DNA from: Bacteroidales bacterium
GTDB taxonomy: Bacteria; Bacteroidota; Bacteroidia; Bacteroidales; F082
Length of the DNA: 64,000 nt
Direction: 5' to 3'
NCBI GenBank assembly: GCA_015488735.1
Contig: WFNG01000055.1
Span: forward strand, 6,185 to 70,184
In this document: positions 1 to 64,000 of the stretch, piece by piece
Layout of the letters: each line of letters starts with the position of its first letter
Numbering within the stretch: position 1 is the stretch's first letter
Made by a program: the position numbers and the translations under genes
The notes under the pieces: generated by a model
Seen by the model: the letters and a program-made list of their open reading frames with translations, nothing else
Database searches by the model: none
What the model was told of the DNA's origin: nothing

Positions 1-320
1 AGTTGTTCTGCTGCAGATTCATGAAGGATTTCATCAACCTGAAGATGAACAGCCCAATCACCAGAGATTTCGGCCAGACCTAGATTTGATTGTTGGGCAA
101 AAATTTTTCCACCTTCCCGCAATTCCATATTCCATACCGAATCAATAATCCGGATTTTTTTATTTTTCAAAGCTTCAATGGCTTCCCGGGTGCCGTCATC
201 AGAGTCACCTACAACCACCACCAGTTCATCTACGGCGGGTAGCAACGACAATATGGAGGGGATAAACGGGTATCCCATTTTAACCGCATTTCTAAGGTAA
301 GTAAAGCCACTGATTTTCAT
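1..320 (-). CDS. Glycosyltransferase family 2 protein, N-terminal part (runs off the window start)
   Basis: Manual translation from ATG at 320: MKISGFTYLRNAVKMGYPFIPSILSLLPAVDELVVVVGDSDDGT...DWAVHLQVDE; GT-A fold start with DxD-like QVDE. Not in the ORF track because it is truncated. Confidence 0.8.
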   Translation of the reverse strand, partial: MKISGFTYLRNAVKMGYPFIPSILSLLPAVDELVVVVGDSDDGTREAIEALKNKKIRIIDSVWNMELREGGKIFAQQSNLGLAEISGDWAVHLQVDEILHESAAEQ

Positions 321-443
321 TTGTAAAAAGTTATGTCTGTGGAAATATTTTTTGCAAAAATAGGAAAATGAAAGATTCGTCGTGAAAATAATCCTGTTTG
401 GCTAAAAAGAGAGGCACATCCCGATTTTATTGGGGGCTTTGGT

Positions 444-451
444 TATCTTTG
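444..451 (+). promoter_or_regulatory. Bacteroidota primary-sigma -7 box (TATCTTTG)
   Basis: Matches TAnnTTTG, 32 nt before the ATG at 484. Confidence 0.6.
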
Positions 452-483
452 TAAAGCTTTAGGGTATATTCCGGTTATTTAAT

Positions 484-2841
484 ATGAATACGAAACACGA
501 CTTTAAACAATGGATAATTCTGTTGCTGGCCATCTTTTTTCTCTTGCCGGAATTGACCATTTTTGCCCAAAAGAAAAATCATTTTACCATAAGTGGCTAT
601 GTCCGTGATAAAAACAGCGGTGAATTATTACCCGGTGCTACCCTTTATGTTAAGGAATTAAAAACGGGAACGGTATCCAATAGTTACGGGTTCTACTCTC
701 TCACCATACCCGGCGGAAATTATCATCTCACCTACTCGTTTGTGGGTTATCAGAGCCAGACAGTTTCCATTTCACTTTTTCAGGATATGTTAATTAACAG
801 GGAACTGTCTGCTGTTTCCAGCCGCCTTCGGGAAGTGGAAATAAAATCGGCATCGGCACGTGAGAATATTCGGCTACCTCAGATGTCGGTTACAAAAATG
901 AATATGAAAAACATTGCCGAAATTCCTTCTTTTATGGGGGAAGTTGACCTCGTAAAAGCGTTACAACTACTTCCGGGGGTGAAATTTGTAGCCGAAGGCT
1001 CTTCGGGGATGAGTGTGCGCGGGGGCGGCCCTGACCAGAACCTGATATTGCTGGATGAAGCCACGGTTTACAATGCCGGTCATCTCATGGGATTTTTCTC
1101 GGTTTTCAATCCGGATGCCGTGCAGAGTGTAAAGCTTTACAAAGGGGATATGCCGGCAGCTTATGGCGGAAGGCTCTCCTCGCTCGTGCAGGTGCGTATG
1201 AAAGAGGGAAACAACAAAGCTTTTCATGGTCAGGGCGGTATCGGACTGGTATCCAGCAGGCTGATGTTTGAAGGCCCCATCATAAAAAACAAAGCTTCAT
1301 TTATGGTAAGCGGCCGGCGTACTTATGCCGACCTGTTTCTGAAGTTGTCGCATGATGAAAAACTGCGGCAAAACAGACTCTATTTTTATGACCTGAATAC
1401 AAAGCTGAATTTTTCGCTCAATGGCAATAACCATTTTTTTCTTTCCGGATATTTCGGGAAAGATGTATTCAAAAATAATTTTTTTGGAATGGACTGGGGT
1501 AATGCAACCGGAACTTTCCGGTGGAATCACATTTTCAACGAAAAACTTTTCTCCAATATCTCGGTCATCGTTAGCCGTTTCAACTACAACCTGGGGCTTG
1601 CAGCAGATAATCCGCGGGCTTTTTTGTGGCAGTCGGCATTGACGGATTTCACGTTGAAAGACAACTTCGATTGGTTTATTAATCCTAAAAACAAACTTAA
1701 TTTTGGTTTCTCTGTTATTTATCACGATTTCTTTCCGGGAAAAATTACAGGAATCGGAAAAGAGGCTGTAATAGATGAGTACTGCCTCCCTGATAATTAT
1801 TCTCTCGAAAGTGCGCTATATTTAAGCAATGAACAAAAAATCGGAAAGTTTACCCTTAAATATGGTCTTCGGGTTTCCTTTTTCAACAATCTGGGACCGG
1901 CTACTATTTATCATTATGATGCAGATTTTAACGTTACGGATTCTACGGTTTACGTGACGAAAAAAGCTTTTAATACCTATGTCGGTATTGAACCCCGTGT
2001 GGGGATTGTTTTCCGTGTAAACAAAAGTTCATCTGTAAAAGCCAGCTACGCAAGGAATTACCAATATGTACAGCAGGCGCAGAACTCCACTGCCGGCAAT
2101 CCCATGGACATTTGGTTTCCGGCAAATCCTAACATCAAACCACAGGTGGGCGACCAGGTGGCTGCCGGCTATTATCAAGATTTTAAACAGGGCGCTTATT
2201 CTTTTTCCGGAGAATTATACTATAAATGGATTCACAACGCCATCGACTTTAAAGACCATGCGAATTTAATACTGAACAAATATCTTGATGGTCAACTGCG
2301 TACGGGACGAGGATATGATTATGGTATTGAGCTCATGCTGAAGAAAACATCGGGAAAACTTACAGGCTGGATGAGCTATACCTATTCACGAAGCTTTCGG
2401 GTGATTCCTGAAATAAACAATGGAGAGCCTTATCCAACATCTTACGATCGTCCCAATGATTTTTCGCTGACGTTGAGTTATCGGATAAACCCGGGTATCC
2501 GGTTGAGTATGAGCTGGGTTTACCTCACCGGGCAACCGGTAACTTTTCCTGTAAGCCGTTTCCTGTACAGCCACACCATTGTTCCGGTATATTCGGGGCG
2601 TAACAGTTACCGCATGGCCGATTACCATAGGCTGGATTTGGCGATGATTTGGGATTTGCCCAATAAAAAATCAAAAAAATGGCATAACCAGCTCAATTTC
2701 TCCGTTTACAATGCCTATAATCGTAAAAACCCGTGGGTTATTAATTTTCAGAACGATCCGAATGCTCCCAATACCACCCATGCAGAGATGACCTATTTGT
2801 TTGGGATTGTTCCCACTGTAACTTACAATTTTAGATTTTGA
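484..2841 (+). CDS. TonB-dependent receptor with N-terminal carboxypeptidase-regulatory-like domain
   Basis: Signal peptide, ISGYVRD/FVGY N-domain, plug motif VRGGGPDQNLILLDEATVYN, C-terminal aromatic YNFRF. Confidence 0.9.
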   Translation: MNTKHDFKQWIILLLAIFFLLPELTIFAQKKNHFTISGYVRDKNSGELLPGATLYVKELKTGTVSNSYGFYSLTIPGGNYHLTYSFVGYQSQTVSISLFQDMLINRELSAVSSRLREVEIKSASARENIRLPQMSVTKMNMKNIAEIPSFMGEVDLVKALQLLPGVKFVAEGSSGMSVRGGGPDQNLILLDEATVYNAGHLMGFFSVFNPDAVQSVKLYKGDMPAAYGGRLSSLVQVRMKEGNNKAFHGQGGIGLVSSRLMFEGPIIKNKASFMVSGRRTYADLFLKLSHDEKLRQNRLYFYDLNTKLNFSLNGNNHFFLSGYFGKDVFKNNFFGMDWGNATGTFRWNHIFNEKLFSNISVIVSRFNYNLGLAADNPRAFLWQSALTDFTLKDNFDWFINPKNKLNFGFSVIYHDFFPGKITGIGKEAVIDEYCLPDNYSLESALYLSNEQKIGKFTLKYGLRVSFFNNLGPATIYHYDADFNVTDSTVYVTKKAFNTYVGIEPRVGIVFRVNKSSSVKASYARNYQYVQQAQNSTAGNPMDIWFPANPNIKPQVGDQVAAGYYQDFKQGAYSFSGELYYKWIHNAIDFKDHANLILNKYLDGQLRTGRGYDYGIELMLKKTSGKLTGWMSYTYSRSFRVIPEINNGEPYPTSYDRPNDFSLTLSYRINPGIRLSMSWVYLTGQPVTFPVSRFLYSHTIVPVYSGRNSYRMADYHRLDLAMIWDLPNKKSKKWHNQLNFSVYNAYNRKNPWVINFQNDPNAPNTTHAEMTYLFGIVPTVTYNFRF

Positions 2842-2842
2842 T

Positions 2843-3724
2843 ATGAAAAAGTTTCTTCGAAATATGATTTTTGTCCTGCTTGTGAGTATCGCAGTTGCCT
2901 CTTGTACCAAACAGGTGAATATTCCGTTAAAAACAGGTAACGAAAAGCTGGTCGTAGAAGGCTACCTGTTTGGACGTGATTCCGTCTCGTGGGTGCGGCT
3001 GACAAAAACAAGTGGTTATTTTTCCGATGAACCTCCGCCCCCGGTAACACACGCCCGGATTGTAGTAAGCCACCAGAAAAAGCAATGGCTTTTAATGGAG
3101 TCTTCTGCGAAACCCGGTGTTTATTTTTTACGCGACAGTACATTTCGCCTTCTTGTATCTGATACTTTTAATCTTCAAATTCAACTAAAAAACCCTGTGG
3201 GTGGCCATGATATATACAAAAGTCAGACGGTAGTTCCCCCTTTGCGGATTCGCATCGACTCACTGGGTATTGATTTTGCTCCTGATTTTAAAAAGTGGAT
3301 AATACGCTATTTTGGCAAGGATATTTCCGGCAGAGATTATTATCTTTTTAACAGCAGTGTAAATGGTAAGATTGTAACAGACAGTATTTTGCAGAAGGTG
3401 GTCAGAGATGATGAATTTTTCGATGGCCGATATGTTTCCGGAGTCGTTGTGCAGGTTCTCAATGAGCGTACCATGAAAGTTGGCGATGAATATACCCTCC
3501 TGGCATCCAATATTACAAAAGCATATTATGATTATATGTCTTCCTTGCAGGATGAGGTGGGCGATAAAAACCCCTTGTTTAGCGGGCCGCCGGCAAATGT
3601 GAAGGGAAATATAAGTAATGGTGCCGAAGGATTTTTTACTTCATTTATGACTACTTCCTATACTGTTCAGCTGAAGGCAAACAAGCCTGCTGTCAACTCT
3701 GATACAGATAGATTTTCAAAATGA
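2843..3724 (+). CDS. DUF4249-family lipoprotein partner of the TonB-dependent receptor
   Basis: Lipobox IAVASC, KLVVEGYL motif, C-terminal PPANVKGNISNGAEGFF; directly follows the receptor. Confidence 0.8.
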   Translation: MKKFLRNMIFVLLVSIAVASCTKQVNIPLKTGNEKLVVEGYLFGRDSVSWVRLTKTSGYFSDEPPPPVTHARIVVSHQKKQWLLMESSAKPGVYFLRDSTFRLLVSDTFNLQIQLKNPVGGHDIYKSQTVVPPLRIRIDSLGIDFAPDFKKWIIRYFGKDISGRDYYLFNSSVNGKIVTDSILQKVVRDDEFFDGRYVSGVVVQVLNERTMKVGDEYTLLASNITKAYYDYMSSLQDEVGDKNPLFSGPPANVKGNISNGAEGFFTSFMTTSYTVQLKANKPAVNSDTDRFSK

Positions 3725-4834
3725 AATATCCAGTGCCAGGTCGTAAATATTTGATTTTGGCATGTTAAACAAAGAACTATCTTGATAACTGAAAACTAAT
3801 TTATTTTGTTTTAAAAACCGCCAGCTTACACCATATATCCGGCGCTTGTTAATTTCTATCGCACCATATTTCATTAATGAAAAATAATCGTAACGCGCGT
3901 AAACGGCAAAAGCTGTTTTTGGGATTTTTAATTCACTATAGAATGAAAAGCCATGTTGGGGTAGTGCGCTGAAAGTGCTGTCCACAAAAGTTCCGTAGCT
4001 GTTTCCTCTGCCTGATTCATATTGGGCGGTTACAGTAACATAACGACTTTCATAAGAAACAAATCCTGCGTTTAAAACAAAATCAGGTTTTTCAGGAATA
4101 TTCCCTTTTCCGAAAATGCCGAGATATGAAAATTGCAAACCCGGAACTGCGGAAGGAAAGGGACGGATTGTGATTCTGGCTTCAAAATTCTTATTCATGT
4201 TCCGTTCGAACTGATGATATCCTCCGCCATTATAGATTCCAAAGGCGAAACTGCCATATTTTCCCGGAGAATACGGATGAACACGGGTAACATACTCACC
4301 GCTCATGCGGCCACCCAAAAGCCCCTGACAACTTATGCCAAAACCAGCGGAGTTAAAAAGAAAACTACGCTCCATGAACATGGTACCCTGAACGCGGTAT
4401 GCATTAATGTGTTCTTCAAAATCGAGCCACGGCCGCTGGACAATTCCAAATTTTAAACGGGTATTTGTAAAAAATAAAAAGTCGGGAATCTTATATTGTA
4501 GGTATAGATACTTAACCCGAAGTTCAATATTTCCTGCATCATTACCCTGGTTATCTATGGTGATATCCTGTGTGTATCGTGCGGAAAGATTTTTCGAGAT
4601 TTGTGCATTTACAGAAAGGTAAGCACGGCGAACAAGGAAGGCAAAATCTGCCGTCTTATTCTGGTTTTTGTATTGACCTGCAAGATAAAATAGTCCTGTT
4701 ATTTTAAGGTGCTTGCTGAAATTACTCTTTTTGGAAAATGTTTTGTATTTGGTGCTTTGCGCTTGAAGAACAACAGGGAAGAAAAAAAACATAAATCCAA
4801 AAATAAGACGAATACGTTGGGTAAAATTTTTCAT
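3716..4834 (-). CDS. Outer-membrane beta-barrel/porin (phosphate-selective porin-like)
   Basis: Signal peptide from ATG 4834 (MKNFTQ...VVLQA), F.VRRAYL motif, LKYLYLQY, alternating strands, terminal LDISF. The ORF track extends the start to 4906. Confidence 0.6.
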   Translation of the reverse strand: MKNFTQRIRLIFGFMFFFFPVVLQAQSTKYKTFSKKSNFSKHLKITGLFYLAGQYKNQNKTADFAFLVRRAYLSVNAQISKNLSARYTQDITIDNQGNDAGNIELRVKYLYLQYKIPDFLFFTNTRLKFGIVQRPWLDFEEHINAYRVQGTMFMERSFLFNSAGFGISCQGLLGGRMSGEYVTRVHPYSPGKYGSFAFGIYNGGGYHQFERNMNKNFEARITIRPFPSAVPGLQFSYLGIFGKGNIPEKPDFVLNAGFVSYESRYVTVTAQYESGRGNSYGTFVDSTFSALPQHGFSFYSELKIPKTAFAVYARYDYFSLMKYGAIEINKRRIYGVSWRFLKQNKLVFSYQDSSLFNMPKSNIYDLALDISF

Positions 4835-4955
4835 GGCATATTGGAAAAAGATTATATATTTTAAAAACAGTGCAAATGTATTGTATCGTTTTTGCCTGCC
4901 ATCCACTTAATGTAAAGTTATTGTTAAATTTATTGACTTTTGAACTTATGTTCAT

Positions 4956-4963
4956 TATCTTTG
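4956..4963 (+). promoter_or_regulatory. -7 promoter box (TATCTTTG)
   Basis: TAnnTTTG match 24 nt before ATG 4988. Confidence 0.6.
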
Positions 4964-4987
4964 CGGTGAATTTTAAATTAAACGACA

Positions 4988-5206
4988 ATGAGTACTTCTG
5001 GAAACAATGATGCACCCGGCAGGGGGCTAGGATACGGTGGAGGCCATGGCAGAAACCGAGGTGGTAGTTTTGGTGTTGGCGGATATTGCGTTTGCGCCAA
5101 ATGTGGAACTAAAATCCCTCATCAACAAGGGGTTAAATGTACTACGCTGAAATGTCCGAAATGCGGCCATACTATGATTCGCGAAGAGTTGCTTAAGAAA
5201 TCCTGA
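4988..5206 (+). CDS. Small Gly-rich, six-Cys metal-binding (zinc-ribbon-like) protein
   Basis: GGYCVCAKCG..PHQQGVKC...KCPKCG; has its own promoter box; AT-rich start context. Confidence 0.75.
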   Translation: MSTSGNNDAPGRGLGYGGGHGRNRGGSFGVGGYCVCAKCGTKIPHQQGVKCTTLKCPKCGHTMIREELLKKS

Positions 5207-5278
5207 TAAAGGAATGTTTTTCCTTTTCTTTTTGCTGAAGCGGAAGACATGATACCTCTTTATGTTTATGAGATTAAT

Positions 5279-5286
5279 TATCTTTG
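5279..5286 (+). promoter_or_regulatory. -7 promoter box (TATCTTTG)
   Basis: TAnnTTTG upstream of the VOC-DUF89 operon. Confidence 0.55.
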
Positions 5287-5332
5287 TCAGCCGGCATCCC
5301 TATGGGATAGCCGGCTTTAAAAAAATGCATCT

Positions 5333-5713
5333 ATGACCCTGAATCATATCGGAATAAACATTGCCGACACGCACGAAATACAGTATTTTTATGAGGATAT
5401 TCTGGAATTCGTTCCGGAAAATAATTTTCCTGTTCCTCTTGAAATTTCACAACAATTTTTTGGAATTGATAACAAAACGGATGCTCATATTGTTCAATCT
5501 GAAGATTTGTTGCTGGAGCTGTTTGTATATGACAAGCCGTTAAACACGGGATATGCGCATTTGTGTTTGGAGGTGAAAAATAGAGAAAAAATTGCCCGGA
5601 AATGTATCGAAAATGGCTATCCTGTTATGCGTAAGGAAAGAGAAAAGGGAGATTTGCTGTTTGTTAAAGACAAAGCCGGCAATGTGTTTGAACTAAAAAA
5701 TAAAAGGATATGA
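5333..5713 (+). CDS. VOC/glyoxalase-family protein
   Basis: LNHIGINI ... FYEDIL ... LELF ... HLCLEV ... FVKDKAGNVFEL, with His/Glu metal ligands. Confidence 0.85.
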   Translation: MTLNHIGINIADTHEIQYFYEDILEFVPENNFPVPLEISQQFFGIDNKTDAHIVQSEDLLLELFVYDKPLNTGYAHLCLEVKNREKIARKCIENGYPVMRKEREKGDLLFVKDKAGNVFELKNKRI

Positions 5714-6555
5714 AAACCTATCTGGATTGCCTGCCTTGCTTTGTGGAACAAGCGCTGCGTGCGGCACGAATTGCTACCAACGATGACAAAGTGATTAAGC
5801 AGGTACTCGATGAAGTTGGTTGCATGATTAAAGATACGCCCATGGAGAACACACCTGCTGAATCAGGAATCCGGGTTTATGGGAAGATACGGGAGATTAC
5901 CGGTGTGGCAGATCCTTACCGGGAAATAAAACAACGCCACATTGCCGAAGCCAGGGCGCTGTATCCCGAATTGGAGAAAATGGTTGCAAAAGCAAAAGAC
6001 CCGTTACTAACGGCTATTCGTATTGCTATTGCAGGAAATGTAATTGATCTTGGTATCAACAAAACTTTTAATCTGGTAGCTGATATAAAAGAAATTCTTA
6101 TAAAAGATTTTGCTGTTTTTGATTACGAAGCTTTTAAAAAAGCATTGTATAATGCTGAAAAGGTGTTGTATATAGGTGATAATGCAGGGGAATCAGTTTT
6201 TGATAAGTTGCTTATAAAACAGTTGAATAAGCCTGTAAAATTTGCTGTCCGCTCACAGCCAATCATCAATGACGCAACTATGGAAGATGCGCTTGCATCA
6301 GGATTGGATGAAGTAGCTGAATTAATTGACTCAGGCAGTAAGGCACCAGGAACTATTTTACGACATAGTACTCCGGAATTTATGGAAGTTTACCAGAAGG
6401 CAGACCTTGTGATCAGCAAAGGACAGGGAAATTATGAAGGTTTGTCGGATGAAGATCGCCCCATATTCTTTCTGCTAAAGGCCAAATGCCCGGTAATTGC
6501 ACGGGATATGGGGGTACAGGAAGGAGATATTGTCTTAAAAGGTATAAATTTGTAA
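5710..6555 (+). CDS. DUF89/ARMT1-like damage-control phosphatase
   Basis: N-terminal CLPC, IAGNVID, YIGDNAGE and SKGQGNYE motifs; ATGA overlap with the VOC gene. Confidence 0.9.
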   Translation: MKTYLDCLPCFVEQALRAARIATNDDKVIKQVLDEVGCMIKDTPMENTPAESGIRVYGKIREITGVADPYREIKQRHIAEARALYPELEKMVAKAKDPLLTAIRIAIAGNVIDLGINKTFNLVADIKEILIKDFAVFDYEAFKKALYNAEKVLYIGDNAGESVFDKLLIKQLNKPVKFAVRSQPIINDATMEDALASGLDEVAELIDSGSKAPGTILRHSTPEFMEVYQKADLVISKGQGNYEGLSDEDRPIFFLLKAKCPVIARDMGVQEGDIVLKGINL

Positions 6556-6654
6556 AATCTTCAGAGAGATACTTTTAGACTGTAAAAATATTCTGTCGTG
6601 TGACGGATAAAAAATAATACATTGGTTGATAATTAAATACAAAATTATTAAGAG

Positions 6655-7098
6655 ATGAAAACAAAAATAGGAATTATCATTTGCGATCGTTATCGGAATT
6701 GTGCCGGCGGAAAATGTTTTCGCTCCCTGCAGAATCGCGAAGGTGCTTTCAGTATTTATCCCAAAGAAGATGAAGTGGAAATTGTGGGTTACACAAGTTG
6801 TGGCGGCTGCCCCGGCGGAAACATCGAATATGCACCCGAAGAGATGAAAAAAAATGGGGCAACCGTCATCCATTTTGCCACAGGGTTCGTGGTGGGCTAT
6901 CCGCCCTGTCCGTATATCGACCATTTTAAACGTTTCATAGAAGAAAAATATACTATGAAAGTGGTCGTGGGGACGCATCCCATTCCCGAAAAATATTACC
7001 AGACGCACAAGGCACTAAAAACCTGGAATACCCCTCAATGGCAGGAAATTATCAAGCCAACACTGACCGACGAGAAAACACGGATTGAATATAATTAA
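6655..7098 (+). CDS. CGGC-domain protein (putative Fe-S/metal-binding)
   Basis: IGIIIC....CAGGKC, SCGGCPG, PPCP, VVVGTH. Confidence 0.9.
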   Translation: MKTKIGIIICDRYRNCAGGKCFRSLQNREGAFSIYPKEDEVEIVGYTSCGGCPGGNIEYAPEEMKKNGATVIHFATGFVVGYPPCPYIDHFKRFIEEKYTMKVVVGTHPIPEKYYQTHKALKTWNTPQWQEIIKPTLTDEKTRIEYN

Positions 7099-7333
7099 AT
7101 GTGTTTTATACACTTATTAGCAGCTTTAAACTGACATAGTAACCATGAAAAATAACCATTCATCTTAATAATTTTTCAGGAACTAAAAAAACTATTTATC
7201 CACAGATATTTGCCAGATACAAACTCAATACATAAACATATAAGAAGTTGGCCAAAATGTAAAGAAAAAACAGAAGTCTTATCATTAATAGTTTAATATG
7301 TAAAGATGTTTTGGTTTTCTTGTCAATTGAACG

Positions 7334-7341
7334 TATCTTTG
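7334..7341 (+). promoter_or_regulatory. -7 promoter box for the Fic gene
   Basis: TATCTTTG 38 nt before ATG 7380. Confidence 0.55.
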
Positions 7342-7379
7342 CAAAGAAAATCAAATAATCTATACATAAAAGGTGTAAG

Positions 7380-8441
7380 ATGTTAAAGAAATTACCAATA
7401 GAAAAAGACATTGAAACAAAAAAGGTTCTTAAAAAACTTGCTTCTACACATAGGGCATTAGCCGAATTAAAAGGAATTGTAGCGACAATTCCCAATGAGA
7501 ATATGTTAATTAACACTTTGGGGATTCAAGAAGCAAAAGACAGTTCAGCAGTCGAAAATATCATTACAACCCATGATGATATTTATAAAGCAGAATTAAA
7601 TCTTGGTAATATTAAATCATTAAATGCAAAAGAAGTCCAAAATTATATTTCTGCCCTAAAGAAAGGATTTACTTTAATATCGAAAAACAAGATCCTTACA
7701 AACAATGATATAATTGCAATACAATCTGAATTAGAAAAGAACAATGCGGGTTTTAGAAAACTTCCGGGAACTGCTTTGAAGAATGCAACAACAGGAGAAA
7801 CGGTATACGCACCGCCACAAGAATATTCTGAAATTTTAGATCTGATGTCAAATCTGGAACAATTTATCAATGATGAAACTCTGTCAGATTTTGACCCGTT
7901 AGTAAAAATGGCTATAATTCATTACCAGTTTGAAAGTATTCACCCATTTTACGATGGAAACGGGCGAACAGGGAGGATTATTAATGTATTGTATTTGGTT
8001 ATGCAAGATTTATTAAATCTTCCAATACTATATTTAAGTCGGTATATAATTTTGAATAAAGGAATGTATTATAAGTTATTACAGGAAGTTAGAGAAACCG
8101 ATAATTGGGAGAACTGGCTGTTATACATGCTTGATGCTGTTGAACAAATTTCGAAAGAAACAATAGTATTGATAGCGAAAATACGAGAATTAATCTTTGA
8201 ATATAAAAATATTCTTCGCAGTAACTATAAATTTTACAGCCAGGATTTATTAAATAACCTGTTTAAACACCCTTACACAAAAATTGAATTTATTGAAAGA
8301 GATTTGGGCGTTTCCAGAATAACAGCGGCAAAATATTTAAATGAATTAGCAAAAAGCGGATTACTGAAGAAACAAAAATTCGGGACAGGAAATTATTATA
8401 TAAATGAAAAATTAATGAACTTATTAACGATGAAGGAATAA
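7380..8441 (+). CDS. Fic-family protein with C-terminal winged-helix domain
   Basis: Intact catalytic motif HPFYDGNGRTGR, N-terminal EAKDSSAVENI, C-terminal SRITAAKYLNEL HTH; visibly AT-rich. Confidence 0.92.
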   Translation: MLKKLPIEKDIETKKVLKKLASTHRALAELKGIVATIPNENMLINTLGIQEAKDSSAVENIITTHDDIYKAELNLGNIKSLNAKEVQNYISALKKGFTLISKNKILTNNDIIAIQSELEKNNAGFRKLPGTALKNATTGETVYAPPQEYSEILDLMSNLEQFINDETLSDFDPLVKMAIIHYQFESIHPFYDGNGRTGRIINVLYLVMQDLLNLPILYLSRYIILNKGMYYKLLQEVRETDNWENWLLYMLDAVEQISKETIVLIAKIRELIFEYKNILRSNYKFYSQDLLNNLFKHPYTKIEFIERDLGVSRITAAKYLNELAKSGLLKKQKFGTGNYYINEKLMNLLTMKE

Positions 8442-8450
8442 CACTTTGGC

Positions 8451-8578
8451 TGACAACGGCTCATAGTGCATGCCGCAAATAATTGTAAATATGACGATTA
8501 AGCATTAAAGGAAAATACCGGTTAATAGAAAAATAAAACATTAAACTGCGGCATGCACCATAGCCGCACACGTTAGAA
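8451..8578 (+). repeat. Imperfect inverted repeat with attC-like architecture
   Basis: AAC at 8455-57; arm cggctcatagtgcatgccgca 8457-8477; arm tgcggcatgcaccatagccg 8547-8566; GTTAGAA at 8572-78; 12-bp perfect core and one extrahelical base. Confidence 0.55.
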
Positions 8579-8588
8579 AATTGTAATT

Positions 8589-9524
8589 ATGTATAAATAT
8601 CTTTTTGGCCCGGTGCCTTCGCGCAGGCTGGGCATGTCGCTCGGCGTTGATTTGGTGCCGCATAAAGTTTGTTCGCTCAATTGTGTTTATTGCGAGTGTG
8701 GACGAACCACAAATTTAACCGTTGAGCGAAAAGAATACATCCCGTATGACGAGGTAGTCAGCGAAATTGACCACTATCTTAAGCATAATCCCAATCCTGA
8801 TTATTTTACCTTTTCCGGTTCCGGCGAACCGACTTTGAACAGCCGCATTGGCGATGTGCTTCATTTTATCAAATCCAACAGCAAAGTGCCGGTTGCTGTT
8901 CTCACCAACGGAACATTGTTTTACGATAAGGCTGTCCGGGATGAGCTTCTCGAAGCCGATGTGGTTTTGCCTTCGCTGGATGCTGCTGAAGAGCTGGCTT
9001 TTCGCAAAATAAACCGCCCGTGGCATAAATTGAACATCTCTGAATACATCAGGGGGCTTGTTGATTTCAGAAATGAATATAATGGCCAAATCTGGCTGGA
9101 AGTGCTCATTATTCCCGGTATGAACGATAATCAGGAAAACCTGAATGCTTTGAAAGACGCTTTTTTGAAAATTCATCCGGATGAAATACAGCTGAACACA
9201 TTGGATCGTCCCGGTGCGATAGAAAATATCAGGGCTGCCACGCGTAAGGAGTTACAGGATATTGTGGACTTCTGGGACTTGCCGCAGGTGAAAATCATCG
9301 CGGCAGCACCGGATCGTAAAAAAATTGTTTCCTACCGTGATGATACGGAATCGGCCATATTGGAAACCATCAAACGCCGTCCCTGTACGCTGGAAGATCT
9401 CCATAAAATTCTGGGACTCCACATTAACGAAATCAATAAATATCTTGATGTGCTTGAAGACGAGAAAAAAATTCTTTCCGTAAGGGAAAAGAGGGGCGTG
9501 TTTTATAAGATTAATTCATTGTGA
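8589..9524 (+). CDS. Radical SAM protein (COG0731-like), paralogue 1
   Basis: FGPVPSRRLG.SLG, CSLNCVYC (CxxxCxxC), TFSGSGEPTL, LTNG. Confidence 0.92.
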   Translation: MYKYLFGPVPSRRLGMSLGVDLVPHKVCSLNCVYCECGRTTNLTVERKEYIPYDEVVSEIDHYLKHNPNPDYFTFSGSGEPTLNSRIGDVLHFIKSNSKVPVAVLTNGTLFYDKAVRDELLEADVVLPSLDAAEELAFRKINRPWHKLNISEYIRGLVDFRNEYNGQIWLEVLIIPGMNDNQENLNALKDAFLKIHPDEIQLNTLDRPGAIENIRAATRKELQDIVDFWDLPQVKIIAAAPDRKKIVSYRDDTESAILETIKRRPCTLEDLHKILGLHINEINKYLDVLEDEKKILSVREKRGVFYKINSL

Positions 9525-9637
9525 TTGCAGGCTTTTATTAACATGAGTTAATTAGAAAGCCAGTGAAAAGAAAAACAAAATAATTCGGGATAAATAATAA
9601 ATTTGCCTTTTAAAAGTTTTCTATAATACAAAATGAA

Positions 9638-12166
9638 TTGATGCAAAGACCCGGTTTTTACTTTTACGCTATATTTCTGTTGTTACTCATCGCCTCTCCA
9701 ACCATGCTGTTTTCGCAAACTGCTGTGGTAAAAGGGACTGTTATTAATGAAAAAGGGAAACCGGCCCAATTGGTCAATATACAACTTATCGGAACAAAGC
9801 TGGGCGTAACGACCGACCAAAAAGGTGATTTCAGCCTACGGGTTCCGGTGAATAAAGTGTTGCATTTGGCTGTTACTTATATTGGTTACCGACGGCAGGA
9901 TACAGTGTTGCGTTTAGTATCCGGAGAAACAAAAACGATAAACTTCAGGCTTCGGAGTCTTTCAACTAATCTGCCGGGTCTTGAAGTACATGATGAGCAG
10001 TTGCGAACCGAAAATATTATGCGTCTGAACCCACGCGACGCTATGGTGGCACCTGCTGTATCGGGTGGCGTGGAGAGCCTTATTAAAACCATGCCGGGCG
10101 TTTCCTCCAATAATGAATTGAGCTCACAGTATTCGGTGCGAGGTGGTAATTATGATGAGAATCTGGTATATGTAAATGGTATTGAAATTTACCGCCCGTT
10201 TCTTGTCAACAGTGGAAGGGAAGAAGGCTTGAGCTTTATTAATCCTGCATTGGTCTCTGGAATTCTGTTTTCGGCAGGAGGGTTTGGTGTGCAGTATGGC
10301 GATAAGATGTCGTCTGTATTGGATATTCGCTACCGAAAGCCGGTACAGTTTGGCGGTGGCGTTTCACTCAGTATGCTGGGCGCCGGACTGAATGTGGGTG
10401 GAACGGACAGAAATAAACGGTTTACCTATCTTGTGGGTGCACGTTACAAAACCAATCGTTATTTGTTGGGTAGCCTGGAAACAAAGGGAAACTATGAACC
10501 TGATTTTGCTGATTTTCAAGGTCTTTTCACATACAAACTGAATAAAAAATGGGATGTCTCTCTGTTGACTTATTCCTCCCTGAATAAATACAAAGTAGTT
10601 CCTGCCAACCGTCAGACTGATTTTGGAACGGTACAACAAACCTTGCGGTTTACCGTCTATTTTGATGGCCAGGAAGTGGATAAATACAATATGTTCCAGT
10701 CGGGACTTACGTTTCATTATCATCCGAACAGCAAGACACATTTGCGGTTTATTTTTTCCGGTTTCAAAACAAACGAATCAGAAACCTACGATGTTCAGGG
10801 ACAGTACTGGATAGGACAGGTAGACAATCGTAAGCAGAAAAAAGGCCAGGGTGAAGCTGTACAAACACTGGGTGTAGGGACTTATCTCCAACATGCGCGG
10901 AATTATTTCGATGCCAGCGTTTTCACTTTTGCTCATAAAGGATCGTTGGTATATCGTAACAGTTTATTGCGCTGGGGCATACGGTATCAGTTTCAGCAGG
11001 TGGACGATAAACTTCATGAATGGGAAATGAACGATTCGGCAGGCTATTCATTACCTAACCCTGTGGATAAGCCCGGGAATCCAAACCCATCGCGTGGGAA
11101 CCTGAATTTGTATTATTTTGCCCATGCACACAATGTACTGAATATTCACCGGGTTTCTGCCTATGGTTCTGACCGGTGGAATTTTCAACTGAAGAATAAA
11201 AGCCACCTTTCGCTTACTGCCGGTGTGCGACTTTACTGGTGGAGTTATGCCAACGAGTTTCTGGTAAGTCCCCGTGTAAGCCTTGCCTACAAACCTTTTT
11301 CCAATCCCAACCTGGTATTTCGTTTTTCATCAGGAGTTTATTACCAACCGCCGTTTTATCGCGAAATGCGTAACATGGATGGAAGCCTGAACCCAAATAT
11401 CAAATCACCGCGTGCCATCCATTTTATTCTTGGAGGCGACTATCGTTTTCAGGTATGGGACCGGCCGTTTATTTTTACCACCGAAGCATATTATAAAAAA
11501 TTGGATAATCTGATTCCGTATGAGGTGGATAATCTGCGGATTCGTTATTATGCTAATCTGACAGCCAAAGGATATGCAGCAGGCATCGATTTCAGATTAT
11601 TTGGCGAGTTTGTAAAAGGCATTGACAGCTGGATAACGTTGTCTTTTATGAAGACGGCACAAGACATATCAGGTGATTATTATTATGATTATTTTAATGG
11701 GGCAGGGGAGAAGTTGCCCTCACGTCAATCGGCTGCTGCTGTAGACAGTGTGAAAATAGAGCCGGGTTATATTCCGCGTCCCACTGACCGAAGGGTAAAT
11801 TTTACCATCTTTTTTCAGGATTACATCCCGCATCACAAGCAGTTTAAAGTACATTTGAGATTGTTGTACGGAACGGGATTGCCTTTTGGCCCTCCACAGT
11901 CACAACCATACCAGCAAACATTGCGCATGCCGCCTTACCGCCGTGTGGATATTGGCTTCTCGTGGAATCCGCTGGATAAAAAAGTGAGTAGGATTTCACG
12001 TAAAACCATTAAGTCTATGTGGATTAGCCTGGAAGTGTTTAATCTTTTCCAAACGTATAATACTGTTTCTTATACCTGGATAAAAGATATCTATAACCAC
12101 TCCTTTGCCATCCCAAATTATCTTACTACACGCCGGGTAAACCTGAAAATAGCTTTTAAATTCTAA
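9638..12166 (+). CDS. TonB-dependent receptor
   Basis: Signal peptide, N-terminal carboxypeptidase-like domain, plug SQYSVRGGNYDENLVYVNG, terminal AFKF. Confidence 0.9.
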   Translation: MMQRPGFYFYAIFLLLLIASPTMLFSQTAVVKGTVINEKGKPAQLVNIQLIGTKLGVTTDQKGDFSLRVPVNKVLHLAVTYIGYRRQDTVLRLVSGETKTINFRLRSLSTNLPGLEVHDEQLRTENIMRLNPRDAMVAPAVSGGVESLIKTMPGVSSNNELSSQYSVRGGNYDENLVYVNGIEIYRPFLVNSGREEGLSFINPALVSGILFSAGGFGVQYGDKMSSVLDIRYRKPVQFGGGVSLSMLGAGLNVGGTDRNKRFTYLVGARYKTNRYLLGSLETKGNYEPDFADFQGLFTYKLNKKWDVSLLTYSSLNKYKVVPANRQTDFGTVQQTLRFTVYFDGQEVDKYNMFQSGLTFHYHPNSKTHLRFIFSGFKTNESETYDVQGQYWIGQVDNRKQKKGQGEAVQTLGVGTYLQHARNYFDASVFTFAHKGSLVYRNSLLRWGIRYQFQQVDDKLHEWEMNDSAGYSLPNPVDKPGNPNPSRGNLNLYYFAHAHNVLNIHRVSAYGSDRWNFQLKNKSHLSLTAGVRLYWWSYANEFLVSPRVSLAYKPFSNPNLVFRFSSGVYYQPPFYREMRNMDGSLNPNIKSPRAIHFILGGDYRFQVWDRPFIFTTEAYYKKLDNLIPYEVDNLRIRYYANLTAKGYAAGIDFRLFGEFVKGIDSWITLSFMKTAQDISGDYYYDYFNGAGEKLPSRQSAAAVDSVKIEPGYIPRPTDRRVNFTIFFQDYIPHHKQFKVHLRLLYGTGLPFGPPQSQPYQQTLRMPPYRRVDIGFSWNPLDKKVSRISRKTIKSMWISLEVFNLFQTYNTVSYTWIKDIYNHSFAIPNYLTTRRVNLKIAFKF

Positions 12167-12198
12167 CAGTATTCTGTTAACACAAATGGAAAATACCC

Positions 12199-12924
12199 TT
12201 ACTTTTTATTGCCGGCAGTGGAGCTGGTTATCTTATCAATATACTTTACCAATTTAACAAAGTCAGCCTGTTTACGGATACGGAGGTTTTCATCTTTGAT
12301 GTATCGGCTGAGTTGACTTTTATACTTTGGGAAAAGATGAAGGATAGCTTTTGCCTTTGAAACAGGAATAGCAGCCGATGAATCAACTTTTAAATAAAGG
12401 CTCTTGATGACATCCGTATAGCGTTCGGGCTCAGCAGGTTTATAGGGTTGTGTGGGATGTGCCTGGAGCAAATAAACGGTGTACTTTATCAATGCCTTGG
12501 TATTTCCCTGAACAAGTACCTGAAAATAGCCTGAGGCAAGTTTATTTTTACTTTTATAATAAGGTGAATAAATGAGTGTGGTGTCTCCAATCTCATAAGA
12601 TTTTATTTTATTCTGTCCTTTTAAAGCATACACATTTCCATTAGTGGATTTGTATTCGATATTATCTGTAAATATATTATATCTTAATGGAACTGCGGGA
12701 AATTTCATGTTATATCGGCTGATGAGCTTTCCTTCCTTAAAATTTCTATTCAGATAAGGGTTACCGGCAATAGCAGCATTTCTGATTAGCGGTTTCCCGT
12801 TTTCCATTTGATGAGCACGCCAGACATTATCAACGGTTTTCAGTGTTGGATTGACAACCTGTGCTACAGAAGATAATCCCAGAAAGCCAAATACGATGAA
12901 TAAAAGATATGTTTTTATTTTCAT
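12199..12924 (-). CDS. Secreted hypothetical protein (Bacteroidota type)
   Basis: Signal peptide ending SSVAQ; GNPYL..F..G and LRYNIFTD motifs; no recognisable catalytic motif. Confidence 0.7.
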   Translation of the reverse strand: MKIKTYLLFIVFGFLGLSSVAQVVNPTLKTVDNVWRAHQMENGKPLIRNAAIAGNPYLNRNFKEGKLISRYNMKFPAVPLRYNIFTDNIEYKSTNGNVYALKGQNKIKSYEIGDTTLIYSPYYKSKNKLASGYFQVLVQGNTKALIKYTVYLLQAHPTQPYKPAEPERYTDVIKSLYLKVDSSAAIPVSKAKAILHLFPKYKSQLSRYIKDENLRIRKQADFVKLVKYIDKITSSTAGNKK

Positions 12925-13143
12925 TTTAGATTAACTTTAAAAAAGTATAATTTTTTTACGAAAGTACATATTTAATTAACGGAATTTAACCCCTTGAATT
13001 GTATTTGTTTTTTCAATTTGTGAGATTACCATTCTTTGCAGGGTAAGTAATTATTTATCAGTTTATTAATCATCTTACCCCCGTAATGATAAGATTTTTA
13101 GGAAAAATTATTAAATTTATTTAGATTGTATTAAAATAGTACT

Positions 13144-13151
13144 TACCTTTG
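13144..13151 (+). promoter_or_regulatory. -7 promoter box (TACCTTTG) with no downstream + strand ORF
   Basis: Exact TAnnTTTG match; both flanking genes are on the - strand. Confidence 0.45.
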
Positions 13152-13157
13152 TAAGGT

Positions 13158-13275
13158 GATTATAGTTTTAAATAAAGCTTAATTGCAGGTTAATTTTTTG
13201 GGTTATCCCTCTTTCTGAGGGTTTTAGGTTAATGTTGAAAAAACTTCGATCGCCTGATCGAAGTTTTTTCTTTTT
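13158..13275 (+). ncRNA. Candidate small RNA (~115 nt)
   Basis: Promoter box upstream, internal hairpin ccctc/gaggg, three GGTTA motifs, and a strong terminator with U-tract at the 3' end. The 5' end is approximate. Confidence 0.4.
13238..13275 (+). terminator. Intrinsic terminator
   Basis: aaaaaacttcgatc-gcct-gatcgaagtttttt followed by cttttt. Confidence 0.7.
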
Positions 13276-13295
13276 AAACAGAGGATTTAACAGAT

Positions 13296-13330
13296 AAAAA
13301 AAACAGCCGAGTTTTATACGCGGCTGTTTT
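13296..13330 (-). terminator. Intrinsic terminator of rocD
   Basis: aaaacagccg / cggctgtttt 10-bp stem with an A-run that gives the U-tract on the - strand, 22 nt past the stop. Confidence 0.7.
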
Positions 13331-13352
13331 AATAATTAGCTGAGAAACAAGT

Positions 13353-14576
13353 CTATTCAAAGGAAAGTATAGATTTCCGTATAATTTCCACTGCCTGCAT
13401 TAATTCTTCTTCCGTGATAACCAGTGGCGGTGCAAAACGGATGATGTGGTCGTGGGTGGGTTTTGCCAGCAAACCGTTATCTGCCATTTTCAGGCATACA
13501 TCCCAGGCCGTTTTTCCATTTTTGGGACGGATAATGATAGCATTTAACAAGCCTTTTCCACGAACTGTTTCAATCATACTTGATGAAATATTTTTCATCT
13601 CTTGTCTGAAGATCTTACCCAGTCTTTCTGCTTTTTCAGCCAGATTTTCCTCCTTGATGACTTCTAAAGCAGCCACGGCTACACGTGCGGCAATAGGATT
13701 TCCACCAAAAGTTGATCCGTGTTCTCCGGGTTTGATGGTCAACATGATATCGTCATCGGCCAGTACGGCAGAGATGGGATAAACGCCTCCGGAAAGTGCT
13801 TTGCCAAGTATCAACAAGTCCGGGCGTACACCTTCATGATCGCAAGCCAGTAATTTTCCGGTACGGGCAAGGCCTGTTTGCACTTCATCGGCAATAAACA
13901 ATACGTTTTTTGCTTTACATAAATCGAATGCTTTTTTCAGATAGCCTTCGTCGGGAACCATCACGCCTGCTTCGCCCTGAATAGGTTCCACAAGGAATCC
14001 GGCTACATTCTCATCTTGCAGGGCTGTTTCCAGTGCTTCAAGATCATTGTATGGAATCGTAATGAACCCTGGTGTGTAAGGCCCGAAATCTTTTTTTGCT
14101 TCCGGGTCGGTGGACATGGAAATGATGGTGATGGTACGTCCGTGGAAATTATTTGCGCAGACAATAATTTTGGCTTCGTTTTCCGGGATTCCTTTTTTTG
14201 TGTACGCCCATTTACGACAAAGTTTCAATGCAGTCTCGTCACCCTCGGCACCCGAATTCATAGGGAGTATTTTGTCGTAGCCAAAATATTCTGTTATGTA
14301 TTTTTCATAAACGCCCAGCGAATCGTTGTAAAAAGCCCTTGAAGTAAGGGTTAATATCTTTGCCTGATCTGTAAGTGCTTTAATAATTTTAGGATGGCAA
14401 TGTCCCTGATTTACAGCTGAATAGGCTGATAAAAAATCAAAATATTCTTTTCCTTCAGCATCCCAAACCTTTGGGCCTTTACCTTTGGCCAAAACTACCG
14501 GTAGCGGATGATAGTTGTGTGCTCCGTATTTATCCTCCAGTTCCATAGCCATTTTTGAAGTGAGTTTCTCTGACAT
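13353..14576 (-). CDS. rocD: Ornithine--oxo-acid aminotransferase
   Basis: [43 protein letters not shown] lysine in [17 protein letters not shown]. Confidence 0.95.
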
Positions 14577-14653
14577 GTCCTTGTCTTTTAAATTATAATT
14601 TGATTTATTGAATTGTAAAAATTTATTCTTTTGTATTTCCTAAAATAGCGTTG

Positions 14654-14661
14654 CAAAGGTA
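14654..14661 (-). promoter_or_regulatory. -7 promoter box for rocD
   Basis: CAAAGGTA on + equals TACCTTTG on -. Confidence 0.55.
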
Positions 14662-14809
14662 GCTTTATTTCGATGATTGTATATCAGTCAAACAAAAAAT
14701 AAGGGGATTACTTAGGATTTGTAACGAAGAAAAAGCGGAAAAGAACAAGCTGTAACGGGCTGGTTATTTCGTTAAAATTCCTTAGGGAGTTTCAGACGGT
14801 AAAACCTGG

Positions 14810-15883
14810 TTACAGAAGATGCCTGACGGGGAGAAGCAGCCATTCGAAAAACTTTTCAATGGGAGGCCGGTTTTTCCATTGTCTGTAAACAAATGGAATG
14901 GTTGATTTTCGTGTTTCTTCTACATGCTGTATAACCTGCTGCGCAATTTGGGCGTTGTTACCAAACAGCATAATTTCAAACATATAGCGGAAACTTCTGT
15001 AGTCGAAATTGGAGGAGCCAATGGCAAAAATAGTATTGTCGACAAGGAAAATTTTAGCATGAAGATTGTTAGGTTCATAAAAAAGAAAATTTATTCCTTT
15101 CCTGGCCAGTGGCCCCAGGTATTTGTTGCGGAGTATGTCAACCAGGTTCACATCTGATTTCTTGGGTAAGAAGATGTTAATTTTTACACCGCGTCGGGAA
15201 GCATCCACCAGGCTTTTACGCAACATAAAGCCCGGAAGGAAATAGGGTGTTTCTATATTGATAGACTCTTTGGCTTGTTTAATATGGTAAATGAACTTAT
15301 TATTGATTTTCTTTTTGGTGATGAGTGGTACATCTCTGATAATCTCAAAATTTTCATGTTTAACTAAACGGGTATAGTTGGATTTACTGAAAATGTAATT
15401 GTTATAAATTTTATAATCCTGAAGAAATAATTTTTTAAACGTTGGTGTGATATCGGCTTTCATGCGCAACACCGACTCACGCCAATTCAGGTTGTAACCT
15501 GTAATGTTTGATGAGCCTATGTAGCCTGTTTTATCATCGATAAGCAACAGCTTACGGTGATTTCTCCGGTGGCTTCTGGTAAAAAAATCGAAGTTGTATT
15601 TTATCTTTTTAAAAAAACGGACTTCTCCGCCAGCTGCAATAAACTTATCAAAAAAACCGTAGCGGATACTTCCTGCTCCCCAGTAATCGATAAGCAGTTT
15701 TACTTCTACACCTTTTTTTACTGCTTTGGTCAGCTTGTTGCGAAAACGTTCGCCCATAACATCATTCCCCAGCTTGAAAGTTTCAAGATAGATATAATCT
15801 TTGGCTGTATCAATATCATCCAACATTTGCCCATAACATTTCCATGGGTCTGAAAATAGCTGGTATTTAGCAGATTTGTCCAT
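14810..15883 (-). CDS. cls: Phospholipase D-family cardiolipin synthase (short, ClsB-like)
   Basis: Two HKD motifs, HRKLLLID and HAKIFLVD; GSSN motifs; no N-terminal TM hairpin. Confidence 0.8.
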   Translation of the reverse strand: MDKSAKYQLFSDPWKCYGQMLDDIDTAKDYIYLETFKLGNDVMGERFRNKLTKAVKKGVEVKLLIDYWGAGSIRYGFFDKFIAAGGEVRFFKKIKYNFDFFTRSHRRNHRKLLLIDDKTGYIGSSNITGYNLNWRESVLRMKADITPTFKKLFLQDYKIYNNYIFSKSNYTRLVKHENFEIIRDVPLITKKKINNKFIYHIKQAKESINIETPYFLPGFMLRKSLVDASRRGVKINIFLPKKSDVNLVDILRNKYLGPLARKGINFLFYEPNNLHAKIFLVDNTIFAIGSSNFDYRSFRYMFEIMLFGNNAQIAQQVIQHVEETRKSTIPFVYRQWKNRPPIEKFFEWLLLPVRHLL

Positions 15884-15981
15884 TCGTTGTTAATTCATTG
15901 GGATAAAAAATTATGGGATGAAGATAACTAAAATTTTTAAAAGAAAAGACAATAAAGTTTACCGGAAATTTAAGACATTGC

Positions 15982-17397
15982 TTAATCTTTCACTTTATAT
16001 TTTTTTGTTTCCTTTTTCGCTCTTGTGTATAAAATAAGGACAAGAATCAGAATAACAACAACAAGGGAAAGCCCAAGAGTAAGAATATAAAAACGCTTGA
16101 GTTTGATTTCTTTATGTTCGCTTTCTTCTTTTAAATTTTTGCTTTGTTGGAGAAGCGTATCGATTTTGTACTGAGTTTCCATCTCTGCCATTCTGATTTT
16201 TTTCAGATTCTCTGACAGGGTATCTTTGTTGTGTTCGTAAAGGTTGAAATATTTATTGAAATTTTCATAATCACCCAATGCCGCATAACATTTAAATGCT
16301 CCCATATAATTACTAAGGGTGAAACTTTTAAGGCCAACTTTGGTTGATATTGCCATGCTTTTTTGAAATTGTTTAATTGCTTTCCGAAACCAACCTGTTT
16401 CCTGTAATACTTTCCCCTCGTTCTGATAAACCATGCTCAGCCCGGTTTTATTGCCTGTTTGCTGATAAATGTTCTTGCTTTCATCAAAGTATTTTAAGGC
16501 CAGCGAAAGGTCTCCCATTTGTCCGTATAGTACACCAAGATTGCATTTTACCAAAGCAATACCTTCTTTATCAACGAGGTCTTCCTTTATTTCAAGTGAT
16601 TTATCGTAAAGAATTTCAGCTTTCTTGTATTCTTTGAAATGATCGCTGTATATATCTGCCATGTTATTCAGTACACGTGAAAGTTTCCGTTTGTTCCCTG
16701 TCACCGAGTAAATAGCCCTCGCTTTTTCAAGATAAATTAATGCTTTTTTAAACATTCCGGTTTGTGAATAAATAATTGACAGACTATTGTATGCCATAGC
16801 GATGCCGTTTTTGTCGTTAGTTTGAACAAAACTTTTCAAAGCCTGATAATAATAATTTAAGGCATCATGATAGTTTTTTCGGTAATAATTGATGTTCCCT
16901 AAATTGATCTGAGAGGTGGCCTCTCCCTCTATGTTATTCAACTCTTTTTCTATGTGGCATGAAGCTTTGTAGTAATGCGCGGCACTGTCAAAATTTGCCC
17001 GGCCTTCATAAACAAGACCAATGTTATTCAGACAGTTGGATTGTCCTTCTTTGTTTCCACTTTGCTGGTAATAGAGCAGGCCTTTTTTAAAATATTTAAA
17101 AGCATTTTGCATATCGCCCCAATAAAAATAACTGACCCCCATTGATTTGCTGGATAATCCCATGAGATTTTTATCATTATTTTTTTTGGCTAAGTCAAAT
17201 GCCTTTTGGAAATATTGTTTGCAACCATATACAGACTTACCCCGGTTTTCTTCTGAAAGTTTGATGAGAAGTGAAATTTTTGCTTTACCATGACTTGTAT
17301 CCAACAGTTGCTGCGGGTTGTTCGAATTTTGCAAATTTGTGGCCTGCAACCAGATAGGGAGCAAAAGAAGCAAACCGATAAAGCGAGTCTTTTTCAT
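15982..17397 (-). CDS. Extracytoplasmic TPR-repeat protein with C-terminal membrane anchor
   Basis: Signal peptide from ATG 17397, about 8 TPR-like repeats (LNNIGLVY, NLGNINY, NLGVLY), one TM helix, then a ~12-aa tail. The ORF track starts at 17448. Confidence 0.8.
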   Translation of the reverse strand: MKKTRFIGLLLLLPIWLQATNLQNSNNPQQLLDTSHGKAKISLLIKLSEENRGKSVYGCKQYFQKAFDLAKKNNDKNLMGLSSKSMGVSYFYWGDMQNAFKYFKKGLLYYQQSGNKEGQSNCLNNIGLVYEGRANFDSAAHYYKASCHIEKELNNIEGEATSQINLGNINYYRKNYHDALNYYYQALKSFVQTNDKNGIAMAYNSLSIIYSQTGMFKKALIYLEKARAIYSVTGNKRKLSRVLNNMADIYSDHFKEYKKAEILYDKSLEIKEDLVDKEGIALVKCNLGVLYGQMGDLSLALKYFDESKNIYQQTGNKTGLSMVYQNEGKVLQETGWFRKAIKQFQKSMAISTKVGLKSFTLSNYMGAFKCYAALGDYENFNKYFNLYEHNKDTLSENLKKIRMAEMETQYKIDTLLQQSKNLKEESEHKEIKLKRFYILTLGLSLVVVILILVLILYTRAKKETKKYKVKD

Positions 17398-17479
17398 CCT
17401 TTTGTGCAAATCTAATTCTTTTTTGGAAAATTGTTCTTTTTCAACCAACTATTTTTGGCTAAAAATTGATAATTTCCTC

Positions 17480-17500
17480 ATCCGCGTTTTAAACGCGGAT
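17480..17500. promoter_or_regulatory. 21-bp perfect odd palindrome (possible operator)
   Basis: atccgcgttt-t-aaacgcggat. Confidence 0.4.
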
Positions 17501-17555
17501 ATCTTTATCCAAATCAATTAATTGGTCTACAGGTAAATACAACCTTGTTACAAAT

Positions 17556-17674
17556 GAGGCCGGGTTTGAAGCCGGGAGATGGTGAGGCCACGAATACACG
17601 AAAGGAATAAATTTGTGTATTCGTGGCCATCTTTGCCCAAAAATGGTGTAAGTTCCCGTTTGTGTCCCGGCCTC
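17556..17674. repeat. Nested inverted-repeat element (REP/MITE-like)
   Basis: Inner arms ggccacgaatacac 17586-99 / gtgtattcgtggcc 17615-28; outer arms gaggccggg 17556-64 / cccggcctc 17666-74. Confidence 0.55.
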
Positions 17675-17708
17675 CGCTTGTGCCGTGGGAATGTATATCA
17701 TATTCGCT

Positions 17709-17716
17709 TATCTTTG
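17709..17716 (+). promoter_or_regulatory. -7 promoter box for the yicC-gmk operon
   Basis: TATCTTTG 17 nt before ATG 17734. Confidence 0.6.
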
Positions 17717-17733
17717 CAATTAAAATTATTGTT

Positions 17734-18609
17734 ATGATTGAATCGATGACCGGTTACGGAAAATCCGTAGCTGCCATGCAGCATCAAAAACTGCTGGTGG
17801 AAATCCGTACACTCAACAGCAAACAGCTGGATATTAGTATGCGTATTCCTCAGATTTTCAGGGAGAAAGAAATCGAGATCAGGGCTATGCTACGAAAACG
17901 GCTTCAGCGTGGAAAAATTGATTTTTCTATTTCGAGGGAGCAGTCTGAAAAACTGAATGCTCCTGTTCTTAATAAGACGCTTGCGCATCACTACTATAAG
18001 CAGTTGAGGGTGTTTGCCAAAGAGATAGGGAGCGAAGAAAGAGAGGATTTTCTTGCATTAATTATGCGTTTGCCTGATGTATTTGTTGCAGAAGAATCAT
18101 CGCTTGCTGAGCAGGAATGGAATGCATTGTTGGATGCCATTTTGGATGCTGTTGATCAGGTTGACTTGTTCAGAACGCATGAGGGTAGCGTACTTGAAAA
18201 AGATTTTCGTCAGCGTATTGCCACTATTTTGCAGCTTCTTAACGAGGTCGACCCTTACGAAAAAGCACGTGTTGAAAGAGTGAAAGAGCGTATTTTAAAA
18301 AATCTGAAAGAAAATATTTCGGATATTCATTACGATAAAAACCGTCTGGAGCAGGAATTGATATATTATATTGAGAAACTGGATGTTACCGAAGAAAAAA
18401 TCCGCTTGAAAAAACATTGCGACTATTTTCTCGATGTGTTGAACACGGAGGAGGCAGCGGGTAAAAAACTGGCTTTCGTTCTTCAGGAAATAGGACGTGA
18501 GATAAACACCCTTGGTTCCAAATCCAACGATGCCGACATGCAAAAGATTGTAATACTTATGAAAGACGAACTGGAGAAAATCAAAGAACAAATGTTGAAT
18601 ATTTTGTAA
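17734..18609 (+). CDS. yicC: YicC/YloC-family endoribonuclease
   Basis: MIESMTGYG, EIRTLNSK, GKKLAFVLQEIGREINTLGSK, KEQMLNIL. Start placed at 17734, downstream of the promoter box. Confidence 0.92.
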   Translation: MIESMTGYGKSVAAMQHQKLLVEIRTLNSKQLDISMRIPQIFREKEIEIRAMLRKRLQRGKIDFSISREQSEKLNAPVLNKTLAHHYYKQLRVFAKEIGSEEREDFLALIMRLPDVFVAEESSLAEQEWNALLDAILDAVDQVDLFRTHEGSVLEKDFRQRIATILQLLNEVDPYEKARVERVKERILKNLKENISDIHYDKNRLEQELIYYIEKLDVTEEKIRLKKHCDYFLDVLNTEEAAGKKLAFVLQEIGREINTLGSKSNDADMQKIVILMKDELEKIKEQMLNIL

Positions 18610-19199
18610 TGTCGAATACTGAAAATTATAAAAAAGGCAAACTGGTTATTTTTTCGGCACCTTCTGGTTCGGGAAAAACAACGTTGTTGCGATATGTTAT
18701 AACGCAATTACCACAGCTCTCTTTTTCTGTATCTGCAACCAGCCGTCCGCCCAGGCCGGGAGAGAAGAATGGATATGATTATTATTTTATCACAGTTGAT
18801 GAGTTTAAACAAAAGATTAAAGAGAATGCCTTTGTGGAATGGGAGGAGGTTTATCATAATCAGTACTATGGCTCTTTGCGTTCCGAAGTGGAAAAAATCA
18901 GAGAACGTGGCAATTCAGTTGCTTTTGATGTGGATGTAATAGGAGGTCTGAATATTAAAAAGATGTATGGCAATGAAGCACTCTCTGTTTTTGTCAGGCC
19001 ACCTTCAATAGCCGTTCTCGAAAAGCGTCTTCGCCATCGGTCAACTGAAAGCGAAGAAAGTATTCGTCAGCGTCTGGACAGGGCTGCTTATGAACTTACT
19101 TTTGAAAAACATTTCGATAAAGTGCTGGTAAATGGCGATTTGGAAAAAGCGCACAAAGAAGCACTTGCGTTGGTGCGCGATTTTATTGACAAAGACTGA
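18609..19199 (+). CDS. gmk: Guanylate kinase
   Basis: SAPSGSGKTT, SATSRPPRPGE.NG.DYYF, EWEEVY, YYGS; classic yicC-gmk synteny. Confidence 0.95.
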   Translation: MSNTENYKKGKLVIFSAPSGSGKTTLLRYVITQLPQLSFSVSATSRPPRPGEKNGYDYYFITVDEFKQKIKENAFVEWEEVYHNQYYGSLRSEVEKIRERGNSVAFDVDVIGGLNIKKMYGNEALSVFVRPPSIAVLEKRLRHRSTESEESIRQRLDRAAYELTFEKHFDKVLVNGDLEKAHKEALALVRDFIDKD

Positions 19200-19229
19200 T
19201 TTTACTGCTTTTAACTCAATATAATAGAA

Positions 19230-20240
19230 ATGAATAAAATTGTTTTACCTGCTTACAATAAAAATATTATCAGGGCTTTACGCAGTTTACGTGTAGAGGG
19301 TTGTTCTTTGCGTAAGCCCGGAATAGATGAAGTGCTGATAAAAGTTCACGCGGCACCCTGTAATCCTTCGGATATTGCCTTTATGATGGGAGGATACAAT
19401 ATTATAAAAGAGGTTCCGACTGTCCCGGGTTTTGAGGGTTCTGGAATTGTAGTTGAGGCCGGCGAAGGCGCAGAGGATCTTATCGATCGTAAAGTGAGCT
19501 TCTTTATTCAGGAAGAAAACTGTGGAAGCTGGTCGGAATATGTCATCTCGAACCGTAAAAAGCTGGTGGTGTTGGATGATAAAATGAACATGGATCAGGC
19601 AGCTTGCTTTGCCATTAATCCCTTTACCGCACGTGGCCTGTTGGACATCGCCTTATTACGTGATAACCATGCTGTTATCCAGAATGCTGCCGGAGGTCAG
19701 GTGGCTGCTTTTGTACGGCAAATGGCAGGCGATATGGGTATTGATGTGATTGATATTGTCAGAAAACAGAAAACAGTAGAGCGTTTAAAAAATGAAGGTG
19801 CCCGGTATGTCTTGTTGGAAAATGACCCGCTGTTTGAACAGAATTTGAAAAAACTGGCACATAAACTGGATGCGCGACTGGCTTTTGATGCGGTGGGCGG
19901 CCCGCTTGCAGGGCAAATTTTTAATGCCATGCCTTTCGATGCAGAATTGGTTTCTTACGGTGGCCTTTCCACAAAACATATTTCAGGTATTGACTCAATG
20001 GATTTAATTTTTCATAATAAGATTATTTCCGGATTTAATCTTCCAGAATGGCGTGAGCAAATGGATGATGATTTTTTTGAACAGGTTTCCGTAGATATGC
20101 AACACTTGTTTATTTCAGGAAAATATCAGACAAAAATACAGGGAAGTGTTGGCTTCGATAACATTAGCGATGGCCTTATCCAATGCTTGCGAAACCTGAG
20201 TAAAGGAAAGATGTTAATAAAAGCGAAAGTTGCTGAATAG
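19230..20240 (+). CDS. MDR-superfamily oxidoreductase (quinone reductase/enoyl reductase-like)
   Basis: APCNPSD, PGFEGSG, AAGGQVA nucleotide-binding loop, FDAVGG. Confidence 0.85.
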   Translation: MNKIVLPAYNKNIIRALRSLRVEGCSLRKPGIDEVLIKVHAAPCNPSDIAFMMGGYNIIKEVPTVPGFEGSGIVVEAGEGAEDLIDRKVSFFIQEENCGSWSEYVISNRKKLVVLDDKMNMDQAACFAINPFTARGLLDIALLRDNHAVIQNAAGGQVAAFVRQMAGDMGIDVIDIVRKQKTVERLKNEGARYVLLENDPLFEQNLKKLAHKLDARLAFDAVGGPLAGQIFNAMPFDAELVSYGGLSTKHISGIDSMDLIFHNKIISGFNLPEWREQMDDDFFEQVSVDMQHLFISGKYQTKIQGSVGFDNISDGLIQCLRNLSKGKMLIKAKVAE

Positions 20241-20275
20241 ATAGAATATTTAGGTGCTGTTAAAAAAATTATAGA

Positions 20276-20863
20276 TTGAATCCACACAAAAAAACCGGTT
20301 TGTTGTTTGGCTCATTTAACCCTATTCATTCGGGGCATTTGATATTAGCCAATTTTATGGCAGAGTTCACCGACCTGGATGAGGTGTGGTTTGTGGTCTC
20401 TCCTCATAATCCGCTCAAAAAAAAAGCCAGCCTGTTGTCCGATATCCATCGCCTTGCCTTGGTGCGCCTTGCCGTGGAAGACTTACCTCGTTTGAATGTT
20501 AGCGACATTGAATTTAAAATGCCAAGGCCATCCTATACGATTGACACACTGGCATGGCTTTCTGATAAATATCCGGAGCGACAGTTTGTTATGATTTGTG
20601 GTACTGACATCTTCGCTCATTTTCATAAATGGAAAAATTATCAGGAGATTTTACATCAGTACGTGTTGTACGTTTATCCACGTCCGGGTTCATCGTTGGG
20701 AGAATATGCTGAAAATCCCAAAGTTAAACTATTTGATGCGCCGCTACTGGAAATATCCTCCAGCTTTATCCGGAAAGGAATTTTTGCCAAAAAGAATATG
20801 GCCTTTTGGATGCCTGAAAATGTTTATCGTTACATTCTGGAGATGCATTTCTACGAAAAATAA
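20276..20863 (+). CDS. nadD: Nicotinate-nucleotide adenylyltransferase
   Basis: GSFNPIHSGH, PSYTIDTL, ICGTD, ISSSFIR; TTG start. Confidence 0.93.
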   Translation: MNPHKKTGLLFGSFNPIHSGHLILANFMAEFTDLDEVWFVVSPHNPLKKKASLLSDIHRLALVRLAVEDLPRLNVSDIEFKMPRPSYTIDTLAWLSDKYPERQFVMICGTDIFAHFHKWKNYQEILHQYVLYVYPRPGSSLGEYAENPKVKLFDAPLLEISSSFIRKGIFAKKNMAFWMPENVYRYILEMHFYEK

Positions 20864-20954
20864 CCGGGTGTTCAGGAATCTTCAATATACTTTCTGCCGG
20901 TTATTGCAACAAGCTGTTTTCCTGACTAATCGAGTGAAAATGTGATAATATTTC

Positions 20955-21239
20955 CTATTGATACGGGTCTGTTACCGGAAGCACATAATATTCGCCTGTA
21001 CGCGGGTCTTTGTAGAATTTGCTGTATCCGTTAATACTTTCGATGTTTGCATCCACCGAACCTTTAATAAAAACCGTGTTATCCACATCTACAGTGCCGG
21101 TAACGTTTAGCGCCGAGTCAACGGCAATACGTTGTGGTTTTACCTGCGGAATAATGCCTGCATTTTGGAATACCAATACCCAAATTCCGGCAGCAATCAG
21201 AATCAGGGTGAATTTGATAAAGCGTGAGTTTATTTCCAT
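20955..21239 (-). CDS. Small membrane-anchored hypothetical protein
   Basis: N-terminal hydrophobic helix followed by beta-repeat-like V.GTV.VD.TV.I.GSV. Confidence 0.6.
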   Translation of the reverse strand: MEINSRFIKFTLILIAAGIWVLVFQNAGIIPQVKPQRIAVDSALNVTGTVDVDNTVFIKGSVDANIESINGYSKFYKDPRTGEYYVLPVTDPYQ

Positions 21240-21433
21240 GGTTTTATGATTTGATTTCGATTGTTCAAAAGTATTTAAAAATTAGAATCATTACTTATAA
21301 CAAAATGCAATATACGCAATTTATCTCATTAACTTTTTCTACGCGCATTTACCATTGTAAAATCCCAAATTCCTTATCGGAAATTTGGAATTACAATTGG
21401 TATAATTTATAAGAGATTACGCACTTTAGGAGT

Positions 21434-22195
21434 TCATCCTTCATAGCGTTCCAACCTGAATTTATTACCGTCGAAAATACCGTAGGAAAAATGAGAAATC
21501 CAGTCGCCCAGAATCACCAATTGGGCATTGTCATCAATGTTTGTTACTATTGGCATGTGGCGATGGCCAAAAACAAAATAATCGACATCTGGAAATTGTT
21601 CATGCATATTCCTGGCATGGTTGAATAACATTTCCTTTTCTTTATCAAAGAAAGGTTCTTCTTTTCCCGCCCTGCTCATTTTTGCCAGCCGGCTGCGGCG
21701 CGAGAAATAATTTCCCATCCAGGCGCCCACATCCGGATGCAACCATTGAAACATAAACTGGTTGGGGCGAAATTCAAAAATAGTTTTAAGGAATTTGTAA
21801 CTTTTGTCTCCCGGCCCCAGTCCATCGCCATGGGCAAGATAAAAGGTTTTCCCCATGATGTTTCGAATGACCGGTTTACGATAAAGCTGTATTCCGATTT
21901 CCTTTTCGAGATAATCAAATGCCCACAGGTCGTGGTTGCCACGAAAGAGATGTATTGATATTCCGGCATCCGTCAGCTCGGCCAGTTTTCCCAGCAACCG
22001 GACAAAACCTTTCGGAACAACATTTTTGTATTCAAACCAAAAGTCAAACACATCGCCCATAAGGAAGATTTCTTCTGCATCATGGCGTATTTTTTCCAGC
22101 CATTTTACCAGCAATTTCTCTCTTTCCAGGCTATGTGCGTGGTCTGGGATTCCCAAATGGAAATCGGAAACAAAATATATGTTTTTTCTTCCCAA
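21434..22195 (-). CDS. lpxH: UDP-2,3-diacylglucosamine diphosphatase
   Basis: SDFHLG, GDVFDFW, GNHD, HGDG, FGHRH metallophosphoesterase motifs; near lpxK. Confidence 0.88.
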   Translation of the reverse strand: MGRKNIYFVSDFHLGIPDHAHSLEREKLLVKWLEKIRHDAEEIFLMGDVFDFWFEYKNVVPKGFVRLLGKLAELTDAGISIHLFRGNHDLWAFDYLEKEIGIQLYRKPVIRNIMGKTFYLAHGDGLGPGDKSYKFLKTIFEFRPNQFMFQWLHPDVGAWMGNYFSRRSRLAKMSRAGKEEPFFDKEKEMLFNHARNMHEQFPDVDYFVFGHRHMPIVTNIDDNAQLVILGDWISHFSYGIFDGNKFRLERYEG

Positions 22196-22204
22196 ATTAA
22201 CTAT

Positions 22205-23014
22205 TTACAAGCCTTTAATAACGTCCTTGATAATGGTGATAAGTTTTGGCGTAACCTGTTCAACAGCGGCGAGTACTTCCTGGTGCGAAATCTCAATAAT
22301 TTTTCCTTTTACACCCAGATCAGAAATAACCGAAACGGCAAAAACAGGCATGTCCATATGACGGGCTACAATTACTTCCGGAACGGTTGACATCCCCACA
22401 GCATCTGCGCCCAGGCTGCGAATATAATAGTATTCGGATGGTGTTTCGTACGTTGGCCCTGAAGTGCCGGCATAAACACCTGTTTTATAGCGAATACCGT
22501 GCTGACGGGCTACGCGGGTGGCTTTACTGAGCAGTGCTTTGTCATATGCTTCGCTCATGTCAACAAAACGAGGGCCAAGCTCATCAATATTTTTCCCCAC
22601 AAGCGGATTGGGTAAGAGGTTAATATGGTCGGTAATAAACATGATGTCACCTACTTCAAAATCGGGATTAACACCGCCACTGGCATTTGAAACGAAGAGA
22701 TATTCAATTCCCATTTGTTTGAATAAGCGAATGGGGAAAGTTACCTCTTTCATGGAGTAGCCTTCATAATAATGAAAACGTCCCTGCATGGCAACAACTT
22801 CCACACCACTGAGCGTGCCAAAAATCAATTGGCCTTTGTGTCCCTTTATGGTTGAAACGGGGAAGTTGGGAATGTCGGTATATAATATTTTTTCACTGAC
22901 TTCGATATCATCGGCTAAATCTCCAAGCCCGGATCCTAATATTATGGCTATGCGTGGTTTAACACTAATTTTTGTGTGAAGAAAAGCTGCTGTTTCTTTG
23001 ATTTTTTCTAACAT
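22205..23014 (-). CDS. punA: Purine-nucleoside phosphorylase (trimeric type)
   Basis: ILGSGLG, GRFHYYEGY, NASGG, GPTYET, VGMSTVPE. Confidence 0.93.
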   Translation of the reverse strand: MLEKIKETAAFLHTKISVKPRIAIILGSGLGDLADDIEVSEKILYTDIPNFPVSTIKGHKGQLIFGTLSGVEVVAMQGRFHYYEGYSMKEVTFPIRLFKQMGIEYLFVSNASGGVNPDFEVGDIMFITDHINLLPNPLVGKNIDELGPRFVDMSEAYDKALLSKATRVARQHGIRYKTGVYAGTSGPTYETPSEYYYIRSLGADAVGMSTVPEVIVARHMDMPVFAVSVISDLGVKGKIIEISHQEVLAAVEQVTPKLITIIKDVIKGL

Positions 23015-24047
23015 AATTAATAATTTGCGTATTAAAATTATTTTTGTCCTGCCCGTGAAATTTTACCTCAATGGGTAAATAAACCATGGGAAGATCTTTC
23101 AGCAGGCGAAGATAGGGAGAATTTATTAATCGCATAGCATCTTTTTCTGTTGTCACAATCAACTTGTGCTTTGTGAATTGTTCATCCCAGGTTTTTAATA
23201 TTAAAAGAATATCATTTTTTGTATAGTTGTGGTGATCCGGAAAATCAAGACTTATCAGCTCGCGGCAACGATACCGGAGATTGTCTTTCAGTGGATAAGG
23301 ATTTGCAATTCCGGTAAATAAAATAATGGTGCTGTATTGTTTTTCAATTGTTACCTTTTTTAAAGAAGGAATACCTATGGGTTCTCCATATTTTAAATAG
23401 GAAAAATAAATTTTCTGGTGTGGTTCGGGAGCTAACTTTTTTTCTATTAACCTTTTAATAAGAGGAGACAGAATTCTTTCAGTTTTCGTAACAATGATAA
23501 TATTGGCACGTTTTGCTGCCGATTTCAGATCACGAAGCCTGCCTGCCGGGAAAAGATAATCTTCAGAATATAATTTACGGTAATCTGTAAGTAATAAATT
23601 AATCCCGGGTTTGATGTGCCGGTGTTGTAAAGCATCATCCAAAATGATAACCTCTGGCGGATTATTAAGCTTTAAAAGTTTTTCCACTCCTCTGCATCGG
23701 TTTCTGTCCACTGCAACCCGGATTTTATTACTGAATTTAAGAAGATACTGCATGGATTCATCGCCGATGTCTTTATAGGAGGATGTTTCCTTGGCAAGGA
23801 CAAAGCCTTTACTTTTTCTCATATAGCCACGGCTTAAAATGGCAACGCTAAAATCTTTTTGAAGCAGGCGGGTAATGTATTCTGTGTGGGGCGTTTTGCC
23901 CGTTCCGCCCATGGTAATGTTGCCGACATTAATTATAGGCACATCATAGGATTTTACCGGTAATATGCCGAGATTAAATAGAATATGTCTGAAACCAATA
24001 GCCAGTCCGTACAAAAGTGCGAATGGGTATAACAATATTTTCAGCAT
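22965..24047 (-). CDS. lpxK: Tetraacyldisaccharide 4'-kinase
   Basis: VGNITMGGTGKTP, LSRGY, GDE, LDDALQH, GRLRD, TTEKD. Confidence 0.93.
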   Translation of the reverse strand: MLKILLYPFALLYGLAIGFRHILFNLGILPVKSYDVPIINVGNITMGGTGKTPHTEYITRLLQKDFSVAILSRGYMRKSKGFVLAKETSSYKDIGDESMQYLLKFSNKIRVAVDRNRCRGVEKLLKLNNPPEVIILDDALQHRHIKPGINLLLTDYRKLYSEDYLFPAGRLRDLKSAAKRANIIIVTKTERILSPLIKRLIEKKLAPEPHQKIYFSYLKYGEPIGIPSLKKVTIEKQYSTIILFTGIANPYPLKDNLRYRCRELISLDFPDHHNYTKNDILLILKTWDEQFTKHKLIVTTEKDAMRLINSPYLRLLKDLPMVYLPIEVKFHGQDKNNFNTQIINYVRKNQRNSSFSSHKN

Positions 24048-24160
24048 GAAGAAGATAAAAATTTACGATCCTTACAATTTTTTAATTTTGTGTAAATTTA
24101 AAAAAAATAATTATACATGTTCAGTTATTTTAAAGTTTTATAAAAAAGACATATACAGCG

Positions 24161-25252
24161 ATGAAAATAAATGAAATAACCCGTTATCTGGAGTATCATG
24201 CTCCACTATTTTTACAGGAATCGTATGATAATTCCGGATTACTGGTGGGCTCTCCGGTAAAAGATATATCGAAAGCCCTGATCACCCTCGATGTTACACA
24301 TGAAGTAATGGATGAGGCTATTGCCTGTGGAGCCGGTTTGATTATTGCACACCATCCATTAATTTTTCACGGATTGAAACATTTAAATGGCGGAAATCTG
24401 GTGGAGGATCTGGTGATTAAAGCCATAAAAAATGATATGGCCATTTATGCTATTCATACAAATCTTGATAATGTATCTGCAGGTGTCAACGCCCGTTTGG
24501 CTAAACAACTCGAGCTGAAGAACATGCGCGTTTTGTCACCTTCCGGGAATTTGAAAAAACTGGTTGTTTTTGTGCCCGAAAGTTATGCCGGTGTTGTTCG
24601 GGAGGCTATGCTTAATGCAGGTGCAGGACACATTGGCCGTTATAGTCATTGTAGTTTTGGCGTTTATGGCGAAGGCAGTTTTAAAGCTTTGAAAGGAACG
24701 CATCCCTTTGTGGGAAAGCAGGGAGAAATTCATTTTGAAAAAGAGGTGCGCCTGGAATCGGTTGCTCCGGATTATTTGATAAATACTGTTTTGCAGGCTA
24801 TGCTTGCTGTTCATCCGTATGAAGAGGTGGCTTATGATATTTATCCTTTGGAAAATACAGGTGGCAACGTGGGGGCCGGTATGATCGGGGAATTGTCAGA
24901 AGCTGTATCGTCCCGTGATTTTCTGCGGAATGTGAAAAAACAGCTGGGCGCGCAACAAATTCGTCATGGTCTGCTTATGGAGCAAAAGATAAAGAAAGTA
25001 GCCATCTGTGGCGGGAGTGGCAGCTTCCTTATGGGAAAAGCTTTTGCTTCCGGAGCCGATGCTTTTGTTACGGCTGATTTAAAATACCATGATTTTTTCC
25101 TTTTCCAAAATCAAATGCTTCTTGTGGATGCCGGGCATTACGAAACAGAACAATTTACGAAAGATTTATTATTTGAACTTTTAACCAAAAAATTTCCTAA
25201 TTTTGCACTCCAAATTTCAAATAATAACACAAATCCGGTTTCATTTTTATAG
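24161..25252 (+). CDS. Nif3-like dinuclear metal-centre protein with PII-like insertion
   Basis: QESYDNSGL, IAHHPLIF, HTNLD, HPYEEVAYD, DAGHYETE. Confidence 0.92.
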   Translation: MKINEITRYLEYHAPLFLQESYDNSGLLVGSPVKDISKALITLDVTHEVMDEAIACGAGLIIAHHPLIFHGLKHLNGGNLVEDLVIKAIKNDMAIYAIHTNLDNVSAGVNARLAKQLELKNMRVLSPSGNLKKLVVFVPESYAGVVREAMLNAGAGHIGRYSHCSFGVYGEGSFKALKGTHPFVGKQGEIHFEKEVRLESVAPDYLINTVLQAMLAVHPYEEVAYDIYPLENTGGNVGAGMIGELSEAVSSRDFLRNVKKQLGAQQIRHGLLMEQKIKKVAICGGSGSFLMGKAFASGADAFVTADLKYHDFFLFQNQMLLVDAGHYETEQFTKDLLFELLTKKFPNFALQISNNNTNPVSFL

Positions 25253-25273
25253 TTAATTGAAACATAAGGCATT

Positions 25274-26059
25274 ATGACAAATAAAATCAAAAACACCGCA
25301 GAAAGTCAGGAAGTAAGCGTTGAACAGAAACTGACAGCATTATATAATCTTCAGCAGATTGACTCTCAAATTGACAAAATAAAAATTGTTAGAGGTGAAC
25401 TTCCTCTCGAAGTGGAAGACCTTGAGGACGAAATTGCCGGTCTCGAAACAAGGATGGCTAATTTTCAGGAAGAAAAGGATAAATTTGAGCAGTTTGTTAA
25501 GGATAAAAATGCGGCTATAAAAGAAAGTAACGCGCTGATAAAAAAATATGCAGAGCAACAAATGAATGTCCGTAATAACCGTGAATATGACTCACTGACC
25601 AAGGAGATCGAGTTCCAAAACCTGGAGATTCAGCTTTCTGAGAAAAAAATAAAAGAATCTAAGTTTCGTATTGAAGGTATTGAGGCTGACATGAAAGAAG
25701 CCAACGAAAAACTGGAAATGCGTCAACAAGATCTGGCTGCCAAGAAATCCGAACTGACCGGTATTATTGCCGAGACAAAGAAAGAAGAAGAAGACCTGAT
25801 AAAGAAATCTCAGGAAAATGAAAAATATATAGAAGAACGGTTGCTGACGGCATACAAACGCATTCGTAAAAATGCCCGTAACGGCCTGGCTGTGGTTAGG
25901 ATTGAGAGAGACGCCTGTGGCGGATGTTTTAATAAAATTCCTCCGCAGCACCAGTTAGATATTAAACTCCACAAAAAAATTATAGTTTGTGAGTATTGTG
26001 GACGTATTCTGGTTGACGAAGATCTTGCAAAAGGAGACGATTCAGAAAAAGAATCATAA
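25274..26059 (+). CDS. Coiled-coil protein with C4-type zinc ribbon (DUF164)
   Basis: Long coiled coil, ACGGCF...CEYCGRIL; usual nif3 neighbour. Confidence 0.9.
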   Translation: MTNKIKNTAESQEVSVEQKLTALYNLQQIDSQIDKIKIVRGELPLEVEDLEDEIAGLETRMANFQEEKDKFEQFVKDKNAAIKESNALIKKYAEQQMNVRNNREYDSLTKEIEFQNLEIQLSEKKIKESKFRIEGIEADMKEANEKLEMRQQDLAAKKSELTGIIAETKKEEEDLIKKSQENEKYIEERLLTAYKRIRKNARNGLAVVRIERDACGGCFNKIPPQHQLDIKLHKKIIVCEYCGRILVDEDLAKGDDSEKES

Positions 26060-26080
26060 TTGTGAAAGTTTTATACAAAG

Positions 26081-26106
26081 GCGGGCAGTTATGGCCCGCT
26101 TTTTTT
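26081..26106 (+). terminator. Intrinsic terminator
   Basis: gcgggc-agttatg-gcccgc-ttttttt. Confidence 0.7.
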
Positions 26107-26165
26107 AGATTTATATATTTAAAAATAAAAATTACAACAAGTATAATACATTAAGTACCATTATT

Positions 26166-26705
26166 TTATATATTGGTTCTGCTCACCTGCTCAAAAATTT
26201 TATTAGCGATAAATGTACTTTTATCTTCAAGGTTAAAGATAACAGGATGCTCAATACCAAATTTCTCGATAATTGGCTTTAGCAGGCTTTTGCGAACTGT
26301 AATCAGCGTGGGGAAATTTTTTTCTGCCAGTTTCTTAAAAACCGGGTACCAAACTTTTTCTTTTAATTCAAATCGGCCAATTTCATCGATTACTGCCAGT
26401 GCTTTGGCGTGTTTCATCCCTTCGGTAATTATTTGTTCTCCTGTTTTAATGGTCTGCATGTTGAAAACAAAGATGCCGTTTAGTGTTCCGGGTTTTTCTT
26501 CCCGGTTGCAAAGCAGGTAGTTCCTTTCCGAATTAATATCTTTGAGATGAAAGCGGCTGCGCAGGTTATTTTCCCATTCGCCGGTAGCTATAAATCCAAA
26601 AATATCCACTCCTTTTAACTTTAAAAGTGAGATTACCTTTGTCAGCTTTGTTGTTTTTCCTTCTCCCTGATGGCCGGTAAGGATGAAAACGTTGTGTAAT
26701 TTCAT
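26166..26705 (-). CDS. P-loop nucleoside-triphosphatase (NTPase_1/DUF2478-like)
   Basis: LTGHQGEGKTT, GFIA, VIDEIG. Confidence 0.8.
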   Translation of the reverse strand: MKLHNVFILTGHQGEGKTTKLTKVISLLKLKGVDIFGFIATGEWENNLRSRFHLKDINSERNYLLCNREEKPGTLNGIFVFNMQTIKTGEQIITEGMKHAKALAVIDEIGRFELKEKVWYPVFKKLAEKNFPTLITVRKSLLKPIIEKFGIEHPVIFNLEDKSTFIANKIFEQVSRTNI

Positions 26706-26788
26706 TTTACAAAATTATAAAATTGACAAGGACTGTTATTTAATTAATGAAAAATGTTTTGGACTTTTTGTGCTAACGTTTGAGTCGT

Positions 26789-26796
26789 TATCTTTG
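26789..26796 (+). promoter_or_regulatory. -7 promoter box for prmC
   Basis: TATCTTTG with TTTG at 26767-70 upstream. Confidence 0.55.
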
Positions 26797-26800
26797 CCGG

Positions 26801-27673
26801 ATGTTTTACACGTCAAATCAGCTTGCGGGAATTAAGAGGGAGGAGATAACTCGTTTAACGCAGTTTTATCCGTATCATGAAGCTGAGAACATGATGAATA
26901 TGCTTATTATGCACTTCTTGGGATTGTCAAGGGTTATGCAGCAGCTTCAGGTTGACAAGCGGCTTTCCGAGTCGGAGATGTTGGCGGTGCATGGTGCTGT
27001 AAAACGGCTGCTGAATAATGAGCCGGTTCAATATGTACTTGGCGATACAATGTTTTATGGCCTTAGGCTGGAAGTAAATGCCAACGTGCTTATCCCGCGT
27101 CCTGAGACGGAAGAGCTGGTGGAGATTATTGTTAAAGATGTACACAAAGAGGATACAGATATTCTTGATATCGGAACCGGCAGCGGGTGTATTGCTTTGG
27201 CGTTAAAAAATAATCTTGTCCAAAGCCGGATTTCTGCTGTCGATATTTCTGAAGAGGCACTTTCCCTTGCCCGGAAAAATGCAAAGAACCTTCAGCTTGA
27301 TGTCAATTTCCTGCGATGCAATATTCTGGATACAGCGGCCTGTCTGAAAACGTTTGATAAATACTTTGATATTATCGTTAGTAATCCACCTTATGTTTTG
27401 CAAAAAGAAAAGGAACAAATGTCTGGAAACGTGCTGGATTATGAACCGCATCTTGCACTTTTTGTGGAAGACGATGACCCGCTGATTTTTTACCGGAAAA
27501 TCATTCGTTTTGCGGAAAAATCTCTCAGGTCAGGTGGAAAACTCTATTTTGAACTGAATGAAAATTATGCTGAGGAAACAGCTGCTCTTTTCTGTAAAGA
27601 TATTTTTGATACTCCCGATATACAGATTGATATAAACGGTAAAAAGCGATTTATTGCTGTTAGAAAATATTGA
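26801..27673 (+). CDS. prmC: Release-factor glutamine methyltransferase
   Basis: EPVQY, LIPRPETEELV, DIGTGSGCIA, SNPPY, EP..ALF. Start moved to ATG 26801, after the promoter box. Confidence 0.93.
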   Translation: MFYTSNQLAGIKREEITRLTQFYPYHEAENMMNMLIMHFLGLSRVMQQLQVDKRLSESEMLAVHGAVKRLLNNEPVQYVLGDTMFYGLRLEVNANVLIPRPETEELVEIIVKDVHKEDTDILDIGTGSGCIALALKNNLVQSRISAVDISEEALSLARKNAKNLQLDVNFLRCNILDTAACLKTFDKYFDIIVSNPPYVLQKEKEQMSGNVLDYEPHLALFVEDDDPLIFYRKIIRFAEKSLRSGGKLYFELNENYAEETAALFCKDIFDTPDIQIDINGKKRFIAVRKY

Positions 27674-28171
27674 TTACCGGCTTACATGTTCACCACCAAG
27701 CCGGAACAGTAGTTCTTCCAGAAAACTTTTTGTCTTTTTATAGATTCCCGGACTTTTTGATTCCCGTGGTCCCACAATATTAATTGAGGTAATATCCAGG
27801 TCGCCAAGGAGGGATAATATACCGGTTTCCTGATCTGTTATATTCATGGAAAAATGGACTATATAAACAGGGATGTTTTTTTTTTCGGCATGGTCAATAG
27901 CATAAACTGTCCCTTTATCCGGTTTTCCATCAACAAAGACGAGTACTCCCTGACTTTCCTCTACATTTTTTATTGTACGGCTCTTGTAATTAGGAGATTT
28001 TGTTTCTTTTAGCGGATAAATATCAGGGATGATACCATCTTCGGCTTTCCGCCCTTTTGGGCACCATCCATAACACAAAATGTCATTTTCCAATGCAAAA
28101 TCCAGCGCCGCCCTGTCCACACCTGTTTGCCCTCCCGAAATGATGCGCAACGACTGAATTACTTTTAGCAT
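27674..28171 (-). CDS. Putative molybdenum-carrier / YpsA SLOG-family protein
   Basis: IISGGQTGVDRAALD, GWCPKGRKAEDG, RT..NV, NIVGPRES. Confidence 0.88.
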   Translation of the reverse strand: MLKVIQSLRIISGGQTGVDRAALDFALENDILCYGWCPKGRKAEDGIIPDIYPLKETKSPNYKSRTIKNVEESQGVLVFVDGKPDKGTVYAIDHAEKKNIPVYIVHFSMNITDQETGILSLLGDLDITSINIVGPRESKSPGIYKKTKSFLEELLFRLGGEHVSR

Positions 28172-28174
28172 AGG

Positions 28175-30475
28175 CTACTTCGTATTATTGACAAAATCTC
28201 TTTGGGCTTTAAACAAGTTTATAGCTTGCAACAAAAGGTTCTTACTTTCGTCCAGCAAATTTAAGAATAAAATACTGTTCCTTGTTCCTACTTCTTTCTT
28301 TTTAATTCTTTGAATTTGATTTTTTCTATATACCGATATGTGTTTCAGTCCTTTGGCTTGTTCTTCCAGCAATTTTTCCTGTGAAGAATAATCTGCCTTA
28401 ACAATACTGGTCAGGGTAATTTTCAGAACAGTTTCAATATGCATTGCGAGATGTTTAAGTTCTTCAATTTGTTCGGGAACAAGTGGTTTATGATTATTAT
28501 CCACATGTACAAGGGCGGCACCTGAAAAGAAAGAGATGCTGTGTACCATCTCACGCATGTAGTCCATTGCCTGAACCAGAAACGAACCGGAATCAATGGT
28601 CATTTCATCGAGGCGTTCTATCACAATATTAATGTGGTCTTTGATGTATTTGGTCCTGACAGCCATTTCATCAATTTCTTTTTTGACCTTTCTCAAACTT
28701 TTTACCTTTTCATTTTCAAGGCCATCAATAGTGTGGCGGTATTCGCGGATAACCTTTTTAAGATTGCCGGCTACAAGTGTGAGGAAACGTTCTGAGACAT
28801 TTTCTTCGGTAACACCGTAAACTTCTTGGTCAATTTCATTGGTTCGATCAACCTTTTTCCCATGAGAAACAGAAGTACGATACATTACATAAAACACTAA
28901 TAGTGAGACAACAAAAATACTAATAAACCCTAAATGGGCGAACACGGTAACCAGAATAAATGCAATGGTAAAAGCGGTTAAAGCGGTTAAAAACCAGCCG
29001 CCAATTACGGAGAATACACCGGAAATACGATAAACGGCACTTTCCCTATTCCAGGCACGGTCTGAAAGTGAAGCTCCCATAGCTACCATAAAAGTGACAT
29101 AAGTTGTAGAAAGTGGAAGCCTTAATGAAGTTGCAAAAGCAATTAACACACTGGATACTACCAGGGTAACCGATGCTCTGACTAAGTCAAAGGCAGGAAC
29201 ATCTGATTTAGGTACATCTTTCTCATTATAGGGGGTAAATTGTCTTTCAATAGCGTTGGTTAAAAAAACAGGAGTTATTTTATTTAAACTTTTAGATATA
29301 TTTATAGAAGAACGTACCAATAATTTAGAAACCATAAAAGGTTTAAAACGTTCGTCTCCGGTATCCTGCCGGCTTAAATCTACGGATGTCTTAATAACCG
29401 ATTTGGCCTTTTTAGATAAATAAAGTGTAAAAACCATAATAACGCCTGCAACAAGTAAAAATGAGACAGGAGTAGGAACTTTTCCGTTAAGCCCAATCAT
29501 TCCAAGTGCGTCTGGGGAAATGTGTGGGTGTTTTAAAAAAATTAAGAAAGCATCATATCCTGCAATAGGAACACCGATAAAATTGACGAGGTCATTACCT
29601 CCCCAAGCCATAGCCAGCGCAAAGGTCCCTCCTAAAACGATTGTTTTTAAAATATTTAAATTAAAAATCCAATTAAGGAACTGAAGCAAAATAGTCCATC
29701 CCAGAAAACTGTATAACATGATGAGACCTGAATGGCCGGCTATCCATATTCTGGTATCAGGTGAAATAAAAGTTGCATGGCTGGCCCCTTTTAACAGGAT
29801 AAAATAGGTGATGGTACTAAATGAAATCCCGCCCCAAAGGCTGCCAAACCATTTAATTCTTGATTTGTAATTAAAAGAAAAAACAATGCGTACAATATAT
29901 TGAATAATAGCGCCTGCTACAAATGCTACAGCAACAGAAATCAGAATTCCGGAAATTATAGCAAGGGCTTTTTCCGAATTGATAAAGGATCCCAGATTAA
30001 TTTTCTGATTTATGTTAGAAATGATATGGCCTGAAACAAGGTATTCTTTAAATGAATGCATGGCTTCCGGAGAAACAGAGAGTTTGTAAATGGACATCCC
30101 TACTGCTGCACCTAATAAGTCGAAAACAATGGAAACCGTAGTGGAAGTGGGCATTCCAAAAGTATTGAAAATATCTAGCAATATGATATCCGAAAGCATG
30201 ACGGAAACAAAAATCACCATAATTTCGGAAAAGTAAAACATTTGGGGATGAAAAATTCCTTTTCGTGCCACTTCCATCATCCCGCTTGAGAAAAGTACGC
30301 CAAAAAAAAGGCCGATGGCGGCAGTGACAATAATTATCTTAAATGATGAAACTTTAGATCCGACTGCCGAGTTTAAAAAATTAACAGCGTCGTTGCTAAC
30401 TCCCACTATCAAATCAAAAGCAGCAAGTAAAATTAATAGGCCTATCAATCCTGCATAAATATAAAATGTATCCAT
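28175..30475 (-). CDS. PiT-family inorganic phosphate transporter with C-terminal PhoU-like helical domain
   Basis: GVSNDAVN and GGNDLVNFIG signatures, GMPTSTT, LPLSTTYV, ~220-aa soluble helical tail. Confidence 0.88.
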   Translation of the reverse strand: MDTFYIYAGLIGLLILLAAFDLIVGVSNDAVNFLNSAVGSKVSSFKIIIVTAAIGLFFGVLFSSGMMEVARKGIFHPQMFYFSEIMVIFVSVMLSDIILLDIFNTFGMPTSTTVSIVFDLLGAAVGMSIYKLSVSPEAMHSFKEYLVSGHIISNINQKINLGSFINSEKALAIISGILISVAVAFVAGAIIQYIVRIVFSFNYKSRIKWFGSLWGGISFSTITYFILLKGASHATFISPDTRIWIAGHSGLIMLYSFLGWTILLQFLNWIFNLNILKTIVLGGTFALAMAWGGNDLVNFIGVPIAGYDAFLIFLKHPHISPDALGMIGLNGKVPTPVSFLLVAGVIMVFTLYLSKKAKSVIKTSVDLSRQDTGDERFKPFMVSKLLVRSSINISKSLNKITPVFLTNAIERQFTPYNEKDVPKSDVPAFDLVRASVTLVVSSVLIAFATSLRLPLSTTYVTFMVAMGASLSDRAWNRESAVYRISGVFSVIGGWFLTALTAFTIAFILVTVFAHLGFISIFVVSLLVFYVMYRTSVSHGKKVDRTNEIDQEVYGVTEENVSERFLTLVAGNLKKVIREYRHTIDGLENEKVKSLRKVKKEIDEMAVRTKYIKDHINIVIERLDEMTIDSGSFLVQAMDYMREMVHSISFFSGAALVHVDNNHKPLVPEQIEELKHLAMHIETVLKITLTSIVKADYSSQEKLLEEQAKGLKHISVYRKNQIQRIKKKEVGTRNSILFLNLLDESKNLLLQAINLFKAQRDFVNNTK

Positions 30476-30638
30476 ATCAATAATTGTTATTTCATTTAGG
30501 CCACAAAATTAAGAGATAACCATTTCCTGATACTGCTTTTCATGTTAAGTAATTATTAATTATTGTTTTATCGTGTCTCGTATGTTATTTGTTATCAGGG
30601 AGTTATTTACTAAGGCCATTTCGTATAAATAAATTTTC

Positions 30639-31847
30639 TTAAATCCTAACATCCAGTGCATCGCGCAGGCTGTTGCCCAATGTCATAAACGCCAACACCA
30701 GAATGACAATGGCAACACCGGGAATAATGGCGAGATAGGCAGAATCAAGAACAATGAAACTGTAGTACTCTTTGATCATGTTTCCCCAGGAAGGGGTAGG
30801 AGGCTGAACACCAATCCCCAAAAAACTTAGTCCTGCTTCGATGAGAATAGCTGCGGCGAAATTAGCAGCCGAAATCACGATAACCGGACTCAGAATATTG
30901 GGAAGGATATGCCGCATCATAATCCTGAAGTTGGAATAGCCCAGGGCAAAACCTGCTTCCACGTATTCTTTTTCGCGGACACTCATCATTTGGCCGCGCA
31001 CCACACGCGCCACTTCCACCCACATAGTAAGACCGACGGCAATAAAAATCTGCCAGAATCCTTTTCCCAGTGCAAAGGTTATGGCAATTACCAGTAATAA
31101 TGTGGGAATGGACCATACCACATTGATAAACCACATGATGAGTTCATCCACTTTCCCACGGTAAAAACCGGCCATGGAACCCAACAAAATACCCACGAGC
31201 AACGAGATAGCCACAGATATAAAACCTACTGAAAGACTAATGCGTGTTCCCAACAGCAGCCGGCTCAGCAAATCTCTTCCAAACTGGTCGGTTCCAAGCC
31301 AGAAAGTTTTGGATACCAAATTGTTTTGTAATACTTTCGTTTTTAACACTGTAAGGGAAATGGAATGCTTTTTCCCGGTCAATGAAGTATATTCTACATT
31401 GTTTCCAATAATTTTTTGTTTTCCTTTTACAGGAAAAAGGACATCGGATAAAGGGAAAGATTTGGTAAGTCCTTTGCCGTCTTCATCGAATACTTTAACG
31501 TTAATTTTACCGTTGCCGAAATGGTAGGCGGTAATGGGAACGTAAGTGTACTTATCTTTTGTGCCATCAAACATCTTTTGAAGAAAGTCTTCACCGGAAA
31601 GGATGTTATTTTTCCGGACTTTCAGCAGCCTGACTTTAAAACCGGGTTTTTGTGTAGTGAGTTCCAGAATTTGCCTGTTGGCGTTGGGAGAGGCATCCGG
31701 AACAATCAGGTAGGCGAAGATACTTATCATAATGGTCAGTCCGATAACTGACAACGCAGCCATGCCCTGAATATTTTTCCTGAATTTTTTCCAGGCTAGG
31801 CGTGAAAGAGAGCCGGATGAATGAATTTTTTTCTTTTGCAGGAACAT
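30639..31847 (-). CDS. Peptide/nickel ABC transporter permease (OppC/DppC type)
   Basis: LGTDQFGRDLLSRL, EYVEAG.ALG, RHILPNI, EAGLSFLGIG. Start uncertain (31847 or 31868). Confidence 0.88.
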   Translation of the reverse strand: MFLQKKKIHSSGSLSRLAWKKFRKNIQGMAALSVIGLTIMISIFAYLIVPDASPNANRQILELTTQKPGFKVRLLKVRKNNILSGEDFLQKMFDGTKDKYTYVPITAYHFGNGKINVKVFDEDGKGLTKSFPLSDVLFPVKGKQKIIGNNVEYTSLTGKKHSISLTVLKTKVLQNNLVSKTFWLGTDQFGRDLLSRLLLGTRISLSVGFISVAISLLVGILLGSMAGFYRGKVDELIMWFINVVWSIPTLLLVIAITFALGKGFWQIFIAVGLTMWVEVARVVRGQMMSVREKEYVEAGFALGYSNFRIMMRHILPNILSPVIVISAANFAAAILIEAGLSFLGIGVQPPTPSWGNMIKEYYSFIVLDSAYLAIIPGVAIVILVLAFMTLGNSLRDALDVRI

Positions 31848-31958
31848 CGATTCAAAAGTAAAAAACAAAGTGATAGTTCAAACTTTTTTCGGGATTATTT
31901 CTGCTGTGGTTTTCTGCAAAAATATTTTCTGCTCACTTTGGGAAATTGAAAAATGTTG

Positions 31959-31966
31959 TATATTTG
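31959..31966 (+). promoter_or_regulatory. -7 promoter box for tRNA-His
   Basis: TATATTTG 12 nt before the tRNA. Confidence 0.65.
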
Positions 31967-31978
31967 CGCCCCTGAAAT

Positions 31979-32054
31979 GGTGGATGTAGCTCAGTTTGGT
32001 TAGAGCATCGGATTGTGGTTCCGAGGGTCGTGGGTTCAAGTCCCATCTTCCACC
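31979..32054 (+). tRNA. tRNA-His(GTG)
   Basis: G-1 plus GTGGATG acceptor, D arm GCTC/GAGC, anticodon arm TCGGA-TTGTGGT-TCCGA, T arm GTGGG-TTCAAGT-CCCAT, discriminator C; CCA not fully encoded. Confidence 0.95.
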
Positions 32055-32059
32055 CATTT

Positions 32060-32094
32060 AACAAAAAAGCCGGAAATTTTCCGGCTTTTTTGTT
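32060..32094 (+). terminator. Bidirectional intrinsic terminator after tRNA-His
   Basis: aacaaaaaagccggaa / ttccggcttttttgtt 16-bp perfect stem. Confidence 0.8.
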
Positions 32095-32179
32095 TCTCGA
32101 AGGCTCCTTCTGTAGAAATAAAAAAATCCCCAAAAGCTTTTGCCTTCGGAGATTTTGTGCTTTAAAGAACAGATGATTG

Positions 32180-32560
32180 TTATTCCGTCACTTCCACTAA
32201 CACTTCATCACTTTGCCATAATCCATGCTTGGTGCAAAAAGCCATGGCAGTAAGCTTCATGTTGCGGGTGGGGACAATATGGAAATCAACTTCCACATGG
32301 CCGGCCTGGTTACCCAATGCGCCGGGGACAAAAGTAGCCTGTGCCAGGTTGTTTTCACCGTTCCATAACTGAACCCAGGCAATATAATGGTCAAAATCGT
32401 CCGGATGGGGATATTCGTCACCCAATTTTACGGTAACTTTAAATTTTTCACCTTTTTTGGCTGTTTTCTCACAGTGAATAAAGGGAGAATGGCGGTCGAT
32501 GTAATCTTTTTTTGCTTCACGGTCGATGGTTGAAATATCGACATATCTGTTAATTTTCAT
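32180..32560 (-). CDS. Superoxide reductase/desulfoferrodoxin-family protein (single-iron, class II SORL type)
   Basis: DRHSP, HPDDFDHYI and CTKHGLW supply the 4His/1Cys centre; no desulforedoxin domain; own promoter box at 32593-32600. Confidence 0.85.
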   Translation of the reverse strand: MKINRYVDISTIDREAKKDYIDRHSPFIHCEKTAKKGEKFKVTVKLGDEYPHPDDFDHYIAWVQLWNGENNLAQATFVPGALGNQAGHVEVDFHIVPTRNMKLTAMAFCTKHGLWQSDEVLVEVTE

Positions 32561-32629
32561 AGTCCTATAATTTATATTGATTATTAATAACGCAAAAGTA
32601 TGAAAATTCAGGATGCAAATCCAAAAAGC

Positions 32630-33472
32630 TTAATCTTTTTTAACAAATTCACTAACGCTCTTAGATTTAGCTTCTTCTTTCTTTTCTCCACCATCGAGGC
32701 CCAGGTCGGCTGTGAGCTTTTGTTGCAACGTGGCCATTTCTATGTTGTGCCGGATATTTCCATGTGTACTATAAGAAATATGCCCGCTTTCTTCTGAAAC
32801 AATGATAGCAATAGCGTCCGAGTTTTCGGTTAAACCAATGGCTGCCCTGTGACGTAGTCCGGCATAACGCGGAAGCTTTTTTTTCGACACAGGAAGAACG
32901 CAACCTGCTGACTTAATTCTGTTTTTCGTTATAATCATGGCCCCATCGTGCAACGGGCTGTTTTTGAAGAAAATATTTTCAATTAGGGGGCTGGTGATTT
33001 CCGCATCTATAATAACACCGGTATTGACGACTTGCTGCAGCTCGTTTTGGCGTGTAATTACTATAAGTGCACCTTGTTTTATGTTGCTCATGTGTTGGCA
33101 GGCTACTACAACCGGGTCGATATCTGTTTCAAAAGCTGTTTTAAACCAATGAGACAGGAATACAAAGCGTTTGCCGTACTTTCCCAAAAAAGTCGGGGTG
33201 CCGAGTGCCAGCAGAAACTGCCGTATTTCCGGCTGAAATATGATAATCAGAGCAATGATTCCTACACTTATGAATGCGCCAAGAATATCTGAAAGCAATT
33301 GCATTTTAAGTGCATCTGTGATTTTCCATAAAATAAAAATGGCAACGATACCAATAAATATATTTATGGCTGCCGTTCCTTTCAACAGTTTGTAGAGGGT
33401 AAACAGCAAGACGGCCACAAAAAAAATATCGAGCAGGTCAAGAATACGGATATGAATAAATAATGTAAGCAA
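32630..33472 (-). CDS. dacA: Diadenylate cyclase CdaA/DacA
   Basis: Three N-terminal TM segments, FQPEIR, SPLHDGA, GLRHRAA, VSEE. Probable TTG start at 33472; follows folP. Confidence 0.9.
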   Translation of the reverse strand: MLTLFIHIRILDLLDIFFVAVLLFTLYKLLKGTAAINIFIGIVAIFILWKITDALKMQLLSDILGAFISVGIIALIIIFQPEIRQFLLALGTPTFLGKYGKRFVFLSHWFKTAFETDIDPVVVACQHMSNIKQGALIVITRQNELQQVVNTGVIIDAEITSPLIENIFFKNSPLHDGAMIITKNRIKSAGCVLPVSKKKLPRYAGLRHRAAIGLTENSDAIAIIVSEESGHISYSTHGNIRHNIEMATLQQKLTADLGLDGGEKKEEAKSKSVSEFVKKD

Positions 33473-33503
33473 GTCTGATGTTTTTTTAAAGGTAAAAATA
33501 ATA

Positions 33504-34379
33504 CTATTTGTGAAACCGGCCGGCCTTTTGGTAAAAATGAACAATATCAATGGCTTCGCGGGCTTCTTTCACATCATGTACACGTAACAGGTTGGCGCCG
33601 CCGAGCAAGGCCAGCGTGTTGAGTATCGTAGTGCCGTTCAGCGCTTCGGAAGGTCGGGTGCCGAGTACTTTGTTAATCATGGATTTTCGTGAGATACCGG
33701 CCAGCAGGGGGAGGCCACCGATGCGGGTGTTAGCCATGTTTTGTAAAAGCTCATAGTTACTTTCCAGTGTTTTCCCAAAGCCAAATCCCGGATCCAGTAT
33801 GATGTCTTCCACGCCAAGTGCCTGCAAAGCAGCAACTTTTTTCTCAAAAAAAGTACGGACGACAGAGACAATATTTTCCGAAAGGGGATGTAGCTGCATG
33901 TTTTCCGGCGTCCCGTGGATGTGCATGAGCACGTAAGGAACTTTTAAATCAGCAATAGTGGAGAACATGTTTTTATCAAAATTTCCGCCTGAAATGTCGT
34001 TGATTATCCGGGCACCGGCATTCACGCATTGCAGTGCTACGTCTGCATGATAAGTATCGATGGAAAAAATAGTTTCCGGAAATTCTGCAACCAGCTCTTT
34101 CAAAGGGGGCAACAACCGTTTCAGCTCCAGTTTAGGGCTAACCGGATTGGCTCCCGGCCGTGTGGAAACGGCTCCCATGTCAATGATGTCAGCTCCTTCT
34201 TCCAGCATTCTGCGGGTCTGTCTGACCCATTGCTCCTCGTTTTGGTATTTTCCCCCATCGTAAAAAGAATCAGGCGTCAGGTTTAGAATCCCCATGATTA
34301 CCGGTTTTGAGAATTCAAATAATTTTTCTCCCGTTCGAATGCTCCTGATTTTTGGAAAAGAAGTATCTTTATTGCCCAT
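33504..34379 (-). CDS. folP: Dihydropteroate synthase
   Basis: MGILNLTPDSFYDGG, STRPGA, SIDTY, INDISGG, DPGFGFGKT, SRKS, RVHDV. Start probably 34379. Confidence 0.95.
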   Translation of the reverse strand: MGNKDTSFPKIRSIRTGEKLFEFSKPVIMGILNLTPDSFYDGGKYQNEEQWVRQTRRMLEEGADIIDMGAVSTRPGANPVSPKLELKRLLPPLKELVAEFPETIFSIDTYHADVALQCVNAGARIINDISGGNFDKNMFSTIADLKVPYVLMHIHGTPENMQLHPLSENIVSVVRTFFEKKVAALQALGVEDIILDPGFGFGKTLESNYELLQNMANTRIGGLPLLAGISRKSMINKVLGTRPSEALNGTTILNTLALLGGANLLRVHDVKEAREAIDIVHFYQKAGRFHK

Positions 34380-34431
34380 TAATTTTTGCATTTTTGCAAT
34401 GCCAAAGGTACGGATAAATAGAACGTGATTC

Positions 34432-34986
34432 ATGAAAGATAACACAGCTCAGCAGTTTGAAACCATCATGCAGCAATGCATCACGGTTTTTGAAGATAAA
34501 ATGAAAGATTACGGCGTTGCCTGGCGGATTTTGCGTACGCCCAGCCTCACCGATCAGATTTATATCAAGGCTAATCGCATCCGGAGTATTCAGCAAAAGG
34601 GCGTACAGAAAGTGGACGAAGGTATTGCTCCTGAGTTTGTCGCTATTGTGAATTATTCGGTCATGGCACTGATTCAGCTGGAGCTTGGCGTGGCCGATGA
34701 GCCGGATATGGAAGATGAAGCAGCCATAACTCTTTTTAAGGAATATCTGACAAAGTCGCGTGATTTGATGCTGGACAAAAACCACGATTATGGCGAAGCC
34801 TGGCGAAATATGCGCATCTCGTCGCTGACGGATATTATCCTGATGAAACTTTTGCGTATCAAGCAAATTGAGAACAACAAGGGCAAAACGCTGGTCTCCG
34901 AAGGACTGGATGCCAATTATTACGATATCATCAACTATTCTGTGTTTGCACTGATAAAAATGTTACTTCAAGGTGAAAAGCAGTAA
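34432..34986 (+). CDS. DUF1599-domain protein (tandem repeat of the domain)
   Basis: KMKDYG.AWR and KNHDYGEAWR repeats. Confidence 0.9.
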   Translation: MKDNTAQQFETIMQQCITVFEDKMKDYGVAWRILRTPSLTDQIYIKANRIRSIQQKGVQKVDEGIAPEFVAIVNYSVMALIQLELGVADEPDMEDEAAITLFKEYLTKSRDLMLDKNHDYGEAWRNMRISSLTDIILMKLLRIKQIENNKGKTLVSEGLDANYYDIINYSVFALIKMLLQGEKQ

Positions 34987-36118
34987 ATCCGCAAATCTTC
35001 TGACACGTTTAATGCCTTTCATCCGCATTTTTCTCGGACTAATTTTCATTTTTTCGTCTGTGGTGAAAGGTGTTGACCCGGTGGGAACCTCTTACCGCGT
35101 GCAAGATTACCTGTTGGTTTACGGCTGGACATCGCTGGTGCCTTATGCCATGTGGATTGGGTTTCTTGTCATCGTTTCGGAGTTTTTGCTCGGTGTAGGT
35201 TTTCTTTTCAACATCTTTATCCGTACAGCTTCGCGGGTTATGTTTTTGATGCTGCTGTTTTTTCTCGCGGTTACCTGGCTCGATGCACGTTACAACATGG
35301 TTTCTGATTGCGGATGTTTTGGCGATGCCGTGAAGCTCACCAATTGGCAGACATTTTACAAAAATATTATTCTTATTTTTCTGAATATTCTTTTCCTGTG
35401 GGGAATGGGGAAAAGAAAACGCGGAAAGCCAAAGTTTTTACCGCAGATACTGGTGCTGGCTTTTCTCGGTGCGGGATTTATCGGGTTTATGCTTTATAAC
35501 CTGAACCATCTGCCGGTGATAGATTTCCGCAATTGGAAAACAGGCCGCGATATGACAACGGATACCACGTTGAAAGCCAAAACTTTCGTTACTTACCAAA
35601 ATAAAATAACCGGCAAGAAAAAGGAATTCCTGTTCCCCGATTATCCCTGGAAAGACAGCACCTGGAAGACACACTGGATTTTTGTTTCCCGGCGAACTGT
35701 GGCACCGGCAGTGGTTGCAAAATATAATCTGGTTGTTGAAGACAGCCTTGGTAACGACCGCACAAAAGCCATTGTTGAAAATCCCGGATTTCAGTTTATT
35801 CTTGTATCGTATGATATGAACAGGGCAGACCCCGGCGGGTTGAAGAAGGCTGCTGTTTTGTCCGGTTTTTTAAATAAAAAAGGAATTTCGATGGTGCTGT
35901 TTACAGCCACGGATTTAAAAACAGTAAGAACTATTGAAAAACAATACGGATTGAGAGTCCCTGTTTTCCAGGCAGATGAAACGGATTTGAAGGCAATGAT
36001 TCGATCCAACCCCGGATTGCTCCTGCTGCATCACGGGGTCATATTAAAAAAATGGCACTATCACGATTTCCCGGCCATCGGGCAAGTCAAAAAAGTTTTA
36101 ATTTCACCGGAACAATAG
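34973..36118 (+). CDS. DoxX/MauE-family membrane protein (BT_3928-like)
   Basis: KGVDP.G, DCGCFGDA, TF.KNI, IRSNPG. Confidence 0.88.
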   Translation: MKSSKSANLLTRLMPFIRIFLGLIFIFSSVVKGVDPVGTSYRVQDYLLVYGWTSLVPYAMWIGFLVIVSEFLLGVGFLFNIFIRTASRVMFLMLLFFLAVTWLDARYNMVSDCGCFGDAVKLTNWQTFYKNIILIFLNILFLWGMGKRKRGKPKFLPQILVLAFLGAGFIGFMLYNLNHLPVIDFRNWKTGRDMTTDTTLKAKTFVTYQNKITGKKKEFLFPDYPWKDSTWKTHWIFVSRRTVAPAVVAKYNLVVEDSLGNDRTKAIVENPGFQFILVSYDMNRADPGGLKKAAVLSGFLNKKGISMVLFTATDLKTVRTIEKQYGLRVPVFQADETDLKAMIRSNPGLLLLHHGVILKKWHYHDFPAIGQVKKVLISPEQ

Positions 36119-36122
36119 CATT

Positions 36123-37202
36123 ATGTTACACTACGTCATAAAACGGCTTTTTTACGGTATCCTCGTACTTTGGGGGGTGATAACGCTGGTGTTTATGCTG
36201 TTTAATATTCTCCCGGGCGATGCTTCGCGGATGCTGCTGGGGCAACGTGCAGACATCTCCTCGGTGGAAGCTATCCGGAAAGATCTTGGCCTTGATAAGC
36301 CACTTTATATACAATATTTCAATTTTCTCAATGATTTGTCGCCGGTTTCCCTGCATAATGCGGATAATCCAAAGAGTTACTGGTATCTAAACAGAAAAAA
36401 ATACCCGTCGGCTTTCGTTTTGCTTCGTATTGGCCATGATGTATTGGTATTGAAACCACCTTATTTACGGCAATCGTATCAAAGTAAGCGCGATGTAACG
36501 GCCATTATCGCGGAAGCTTTTCCCAAGACTTTTCTGCTTGCTACGGCAGCCATTGTTATGGCCATGTTTATTGGAATTCTGCTTGGCATCCCGGCTGCGC
36601 TGAACAAGGATAGTCCCTACGACCGGTTTATGATGGTTTTTTCTTCGCTGGGAATGTCGGTTCCTTCCTTTTTTGCGGCCATTCTCATCGCCTGGCTTTT
36701 TGGATTTGTGTGGGAAAAATATACGGGGCTGCCCATGTTCGGAAGCCTCTATTCGGTGGACAGCTATACCGGTGAAGTTTACCTGAGTTTACGTAATCTG
36801 ATACTCCCTGCCATCACACTCGGTATCCGCCCGCTCGCCATTGTTATCAGTCTGACACGCAGTGCCCTGCTGGAGGAATTGTCCAAAGACTACATCCGAA
36901 CGGCTTATGCCAAAGGGTTAAGTCCGGCACGTGTCATCTTCAAACATGCCATGCGCAATGCCCTTAACCCGGTGATTACGGCCATCACGGGATGGTTTGC
37001 TTCGCTGCTTGCGGGAGCGGTATTTGTGGAATATGTCTTTGACTGGAAAGGTATCGGACTGGTTATTGTGGATGCTTTGGAAAAGTATGATTTACCTGTC
37101 ATAATGGGCGTTGTGTTGTTTATTGCAGTTATCCTCATCGTTACCAACATCCTTGTGGACATTATTTACACGTTGCTTGACCCGCGGGTGAGATTGACTT
37201 AA
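36123..37202 (+). CDS. Peptide ABC transporter permease (OppB/DppB type)
   Basis: YVIKRL, LPGD, LGLDKPL..QY, DYIRTAYAKGL, LLDPRV. Confidence 0.9.
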   Translation: MLHYVIKRLFYGILVLWGVITLVFMLFNILPGDASRMLLGQRADISSVEAIRKDLGLDKPLYIQYFNFLNDLSPVSLHNADNPKSYWYLNRKKYPSAFVLLRIGHDVLVLKPPYLRQSYQSKRDVTAIIAEAFPKTFLLATAAIVMAMFIGILLGIPAALNKDSPYDRFMMVFSSLGMSVPSFFAAILIAWLFGFVWEKYTGLPMFGSLYSVDSYTGEVYLSLRNLILPAITLGIRPLAIVISLTRSALLEELSKDYIRTAYAKGLSPARVIFKHAMRNALNPVITAITGWFASLLAGAVFVEYVFDWKGIGLVIVDALEKYDLPVIMGVVLFIAVILIVTNILVDIIYTLLDPRVRLT

Positions 37203-37223
37203 CGTATTTTAAAAACGTTTTTC

Positions 37224-38117
37224 TTAACGGATTGCTTTCTCCGGATAAGAAATGATTTGAGATTTGTTCACATTTTTTACAGAAAAAATCAACTTTTTCT
37301 CATCTGCTGAAAGGTCAGGGGAGCAGAAGGGATAGTGTTCAGATTTTACTACTTTTAATCCTGTACCATCATTGATGATGCTGTACAGGTTAAAATGCCC
37401 TCCATCTTTGGATAGAAATAAAATCCGCCAGCTGTCAGGTGTCCAGCAGGCTCTTCCGGTTACGTTACTGACAAGAACTTTCTGTTTGTCGCCATACCAA
37501 TTCATGATTTTCAATCGGGATATTCCGTTATCTTCCCGAACTGTGAACACAATGCTTTTTCCATCCGGGGAAAAGACGGGAAAACTACAATTTCCCATTT
37601 CGTCGGTAAGACGGTTCAGGTTGTCATAAATAAAATCGTAAGTGAAAATCTGCCAGCGTTGTGTGCGGTCGTCAAAACCTGAAAAAGCCACAAGATGACG
37701 CGATGGTGTGAAGGAAGCCTCTTTACAGGCGATTTTCCGCCGTAGCAGGAGATGTGATTTCCTCGTTTTCAGGTCAAGGTAAAGAAGCCGGCTCTCCTTG
37801 TTATAACCTGTGTCATACACCACCGCATTTTTCTTCGGCACCCAGACAGGATGTTTCTCATTGACACTGCCCACCGTGAGTCGGTCAATTGAATCAGCAT
37901 TAGGATTGAGTAGATAAATGTGTGTATTCCCGTTTCTTTCTAACTGGAAAACGATGCTGCCATCCATTGACAAAGCAGGAAAAAGCAGGTTACCCGAAAA
38001 ATTTATTGGATGTAGCGTGTCATTTACATAGGGACTTTGTGCCCTAAGCATGACGGAGGTATTCAACAAAATGAAAATAACAGAAAAAAACAGCAGAAGC
38101 GTTTTGTTTTTGCACAT
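37224..38117 (-). CDS. TolB-like (PD40 repeat) periplasmic protein
   Basis: Repeats P..S.DG, HPVW.P, ASFTP, PVFSPDGK, WTPD. Start probably 38117 (ORF track 38174). Confidence 0.8.
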   Translation of the reverse strand: MCKNKTLLLFFSVIFILLNTSVMLRAQSPYVNDTLHPINFSGNLLFPALSMDGSIVFQLERNGNTHIYLLNPNADSIDRLTVGSVNEKHPVWVPKKNAVVYDTGYNKESRLLYLDLKTRKSHLLLRRKIACKEASFTPSRHLVAFSGFDDRTQRWQIFTYDFIYDNLNRLTDEMGNCSFPVFSPDGKSIVFTVREDNGISRLKIMNWYGDKQKVLVSNVTGRACWTPDSWRILFLSKDGGHFNLYSIINDGTGLKVVKSEHYPFCSPDLSADEKKLIFSVKNVNKSQIISYPEKAIR

Positions 38118-38249
38118 ATTTTCTAAGGCTTTAATAACGCGGTGTAAAAGTAGGGAAATAGCGGAAATATCCAATACAGGTTAATAGCCGTTCACAGAAA
38201 ATCAGAAAAGCCTAAAATACTATGTTCTAATATTTTAGGCTTTTAAAAG

Positions 38250-38321
38250 TGATCCCGCCGGGATTCGAACCCGAATCATCAGAACCGGAATCTGACATTC
38301 TATCCGTTGAACTACGGGACC
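38250..38321 (-). tRNA. tRNA-Arg(CCG)
   Basis: Reverse complement GGTCCCGTAGTTCAACGGATAGAATGTCAGATTCCGGTTCTGATGATTCGGGTTCGAATCCCGGCGGGATCA; anticodon CCG. Confidence 0.95.
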
Positions 38322-38326
38322 GGTTT

Positions 38327-38361
38327 GGAATGAATAATGTTGAATGAATAATGTTGAATGA
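38327..38361. repeat. Array of five heptamers (TGAATGA alternating with ATAATGT)
   Basis: ggaatga ataatgt tgaatga ataatgt tgaatga. Confidence 0.85.
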
Positions 38362-38382
38362 AAGGCTCCTGCATAAATTGGC

Positions 38383-38739
38383 TTAAACTTTATTCCTTTG
38401 TGCTGTTTTTCTTGAAGCAATAAAAATTGAAGTTAACTCATGGGCTTCTTTCATTATCGAATTTATTTCTTCCTTTTTAAATAGATTGAATTCTAACGCA
38501 AAATCTAACCAAAACTCCGATTCATCAGCTTCCTCTATTACAATACTTAATTTTGCAATAAAAGCCGCTTTTGATTGGGCCAGTCTGGTTGCACGATAGT
38601 TGGCAGCAACCGAAGTGGAGCACCTGATTAGTTGTCCTTTAATGTGGCGGGAAAGATAAGAATCTTTCAGCTTTTCAGCGATATTTACACAGTTAATTGC
38701 AAATGCTTTTGTCCGGAATACAAGATTTTCCCCACTCAT
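38383..38739 (-). CDS. Four-helix-bundle protein (23S rRNA IVP / Avd-like family)
   Basis: L..RTKAFA, QLIRCSTSVAANYRA, S..AFIAKLSIVIEEADES.FWL, EA.EL..IF.AS. Confidence 0.92.
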   Translation of the reverse strand: MSGENLVFRTKAFAINCVNIAEKLKDSYLSRHIKGQLIRCSTSVAANYRATRLAQSKAAFIAKLSIVIEEADESEFWLDFALEFNLFKKEEINSIMKEAHELTSIFIASRKTAQRNKV

Positions 38740-38793
38740 AATTTTGTCATTTAAGAATTAATAATGATAAAATTATGAAAAATTCTTTATTCG

Positions 38794-38828
38794 ACACTCA
38801 TCATTCATCATTCATCACTCATCATTTA
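38794..38828. repeat. Array of five heptamers (TCATTCA consensus), inverted relative to 38327-38361
   Basis: acactca tcattca tcattca tcactca tcattta. Confidence 0.88.
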
Positions 38829-38833
38829 TTTCG

Positions 38834-39231
38834 TGGAGCTGGAGGGATTCGAACCCTCGTCCAAACATGGAACCAATAAGCCTTCTACATGCTTAGTTTG
38901 TCATTGGTTGTCGGGAAATACACGGGGACAAACACCCAAAATATTTCCTTAGCCTCTTAAATTTCATTTTGGCTGCGAGGCAATGCCAAAACTATTCTGA
39001 AGTTGCTTGCGACTCGTTATCAGGCCGGAATCAGAAATCTCCACCTGCGAGCCGTCTCGTCCCCCGTAACTTCGACGGAAGATAAAGCCAATCTACTAAA
39101 CTTCGATCAGGCTGCGAGAGCGTAATTAGGTTCGCCAAATAAAAAAATGTGTAACGCGGTTTTACGGGTTGTGTTACCTTGCCCGGCATGCTTACCTATC
39201 CATTCAAATGCTGTCAAAACCAGTCAGCCCC
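38834..39231 (-). ncRNA. ssrA: tmRNA; tag peptide (A)GEPNYALAA
   Basis: 5' GGGGCTGACTGGTTTTGAC, 3' GAGGGTTCGAATCCCTCCAGCTCCA; tag ORF ggc gaa cct aat tac gct ctc gca gcc tga at 39136-39107. Confidence 0.95.
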
Positions 39232-39265
39232 TTATGTCAATGAACTTTTTCCCCATTAGGGATGG

Positions 39266-39273
39266 CAAAAGTA
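39266..39273 (-). promoter_or_regulatory. -7 promoter box for ssrA
   Basis: CAAAAGTA on + equals TACTTTTG on -. Confidence 0.6.
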
Positions 39274-39352
39274 AAAAAATTACTGTTCGTCTTCTCTTCT
39301 TTTAGTAACAATATTTATGCCATTCGGGTTTTCGTTTTCTTATAGCCACTAT

Positions 39353-40516
39353 TTACAACATCAACGGCTTCACGAAAGTCTCAATATCTTCTTCCGTGAT
39401 TTCTTTGTCGCAAAGGATGAGCAGGCGTTCCACCACGTTGTGAAGTTCACGGATGTTACCGGTCCACCCGAAAGTTTGCAGCATTTTCAGCGCGTCATCC
39501 GTGATATTTTTGTTTGGCTTTCCCTGCATGGAAGAGAGTTCGTCAATAAAATACTGCACCAGCAAGGGGATATCGTCTAACCGTTCGCGAAGTGGTGGAA
39601 CCTGCATAACGATGACGCTCAGTCGATGGTAGAGGTCTTCGCGGAAGTTGCCCTTTTTGATTTCTTCCGGGAGATTTTTGTTGGAGGCTGCCAGAACACG
39701 CACGTCCACAGGAATTTCCTTTTCACCTCCCACGCGGGTTATCTTGTTTTCCTGCAAGGCTCTTAAAACTTTGGCCTGTGCTGAAAGGCTCATGTCTCCG
39801 ATTTCATCCAGGAAAAGTGTGCCGCCATGGGCCAGTTCGAAATCGCCCCGCCGTTGTTTGATGGCCGAAGTAAAAGAGCCTTTCTCATGTCCGAAAAGCT
39901 GGCTTTCAATAAGTTCTGAAGGAATAGCAGCACAGTTTACTTCGAGGAAAGGAGATTTCTGTCGGGTGCTTTGTTCGTGTATTTGTCGGGCTACGAGCTC
40001 TTTGCCGGTGCCATTTTCCCCGGCTATCAGCACACGTGCACTTGTGGGTGCCACGCGGGCAATCATATCTTTCAGTTGCAGTATGGAGGGTGATTTCCCG
40101 ACTATTTCATACCGTTTCTCTATCTCTTTTTTCAGCGTTTTGGTTTGGTTTACCAGCTCTTTTTTATCAATGGCGTTGCGCAGGGTGATAAGCAAACGGT
40201 TCAGGTCGGGTGGTTTTACGATAAAATCATAAGCTCCTTTTTTTATGGCTTCCACGGCTGTTTCAATGGTACCATGACCGGAAATCATAATCACCGGACA
40301 ATCTGTGAACTTTTGTAGCTCTTCCAAAACTTCCATGCCATCCATTTCGGGCATTTTTATATCGAGCAATATCACATCATAAGCGGTGCCTTTGGCCAGC
40401 TCTAATGCATCCATCCCATTAGCGGCTAAATCTACTTCATATTTTTCAAACTCAAGAATTTCTTTCAGTGTCCTGCGGATACTGCTTTCATCATCGATGA
40501 CCAAAATCTTTGCCAT
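39353..40516 (-). CDS. Sigma-54-type response regulator (NtrC/NtrX-like; receiver plus AAA+)
   Basis: ILVIDDE, LLDIKMP, GENGTGKEL, ESQLFGHEKGSFTSA, LFLDEIG, FREDLYHRL, WTGNIREL; no C-terminal HTH. Confidence 0.9.
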   Translation of the reverse strand: MAKILVIDDESSIRRTLKEILEFEKYEVDLAANGMDALELAKGTAYDVILLDIKMPEMDGMEVLEELQKFTDCPVIMISGHGTIETAVEAIKKGAYDFIVKPPDLNRLLITLRNAIDKKELVNQTKTLKKEIEKRYEIVGKSPSILQLKDMIARVAPTSARVLIAGENGTGKELVARQIHEQSTRQKSPFLEVNCAAIPSELIESQLFGHEKGSFTSAIKQRRGDFELAHGGTLFLDEIGDMSLSAQAKVLRALQENKITRVGGEKEIPVDVRVLAASNKNLPEEIKKGNFREDLYHRLSVIVMQVPPLRERLDDIPLLVQYFIDELSSMQGKPNKNITDDALKMLQTFGWTGNIRELHNVVERLLILCDKEITEEDIETFVKPLML

Positions 40517-40618
40517 GTGGGAATTTTTCTTCAAAATTAAACATTCTTTGGTTTTCATAGTATGCCATTATTGGCTGACTTTGACGATTTTCTTACTTTA
40601 GCAAAAAATAATATCAGG

Positions 40619-41455
40619 ATGGCGAAATATTCATTTAGGAATCAGGTAGTTGTTGTTACGGGGGCTTCCTCCGGTATCGGTAAAGAACTGGCACTACGGC
40701 TGGCCGAATCTGGTGCTTTGCTGGTTCTTGGTGCAAGAAATATGGCAAAACTGGAGGCTGTTGCTAAGACGTGCCGACAAAAAGGAGGGCAGGCAACAGC
40801 TGTTCAAATGGATGTTTCTGACAAAGAAAGCTGCCGGAACTTTATTGAGAAAACGATTGAAAAATTTGAAAAGATCGATATTCTGGTTAACAATGCCGGC
40901 ATTTCCATGTGGTCTTATTTTGAAGCGTTTACTGATCTGACACCTTTTGAGAAGATTATGCAGGTGAATTATTTCGGGAGCTTGTATTGTACCTTTTATG
41001 CTTTGCCTTACCTGAAAAAATCCAAAGGACGTCTGGTGGCTATTTCCAGCCTGACCGGAAAAACGGGTGTCCCGACACGGAGCGGTTACGCTGCCAGCAA
41101 ACATGCTATGGCCGGGTTTTTCGATACATTGCGTATTGAGCTGAAAGATACAGGCGTAAGTGTTACCATGATTTATCCCGGCTTTGTGGCTACAGATGTG
41201 CGGAAACATGCCATAGGCAGTAATGGAAAATCGTTGGAAAAAAGTCCGTTGGACGAAACTGCCACTATGACGGTAGAAAAATGTGTTGATTTGATGATGC
41301 CGGCTATCGCTAAAAGAAAGCGGGAGCTGGTCATGACACTCAAAGGCAGATTGGGACTCTGGCTTAAATTAATTGCTCCGGGACTGGTAGATTCCATTGC
41401 CTTAAAAGCGGTTTCGAAAAAGAAACAGCCCATAAAAAAAGCGGATAAAAAATAA
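40619..41455 (+). CDS. Short-chain dehydrogenase/reductase
   Basis: TGASSGIG, NNAG, SS...YAASK. Start moved to ATG 40619. Confidence 0.92.
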   Translation: MAKYSFRNQVVVVTGASSGIGKELALRLAESGALLVLGARNMAKLEAVAKTCRQKGGQATAVQMDVSDKESCRNFIEKTIEKFEKIDILVNNAGISMWSYFEAFTDLTPFEKIMQVNYFGSLYCTFYALPYLKKSKGRLVAISSLTGKTGVPTRSGYAASKHAMAGFFDTLRIELKDTGVSVTMIYPGFVATDVRKHAIGSNGKSLEKSPLDETATMTVEKCVDLMMPAIAKRKRELVMTLKGRLGLWLKLIAPGLVDSIALKAVSKKKQPIKKADKK

Positions 41456-41467
41456 ATATCCGCTTTT
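41437..41467. terminator. Bidirectional terminator between convergent genes
   Basis: aaaagcggata / tatccgctttt 11-bp stem. Confidence 0.65.
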
Positions 41468-41486
41468 CTCAGGTTGAGATATTATT

Positions 41487-41948
41487 TTATAACTTCATCG
41501 AAACACCAATTGTGGAACTGAAATAGGTTCCTCCGCCGATTTCGACATTTAGTCCCCAAGTTTTGTCCCAATACCAGCGTCCGCCCACGTGAATACCGCT
41601 GCTGAAAGATGTCCACCGGCTGAAATCAATTCCCATGGTAGCTCCGGCATATAAGTCCCACTGACTGGGGATATTTAACAAATGATTAAAATGATAATCT
41701 ACTCTTCCTGAAACGACAAAGCTGAAATTATCATAAAAAACAAAGTTAATCTGTGGGCCTACGGTCCAGTCGGGATGCACGTTGAAGTCTACAAAGGCAT
41801 AAATAGGAAATCCGCCCGAGTAAAATCCACTACCTGCATTCAGCTGCATCTTGCTTTCGTTGAAAATTGCTTTCTGGTTGTTTTGTGCAAACAAATTTCC
41901 GAATATGGTGAATACCATAACTACGGAAAGGAAAAGGAATTTTTTCAT
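41487..41948 (-). CDS. Small outer-membrane beta-barrel protein
   Basis: Signal peptide, DYHFN..L.IP..WDLYAG, VGGRWY motifs typical of Bacteroidota 8-stranded barrels. Confidence 0.75.
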   Translation of the reverse strand: MKKFLFLSVVMVFTIFGNLFAQNNQKAIFNESKMQLNAGSGFYSGGFPIYAFVDFNVHPDWTVGPQINFVFYDNFSFVVSGRVDYHFNHLLNIPSQWDLYAGATMGIDFSRWTSFSSGIHVGGRWYWDKTWGLNVEIGGGTYFSSTIGVSMKL

Positions 41949-42007
41949 AAAATTTTTTAATAAAATAAAGTAATGGGATAATAACGTATCAAAGCGAGGT
42001 CTATTAT

Positions 42008-45000
42008 CTATTTTTTTAAATTTTTAATCCGTTGTTCGTTGTTGTATGCCCAAACAACAGTCAAAATAATGACTCCCAGTGTGTAATAAACAAAATTGGG
42101 AATGGGAACAGGATCTCCTTTGGCATAGGAATGCAATCCGGAAAGATAATAGTTTACACCAAAATAGGTCATAAGAATAGAAAAGAATCCCAAAATGGAG
42201 GCCAGATTAAAAGCAAATTTGGATTTCAATCCCGGAATATAGCGCATGTGCACAACGAAACTGTAAACCAGGACGCTAACCAATGCCCAGGTTTCTTTAG
42301 GATCCCAACTCCAGTACCGGCCCCAGCTTTCGTTTGCCCACACGGCACCAAGGAATGTTCCAATGGCAAGCATGTATAATCCAACAATGAGTGTACGTTC
42401 GTTTATGGAGGTTAATTCTTTAATGTGTTCGTTCATGGTCAGCTGATTTTTAGGCGATTTCATAATTATTAAAATCAGATTGAAAAAGCCAAGCAGTGCT
42501 CCCAATGCCAGAAATCCGTAACTTGCCGTAATTACTGAAACATGAATGGTAAGCCAGTAAGATTTTAATACGGGAACCAAGTTGGTAATTTCCGGATCCA
42601 TCCAGCTCAGATGTGCCACAAACAGAATGATTGAGGCCAGGAAAGTAGTTGCCGCAACTGTCATTTTGGAACGCTTTGCAAAAAGCAATCCGGCCAGCAC
42701 GGTAACCCATCCTATATAAATCATGGATTCGTAACCATCGCTCCATGGCGCATGTCCGGAAATATACCATCGTATTCCCAGCCCGAATGTCTGAATTAGA
42801 AATCCGATAAAAATAATACCCACAAAAATATTTAACGTTATGCGCAGTGCTTTTGTGTCTTTAAAAACAGCAACAAATGTTAAAACAATCATTATCAGAC
42901 CAATCATGCTGTAGGCAATGGCCAGACGAAAGAAAATCATCCATCTGTTATACAAAATTTCTGTATCGATTTTCTTTTGTGAGGGAATGATAGCAGCACC
43001 ATATTTTCGCTGGTATTTAGAGAAATTTGTCAGAAGCTCGTGTGCCAGTTTTGTATTGCCACTGGTCAGCGATTGTAAATATTGTGGAATAACGCTGACC
43101 ACCATAACCGAATCCTGCCTTGATAATGTGGCGGGGTTTGATGCCGGAGAATACCATGCAAGGTTGGGATTCTGCGAGTCGGGAATCATCTTTAAAAATT
43201 TGCCTGTAAAAACCATGTAGGCAATATTCATGCGTTCATCAACTTTCATTACTTCCCTGTCGAACCGGCCTCTTTGTGACGGCTCTTTGGCGTACACTTC
43301 CGAAACATATTTTTGAAGTTTGTATTTGTTGTTTCTCATATCAATAAAATCAAGATATGAAGCGTATTTGCCTTGAATACCAATAATTTTGGCCAGTTTT
43401 TCGCTGGAAACTTTTATCATGGGGACTTGCTGCCAGTATTGGGGGTAGGCCATCATCCCCAACAAAACCTGATCTGCATTTTGACCATGGAAGGTACTTT
43501 TCCAGGTAAGCTTTCGTAAAATTTCACTGGCCAGTGAGTTGATAGGTTTTATTCTGCCATCGTTGGATTGTACCAGAAGGTGTCCGAACTGTGAAGCTTC
43601 GGTTTTGTTTATTTTCGGAATCGCGCTAAAGGGGAGATGGCTGTGTTGTGCGTAACTGGTTGCGGAAAGAGCTGTGGTGAAAAACAGAAGTAAAACTGCT
43701 GTTTTGGCCGTTCCCGAAACTTTTCGTAAATATCTTCCCAATGTTGAAAAATGGCTGTTTTTGTTGATAAGAGAAAGGAACATACCCAGTGCCATAAGCA
43801 GATATCCCGCGTAAGTAAAGAATGTACCCCAGTAATCATGGTTTACAGAAAGAACACTGCCATGTTCATCGCGGTCGTAGGACGACTGGAAAAACCGGTA
43901 CCCACGATAATTTAACACGTGGTTCATATAGATATGATAGGGCATGTCGATATTTTTTTCTTTGTCTATAACAACCACACGACTGGAATAGCTTGATGGG
44001 CTCATGGACCCCGGATAACGTTTTAGCTCAAACTTTTTCAGCTCAATGGAAAAGGGAAGCTTTATTTTTGCCGAACCGTAATCCATTTCCATGTTTATGC
44101 CATTAATGGCGAAATAATTTTTTTCACCTACGTAGCCTTTCCCTCCTTTGAGCATAATCACTTTCGACTGATTTCCTGAAGTTACTTTTACCTCAAGTAC
44201 ATCCATCAAATTGGCATTTTTGTTTTTGTAAGGGACATATTCGATTTTTCCATGGGGATATACTTTTGTGAGTACAATGTTCAGCTTGTTTATGCTGTAT
44301 AGTTTTCCTCTGTCGAGTGGGTGTGACTGATTCGGAATCAGGCTTTCCGCAGGGCCCCCTTGCATAGATGTGGTATGTATCGTATCGTTAGTATTGATAG
44401 TCAGCATATCATTGTTCATTGAAATATTTACAGCCTGGGGATCATAAGCTTTCCCAAATTTAATCAGGTATTTTCCAACTTGTTGTTCATCTCCCTTTTT
44501 TAAAAAGAGATTTGTTCTTCCCATGTCAGATGTTGCAATTACCAAAGTAATTATGGGATTGCCGGTTGTACCTTCAGTAATTATTTCACGGGCGTTGGGA
44601 ATAAATTTAACAGCTTTTAGTTCAATATGTTTTGTGCCAACTTTTATTTTTTGATGATAGGCATCGGGTGTGAGGACGGACAGTAAAACATGTTTTTTTG
44701 TTTTTACAGAAACGTGGTCAGAAAGGGCATTCACTTCAATATAAGCCCGGTCGGAAAGTATGGAATTGGAAATGTCACCATCACGCAAATGCATCATCCC
44801 TTCAAAACTGATGAAGCGGGTGATGGCTGCCCCCAGAAGAATAACCAGAAAGGCCGCATGAAATAAAAATATGGTGAACTTCTCGCGGCGGTACATACGA
44901 TAGCGAATGATATTGGCCACGAGATTGGCCGCCAGCAACGCCAGTAAAATATTAAACCATGTGGCGTTGTATATCACTGCTTTGGCTGCGATAGTGCCAA

Positions 45001-45103
45001 AATCGTTTTCGATAAAAGTGGCAGCACCAATACTAAAGGCAAAAATTAAAATGAGAACTCCCATGCTTTGCATGGAGAAAAACAGGTTGGATATTTTTTT
45101 CAT
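42008..45103 (-). CDS. ccsA: Fused system II cytochrome c biogenesis protein (CcsBA)
   Basis: ResB-like N-half (FHAAF, MNHVL.YRGYRFFQSSYD), IHV, WANESWGRYWSWDPKETW, GLHSY. Confidence 0.9.
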   Translation of the reverse strand: MKKISNLFFSMQSMGVLILIFAFSIGAATFIENDFGTIAAKAVIYNATWFNILLALLAANLVANIIRYRMYRREKFTIFLFHAAFLVILLGAAITRFISFEGMMHLRDGDISNSILSDRAYIEVNALSDHVSVKTKKHVLLSVLTPDAYHQKIKVGTKHIELKAVKFIPNAREIITEGTTGNPIITLVIATSDMGRTNLFLKKGDEQQVGKYLIKFGKAYDPQAVNISMNNDMLTINTNDTIHTTSMQGGPAESLIPNQSHPLDRGKLYSINKLNIVLTKVYPHGKIEYVPYKNKNANLMDVLEVKVTSGNQSKVIMLKGGKGYVGEKNYFAINGINMEMDYGSAKIKLPFSIELKKFELKRYPGSMSPSSYSSRVVVIDKEKNIDMPYHIYMNHVLNYRGYRFFQSSYDRDEHGSVLSVNHDYWGTFFTYAGYLLMALGMFLSLINKNSHFSTLGRYLRKVSGTAKTAVLLLFFTTALSATSYAQHSHLPFSAIPKINKTEASQFGHLLVQSNDGRIKPINSLASEILRKLTWKSTFHGQNADQVLLGMMAYPQYWQQVPMIKVSSEKLAKIIGIQGKYASYLDFIDMRNNKYKLQKYVSEVYAKEPSQRGRFDREVMKVDERMNIAYMVFTGKFLKMIPDSQNPNLAWYSPASNPATLSRQDSVMVVSVIPQYLQSLTSGNTKLAHELLTNFSKYQRKYGAAIIPSQKKIDTEILYNRWMIFFRLAIAYSMIGLIMIVLTFVAVFKDTKALRITLNIFVGIIFIGFLIQTFGLGIRWYISGHAPWSDGYESMIYIGWVTVLAGLLFAKRSKMTVAATTFLASIILFVAHLSWMDPEITNLVPVLKSYWLTIHVSVITASYGFLALGALLGFFNLILIIMKSPKNQLTMNEHIKELTSINERTLIVGLYMLAIGTFLGAVWANESWGRYWSWDPKETWALVSVLVYSFVVHMRYIPGLKSKFAFNLASILGFFSILMTYFGVNYYLSGLHSYAKGDPVPIPNFVYYTLGVIILTVVWAYNNEQRIKNLKK

Positions 45104-45109
45104 TAGCTA

Positions 45110-46189
45110 TTATTCTTTGTCGGTGGTAATGGAAACATCCAGTGCCCCCACTCCGAATTTTATGATGGAGGCCATGGTACCCTCCAGATTTTCATATTCT
45201 TTTAATTCATTGATAATGGCGTTCTTAAGAATGCCATTTCCCACACCATGAATAAAGGTAACTTTGCGATAATTCTCTTTAATGGCACTTTCCAGGGCCT
45301 TACTAAAATGATTCATTTGTAGCTGTAACATATCGCGGCTTTCAAGACCTGCAATATTATCTACAACTTCGCCAATATGTAGATCCACAACTGCTTCACC
45401 GGTTTTGGTCCGAAATTTTTCGATAAAAGGGATTTCTCGTTTAATGGTGGCCTTTATCTTGTCGGGAGGTGTGTCAGATTTTTGTTGTCCTCCATTTTCC
45501 ATGGCATCGCTAAGTGCGGTACGCAAGGCGACGACTGAAATAATTGCTTTTTCATTGGTGAGCGTGTTAGACTGATAACTGCCTTCTTTGAAAAAACGAT
45601 TTGCCCGGATATCGATGACAGAATGAACCGGAAAAAAGACCTTATCCGGATTTGTCTCGTGTATCATAATCTGAATGATACCACGAAGCCACAGGTCAAT
45701 CTCGTCGCGGGTAATGGTGGCAAGAACCGTTTTTGATTCCGGAGGAACAGAGCCGTAGTCTATTCCTTCCAGCTTATTGTTGCGTTCCAGAAAAAGATTA
45801 TAAAGAACATCAAAAGGAGTGTGGTTCACCAGCAGAACATCCAGATTACCTGTGAGTACCCATTGTTGTTCGTGTGGTTCAAAGAGCAGATAAAAGCCTT
45901 CCTCTTCCTTTGTTTGTCCCCATGGATTAATATCGCTGACGTTATTTTCTTCAGGTTCGGATGGTGACTCTGACACAGAGGCTTCTTTTTGTGATGATTT
46001 CTGATAGGAAAAATTAATTTCTTCCGCTTCCTTTTCCCGGTAGTCAGGAATTAAATCTTTACTAAGGACAGGCATTTCAAAACCATCATCGGTTTCTACT
46101 TTTACCAACTTATTGTCTACTATGGCTGTAACAACTCCGCCACCTGTTTCATTCAGGAATTTTACTTTATCTCCAACTTTAAACCGCAT
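45110..46189 (-). CDS. DUF2027 plus Smr-domain protein
   Basis: FKVGDKVKFLNE.GGG, VDLHI, FIHGVGNG.LK. Confidence 0.88.
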   Translation of the reverse strand: MRFKVGDKVKFLNETGGGVVTAIVDNKLVKVETDDGFEMPVLSKDLIPDYREKEAEEINFSYQKSSQKEASVSESPSEPEENNVSDINPWGQTKEEEGFYLLFEPHEQQWVLTGNLDVLLVNHTPFDVLYNLFLERNNKLEGIDYGSVPPESKTVLATITRDEIDLWLRGIIQIMIHETNPDKVFFPVHSVIDIRANRFFKEGSYQSNTLTNEKAIISVVALRTALSDAMENGGQQKSDTPPDKIKATIKREIPFIEKFRTKTGEAVVDLHIGEVVDNIAGLESRDMLQLQMNHFSKALESAIKENYRKVTFIHGVGNGILKNAIINELKEYENLEGTMASIIKFGVGALDVSITTDKE

Positions 46190-46362
46190 TTTCCTTTATA
46201 TTTTGGTGGACAAAGGTAAAAAATAATAATATGGAAGCGAAACTATTTAGAATGTTTCTATAATATTTTTCGTTGAAGCTGTAATTGTAAAAAGCTGGTT
46301 GCAGACAGGGGAAAAACGATGGCTGTTGCCAGAAGGTATTCGGCATGAGAAATAATTATGCT

Positions 46363-46370
46363 TATCTTTG
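46363..46370 (+). promoter_or_regulatory. -7 promoter box
   Basis: TATCTTTG 15 nt before ATG 46386. Confidence 0.55.
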
Positions 46371-46385
46371 ATTTTTAATTGTGTT

Positions 46386-47507
46386 ATGAAAGAGACTATA
46401 AAACTTCCGCTCCTCCTAAGGGCTACAATTGTACTGCTGTTTTTGTGGCTTTCTTATTTTATTTTGACGGAATTTCGTAATTACCTTTATCCCATTACGT
46501 TGGGAGGCCTTTTTGCTTATTTGCTCTATCCCGTTGCCAGTTATCTGGAAAAAAATAAAGTGCCGCGAATCTTTGCCAATATCCTGAGTATTATTTTGGG
46601 GATTGCTGTGGTGGGAGGCGTGGTTTTTTTCATCTATAAACAAATGGGGCTTTTTCTCGAAGATCTCCCTTCCCTGAAAATTACGGCTTCAAAAAATATT
46701 AACTCCATCTTTAAATATTTAACACAGTTAACGGGAGTTGAAACGCCTCAGCTAAAAGATCAGTTTAAAGTTTTTGCCGGAAATTTGCTGAGCTTTAGCG
46801 GAGATAATTTTAAAAACACATTTGGTGCCACTTTCCAAACAGTTTTTACTGTGGGTATTATGCCGGTTTATATCTTTTTTCTTCTTTACTATCGTAACAA
46901 ATTTCACAATTTTATCCTGATGATTGTCCCTGCAAAAAAGCATATTATTGCCAGGAAAATTCTTGATGAAGTGAACCAGCTGGTGGTGCATTACATGACA
47001 GGTGTTTTTATTGTCGTATCCATTTTGGTGGTCTTAAATAGTACGGGATTTTTAATCATTGGAATGAAACATGCTTTATTGCTGGGTGTATTGGCAGCGA
47101 TCATGAATTTTATACCTTATTACGGAACCATTATTGGGTACCTGTTTCCCCTTTTTATAGCTGTTTTTACCATGGGATCGCCCCGGTATGCATTTCTTGT
47201 CATTATTCAGTTTGCCATAGTGCAGTTTACAGAGAATAATATATTGACACCCAATATTGTAGGGGCACATGTAAGTATTAATCCTTTCATGATTATTCTG
47301 GCTATCACTTTTGGTGGTTTTATATGGGGATTGCCGGGTATGTTTATTGCGGTACCTGTGGCGGCTGTATTCCGTGTTTTGGGGGAAAATCTTCCCGAAC
47401 TTGCCCCGGTATCCTATTTGGTTGGATCGGAAGGCATGGAAGAGCATAGCCTTTCCCGTAAAAAGCTAACCGGAATTTTTTCAAAAAAGAACAAAAAATT
47501 AAAATAA
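46386..47507 (+). CDS. AI-2E family transporter
   Basis: LLYPV..YLE, NFIPYYG, ENNILTP.IVG, GG.IWG.PGMFIAVP. Confidence 0.9.
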   Translation: MKETIKLPLLLRATIVLLFLWLSYFILTEFRNYLYPITLGGLFAYLLYPVASYLEKNKVPRIFANILSIILGIAVVGGVVFFIYKQMGLFLEDLPSLKITASKNINSIFKYLTQLTGVETPQLKDQFKVFAGNLLSFSGDNFKNTFGATFQTVFTVGIMPVYIFFLLYYRNKFHNFILMIVPAKKHIIARKILDEVNQLVVHYMTGVFIVVSILVVLNSTGFLIIGMKHALLLGVLAAIMNFIPYYGTIIGYLFPLFIAVFTMGSPRYAFLVIIQFAIVQFTENNILTPNIVGAHVSINPFMIILAITFGGFIWGLPGMFIAVPVAAVFRVLGENLPELAPVSYLVGSEGMEEHSLSRKKLTGIFSKKNKKLK

Positions 47508-47803
47508 TGCTGAAACATATTGTCATGATCAGGTTTAATGCCGGAGCGGATGTGGAACAACTGTCCGGCGAGTTTACGGAAAAGCTGAACGGACTGTTAA
47601 ATACAGTACCCTCCCTAAAATCTATGGAAGTGGGGAAAAACATCAGTGCCAAACCTTCGGCTTATCATTTGGTACTAACGGCCGTTTTTGATAATCAAGC
47701 CGGACTGGATACTTATCGTGTTCATCCCAACCATGTCAAAATCCTTGACCGGATGAAAACGACTGTTGAAAAAGTGGCTGCGGCGGATTATTTCTTTTCG
47801 TAA
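47507..47803 (+). CDS. Dabb (stress-responsive alpha/beta barrel) protein
   Basis: MLKHIVMIRF, L..Y.VHPNH, DY. Confidence 0.85.
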   Translation: MLKHIVMIRFNAGADVEQLSGEFTEKLNGLLNTVPSLKSMEVGKNISAKPSAYHLVLTAVFDNQAGLDTYRVHPNHVKILDRMKTTVEKVAAADYFFS

Positions 47804-47906
47804 TTTACACAGGCTTTACTTCTTAAATTTTGTACTCCGGCCTGAGATGTTCTTCTGTCCGGTCTGAATTTTTTTCTATCTTTACCTTTTTGTTAAATAT
47901 AGGGAA

Positions 47907-48494
47907 ATGGCCGTTTTAAAACATCAAAAATTATTCATTAAAAATATGGTTTGTAACCGCTGCATTATGGCCGTGGAAAGTGAGTTGAACAAACTGGATT
48001 TGAAACCGGTATCTGTAATCCTCGGTGAGGCGGTGATTGAAACGAATCCTGATCCGGCAACCATCGAAGTGTTGAGGAAAAATCTGCAAATCATAGGTTT
48101 TGAGCTGATTGATGATACGAAAAGCCGCCTCGTTGAACAGATAAAAACGGAAATTATCAGCTATGTTCATTATGACAAAGAGGTGGAAGGCTATGTTAAC
48201 TTTTCCCAACACCTTTCGCGTACTTTAAAACATGAATATTCCTATTTGAGTAACCTTTTTTCTTCTGTAGTGGGCACTACCATCGAAAAGTATATCATTC
48301 TCCAGCGGATAGAACGGGTAAAAGAATTGCTGGTTTACGATGAACTGACACTTTCCGAGATTTCCTGGAAAACCGGATACAGCAGCGTGCAACATCTTTC
48401 CAACCAGTTTAAAAAGGTGATTGGCATGAGCCCGACAGCCTATAAGAAAATGCAAAGCTATAACCGTAAGACACTGGACTCGGTGGAAAAATAA
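47907..48494 (+). CDS. AraC-family regulator with N-terminal CxxC (HMA-like) domain
   Basis: IKNMVCNRCI, LSNLFS..VG.TIEKY, SSVQHLSNQFKK..G.SPT. Confidence 0.88.
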   Translation: MAVLKHQKLFIKNMVCNRCIMAVESELNKLDLKPVSVILGEAVIETNPDPATIEVLRKNLQIIGFELIDDTKSRLVEQIKTEIISYVHYDKEVEGYVNFSQHLSRTLKHEYSYLSNLFSSVVGTTIEKYIILQRIERVKELLVYDELTLSEISWKTGYSSVQHLSNQFKKVIGMSPTAYKKMQSYNRKTLDSVEK

Positions 48495-48638
48495 TCTTTT
48501 ACTTCTCTCACATCTCCCCATTTCCTTTTCTGCCGGACTTTGCCATATTTTAAAAATGCCTAATTTTGCAAATTATTTAATTCCGGTGTAGGTTTTAGAC
48601 GGAATTCTGATTTGTTATTAGAATATATTTTCTTTTTT

Positions 48639-49298
48639 ATGAAAAAATTATTTAAGGAGAATACGCTGGTTTTAAGCGTTTATTTTGCCTTTTTTTTAGT
48701 AGGTGTGGTTTTGGTGTTCTCTTATTCTAAAGCCGATTTGCATCTTATCATAAACCAGTGGCATACTGCGTTCTTTGATGTGTTTTTTAAATATGTAACT
48801 CACCTGGGCGGCGGCGGAATGGTAGTCGTTTTGTTTTTGATATTTTTGCTGATTAAGACGCGCTATGCGGTTGTTTTCATTTCGGGAAATGTAGTCATTG
48901 CCATTGTGGTCCAGGGGATGAAGCATATTATTTTTCCACATGCTTTACGCCCTGTTGCCTATTTTAAAGGTATTCATGTTTTACATTTGGTTCAGGGAGT
49001 CAGTATGCATTCTTATAACAGTTTCCCTTCCGGTCATTCTGCAGCAGCATTTGGTCTTTTTATGATGCTGATATCCATTACCAAAAACAAGGCTCTGAAG
49101 TTTCTGTGGCTTTTAATAGCGCTGTTAACGGCTTATTCGAGGATTTACCTTTCACAGCATTTTATGGAGGACATCGTGACAGGCTCCATTATTGGTGTTA
49201 CAGGAATGTTTTTAACCGTGTATTATTTTAACCGTTATCATCCTGATCTTTATAATTATTCAATTTTGGATCGTTTGTCTAATAAGCACAAAGCATGA
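48639..49298 (+). CDS. PAP2-family phosphatase
   Basis: K.....LRP, SFPSGH, SRIYLSQHF.ED. Confidence 0.9.
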   Translation: MKKLFKENTLVLSVYFAFFLVGVVLVFSYSKADLHLIINQWHTAFFDVFFKYVTHLGGGGMVVVLFLIFLLIKTRYAVVFISGNVVIAIVVQGMKHIIFPHALRPVAYFKGIHVLHLVQGVSMHSYNSFPSGHSAAAFGLFMMLISITKNKALKFLWLLIALLTAYSRIYLSQHFMEDIVTGSIIGVTGMFLTVYYFNRYHPDLYNYSILDRLSNKHKA

Positions 49299-50965
49299 AA
49301 CGTAGGTATCTTGATTTGCTGTTTATTGCCCTTGTAGCCGGGCTTTTGTTTATCCCTTTTTTAGGTGGAGTACATTTGTTTGACTGGGATGAAATAAATT
49401 TTGCTGAATCAGCACGTGAGATGCTGCAAACACATGATTTCCTGACTGTTCAGATTAACTTCCTCCCATTCTGGGAGAAGCCGCCACTCTTTATCTGGAT
49501 GCAGGTACTCTCCATGAAAATGTTCGGCATAAACGCATTTGCTGCCCGTTTTCCTGATGCCATAGCAGGTGTGGTGACACTTATGGTATTGTATCTGATT
49601 GGAGAAAAGCTGTTTGATCGCCGCTTCGGTCTGCTGTGGGCATTGGTATATGCCGGTTCTGTTTTGCCGCAACTTTATTTTCGCTCCGGAATTATTGATC
49701 CCTGGTTTAACCTGTTTATTTTTCTCGGCATTTATTTTATGGTGCTCTACCTTACTGCTAACAAAAACAAAAAAGAACTGTGGTTTGCTTTTTTGTCAGC
49801 GACTTCTATTGGCCTTGCCATTATGACCAAAGGGCCGGTGGGATTGCTTGTTTTTTTGCTTGCCCTCTTTGTCTGGCTCATGCTGAATGGCTCATGGAAA
49901 AAGGTTTTTCAATGGCGCTTTCTGTTAGTTTACGGCATTACTTTATTGATTGTGGGTGGTTTTTGGTTCATTCTTCAGATTGCTGATGGCCGGGCATCGC
50001 TGATTGCTGAATTTATTGCATACCAGATTCGTCTGTTTTCGCACAAAGATGCAGGCCATGGGGGGTTCCTCTTTTATCATTTTGTGGTTCTCTTTTTTGG
50101 TGTTTTTCCGGCTTCGGTTTTCATGCTTCATGCTTTCCGGAGATTTCGTGATAAAACAGATACCCAAAAGCTTTTCCGTCATTGGATGATGATTAGTTTC
50201 TGGGTAGTGCTTATTCTTTTCACTATTGTAAAAACCAAGATTGTACATTACTCCTCTTTTTGCTATTTTCCCATTACTTTTTTTGCTACTTATGTTATTG
50301 TGAAAATGATAAAAGGAGAGTTAAAATTCCCTGCCTGGTTAAAAGGAATTCTTATAGGTGTGGCAGCTTTTGAAGGATTGTTGTTTGTTGCTTTGCAGTT
50401 ATTCATTCGCTATAAAAACCAGATTATTGCCAAAGGCTGGATTCATGACCGTTTTGCTGTGGGTAACCTTCAGGCAAATGTTCACTGGTCGGGATTTGAA
50501 TTTCTCTTGGGTGTGCTTTTGTTCGTGGGTGTGCTGTCTGCTATTCTTGTTTTCCGAAAAAACATCCAGAGAATGGTTGTTGGAATATTTCTTACCACCT
50601 TGATTTTTACCACACTTTCCGTATTTATTATTACGCCGAAAGTGGAAGGCTATTCGCAAAATGCAGCTATTGATTTTTATGCCAGGCATGCCGGTGAGAA
50701 TGCCTATGTGGATGTGTGGGGATTTAAGAGCTATGCACAGTATTTTTACTTTCGTAAAAAGCCTCCCGAAACTTCACCTGCCGTTACGCAACAAATGCAA
50801 TTAATTGGTGATGTTTCCAAACCGGTGTATGTGGTTACAAAGATTACTTCAAAAGATGCTTTTCAGAAAAGATATCCCGCCTTCCGCCTACTCTATGAAA
50901 AAAACGGGTTTGACTTTTTTAAACGTCTTCCTAATACTAAAATGAAAAATAAAATACATGATTGA
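49295..50965 (+). CDS. GT39/ArnT-like integral-membrane glycosyltransferase
   Basis: LFDWDE.NFAESAREM, EKPPL, ARFP, TKGP; multiple TM helices. Confidence 0.88.
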   Translation: MKRRYLDLLFIALVAGLLFIPFLGGVHLFDWDEINFAESAREMLQTHDFLTVQINFLPFWEKPPLFIWMQVLSMKMFGINAFAARFPDAIAGVVTLMVLYLIGEKLFDRRFGLLWALVYAGSVLPQLYFRSGIIDPWFNLFIFLGIYFMVLYLTANKNKKELWFAFLSATSIGLAIMTKGPVGLLVFLLALFVWLMLNGSWKKVFQWRFLLVYGITLLIVGGFWFILQIADGRASLIAEFIAYQIRLFSHKDAGHGGFLFYHFVVLFFGVFPASVFMLHAFRRFRDKTDTQKLFRHWMMISFWVVLILFTIVKTKIVHYSSFCYFPITFFATYVIVKMIKGELKFPAWLKGILIGVAAFEGLLFVALQLFIRYKNQIIAKGWIHDRFAVGNLQANVHWSGFEFLLGVLLFVGVLSAILVFRKNIQRMVVGIFLTTLIFTTLSVFIITPKVEGYSQNAAIDFYARHAGENAYVDVWGFKSYAQYFYFRKKPPETSPAVTQQMQLIGDVSKPVYVVTKITSKDAFQKRYPAFRLLYEKNGFDFFKRLPNTKMKNKIHD

Positions 50966-51725
50966 TAATAAGAAAATTGTTGTTGTGTTGCCGGCCTACA
51001 ATGCCGCTTCGACTTTGGAAAAAACATACCAGGAGATTCCTTTCGACATAGTGGACGATGTAATTCTCGTGGATGACCACAGCAACGACGAGACGCTGAG
51101 AGTAGCCGAAGACCTGGGTATTCGCCATATTATCGAACATGAGGAAAACAAAGGCTACGGCGGAAATCAAAAGAGCTGTTACAACAAAGCATTGTCTTTA
51201 GATGCAGACATTGTTGTCATGTTACATCCCGATTACCAATATACGCCCAAGCTTATCCATTCTATGTGTTATCTGATTGCCAACGGAATTTACGATGTGG
51301 TCATAGGCTCACGAATTCTTGGGAAAGGTGCCCTGAAAGGTGGAATGCCCTGGTACAAATATGTGGCTAATCGTGGGTTGACACTTTTCCAAAATATTCT
51401 CATGAACCAAAAACTATCGGAATATCATACCGGCTACCGGGCTTTTTCGGGGCGAGTATTAAAAAGCATTCCTTACAACAACTGCAACGATGATTTTGTG
51501 TTTGACAATGAGATGCTGGCACAGATTTTTTATGCAGGCTGGGAAATAGCTGAAATCACCTGCCCAACCAAATATTTTGAAGAAGCTTCTTCCATAAATC
51601 TTAGCCGCAGCACTATTTACGGATTGGGTGTTTTGAAAGTATCTCTTATGTATTTTGCCCAAAAAGCCAACTTTGGAAAGTTTGAAATTTTCAAAGGCAT
51701 CGAGCCAATGCAAAAATCTTCTTAG
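50958..51725 (+). CDS. GT2 polyprenol-phosphate glycosyltransferase
   Basis: VLPAYNA, VDDHS.D, N.GYGGNQK, HPDYQY, GSR, HTGYRAF. Confidence 0.9.
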   Translation: MIDNKKIVVVLPAYNAASTLEKTYQEIPFDIVDDVILVDDHSNDETLRVAEDLGIRHIIEHEENKGYGGNQKSCYNKALSLDADIVVMLHPDYQYTPKLIHSMCYLIANGIYDVVIGSRILGKGALKGGMPWYKYVANRGLTLFQNILMNQKLSEYHTGYRAFSGRVLKSIPYNNCNDDFVFDNEMLAQIFYAGWEIAEITCPTKYFEEASSINLSRSTIYGLGVLKVSLMYFAQKANFGKFEIFKGIEPMQKSS

Positions 51726-51827
51726 GCAAATGTCGATATTATAGAAAAGGTGCAGATTGAATGTACAGAAGATATGCAATCCCGATACATCGGGGATGTA
51801 TAATCGATATTACTTAGTGAAACGCTG

Positions 51828-53114
51828 TTAATCCAGTTCCTTTTTATAGGTTTCGGGCATAAAGAGCAAAGTAATAATGGCTATGATAACAGAAGCAATT
51901 AAGTAGTACACAGGCATTAAGATATTACCGTTACTGATTTTAATCAACCAGACTGAAACGAGGGGCGTGGTGCCTCCAAACAGGGCCAGTGCAATATTAT
52001 AGCTCACGGAAAGTCCTGTGTATCTTACTTTTGCAGGAAAGGCTTCGGTCATGATAGCGGGAATAACTCCCTGGAAAAGGCCTTCAAAAATGGAAAACAG
52101 AAGCATGGCAGCCAGAATAGCCCAATAAGTTTTTTCAAACATCAGCAAAAAGAGCGGATACGAGAAAACCACAAATCCGATTAACGAAATGAAAAGAACC
52201 GTTTTTCTTCCTATTTTGTCGCTTAGATGGCCAAACAGAGGTATTATCAGCATCATAAAAATTATGGCAATGGTGTGAATAGAAAGCGCATCGTCAAGTT
52301 TTATATGGAGAAATGTATGAAGGTAGGAGGGTAGAAAAATAAATATCAGATAAACGGAGACACCAAATGCCCAACTCAACATAATTATTTTAAATGATTG
52401 CATTTTGTAATGTGCAAAAAACTCTGCCAATGGTATTTTGTAGGTTCTTTCTTCTTCCATTATCTTTTTAAAGTGCTCATCATCAGTCATATCTTTTCGG
52501 AGGTAAAGTCCGGCAATGCCAATAAAAGCGCCAAAAAGAAACGGAATTCTCCAGCCAAAACTATTTACTTGCTGTGTAGAAAACATCCATGTAATAAGGG
52601 CTGCTATGCCTGCACCGATGAGCATTCCGCCAAATACGCCAAAAGTTGTCCAGCTGCCATAAAAACCCCTTTTCCCATGAGGGGCTTTTTCCACAAGAAA
52701 CGAAATGGAGCCGGTAAACTCCCCGCCAACCGAAAGTCCCTGAAAAAGTCTCAGGATGACCAGCAACAAAGCTGAATACCAACCAATACTGGCATAAGTA
52801 GGAAGAAATCCTATGAGTGTTGTGGGAATAGCCATCATAAGAATGGAAATTAAAAGTGCTTTTTTTCTGCCTTGCTTATCACCAATGTGTCCAAAAATAA
52901 TTCCCCCGATGGGTCGCATAAGATAACCCGCTGCAAATATGCCGAAAGCAGAAATTAGTTGGACAATCTTATCCTCGTGAGGGAAAAACTGTGATCCGAT
53001 AATGGTCGCAAAAAAACCATAAACGGTGAAATCGTACCATTCCATTATGTTTCCTGAGAATCCGGCAATCAGCGAACGTTTGTCGAAGATGGGTTGTGGA
53101 GTATCTTTAACCAT
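51828..53114 (-). CDS. MFS transporter (MHS/ProP family)
   Basis: GNIMEWYDF..YG, MRPIGG..FG.IGD..GRK, QG.SVGGE, LSDKIGRK. Confidence 0.92.
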   Translation of the reverse strand: MVKDTPQPIFDKRSLIAGFSGNIMEWYDFTVYGFFATIIGSQFFPHEDKIVQLISAFGIFAAGYLMRPIGGIIFGHIGDKQGRKKALLISILMMAIPTTLIGFLPTYASIGWYSALLLVILRLFQGLSVGGEFTGSISFLVEKAPHGKRGFYGSWTTFGVFGGMLIGAGIAALITWMFSTQQVNSFGWRIPFLFGAFIGIAGLYLRKDMTDDEHFKKIMEEERTYKIPLAEFFAHYKMQSFKIIMLSWAFGVSVYLIFIFLPSYLHTFLHIKLDDALSIHTIAIIFMMLIIPLFGHLSDKIGRKTVLFISLIGFVVFSYPLFLLMFEKTYWAILAAMLLFSIFEGLFQGVIPAIMTEAFPAKVRYTGLSVSYNIALALFGGTTPLVSVWLIKISNGNILMPVYYLIASVIIAIITLLFMPETYKKELD

Positions 53115-53180
53115 GACTGATGTTTTTAAAAAGTTAAAAATACTAAAATAACGAATACTTTTACAATTTGAGGTTTCAAC

Positions 53181-53212
53181 AAAAAAAGCCGGTCTCTAAA
53201 ATAGGCCGGCTT
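53181..53212 (-). terminator. Intrinsic terminator of the oxidoreductase operon
   Basis: A7-gccgg...ccggctt stem, 35 nt past the gamma-subunit stop. Confidence 0.65.
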
Positions 53213-53247
53213 CAATTTAAACAGGTTAATTCGGGAATTATATGAAG

Positions 53248-53799
53248 TTATACTTTTTGAACAACTTCCACACTTTTCATCCCGAGGTTAATGGCGTCTT
53301 CGTTGAGAGGAATGAGTTTGTGGTGGCGTTCGGGAAGAGATTTTTTCAATCCTTTAATAACATTTTCCAGTTTAACAATGGGTTTTATTTTCAGATAAGC
53401 ACCCAGTACAATCATGTTGAAAATTTTGGTATTTCCCATTTCTGCAGCTTTTTTGGCCCCTTCCACTTTAAAAATATTGATGTCTTTGCGTGAAGGTTGT
53501 CGTGAGATGCCGTTAGGGTCATAAAGCAATGTACCGCCGGGTTTTACTTCCGGCTCAAATTTATCCATAGATTGCTGGTTTAGGATGATGGCCGTGTCGT
53601 AAGCCCTTAAAATAGGGGAGCTGATGCGTTCATCGCTGACAATTACTGTTACATTGGCAGTGCCACCACGCATTTCAGGTCCATAAGAAGGCATCCAGCT
53701 TACTTCCTGATCTTGCATAATTCCCGAATAAGCCAAAATTTTCCCCATGGAAAGAACACCTTGTCCACCAAAACCGGCTATGATTATTTCTTCAGTCAT
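53248..53799 (-). CDS. 2-oxoacid:ferredoxin oxidoreductase gamma subunit
   Basis: AGFGGQGV, PSYGPEMRGG, NMIVLGA. Confidence 0.92.
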   Translation of the reverse strand: MTEEIIIAGFGGQGVLSMGKILAYSGIMQDQEVSWMPSYGPEMRGGTANVTVIVSDERISSPILRAYDTAIILNQQSMDKFEPEVKPGGTLLYDPNGISRQPSRKDINIFKVEGAKKAAEMGNTKIFNMIVLGAYLKIKPIVKLENVIKGLKKSLPERHHKLIPLNEDAINLGMKSVEVVQKV

Positions 53800-53822
53800 T
53801 TTTTCGTCGTTTTAAGATTAAT

Positions 53823-54611
53823 CTATTTTACTAACTGGCCATCCACTTTAATATCGCCAATGGGATAAAACGGAAACATGTTTTCTTCCATCCAGTTGTT
53901 GGCATCTACCGGGGTCATTTTCCAGCCGGAGTTGCAGTTGGAAACAACCTCTACGAAAGATAAACCAGGTGCATTATTCAACTGATTTTGAAAGGCTTTC
54001 TTTATGGCCCGTTTGGCCTTCCGAACTGCTGAGGGAGTCTCAACAGACTGACGTGTAACATAGTATGTTCCCGGAAGCTGGGCAACAAGTTCTGTAATTT
54101 TCAGAGGATGTCCCATGAGTTCCGGGTCTCTTCCGTAAGGAGAAGTGGAAGTTTTCATCCCTTCCAAAGTGGTGGGTGCCATTTGTCCTCCGGTCATACC
54201 ATAAATACCGTTGTTAATAAAGACAATCACGAATTTTTCACCACGGTTACAGGCATGAATGGTTTCTGCAGTGCCAATGGCTGCCAAATCTCCGTCGCCC
54301 TGATAGGTGAAAACAATGTTGTCGGGCCACAACCTTTTAATGGCGGTAGCCAGTGCGGGAGCACGGCCATGAGCAGCTTCCTGCATGTCGATGTTCATAA
54401 ACTCGTAAGCCAGTACCGAACAACCTACAGGGGCAACACCCACGGTTTCGTGTTCCTTGCCCATTTCTTCAATAACCTCCATGATGAGGCGATGGGTGGT
54501 TCCATGACCACAGCCCGGACAGTAGCTAAGCTCTTTGTCTGTCATCAACCTGGTTTTTTGATAGACCAGATTTTCAGGTTTGATAATATCTTTTAAAGCT
54601 ATCTCTGACAT
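53823..54611 (-). CDS. 2-oxoacid:ferredoxin oxidoreductase beta (TPP-binding) subunit
   Basis: YCPGCGH, GC, HGRA, GDGD...NN TPP motif. Confidence 0.92.
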   Translation of the reverse strand: MSEIALKDIIKPENLVYQKTRLMTDKELSYCPGCGHGTTHRLIMEVIEEMGKEHETVGVAPVGCSVLAYEFMNIDMQEAAHGRAPALATAIKRLWPDNIVFTYQGDGDLAAIGTAETIHACNRGEKFVIVFINNGIYGMTGGQMAPTTLEGMKTSTSPYGRDPELMGHPLKITELVAQLPGTYYVTRQSVETPSAVRKAKRAIKKAFQNQLNNAPGLSFVEVVSNCNSGWKMTPVDANNWMEENMFPFYPIGDIKVDGQLVK

Positions 54612-54614
54612 GGC

Positions 54615-55700
54615 TTATTCTCCTATAATTTTTTGTTCAAGGGCCTCAACAACTTCTTCCGGAGAATGAATTACTCCGCCAAGGCGCCCAAAATGTTCAA
54701 CTTTCACTTTGCCGTTTACGGCCAACCGTACATCTTCAACCATTTGGCCGGCACTCATCTCTACTGAGAGGAATCCTTTTACTCCCTGTTCTACCATGTT
54801 CTGAATTGTTTTGGTAGGGAATGGCCATAAAGTTATGGGGCGTAGCAGCCCGACTTTAATGCCTTTATCACGTAAAAGCTTAACTGCTTTTAGCGAAACG
54901 CGTGCACTGGTACCATAAGCTACCAACACATATTCTGCATCATCGCACTGCAATTCTTCATAACGGACTTCTTTTTCTTCAATTTCGCGATATTTTTCCT
55001 GAAGGTGATGGTTGTGATCTTCCAGTTTTTGCGGATCCAAATCCAGCGAAGTCAGGATTCTCCTTTCACCATTTTTAAGTTTACCGTTTGTTGCCCAGGA
55101 ATAACGTGCTTTAACTTCTTTATCGGACAAGCGGGGAACAGGTTCAAAAAATTCAACTTTTTCCATCATTTGTCCAATGGCGCCATCAGAGAGAATCATG
55201 GCTGGATTTCTGTATTTGAATGCCAAATCGTAGGCTACAGGAACGAAATCGGCCATTTCCTGTACCGAAGATGGGGCCAGCACAATGAGTCTGTAATCGC
55301 CATGGCCACCGCCTTTTGTGGATTGGAAATAGTCGGATTGAGCCGGCTGAATGTCGCCCAGTCCCGGACCGCCCCGAACCACGTTTACAATTAAAATCGG
55401 GATTTCTGCACCGGCAATGTAAGACAAGCCTTCCTGCATGAGGCTGATGCCCGGACTGGAAGAGGAGGTAACTACTTTTTTACCGCTTCCTCCGCCACCA
55501 TAAAGCATATTGATGGAAGCAACTTCACTTTCGGCCTGTAACACAACCATTCCCGTTGTTTCCCAGGGTTTGGAAGCCATCAGGTATTCCAGAACTTCTG
55601 ATTGGGGGGTAATGGGATAACCAAAATAGCCATCCGTGCCGGCACGAATAATGGCTTCGGCCAGTGCCTCATTACCTTTCATTAATTTTATTTCACCCAT
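54615..55700 (-). CDS. vorB: 2-oxoacid:ferredoxin oxidoreductase alpha subunit (VorB type)
   Basis: MKGNEALAEA, GYPITPQSE, QAESE, SSSPGISLMQE, RGGPGLG. Confidence 0.9.
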   Translation of the reverse strand: MGEIKLMKGNEALAEAIIRAGTDGYFGYPITPQSEVLEYLMASKPWETTGMVVLQAESEVASINMLYGGGGSGKKVVTSSSSPGISLMQEGLSYIAGAEIPILIVNVVRGGPGLGDIQPAQSDYFQSTKGGGHGDYRLIVLAPSSVQEMADFVPVAYDLAFKYRNPAMILSDGAIGQMMEKVEFFEPVPRLSDKEVKARYSWATNGKLKNGERRILTSLDLDPQKLEDHNHHLQEKYREIEEKEVRYEELQCDDAEYVLVAYGTSARVSLKAVKLLRDKGIKVGLLRPITLWPFPTKTIQNMVEQGVKGFLSVEMSAGQMVEDVRLAVNGKVKVEHFGRLGGVIHSPEEVVEALEQKIIGE

Positions 55701-55725
55701 ATCTTTTTGTTTTATTTTTTGATAA

Positions 55726-55953
55726 TTATTTAACTTTTATCCTGTAAACGGTAATGACACCATCAGGACATACCACGGCACAGTTGGTGCAACCGGTACA
55801 AACATCCGGATTCTCCATAAAGGCAAAATGATAACCTTTGCCGTTTACTTCTTTTGCCAAAGCAATTACATCGGTAGGGCAGGCAGGGACGCAAACGCCA
55901 CAACCTTTACACTTCTCGATATCAACTACTATGGCGCCTTTCACTTTTGCCAT
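55726..55953 (-). CDS. 2x[4Fe-4S] ferredoxin (delta subunit)
   Basis: CKGCGVCVPACP and CTGCTNCAVVCP. Confidence 0.93.
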   Translation of the reverse strand: MAKVKGAIVVDIEKCKGCGVCVPACPTDVIALAKEVNGKGYHFAFMENPDVCTGCTNCAVVCPDGVITVYRIKVK

Positions 55954-56167
55954 AACTAATGTTTTTATATGGTTTTTAAATTTTTGCACGAAATTACACT
56001 TTTCACAGCGTATTTTTGCTAAGTAATTTACTGATTTTCTTCAGCGGCTGTTATTTATAAAGATTTTAAATATACAAGTATCTGAAAAAACAATTAGTTA
56101 TGAATTAATTTATTAACAATTGGGTGAGCGTTTACTCAAATCAGCACAGGCTAAAACTACCTGGCGC

Positions 56168-57319
56168 TTAATGCAGCCAGTAGGCCATACCCACACCTAT
56201 GAAAGTGGCAATGGCATAACCAAGGGTACCACAGAGTATTGCCGGGATAACAAGTGATTTCCAACGGCGGCCCACAGCCATGGCTGCAGCGGTGGTGGGA
56301 CCACCCATGTTGGCGTTGGAAGCAATGACAATCTCAGCCAAATCGAGATTGAAAAGCCGGCCGAAACCTAAAATAAAAATGAGGTGCACCAATAATATTA
56401 ATCCGGCAAAGAGAAAAAGTATGGGGCCAACTTTCAAGACTACCATGATGTTGGCACTGGCACCAATGGCCGCAAAAAATATCTGCATGAGGAAAGTTCC
56501 TATCTGGTCGGCACCACGAATGGCGTTCATTTGTTTGGGGAAGAGTGTTGCCACGGCAACCACCAACAGCGTAATAATCAATATGGCACTACCCTGTATC
56601 CCGATAAGGTGCTGTAAATAAAAACTAATTGCTGCGGCTAACAAGCCAATACTTAATCCTTTGCCCATGTCAAGCAAATCGGGATTCTCGTAATTAGCTT
56701 CGATAATTTCATTTGTCGTAAGTTCTTTTTCCGCATTTTGCTGATGGTAGTTTTTAAAATGCTTTTTTAAGAAACCAACTCCCGGTAAGGCAAAAAGGAT
56801 GAGGAAATAAATGGTCATAACCAGATTATCGGCAGCGACACCGGCGGTGAGCAAATCGCTGGAATGCAAATGAAGTGCTTCAGAAGTAGCCACATAATTC
56901 ATAGAGCCGCCAATGTAGGTAGAACAGAAGATGCCAGCCAGTTTCCAGCCTTCTTCACCCAGTGGAATCGTTTTGAAAGCGATAATGGTTCCTACGATGG
57001 TTCCCACTGCGCCAATACCAAAAGCAATGAGTGTTGGCCCGGCTTCTTTGATGATTCTGCGAATGTTGGCTTTGAACAACAGCAAAGGTACAGCCAACGG
57101 CACAAGATACGACCACACAATATCGTATGTGGGTGATTGGATAGGAATAATGTAAAGATTGGAAAGAATAAAAGTGGTCAGAATAGAAATGACCACAGCA
57201 GAAACCTTGCCGCCCCATTTGGTTTTTTGCTCCGCCCAAATACCAAAAGTAGCGGAAAGAATAAGAATGGCCCAAAGCATCCACGACTGGTCAGGACCTA
57301 TGATGGCGTGTTGAAACAT
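56168..57319 (-). CDS. DUF819-family membrane protein
   Basis: YIGGSMNY, ASNANMGGP.TAAA motifs; about 11-12 TM helices. Confidence 0.88.
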   Translation of the reverse strand: MFQHAIIGPDQSWMLWAILILSATFGIWAEQKTKWGGKVSAVVISILTTFILSNLYIIPIQSPTYDIVWSYLVPLAVPLLLFKANIRRIIKEAGPTLIAFGIGAVGTIVGTIIAFKTIPLGEEGWKLAGIFCSTYIGGSMNYVATSEALHLHSSDLLTAGVAADNLVMTIYFLILFALPGVGFLKKHFKNYHQQNAEKELTTNEIIEANYENPDLLDMGKGLSIGLLAAAISFYLQHLIGIQGSAILIITLLVVAVATLFPKQMNAIRGADQIGTFLMQIFFAAIGASANIMVVLKVGPILFLFAGLILLVHLIFILGFGRLFNLDLAEIVIASNANMGGPTTAAAMAVGRRWKSLVIPAILCGTLGYAIATFIGVGMAYWLH

Positions 57320-57404
57320 ATATAAAAATTAAGGCGCAAATGTAGAAGAATTTTCAAAGAATAAAAAGGAGGGAAAAAAGACATTCCATACGCAGGGAAA
57401 AGTT

Positions 57405-57420
57405 GCCACGAATGCACGAA
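57405..57420 (+). repeat. Half-site of the 17586-17628 element
   Basis: gccacgaatgcacgaa matches gccacgaatacacgaa (17587-17602) at 15 of 16 positions. Confidence 0.5.
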
Positions 57421-57445
57421 TAACCTCTTTATTTCTCCCACTGCC

Positions 57446-57640
57446 GCTCATCGGGTTGTTGCCATTGAAATTAAATCTTCCTCTACTCCCCGGCCAGGAC
57501 GTGGGTTTTGGCAGGCTCTCGAAGATGTGAAGGCTACTGAATCCTTTATTATTGCGCCTGTTCGCATGCCTTTTCCATTGAAAGACAATGTGATGATGTA
57601 TTCATTAGAGGATTTTCTAAGCAAGGAGATTGATAAATGA
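57446..57640 (+). pseudogene. C-terminal remnant of a COG1373-type ATPase (AAA+/DUF4143) gene
   Basis: Frame reads HRVVAIEIKSSSTPRPGRGFWQALEDVKATESFIIAPVRMPFPLKDNVMMYSLEDFL...stop. No start codon precedes it, and an in-frame stop lies at 57362. Confidence 0.65.
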
Positions 57641-57653
57641 GCTTTTCGTTCTG

Positions 57654-58574
57654 TTATTTCTGAATAAAGTTCAGGGCATTTAACGCGGCCACTGTTCCGT
57701 CTGACACGGCTGTGGTGATCTGGCGGTAACGTTTGGCACAGCAGTCGCCGGCGGCAAACACTCCTTCAAGGTTTGTTTGCAGGTTTTCATCCGTGATAAT
57801 CTCGTGCCATTTGTTAAGGTTTACTGAGCTGTTTTGCAAAGCCTGTGTGTTGGCTTCGTAACCAACGAAGATGAAAACACCATCGATGGCTTTATCATAA
57901 ACTCTCCCGGTTTTCAGGTTCTTGTATTGAATGCCGCGAAGACTTTCATCGCCATAAAACCCGGTTATGTGTGCCTCCATGATGTAATCGATCTTCGGGT
58001 TGGCTTTGGCCTCTTCCACAGCGTGTTCAAAAGCCTGGAAATGGTCAAACTCATGCAGGATGGTTACTTTGCTGGCATATTTTGTGAGAGCAACGGCCTC
58101 TTCGAGTGCCGAGTTGCCGCCGCCTACTACAATAATCTCCTTGTCCTGAAAAAAGTCACCATCACAGGTGGCACAGTAGGAAATGCCCCGGCCTTTGAAT
58201 TCATTTTCACCGGACACATTGAGCATGCGCGAACGACCACCGGTAGCCAGTATGACTGCCGGGGCTGAAAATGTTTCTCCGTTTTCGAGCGTTGCCGTTT
58301 TTTCTTTTCCCTCCAGTTGCAATCCGGCCAGTTTTACATTCGATTTAATGACACAGCCGAAGTTTTTTGCCTGTTTTTTCATGGCGGATGCCAGCTGATA
58401 ACCGCTGATGCTTTCGATACCTGGATAATTGGCAATTTCGTAGGTAAGTACCATTTGTCCGCCGGGCATTCCTGTGTCCAGAATCAGTATTTTGGCTTTG
58501 GACCGGCCGAGATAAATACCGGCGGTGAGACCTGCCGGACCTCCTCCCAGCACAATAACATCAAAATGGTTCAT
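57654..58574 (-). CDS. trxB: Thioredoxin-disulfide reductase (atypical cofactor site)
   Basis: GGGPAG, CATCDG, GGGNSA, GVFAAGD; HRRDxxR is replaced by HEFDHFQ. Confidence 0.88.
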   Translation of the reverse strand: MNHFDVIVLGGGPAGLTAGIYLGRSKAKILILDTGMPGGQMVLTYEIANYPGIESISGYQLASAMKKQAKNFGCVIKSNVKLAGLQLEGKEKTATLENGETFSAPAVILATGGRSRMLNVSGENEFKGRGISYCATCDGDFFQDKEIIVVGGGNSALEEAVALTKYASKVTILHEFDHFQAFEHAVEEAKANPKIDYIMEAHITGFYGDESLRGIQYKNLKTGRVYDKAIDGVFIFVGYEANTQALQNSSVNLNKWHEIITDENLQTNLEGVFAAGDCCAKRYRQITTAVSDGTVAALNALNFIQK

Positions 58575-58667
58575 AGTATCCTTATTTTAAGTGTTTTGAT
58601 GTGTCTAAAAGTAAAAAAGAGCAACGACGTGTTTTTTTTCTTTTTAGGCAACTCCAAAAGTATGAAA

Positions 58668-59012
58668 CTATTTAAACTCCCGGTCGAGAATTTCCGTAAT
58701 TTGTTCTTTGGATTGGATGCTGCTTGTGGCTGCTACCACGCTACCGTTTTTGTAATAAACAGTGAAGGGAAGTCCCATGAAGCCCCGGCATTGTGGAAGC
58801 TCACGGATGACTCTTGCTTCAGGACTGTCAAACAGCATGTCACGGAATTCAACATGGGTATATTCGTCCTGCAGCTCTTCCATAATATCATAAACGGGCA
58901 CACACATGGGACCCATGCGGCCACAGCAAACCATGACGTTTTCATGATCCTTTAAAATTTCATTCAGCTCTGCTTCGCTGTCAACGTGTTTTAAATTTGT
59001 GGGCAATGTCAT
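58668..59012 (-). CDS. Thioredoxin-fold protein with non-canonical CCGRMGPMC site
   Basis: Trx topology with cis-Pro loop GLPFT and YYKNG..V; directly upstream of trxB. Confidence 0.8.
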   Translation of the reverse strand: MTLPTNLKHVDSEAELNEILKDHENVMVCCGRMGPMCVPVYDIMEELQDEYTHVEFRDMLFDSPEARVIRELPQCRGFMGLPFTVYYKNGSVVAATSSIQSKEQITEILDREFK

Positions 59013-59366
59013 CTTTTTCCTTTTTTAATGATATATCACAGCACCCAATCATAAATTATGCCATGCTGCGAAATTGTAAACTTATTAACAGACAAGTGGC
59101 ATTTTTTAAAATATATAATTAATAGTTTATTTATTGCTGACAGTATCAACCCAAAAGATGTCAGGCTATATGGAAGGTTTTCGCCATTTTATCATCAAAT
59201 TATACCTTAATTTTTTATTTTTTTTTTCAATAATGGCAGTAAATTAATGAACGTGATAATTCATATCTGCCAGTCTGGCCGCCCTTACGTTGTAGTTGTA
59301 ACAGACGTTACACATTGTCAGTTGGAGATGCAACTGTTTTGAAGAAGCAAAAGTTTTTCCGGCAGC

Positions 59367-60035
59367 TTACACGCTCAGTTTTTTGCTGATTTCGTCAAGA
59401 TAATATTGAAGTTGTTTCCGCCGGTATTGCATCACCCAGCGAGGATGGGGCAGTGGGATAATCTCTCCAAAAATCTTTAACTCTTCATTTAACCTTTGCA
59501 GATAAGTGAAATTCTTTCCGTTTCCCAGGCAAAAACATTTGTCAGTACGGATACCCAATGCTACCTGATGAACCATGTTTTTCACGATAAAAGATTTGAG
59601 GCTTTGTTCCAGCAACCGGTCATCGTAATAGTTAAAGTTCTTCCCGTTTTTCACAAATCCCAGTGGACTGATGGCACCGATAAAATAATTTCTGTAAAAT
59701 GGAATAACGCCCCCCATGTTTTCTATTAGCAAATAGATAAACTGTGAAGAGAGCTCGGCTTTTTTGTCAAAGTTGTTGACGATACCGCAGGATTTTTCCA
59801 GATGGACAGGGTCGGTGAAAGGGATGCCGGTTACACCTGCACCGAATCTTCCGGGGTTGATACCGAAAATAATGCGGCGGGTTTTTTGGTCGTTGTAGAA
59901 TTTGCTATAAAAAGCTTTACAGGCAGCCACTGTTTCCGGCCGCGAATAGGGATTCAGGATTTCAACATCTTCCGGCAGTTTCCTGTCCGGTGCCAGTTGT
60001 TTGTAAAATGCCATTGTCCTCTCCGCGAAAGTCAT
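59367..60035 (-). CDS. Uracil-DNA glycosylase superfamily protein (SMUG2/DUF4918-like)
   Basis: NPY, FGINPGRFG.GVTGIPFTD, KNFNYYD, LPHPR. Start moved to 60035; the ORF-track extension overlaps the upstream gene. Confidence 0.85.
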   Translation of the reverse strand: MTFAERTMAFYKQLAPDRKLPEDVEILNPYSRPETVAACKAFYSKFYNDQKTRRIIFGINPGRFGAGVTGIPFTDPVHLEKSCGIVNNFDKKAELSSQFIYLLIENMGGVIPFYRNYFIGAISPLGFVKNGKNFNYYDDRLLEQSLKSFIVKNMVHQVALGIRTDKCFCLGNGKNFTYLQRLNEELKIFGEIIPLPHPRWVMQYRRKQLQYYLDEISKKLSV

Positions 60036-60036
60036 G

Positions 60037-60489
60037 TTATTGGATTTTGGATGAAGAGTGGTCGTAAACAATGCGCCAGCCGTTTTTTGTTTTGCGGAAA
60101 AGCAAGGTGAAAAGTCCTTCGGGATGACTTTTTTCTTTGGTGAGTTCCCAATGGCCTGATACGAAAGCTGCTGTGGGGGAGAGGACACGGATTTTCACGT
60201 TGGAGAACCAGAGATGTCCCATGGCTTTTTTATCGGGATAGGATTTTTTGTAACGTGCCAGACTTTGTTTCCAGCCAAAAGTAGTGCTGCAGTTGCCATC
60301 GAATTGCAGCGAATCACTTTTTTCGTAACAGTTCATGTAAGCCGTGATATCACTATTGTTCCAGTCGGTCGCTGATTGATCCAACACTTTCTGTACGGCG
60401 GCTTTAATCTCTTGCTTGTTTGTCTCCTGTCGGCAGGCTCCGAACAGAAAAACGGACGACAATAATATGAAGAGGTATTTTTTTGTCAT
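60037..60489 (-). CDS. NTF2-like (DUF4440/YybH) lipoprotein
   Basis: Lipobox FGAC, WN..DI..YM..Y, G.FTL.F.K...GW.IVYDHSS. Confidence 0.88.
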   Translation of the reverse strand: MTKKYLFILLSSVFLFGACRQETNKQEIKAAVQKVLDQSATDWNNSDITAYMNCYEKSDSLQFDGNCSTTFGWKQSLARYKKSYPDKKAMGHLWFSNVKIRVLSPTAAFVSGHWELTKEKSHPEGLFTLLFRKTKNGWRIVYDHSSSKIQ

Positions 60490-60497
60490 AAGCTACT

Positions 60498-61199
60498 TTA
60501 TCCCCGTTTGCTAATTTCTTTAAGCCTCTCGATATCTATTATATTAATGGCTTTACCATTTATTTCAATGATATTCTCCTTTTTTAATTCTGTGAGCAGT
60601 CTTACTGTTGTTTCGGTTGACAGGCCTGCAAAAGCAGCAATATCTTTTCTGGACAAGTAAGGAAAGATATTGTCTTTATAAAGATTCTTATCGCATAAAT
60701 AAAGTAACGTGTCGGCTAATCGGCCATGCATTTGTTTGTTGCCAAGGCTTTGGATTTTGTCAAAAAGCTGCTTTTCATTCTTGCAATAGCGTTTGATTAT
60801 TTCCGAAGCAAAGGCACCATTGTTGATGAGCAGTTTTCTGAAACTTTCTTTTTCAATAAGGCAGACAGTAGAATCTGTTAATGCGACAGCAGAATAATGA
60901 TAAATATTATCACCGTATATTGAAGAAAAGCCAATGAAATCAGAGGTCTTTAATATTTTTATGTTGATGTTTTTGCTGTTGGGGCTTTCCATGTATAATT
61001 TAACCAGCCCATCGGAAATATATAGCAGATAGGCTGCAAAGGCGCTCTGTTTACAAATATTTTCTCCTTTCCGGTACAAAAGATGGGTTTTGTTTTGGTT
61101 TATAAAAGTAATTTCTGAAGGGATCAATTTTGAAAAACACCTGGCACTTTTTGGGCAGTTTAAACAATTTGTTGTTTTTGAATCTTTCATTACCGGCAA
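60498..61199 (-). CDS. Crp/Fnr-family regulator with FNR-type Cys cluster
   Basis: CLNCPKSARC, ALTDSTVC, HTH LSRKDIA.FAGLSTET..R.L. Confidence 0.9.
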   Translation of the reverse strand: MPVMKDSKTTNCLNCPKSARCFSKLIPSEITFINQNKTHLLYRKGENICKQSAFAAYLLYISDGLVKLYMESPNSKNINIKILKTSDFIGFSSIYGDNIYHYSAVALTDSTVCLIEKESFRKLLINNGAFASEIIKRYCKNEKQLFDKIQSLGNKQMHGRLADTLLYLCDKNLYKDNIFPYLSRKDIAAFAGLSTETTVRLLTELKKENIIEINGKAINIIDIERLKEISKRG

Positions 61200-61225
61200 A
61201 TATAGTATTTATATCAATTAATTTA

Positions 61226-61239
61226 TTGATAAATCTCAA
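61226..61239. promoter_or_regulatory. FNR-box-like site TTGAT-AAAT-CTCAA
   Basis: 9 of 10 match to TTGAT-N4-ATCAA, in the divergent regulator/usp intergenic region. Confidence 0.5.
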
Positions 61240-61294
61240 TACTTGGCTTAAGCTGATAGTGTTGCCTTTTCTTGTAAAACGTTTTATAGCATTT

Positions 61295-61302
61295 TATCTT
61301 TG
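61295..61302 (+). promoter_or_regulatory. -7 promoter box for the usp gene
   Basis: TATCTTTG 52 nt before ATG 61355. Confidence 0.55.
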
Positions 61303-61354
61303 TAAAAGGAAAATAAAAAGAAAAGTAAATAATTGTAACATAAAAATTTAAGCA

Positions 61355-62242
61355 ATGAAAACGATATTAGTACCAACCGATTTTTCAGAGCCCGCCCTGT
61401 ATGCTTTAAAAATAGCTGCAAGTATTGCTAAAAAGACGTATGCTCAAATAAGACTTGTGCATGCCTATAATTTGCCATCATCAGAAGCTCGTGAAGCTGT
61501 TAACTTCAAGGAGTTTTATAAACAGGTATCCATCGACAAAGAGAAAAAGCTCGGTGCATTAACTAAAATGAGTTTTCTAAACGGAATCACTGTCAGTAAG
61601 CATTTTGAAGATAACATGAAACCATGGGAATTGGTTAATGATGAAAAATACAAAAATGCTGATTTAATTGTAATTGGATCACATGGGAATAGCGGCTACC
61701 AAAAGCTTTTCATCGGTTCCAATACAGAAAAAATAATCAGAATGGCCGATGCACCTGTTTTGACTGTCAAGAAAAGCGATGATAATTTTGACATTAAAAA
61801 CATGGTCTTTGCATCAGATTTTAGTGAAGAAACTTACCCTGTTTTTGAAAAAATAAAATTCTTTACAGAACTTTATAAAATGCATGTTGATTTACTTAAG
61901 GTGATTACACCCCATAATTTTGAGAAATCAAGTACAAGCAAAGAATTAATGGATAGTTTTGCAAAGAGTTTTAAATTAACAAATTACACGATAAATGTTT
62001 ACAATGCAGGGAGTATTGAAAACGGCATTCTCGGTTTTAGTAATGAGCAAAAAACCGACCTGATAGCCATCGAAACCCACGGTAGATCGGGAATTAATCA
62101 TCTTATTGGTGGAAATTTGGCTGAGAATATTGCCGATGATGCAAAACTTCCCGTTTTAACCATCAAGATTAAAGAAGATAATCAAACTCACAAAAAGGCG
62201 CAACATCCAACAAAAAATTATGCCAATTGGGGGACAGAATAA
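61355..62242 (+). CDS. Universal stress protein (tandem UspA domains)
   Basis: ILVPTDFSE, DLIVIGSHG.SG...FIGSNTE, second domain IETHGRSG. Confidence 0.92.
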   Translation: MKTILVPTDFSEPALYALKIAASIAKKTYAQIRLVHAYNLPSSEAREAVNFKEFYKQVSIDKEKKLGALTKMSFLNGITVSKHFEDNMKPWELVNDEKYKNADLIVIGSHGNSGYQKLFIGSNTEKIIRMADAPVLTVKKSDDNFDIKNMVFASDFSEETYPVFEKIKFFTELYKMHVDLLKVITPHNFEKSSTSKELMDSFAKSFKLTNYTINVYNAGSIENGILGFSNEQKTDLIAIETHGRSGINHLIGGNLAENIADDAKLPVLTIKIKEDNQTHKKAQHPTKNYANWGTE

Positions 62243-62402
62243 AACAATGACTAAAAAAGCTGTACGTAAGATAAGCAAAGTATGTAGATTTGAATTAATT
62301 ACTTTTAAAAATTATAGAAATGGCCGATTATAACAGAAGTAAAGTTTTACCGGCTATCTTGAAAATATAAATAAATTTATCTAACCTTTAAAAAACAAAA
62401 AA

Positions 62403-62756
62403 ATGAAAGTATTATTAGCAACAGAAGGAAATACGCTGAACAGTAAAATTGCCAAAAGATTTGGAGAAGCTCCTTATTATTTAATTTACAATAGTGATAC
62501 CAAAGAAACAGAAGCCAGAGTGAATCCAGGTCATGACGATAACCATTCCGGATTAATTGATCTGGTTAATGAAGGAGTTTTGTATTATATTGTGGGAAAT
62601 ACGGGACCAAATGCATTTGATGTTTTAAACAACAGAAATGCAGAACTTTATCTGGCAAGAGGAACTGTTGCCAAAGATGCTCTGGATGCTTTTCTGAATA
62701 AAAAATTGGAAAGATTAACAAAAGCCACACTTAAAAGACCCATTCGTAACCATTAA
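62403..62756 (+). CDS. NifB/NifX-family (FeMo-cofactor-binding-like) protein
   Basis: MKVLLATEG, RFGEAPYYLIY, G..G.NA...L. Confidence 0.85.
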   Translation: MKVLLATEGNTLNSKIAKRFGEAPYYLIYNSDTKETEARVNPGHDDNHSGLIDLVNEGVLYYIVGNTGPNAFDVLNNRNAELYLARGTVAKDALDAFLNKKLERLTKATLKRPIRNH

Positions 62757-62768
62757 AAATAAAGAACT

Positions 62769-63707
62769 ATGTATAAATATATTTTTGGCCCGGTACCTTC
62801 GCGACGTCTTGGCATGTCACTCGGAGTAGACTTAGTTCCTAAAAAAGTTTGTTCACTTGATTGTGTATATTGTGAAGTAGGTCAAACCACAAAGTTAACA
62901 ACTGAAAGAAGGGAATATATTCCGTATGATAAGGTTATAGCCGAATTGGAAGATTATTTTGTAAACAATCCCAATCCGGATTATATTACATTTTCCGGAT
63001 CAGGTGAACCTACGCTTAACATAAGGATTGGTGAAGTTTTGCAATTTGTCAAGCAAAAGAAGCCCGATATTCCTGTGGCTGTTTTAACCAACGGAACGTT
63101 ATTGTATGATGAAAATGTCCGGAAGGAATTGCTGGATGCTCATGTTGTCCTTCCTTCGCTTGATGCAGCAACCGAGAGTACTTTTCAAAAGATAAACCGC
63201 CCCGCACAAGGGCTTACTGCCGATAAATATATTCAGGGACTCATTGATTTTAGAAAAGATTATGCAGGACAAATATGGCTCGAAGTATTTATTATTCCCG
63301 GATATAATGACAATGCCAAAGATTTAAATGCATTAAAAGAAGCATTTGGAAAGATACAGCCGGATCAAGTTCAGCTAAATACACTCGATCGGCCCGGTAC
63401 GGTGAAAGGCATTAGTCCGGCCAGCCATGAAAGCTTGCAGAAAATTATTGATTTTTGGGGACTTCCAAATGTGGAAATAATTGCAGCAGCACCGGAAAGA
63501 AAAGAATTAAAATCGTACAGGAAAGATGCGGAAACGGCCATATTGGGAACAATAACAAGAAGACCCTGTACCGTTGACGACCTTGTGAAAATTCTCGGGT
63601 TACATATTAATGAGATTAACAAATATCTTGATGTATTGGAAGGGGAAGGTAAAATCCAGTCAGTGTGGCAGGACAGGGGCGTGTTTTATCAGATAAATAA
63701 CAAGTAA
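62769..63707 (+). CDS. Radical SAM protein (COG0731-like), paralogue 2
   Basis: FGPVPSRRLG.SLG, CSLDCVYC, TFSGSGEPTL; colinear with 8589-9524. Confidence 0.92.
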   Translation: MYKYIFGPVPSRRLGMSLGVDLVPKKVCSLDCVYCEVGQTTKLTTERREYIPYDKVIAELEDYFVNNPNPDYITFSGSGEPTLNIRIGEVLQFVKQKKPDIPVAVLTNGTLLYDENVRKELLDAHVVLPSLDAATESTFQKINRPAQGLTADKYIQGLIDFRKDYAGQIWLEVFIIPGYNDNAKDLNALKEAFGKIQPDQVQLNTLDRPGTVKGISPASHESLQKIIDFWGLPNVEIIAAAPERKELKSYRKDAETAILGTITRRPCTVDDLVKILGLHINEINKYLDVLEGEGKIQSVWQDRGVFYQINNK

Positions 63708-63829
63708 ATATAAAATTGAATATTAAAAATTAAACCGCAAAAGATTGTAAAAGGAGTTATTGAAACAAAGATTACCCATATTTACTATTTAACGCCGGAT
63801 TACAATTTAGCGGGTAAAAACGTAACAGA

Positions 63830-64000
63830 ATGAAAAAAACAGGACTAATAGTAAATCCAATTGCCGGAATGGGAGGAAGTGTAGGTTTAAAAGGTACTGA
63901 TGGGAAAACCTATAATAAGGCTCTTGAATTAGGCGCAAAACCCACTACGCCCAAAAGTATAGATGATACCCTTGCTTTAATTACAAGGAAAGATCTCTAT
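63830..64000 (+). CDS. ATP-NAD/AcoX kinase-family protein, N-terminal part (truncated by the window end)
   Basis: Manual translation [25 protein letters not shown]..., the [16 protein letters not shown] signature of COG3199-type proteins. Confidence 0.8.

What the first reader, a model, noticed from the sequence alone, without database searches (positions are those of the whole stretch)
57654..58574. Thioredoxin reductase that has lost the NADPH-specificity arginines
Seen: the H-R-R-D-x-x-R motif reads H-E-F-D-H-F-Q, while GGGNSA and CATC are intact; there is also an extra GDCC near the C-terminus. Established: those arginines bind the 2'-phosphate of NADPH, and variants lacking them use NADH or ferredoxin. 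Inference: an NADH- or ferredoxin-driven reductase. A ferredoxin-reducing 2-oxoacid oxidoreductase operon lies about 1.7 kb downstream on the same strand.
Basis: partly seen in the sequence, partly recalled or inferred. Interest (0 to 1): 0.55.

Follow-up and report, generated by a model that had tools for sequence, protein, structure and literature searches.

The report
Arginine-less thioredoxin reductase with odd partner
This is a second, accessory thioredoxin reductase that has replaced all three arginines that bind NADPH and always sits behind an unusual thioredoxin-like protein with no CxxC site. The pair is widespread in anaerobes and unstudied, and it most likely runs on NADH rather than on ferredoxin.

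Summary
The gene lies on the minus strand (57654-58574, 306 aa). It has GGGPAG, CATC and GGGNSALEEA, and reads H-E-F-D-H-F-Q exactly where solved NADPH enzymes read H-R-R-D-x-F-R.

- **A selected state, not decay.** The replacement defines a tight, well-supported clade. H174 and Q180 are invariant; position 175 is Q, E, M or I.
- **The dinucleotide site is kept.** The pyrophosphate motif and the CATC region are the most conserved parts of the protein.
- **An accessory enzyme.** The genome also holds a canonical HRRD TrxB.
- **A fixed partner.** Directly upstream (58668-59012) lies a thioredoxin-fold protein with an invariant CCGRMGPMC and no CxxC. The two are adjacent in 9 of 9 orthologous loci and 72 of 80 further loci. 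At least 596 species genomes carry the partner.
- **No ferredoxin link.** The 2-oxoacid:ferredoxin oxidoreductase operon lies beside the pair in only 2 of 80 loci. The defining features of the known ferredoxin-driven and NAD(P)H-independent classes (FFTR, DTR, TRi) are not met.

Best reading: NADH to FAD to CATC to the dedicated partner, targets unknown (about 0.55). This scan met the same module before on other DNA. I found no publication on it. It is a new variant of a known kind.

The parts
57654..58574 (-). Accessory low-Mr thioredoxin-reductase paralog, 306 aa (P0001). It has FAD GGGPAG, redox CATC(DGDFF), pyrophosphate motif GGGNSALEEA, HEFDHFQAF in place of HRRDxFRA, and GDCC.
   Evidence: - Frame and motifs.
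- TIGR01292 scores 327.2 bits, below its cut-off of 343.45; Pfam Pyr_redox_2 2.8e-56.
- Best solved relatives are canonical NTRs, 5mh4 at 1.4e-72.
- AF2 model has pLDDT 93.9 and TM 0.92-0.94 to NTR structures.
- Motif mapping.
- Family conservation.
58668..59012 (-). Thioredoxin-fold partner protein, 114 aa, with no CxxC. Cysteines are at 29, 30, 37 and 75. The motif ENVM-CCGRMGPMC-[VI]PVY is invariant, and the cis-Pro loop G-[LI]-P-F is kept.
   Evidence: - No Pfam hit even at E<=10; only weak matches to TrxA and to solved thioredoxins, E about 1e-3.
- AF2 model pLDDT 88.3, thioredoxin fold, TM 0.78 to E. coli Trx chains.
- 55 invariant positions in 10 sequences.
- Directly upstream of the reductase in 9/9 and 72/80 loci.
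58575..58667 (-). 93-nt spacer between partner and reductase. No terminator-like site, so the two genes are probably co-transcribed (inferred).
   Evidence: No terminator-like hairpin anywhere in 57200-59450. No Rfam family in 56000-60500. In related loci the spacing is mostly under 150 nt, on the same strand.

Best explanation
The two genes at 58668-59012 and 57654-58574 (minus strand) form a dedicated, accessory thiol-disulfide relay. The flavoenzyme is a true low-Mr thioredoxin-reductase-type disulfide reductase (FAD plus a CATC dithiol).

Its second dinucleotide site is intact, but the 2'-phosphate pocket has been rebuilt from H-R-R-D-x-F-R into the neutral, aromatic H-(Q/E/M/I)-(F/L)-D-x-(F/W)-Q. 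It most likely takes hydride from NADH, or strongly prefers NADH to NADPH.

Electrons would then pass from FAD to Cys134/Cys137, and on to the co-encoded thioredoxin-fold protein. That protein has lost the CxxC pair. It presumably works through Cys37, at the N-terminus of helix 2 where thioredoxin has its nucleophilic Cys, together with the invariant Cys29-Cys30 doublet (or Cys75). The final targets are unknown.

The canonical NADPH TrxB elsewhere in the genome does the housekeeping.

**Shown:** the anatomy, the conservation, the pairing, the paralogy and the folds.
**Inferred:** the donor (NADH), the direction of electron flow to the partner, and which cysteines are redox-active.
For: 1. **Exact positional replacement of the three arginines** against solved NADPH enzymes and E. 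coli TrxB.
2. **The dinucleotide site is under the strongest selection in the protein.** Mean column entropy is 0.23 for the pyrophosphate motif (residues 148-160) and 0.22 for the CATC region, against 1.12 for the whole protein in 67 family members. GGGNSALEEA occurs in 111 of 121 clusters. Valette 2017 reports that this motif is highly conserved in NADPH (TR1) and NADH (TR3) enzymes but degenerate in the NAD(P)H-independent TRi.
3. **The rebuilt pocket resembles that of an NADH enzyme of the same superfamily.** Counted from the first Gly of GxGxxG/A, positions 24-27 read:
   - E-M-F-D in E. coli lipoamide dehydrogenase;
   - H-E-F-D, H-Q-F-D or H-M-L-D in this family;
   - H-R-R-D in TrxB.

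   That these are the positions changed to switch glutathione reductase to NADH (Scrutton, Berry and Perham 1990) rests on my memory.
4. **The clade is coherent.** It has SH-aLRT 99. It sits within a larger arginine-less clade (SH-aLRT 95) together with Firmicutes reductases, many of them fused to an N-terminal thioredoxin domain. So arginine-less enzymes of this lineage do serve thioredoxin-fold partners.
5. **The partner is fixed.** It lies directly upstream on the same strand in 9/9 Bacteroidota orthologs and 72/80 further loci. The reductase's first thioredoxin-docking Phe is replaced by an invariant Asp: CATCDGDFF in 120 of 121 clusters, against CATCDGFF in TrxB. This fits a changed partner surface.
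6. **It is always an extra copy.** The window's own genome has an HRRDQLRA TrxB on contig 232. All nine sampled genomes with an ortholog also have a roughly 40%-identical canonical copy.
7. **There are precedents** for NADH-driven TrxR-type enzymes with a dedicated atypical redoxin: DvTR3/Trx3 and TmTR (PMC5627308), and C. pasteurianum Cp34/Cp9 (PMC3720550).
Against: - No assay exists, and no member of the clade or of its sister groups could be tied to a characterised enzyme here.
- The classical acidic position at the end of beta-2 (index 24) is still His, as in NADPH enzymes.
- Glu175 is not invariant (Q 35, E 25, M 5, I 2 of 67). The textbook NADH signature is therefore absent.
- Thermoplasma TrxR also lacks the arginines and has no known donor, so loss of HRRD does not by itself mean NADH. 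My recollection, not checked here, is that Thermoplasma TrxR keeps a GxGxxA motif.
- The invariant aromatic stretch F-D-x-F-Q-A-F could instead be a docking surface for a protein donor.
- I have no independent evidence that the partner is the substrate, and it has no CxxC.
Confidence: 0.55

Rival explanations
1. A ferredoxin- or flavodoxin-driven reductase that arose independently of the clostridial and cyanobacterial FFTRs. The invariant F-D-x-F-Q-A-F surface would dock a low-potential protein donor, such as the ferredoxin reduced by the nearby 2-oxoacid oxidoreductase.
For: - The arginines are gone, as in FFTR-type enzymes.
- The carriers are anaerobes with ferredoxin-reducing enzymes. A Kor/Vor operon lies 1.7 kb downstream here and in L033 and L035.
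- The replaced pocket is more conserved than merely 'not binding phosphate' would require.
Against: - Kor adjacency occurs in only 2 of 80 loci and ferredoxin-like ORFs in 6 of 80.
- The pyrophosphate motif is nearly invariant, whereas NAD(P)H-independent TRs have lost or degraded it.
- Sequence similarity is 2e-31 to FFTR 6gna against 1e-72 to NTRs.
- There is no C-terminal aromatic tail: the model ends with helix 286-305, and cyanobacterial FFTR needs that tail.
Confidence: 0.15
2. Still a pyridine-nucleotide enzyme with relaxed or dual specificity. It would use NADPH as well as NADH, as reported for some atypical TRs, and the real specialisation would lie in the partner rather than in the donor.
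For: - The dinucleotide site and His174 are intact.
- Position 175 varies between Q, E, M and I, which argues against a strict ribose-hydroxyl lock.
- The partner and the docking residue Asp140 are the invariant novelties.
Against: No positive charge remains anywhere in 174-182 in any of the 67 family members, so there is nothing to neutralise a 2'-phosphate. In 25 of the 67 an acidic Glu sits at the first arginine position and should repel it.
Confidence: 0.12
3. The pair is not a protein-disulfide relay. The CC...C protein would carry a metal, an Fe-S centre or a persulfide/polysulfide. The flavoenzyme would then service that chemistry, for example sulfur or metal(loid) handling in sulfidic habitats.
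For: - There is no CxxC. Cys29, Cys30, Cys37 and His9 are invariant, as are five methionines.
- Carriers are mostly sediment, hydrothermal and sulfidic-cave MAGs.
- Vicinal Cys pairs act as metal- or Se/S-handling centres in related flavoenzymes (MerA, high-Mr TrxR). This is from my own knowledge.
Against: - The partner model is an ordinary thioredoxin fold with the cis-Pro loop, and a Cys sits at the helix-2 N-terminus.
- The reductase keeps the G-R-G and CATC elements of a thioredoxin reductase.
- No sulfur- or metal-handling gene recurs beside the pair.
Confidence: 0.1

Closest known systems
Canonical low-Mr NADPH thioredoxin reductase (TrxB/NTR, TIGR01292; e.g. L. lactis 5mh4, D. radiodurans 2q7v, S. 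aureus 4gcm, E. coli TrxB)
   Same: Same fold (TM 0.92-0.94), length, FAD motifs, CATC in the pyridine-nucleotide domain, GxGxxA motif, G-R-G and YRQ elements. Identity is 32-45%.
   Different: - All three 2'-phosphate arginines are replaced.
- The first thioredoxin-docking Phe is replaced by Asp.
- It scores below the TIGR01292 cut-off (327.2 against 343.45).
- It is always a second copy beside a true TrxB.
- It is always paired with a thioredoxin-fold protein that has no CxxC.
Desulfovibrio vulgaris TR3/Trx3, and the TR3/dcTR1 groups of Valette et al. 2017 (PMC5627308)
   Same: An accessory TR paralog that keeps the pyrophosphate motif, has lost HRRD and has a dedicated non-canonical thioredoxin. 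DvTR3 prefers NADH. Arginine-less Firmicutes TRs with the H-Y-C and M/P signatures of these groups are the sister lineages in my tree.
   Different: - This clade keeps I-S-Y (not H), keeps G-R-G (not CxQ) and has Asp (not P or M) at the docking position.
- TR3 and dcTR1 were reported only from Deltaproteobacteria and Clostridia.
- The partner here lacks CxxC altogether.
- I could not retrieve the DvTR3 sequence, so the relationship is by description only.
Clostridium pasteurianum Cp34/Cp9/Cp20 and Thermotoga maritima TrxR with its glutaredoxin-like protein
   Same: An NADH-dependent TrxR-type flavoenzyme encoded next to a small dedicated redoxin that it reduces (PMC3720550; PMC5627308).
   Different: Those redoxins have CxxC (C-P-[YW]-C), and in C. 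pasteurianum a peroxiredoxin target lies in the operon. Here there is no CxxC, and no conserved target gene.
Ferredoxin-dependent flavin thioredoxin reductases (clostridial FFTR 6gna; cyanobacterial FFTR/DTR 5j60) and DvTRi (5nii)
   Same: Low-Mr TR fold with CxxC and without HRRD.
   Different: - They are much more distant in sequence (2e-31, 1.3e-49 and 2e-30, against 1e-72 for NTRs).
- They lack or have degraded the GxGxxA motif.
- DTR needs a C-terminal Trp tail that is absent here.
AhpF (E. coli, S. typhimurium)
   Same: A TrxR-like core that prefers NADH (my knowledge) and serves a dedicated thioredoxin-fold module. It has no arginines at the 2'-phosphate site (L-E-F-A-P-E-M-K) and a non-Phe residue (Pro) at the docking position. 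TIGR03140 matches at 253 bits.
   Different: AhpF carries its thioredoxin-fold partner as a fused N-terminal domain with CxxC, and has the acid at index 24. Here the partner is a separate gene without CxxC, and index 24 is His.

Membership tests
Low-Mr thioredoxin reductase (TrxB, TIGR01292) | FAD-binding GxGxxG, plus a redox-active CxxC in the second Rossmann domain | tested here: met
   GGGPAG at 10-15 and CATC at 134-137. Both are invariant in alignments A2 and A3.
Low-Mr thioredoxin reductase (TrxB, TIGR01292) | Pyrophosphate motif GGGxxAxE | tested here: met
   GGGNSALEEA at 151-160. It occurs in 111 of 121 clusters, with column entropy 0.23.
Low-Mr thioredoxin reductase (TrxB, TIGR01292) | 2'-phosphate motif HRRDx[F/L]R | tested here: not met
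   Reads HEFDHFQ here, and H-[QEMI]-[FL]-D-x-[FW]-Q across the family.
Low-Mr thioredoxin reductase (TrxB, TIGR01292) | Score above the curated equivalog cut-off | tested here: not met
   327.2 bits against a cut-off of 343.45. The genome's other copy scores 400.9.
Low-Mr thioredoxin reductase (TrxB, TIGR01292) | Thioredoxin-docking G[R/K]G and Phe-Phe after CxxCDG | tested here: inconclusive
   G-R-G is present. The first Phe is an invariant Asp: CATCDGDFF against CATCDGFFY.
Low-Mr thioredoxin reductase (TrxB, TIGR01292) | Reduces thioredoxin with NADPH | not testable with these tools
   Needs enzyme assays.
Clostridial FFTR | Clusters with FFTRs and lacks both NAD(P)H motifs (GxGxxA and HRRxxxR) | tested here: not met
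   GxGxxA is kept. 6gna and 6gnd score only 2e-31 and 5e-30, against 1e-72 for NTRs. Definition taken from PMC10880999.
Cyanobacterial FFTR / DTR | [quoted passage not shown] | tested here: not met
   The protein ends at residue 306, right after helix 286-305. Orthologs have short, non-conserved tails without a conserved aromatic residue. Definition from PMC8154056.
DvTRi-type NAD(P)H-independent TR | TQ/NGK in place of HRRD, and a degenerate GEGxxAxN | tested here: not met
   HEFD and an intact GGGNSALE. 5nii scores only 2e-30. Definition from PMC5627308.
TR3 / dcTR1 (NADH-type, Valette 2017) | Pyrophosphate motif kept and 2'-phosphate motif lost | tested here: met
   definition.
TR3 / dcTR1 (NADH-type, Valette 2017) | His in place of Ser in V-S-Y; CxQ (TR3) at the G[R/K]G site; Pro (TR3) or Met (dcTR1) at the docking Phe | tested here: not met
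   I-S-Y, G-R-G and Asp here. The sister sequences P0129, P0132 and P0179 do show H-Y-C with M or P.
AhpF | N-terminal double thioredoxin-fold domain fused to the TrxR-like core | tested here: not met
   306 aa with no N-terminal extension. No fused member of this clade was found among proteins of 537-2000 aa; the best identity there was 48%.
Thioredoxin (PF00085), for the upstream partner | Thioredoxin fold with a cis-Pro loop | tested here: met
   AF2 pLDDT 88.3. Foldseek TM 0.78 to E. coli Trx chains, probability 1.00. G-[LI]-P-F is conserved.
Thioredoxin (PF00085), for the upstream partner | WCGPC / CxxC active site, and a Pfam match | tested here: not met
   There is no C-x-x-C anywhere; the cysteines are at 29, 30, 37 and 75. 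No Pfam family at E<=10.

The most novel reading that the evidence does not exclude
The pair is a new kind of thiol relay. An NADH-linked TrxR-type flavoenzyme would reduce a thioredoxin-fold protein whose redox or ligand centre is a Cys-Cys doublet plus a single helix-N-terminal Cys (CC-x6-C), not a CxxC. That could give it chemistry that ordinary thioredoxins lack, for example a vicinal or long-range disulfide, or persulfide/polysulfide or metal(loid) handling. The module is spread by selection and transfer across anaerobic Bacteroidota, Ignavibacteria, Chlorobiota, Calditrichota, Spirochaetes and Planctomycetes.
Probability: 0.25. Interest if true: 0.7.

Novelty: new variant of a known kind. 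Interest (0 to 1): 0.48.

Why it matters
Thioredoxin systems are usually annotated as 'NADPH thioredoxin reductase', and several sources give members of this clade exactly that name. That label is almost certainly wrong here. This is a second, differently fuelled thiol-reducing system, carried by at least about 600 species of anaerobes.

- If the system runs on NADH, it links disulfide reduction directly to the catabolic NADH pool of fermenters. That changes how redox budgets and oxidative- or sulfide-stress responses are modelled for Bacteroidales and their relatives.
- **Thioredoxin chemistry.** The partner protein shows that a thioredoxin fold can be kept under extreme constraint (about half of its positions are invariant across phyla) with no CxxC. 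That makes it a testable case of alternative thioredoxin chemistry.
- **Annotation.** The clade offers a clean sequence signature, H-x-[FL]-D-x-[FW]-Q together with CATCDGDFF, for correcting automatic annotation.

Tried and rejected
- **Complex prediction** (reductase alignment + partner alignment + FAD): no verdict (score 0.01, controls not run). It counts neither for nor against binding.
I took genomic context from the genome search and the search for related loci instead.
- **A conserved operator upstream of the partner gene.** A scan for palindromic 5-mer pairs over 74 upstream regions found nothing above the shuffled controls. The perfect palindrome TGATATATCA just before the start codon in the window is not conserved.
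- **Terminators and structured RNAs.** The terminator scan and Rfam scan around the pair found nothing.
- **Conserved neighbours.** The recurrent ones (NlpC/P60, TonB-dependent receptor, 7TM-HD, WbqC, CoaE, UDG, DUF819) look like local synteny of related Bacteroidales, not functional partners.
- **A Kor or ferredoxin link:** rejected (2 of 80 and 6 of 80 loci).
- **A Crp/Fnr link.**
  - The window's regulator (60498-61199) has a close ortholog (1e-50) divergently adjacent to the module in one Muribaculaceae MAG (L106).
  - In four of five other carrier genomes only weak matches (26-28% identity) were found, on other contigs; the fifth had no match at E<=1e-15. The link is not general.
- **Fused ('Rosetta stone') forms** of this clade: none found among longer proteins. 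The longer hits are TIGR03143-type TrxR fusions carrying a Thioredoxin_3 (PF13192) domain, and those I could read keep basic residues.
- **Sequences of DvTR3, T. maritima TrxR and Cp34** could not be retrieved through the tools, so they could not be placed in the tree.
- **Model coordinates are not exposed**, so Cys-Cys distances in the partner could not be measured.
- **GDCC as an extra redox centre:** rejected, because the second Cys is found only in the nearest relatives.
Full report
**1. What is there**

The ORF at 57654-58574 lies on the minus strand and encodes 306 aa, P0001. It is a Pyr_redox_2 protein (2.8e-56). Its best NCBIfam model is thioredoxin-disulfide reductase TIGR01292, at 327.2 bits, which is below the curated cut-off of 343.45.

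The sequence shows GGGPAG (10-15), KGRGISYCATCDGDFF with CATC at 134-137, GGGNSALEEA (151-160), HEFDHFQAFEHA (174-185) and AAGDCCAKRYRQ.

Ungapped HMMER alignments of the 46 residues after the GGGN motif place HEFDHFQA exactly on HRRDAFRA / HRRDEFRA of solved NADPH enzymes. Alignment with E. coli K-12 TrxB confirms this. E175, F176 and Q180 stand where E. coli has R176, R177 and R181. Valette et al. 2017 call this motif selective for the 2'-phosphate of NADPH (PMC5627308).

**2. A selected state that defines a clade**

- Among the 121 closest 90%-identity clusters (68-100% identical), 108 read EFDHFQA, 111 read GGGNSALEEA and 120 read CATCDGDFF.
- In 67 full-length members drawn from other species, H174 and Q180 are invariant. 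The other positions are:
  - 175: Q (35), E (25), M (5) or I (2);
  - 176: F (61) or L (6);
  - 177: D in 62;
  - 179: F (64) or W (3).
- No basic residue occurs at any of these positions.
- A search of 1.84 billion 50%-identity representatives collapses the clade to a single full-length representative (62% identity, 397 bits). The next hit drops to 46% identity and 286 bits.
- In a maximum-likelihood tree the clade has SH-aLRT 99. It sits inside a 23-row clade (SH-aLRT 95) whose other members are also arginine-less: HQFDQLQ, HQFDNFQ, HQLDRFK and HEFGEFQ.
- Those sister sequences are from Firmicutes. Many are fused to an N-terminal thioredoxin domain, and they show the H-Y-C and M/P signatures that Valette et al. 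describe for TR3/dcTR1.
- GDCC is not a family trait. It occurs in 5 of 121 clusters, against 88 with GDCR.

**3. An accessory enzyme**

The window's own genome (2.88 Mb, 94.6% complete) holds a second, canonical TrxB on contig 232. That copy is 310 aa, reads HRRDQLRA, and scores 400.9 bits on TIGR01292. Among 200 genomes sampled from the phylum, nine have a 60-65% identical ortholog. Each of these nine also has a roughly 40% identical canonical copy.

**4. A fixed partner**

The gene directly upstream (58668-59012, minus strand, 93 nt away) encodes 114 aa.

- Its only sequence matches are weak ones to thioredoxin, with no Pfam hit at E<=10.
- AlphaFold2 gives a confident thioredoxin fold: pLDDT 88.3, and TM 0.78 to E. 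coli thioredoxin.
- It has no C-x-x-C. Its cysteines are at 29, 30, 37 and 75.
- ENVM-CCGRMGPMC-[VI]PVY is invariant, and 55 positions are invariant across ten sequences.
- In the model, strand 25-31 carries the Cys-Cys doublet and helix 2 begins at residue 38. Cys37-Val-Pro-Val therefore occupies the place of Cys32-Gly-Pro-Cys35. This reads as a monothiol site with the doublet nearby.
- HMMER instead aligns G-P with G-P, so this register is an inference.

The partner lies directly upstream of the arginine-less reductase in 9 of 9 Bacteroidota orthologous loci and in 72 of 80 loci from a scan of species-representative genomes. The carriers are Bacteroidales, Lentimicrobiaceae, Ignavibacteria/Melioribacteraceae, Chlorobiota, Calditrichota, Spirochaetaceae, Sedimentisphaerales and a Sedimentibacter MAG.

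The ESM Atlas holds an unnamed 'putative thioredoxin' cluster of 1,768 members with no common Pfam family.

No terminator-like site separates the two genes. The invariant Asp at the first thioredoxin-docking Phe of the reductase fits a co-adapted interface.

**5. Which donor**

*For a pyridine nucleotide, and hence NADH:*

- The pyrophosphate motif and the CATC region are the most conserved stretches of the protein: entropy 0.23 and 0.22, against a mean of 1.12. Published NAD(P)H-independent TRs have a degraded or missing GxGxxA.
- The protein is much closer to NTRs than to FFTR, DTR or TRi. The model superposes on NTR structures at TM 0.92-0.94.
- It has no DTR-type C-terminal Trp tail.
- Counted from the first Gly of the fingerprint, positions 24-27 read H-(E/Q/M)-(F/L)-D. 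E. coli lipoamide dehydrogenase, an NADH enzyme, reads E-M-F-D, and TrxB reads H-R-R-D.

*Against certainty:*

- The classical acidic position (index 24) is still His.
- Glu175 is replaceable.
- Thermoplasma TrxR lacks the arginines and has no known donor.

*The ferredoxin argument from context fails.* The Kor/Vor operon lies beside the module only in the two closest relatives (2 of 80 loci). Ferredoxin-like ORFs occur in 6 of 80 loci.

I put NADH, or a strong NADH preference, at about 0.55. A protein donor such as ferredoxin gets 0.15, relaxed NAD(P)H use 0.12, and non-disulfide chemistry 0.10.

**6. Comparison with what is known**

The module works most like three systems: DvTR3/Trx3, TmTR with its glutaredoxin-like protein, and C. 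pasteurianum Cp34/Cp9. All three are NADH-type TR paralogs with dedicated redoxins.

It is not a member of TR3/dcTR1 by their published signatures. It is not an FFTR, DTR, TRi or AhpF either (see the membership table). Valette et al. found their atypical groups only in Clostridia and Deltaproteobacteria. My literature searches found nothing on this Bacteroidota-centred clade or on the CC-x6-C protein.

Earlier notes of this scan describe the same module on other DNA. Two follow-ups reached similar conclusions. So it is not new to the scan, although it appears unpublished.

**7. Verdict**

The finding is real, and an ordinary degenerate gene is ruled out. It is an accessory, probably NADH-linked TrxR-type reductase with a dedicated thioredoxin-fold partner that lacks CxxC. 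It is a new variant of a known kind. Interest is moderate, and lies mostly in the partner's chemistry and in the wide, mis-annotated distribution.

Noticed in passing
window 60498-61199 (-), and L106:5143-5925: The Crp/Fnr-family regulator 1.5 kb upstream of the pair has a close ortholog (phmmer 1.1e-50) that is divergently adjacent to the same Trx-like/TrxR module in a Muribaculaceae MAG. In four of five other carrier genomes only weak matches (26-28% identity) were found, on other contigs; the fifth had none. Any regulatory link is therefore lineage-specific at best.
   Followed up: partly
window 61355-63707 (+): A tandem-Usp protein, a NifX/NifB-fold protein (Nitro_FeMo-Co, PF02579) and a radical-SAM protein are transcribed divergently from the Crp/Fnr gene. 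Earlier scan notes report NifX-like genes inside the same thioredoxin module in other genomes. Here I found NifX-like genes near the pair in only 2 of 80 loci (Ignavibacteriaceae L110 and L111).
   Followed up: partly
window 57320-57653: A 334-nt non-coding gap lies between the reductase and the DUF819 gene. An earlier first-reader note calls it a remnant of a COG1373 ATPase gene. No terminator-like site was found in it.
   Followed up: no
window 59367-60489 (-): The UDG-superfamily ORF (GTG start at 60188) overlaps the SnoaL-like ORF (60037-60489) by about 150 nt. The true UDG start is probably further downstream. UDG and DUF819 flank the pair only in the nearest relatives (6 and 7 of 80 loci).
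   Followed up: no
P0131, P0136, P0321-P0337 and similar: A large Firmicutes group of thioredoxin reductases of about 425 aa has an N-terminal thioredoxin domain. In the members I inspected the HRRD arginines are missing (HQFDKFQA, HQFKELQA). It is sister to the clade studied here and, as far as I could find, equally uncharacterised as to donor.
   Followed up: partly
window 53248-55989 (-): A four-gene 2-oxoacid:ferredoxin oxidoreductase operon (delta, alpha, beta, gamma). The alpha subunit scores above the cut-off on NF005507 (VorB subfamily, 534 bits against 399). An MFS metabolite/H+ symporter gene (51828-53114) follows.
   Followed up: no
L045, L048, L050, L053, L054, L055, L061, L063, L066, L091 (about 4 kb upstream of the pair): In a sub-lineage a lipoprotein-type thioredoxin (signal peptide with a lipobox, WC[AKR]PC) and a cytosolic thioredoxin (WCQPC) sit together about 4 kb upstream of the module. 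They are absent from this window.
   Followed up: no
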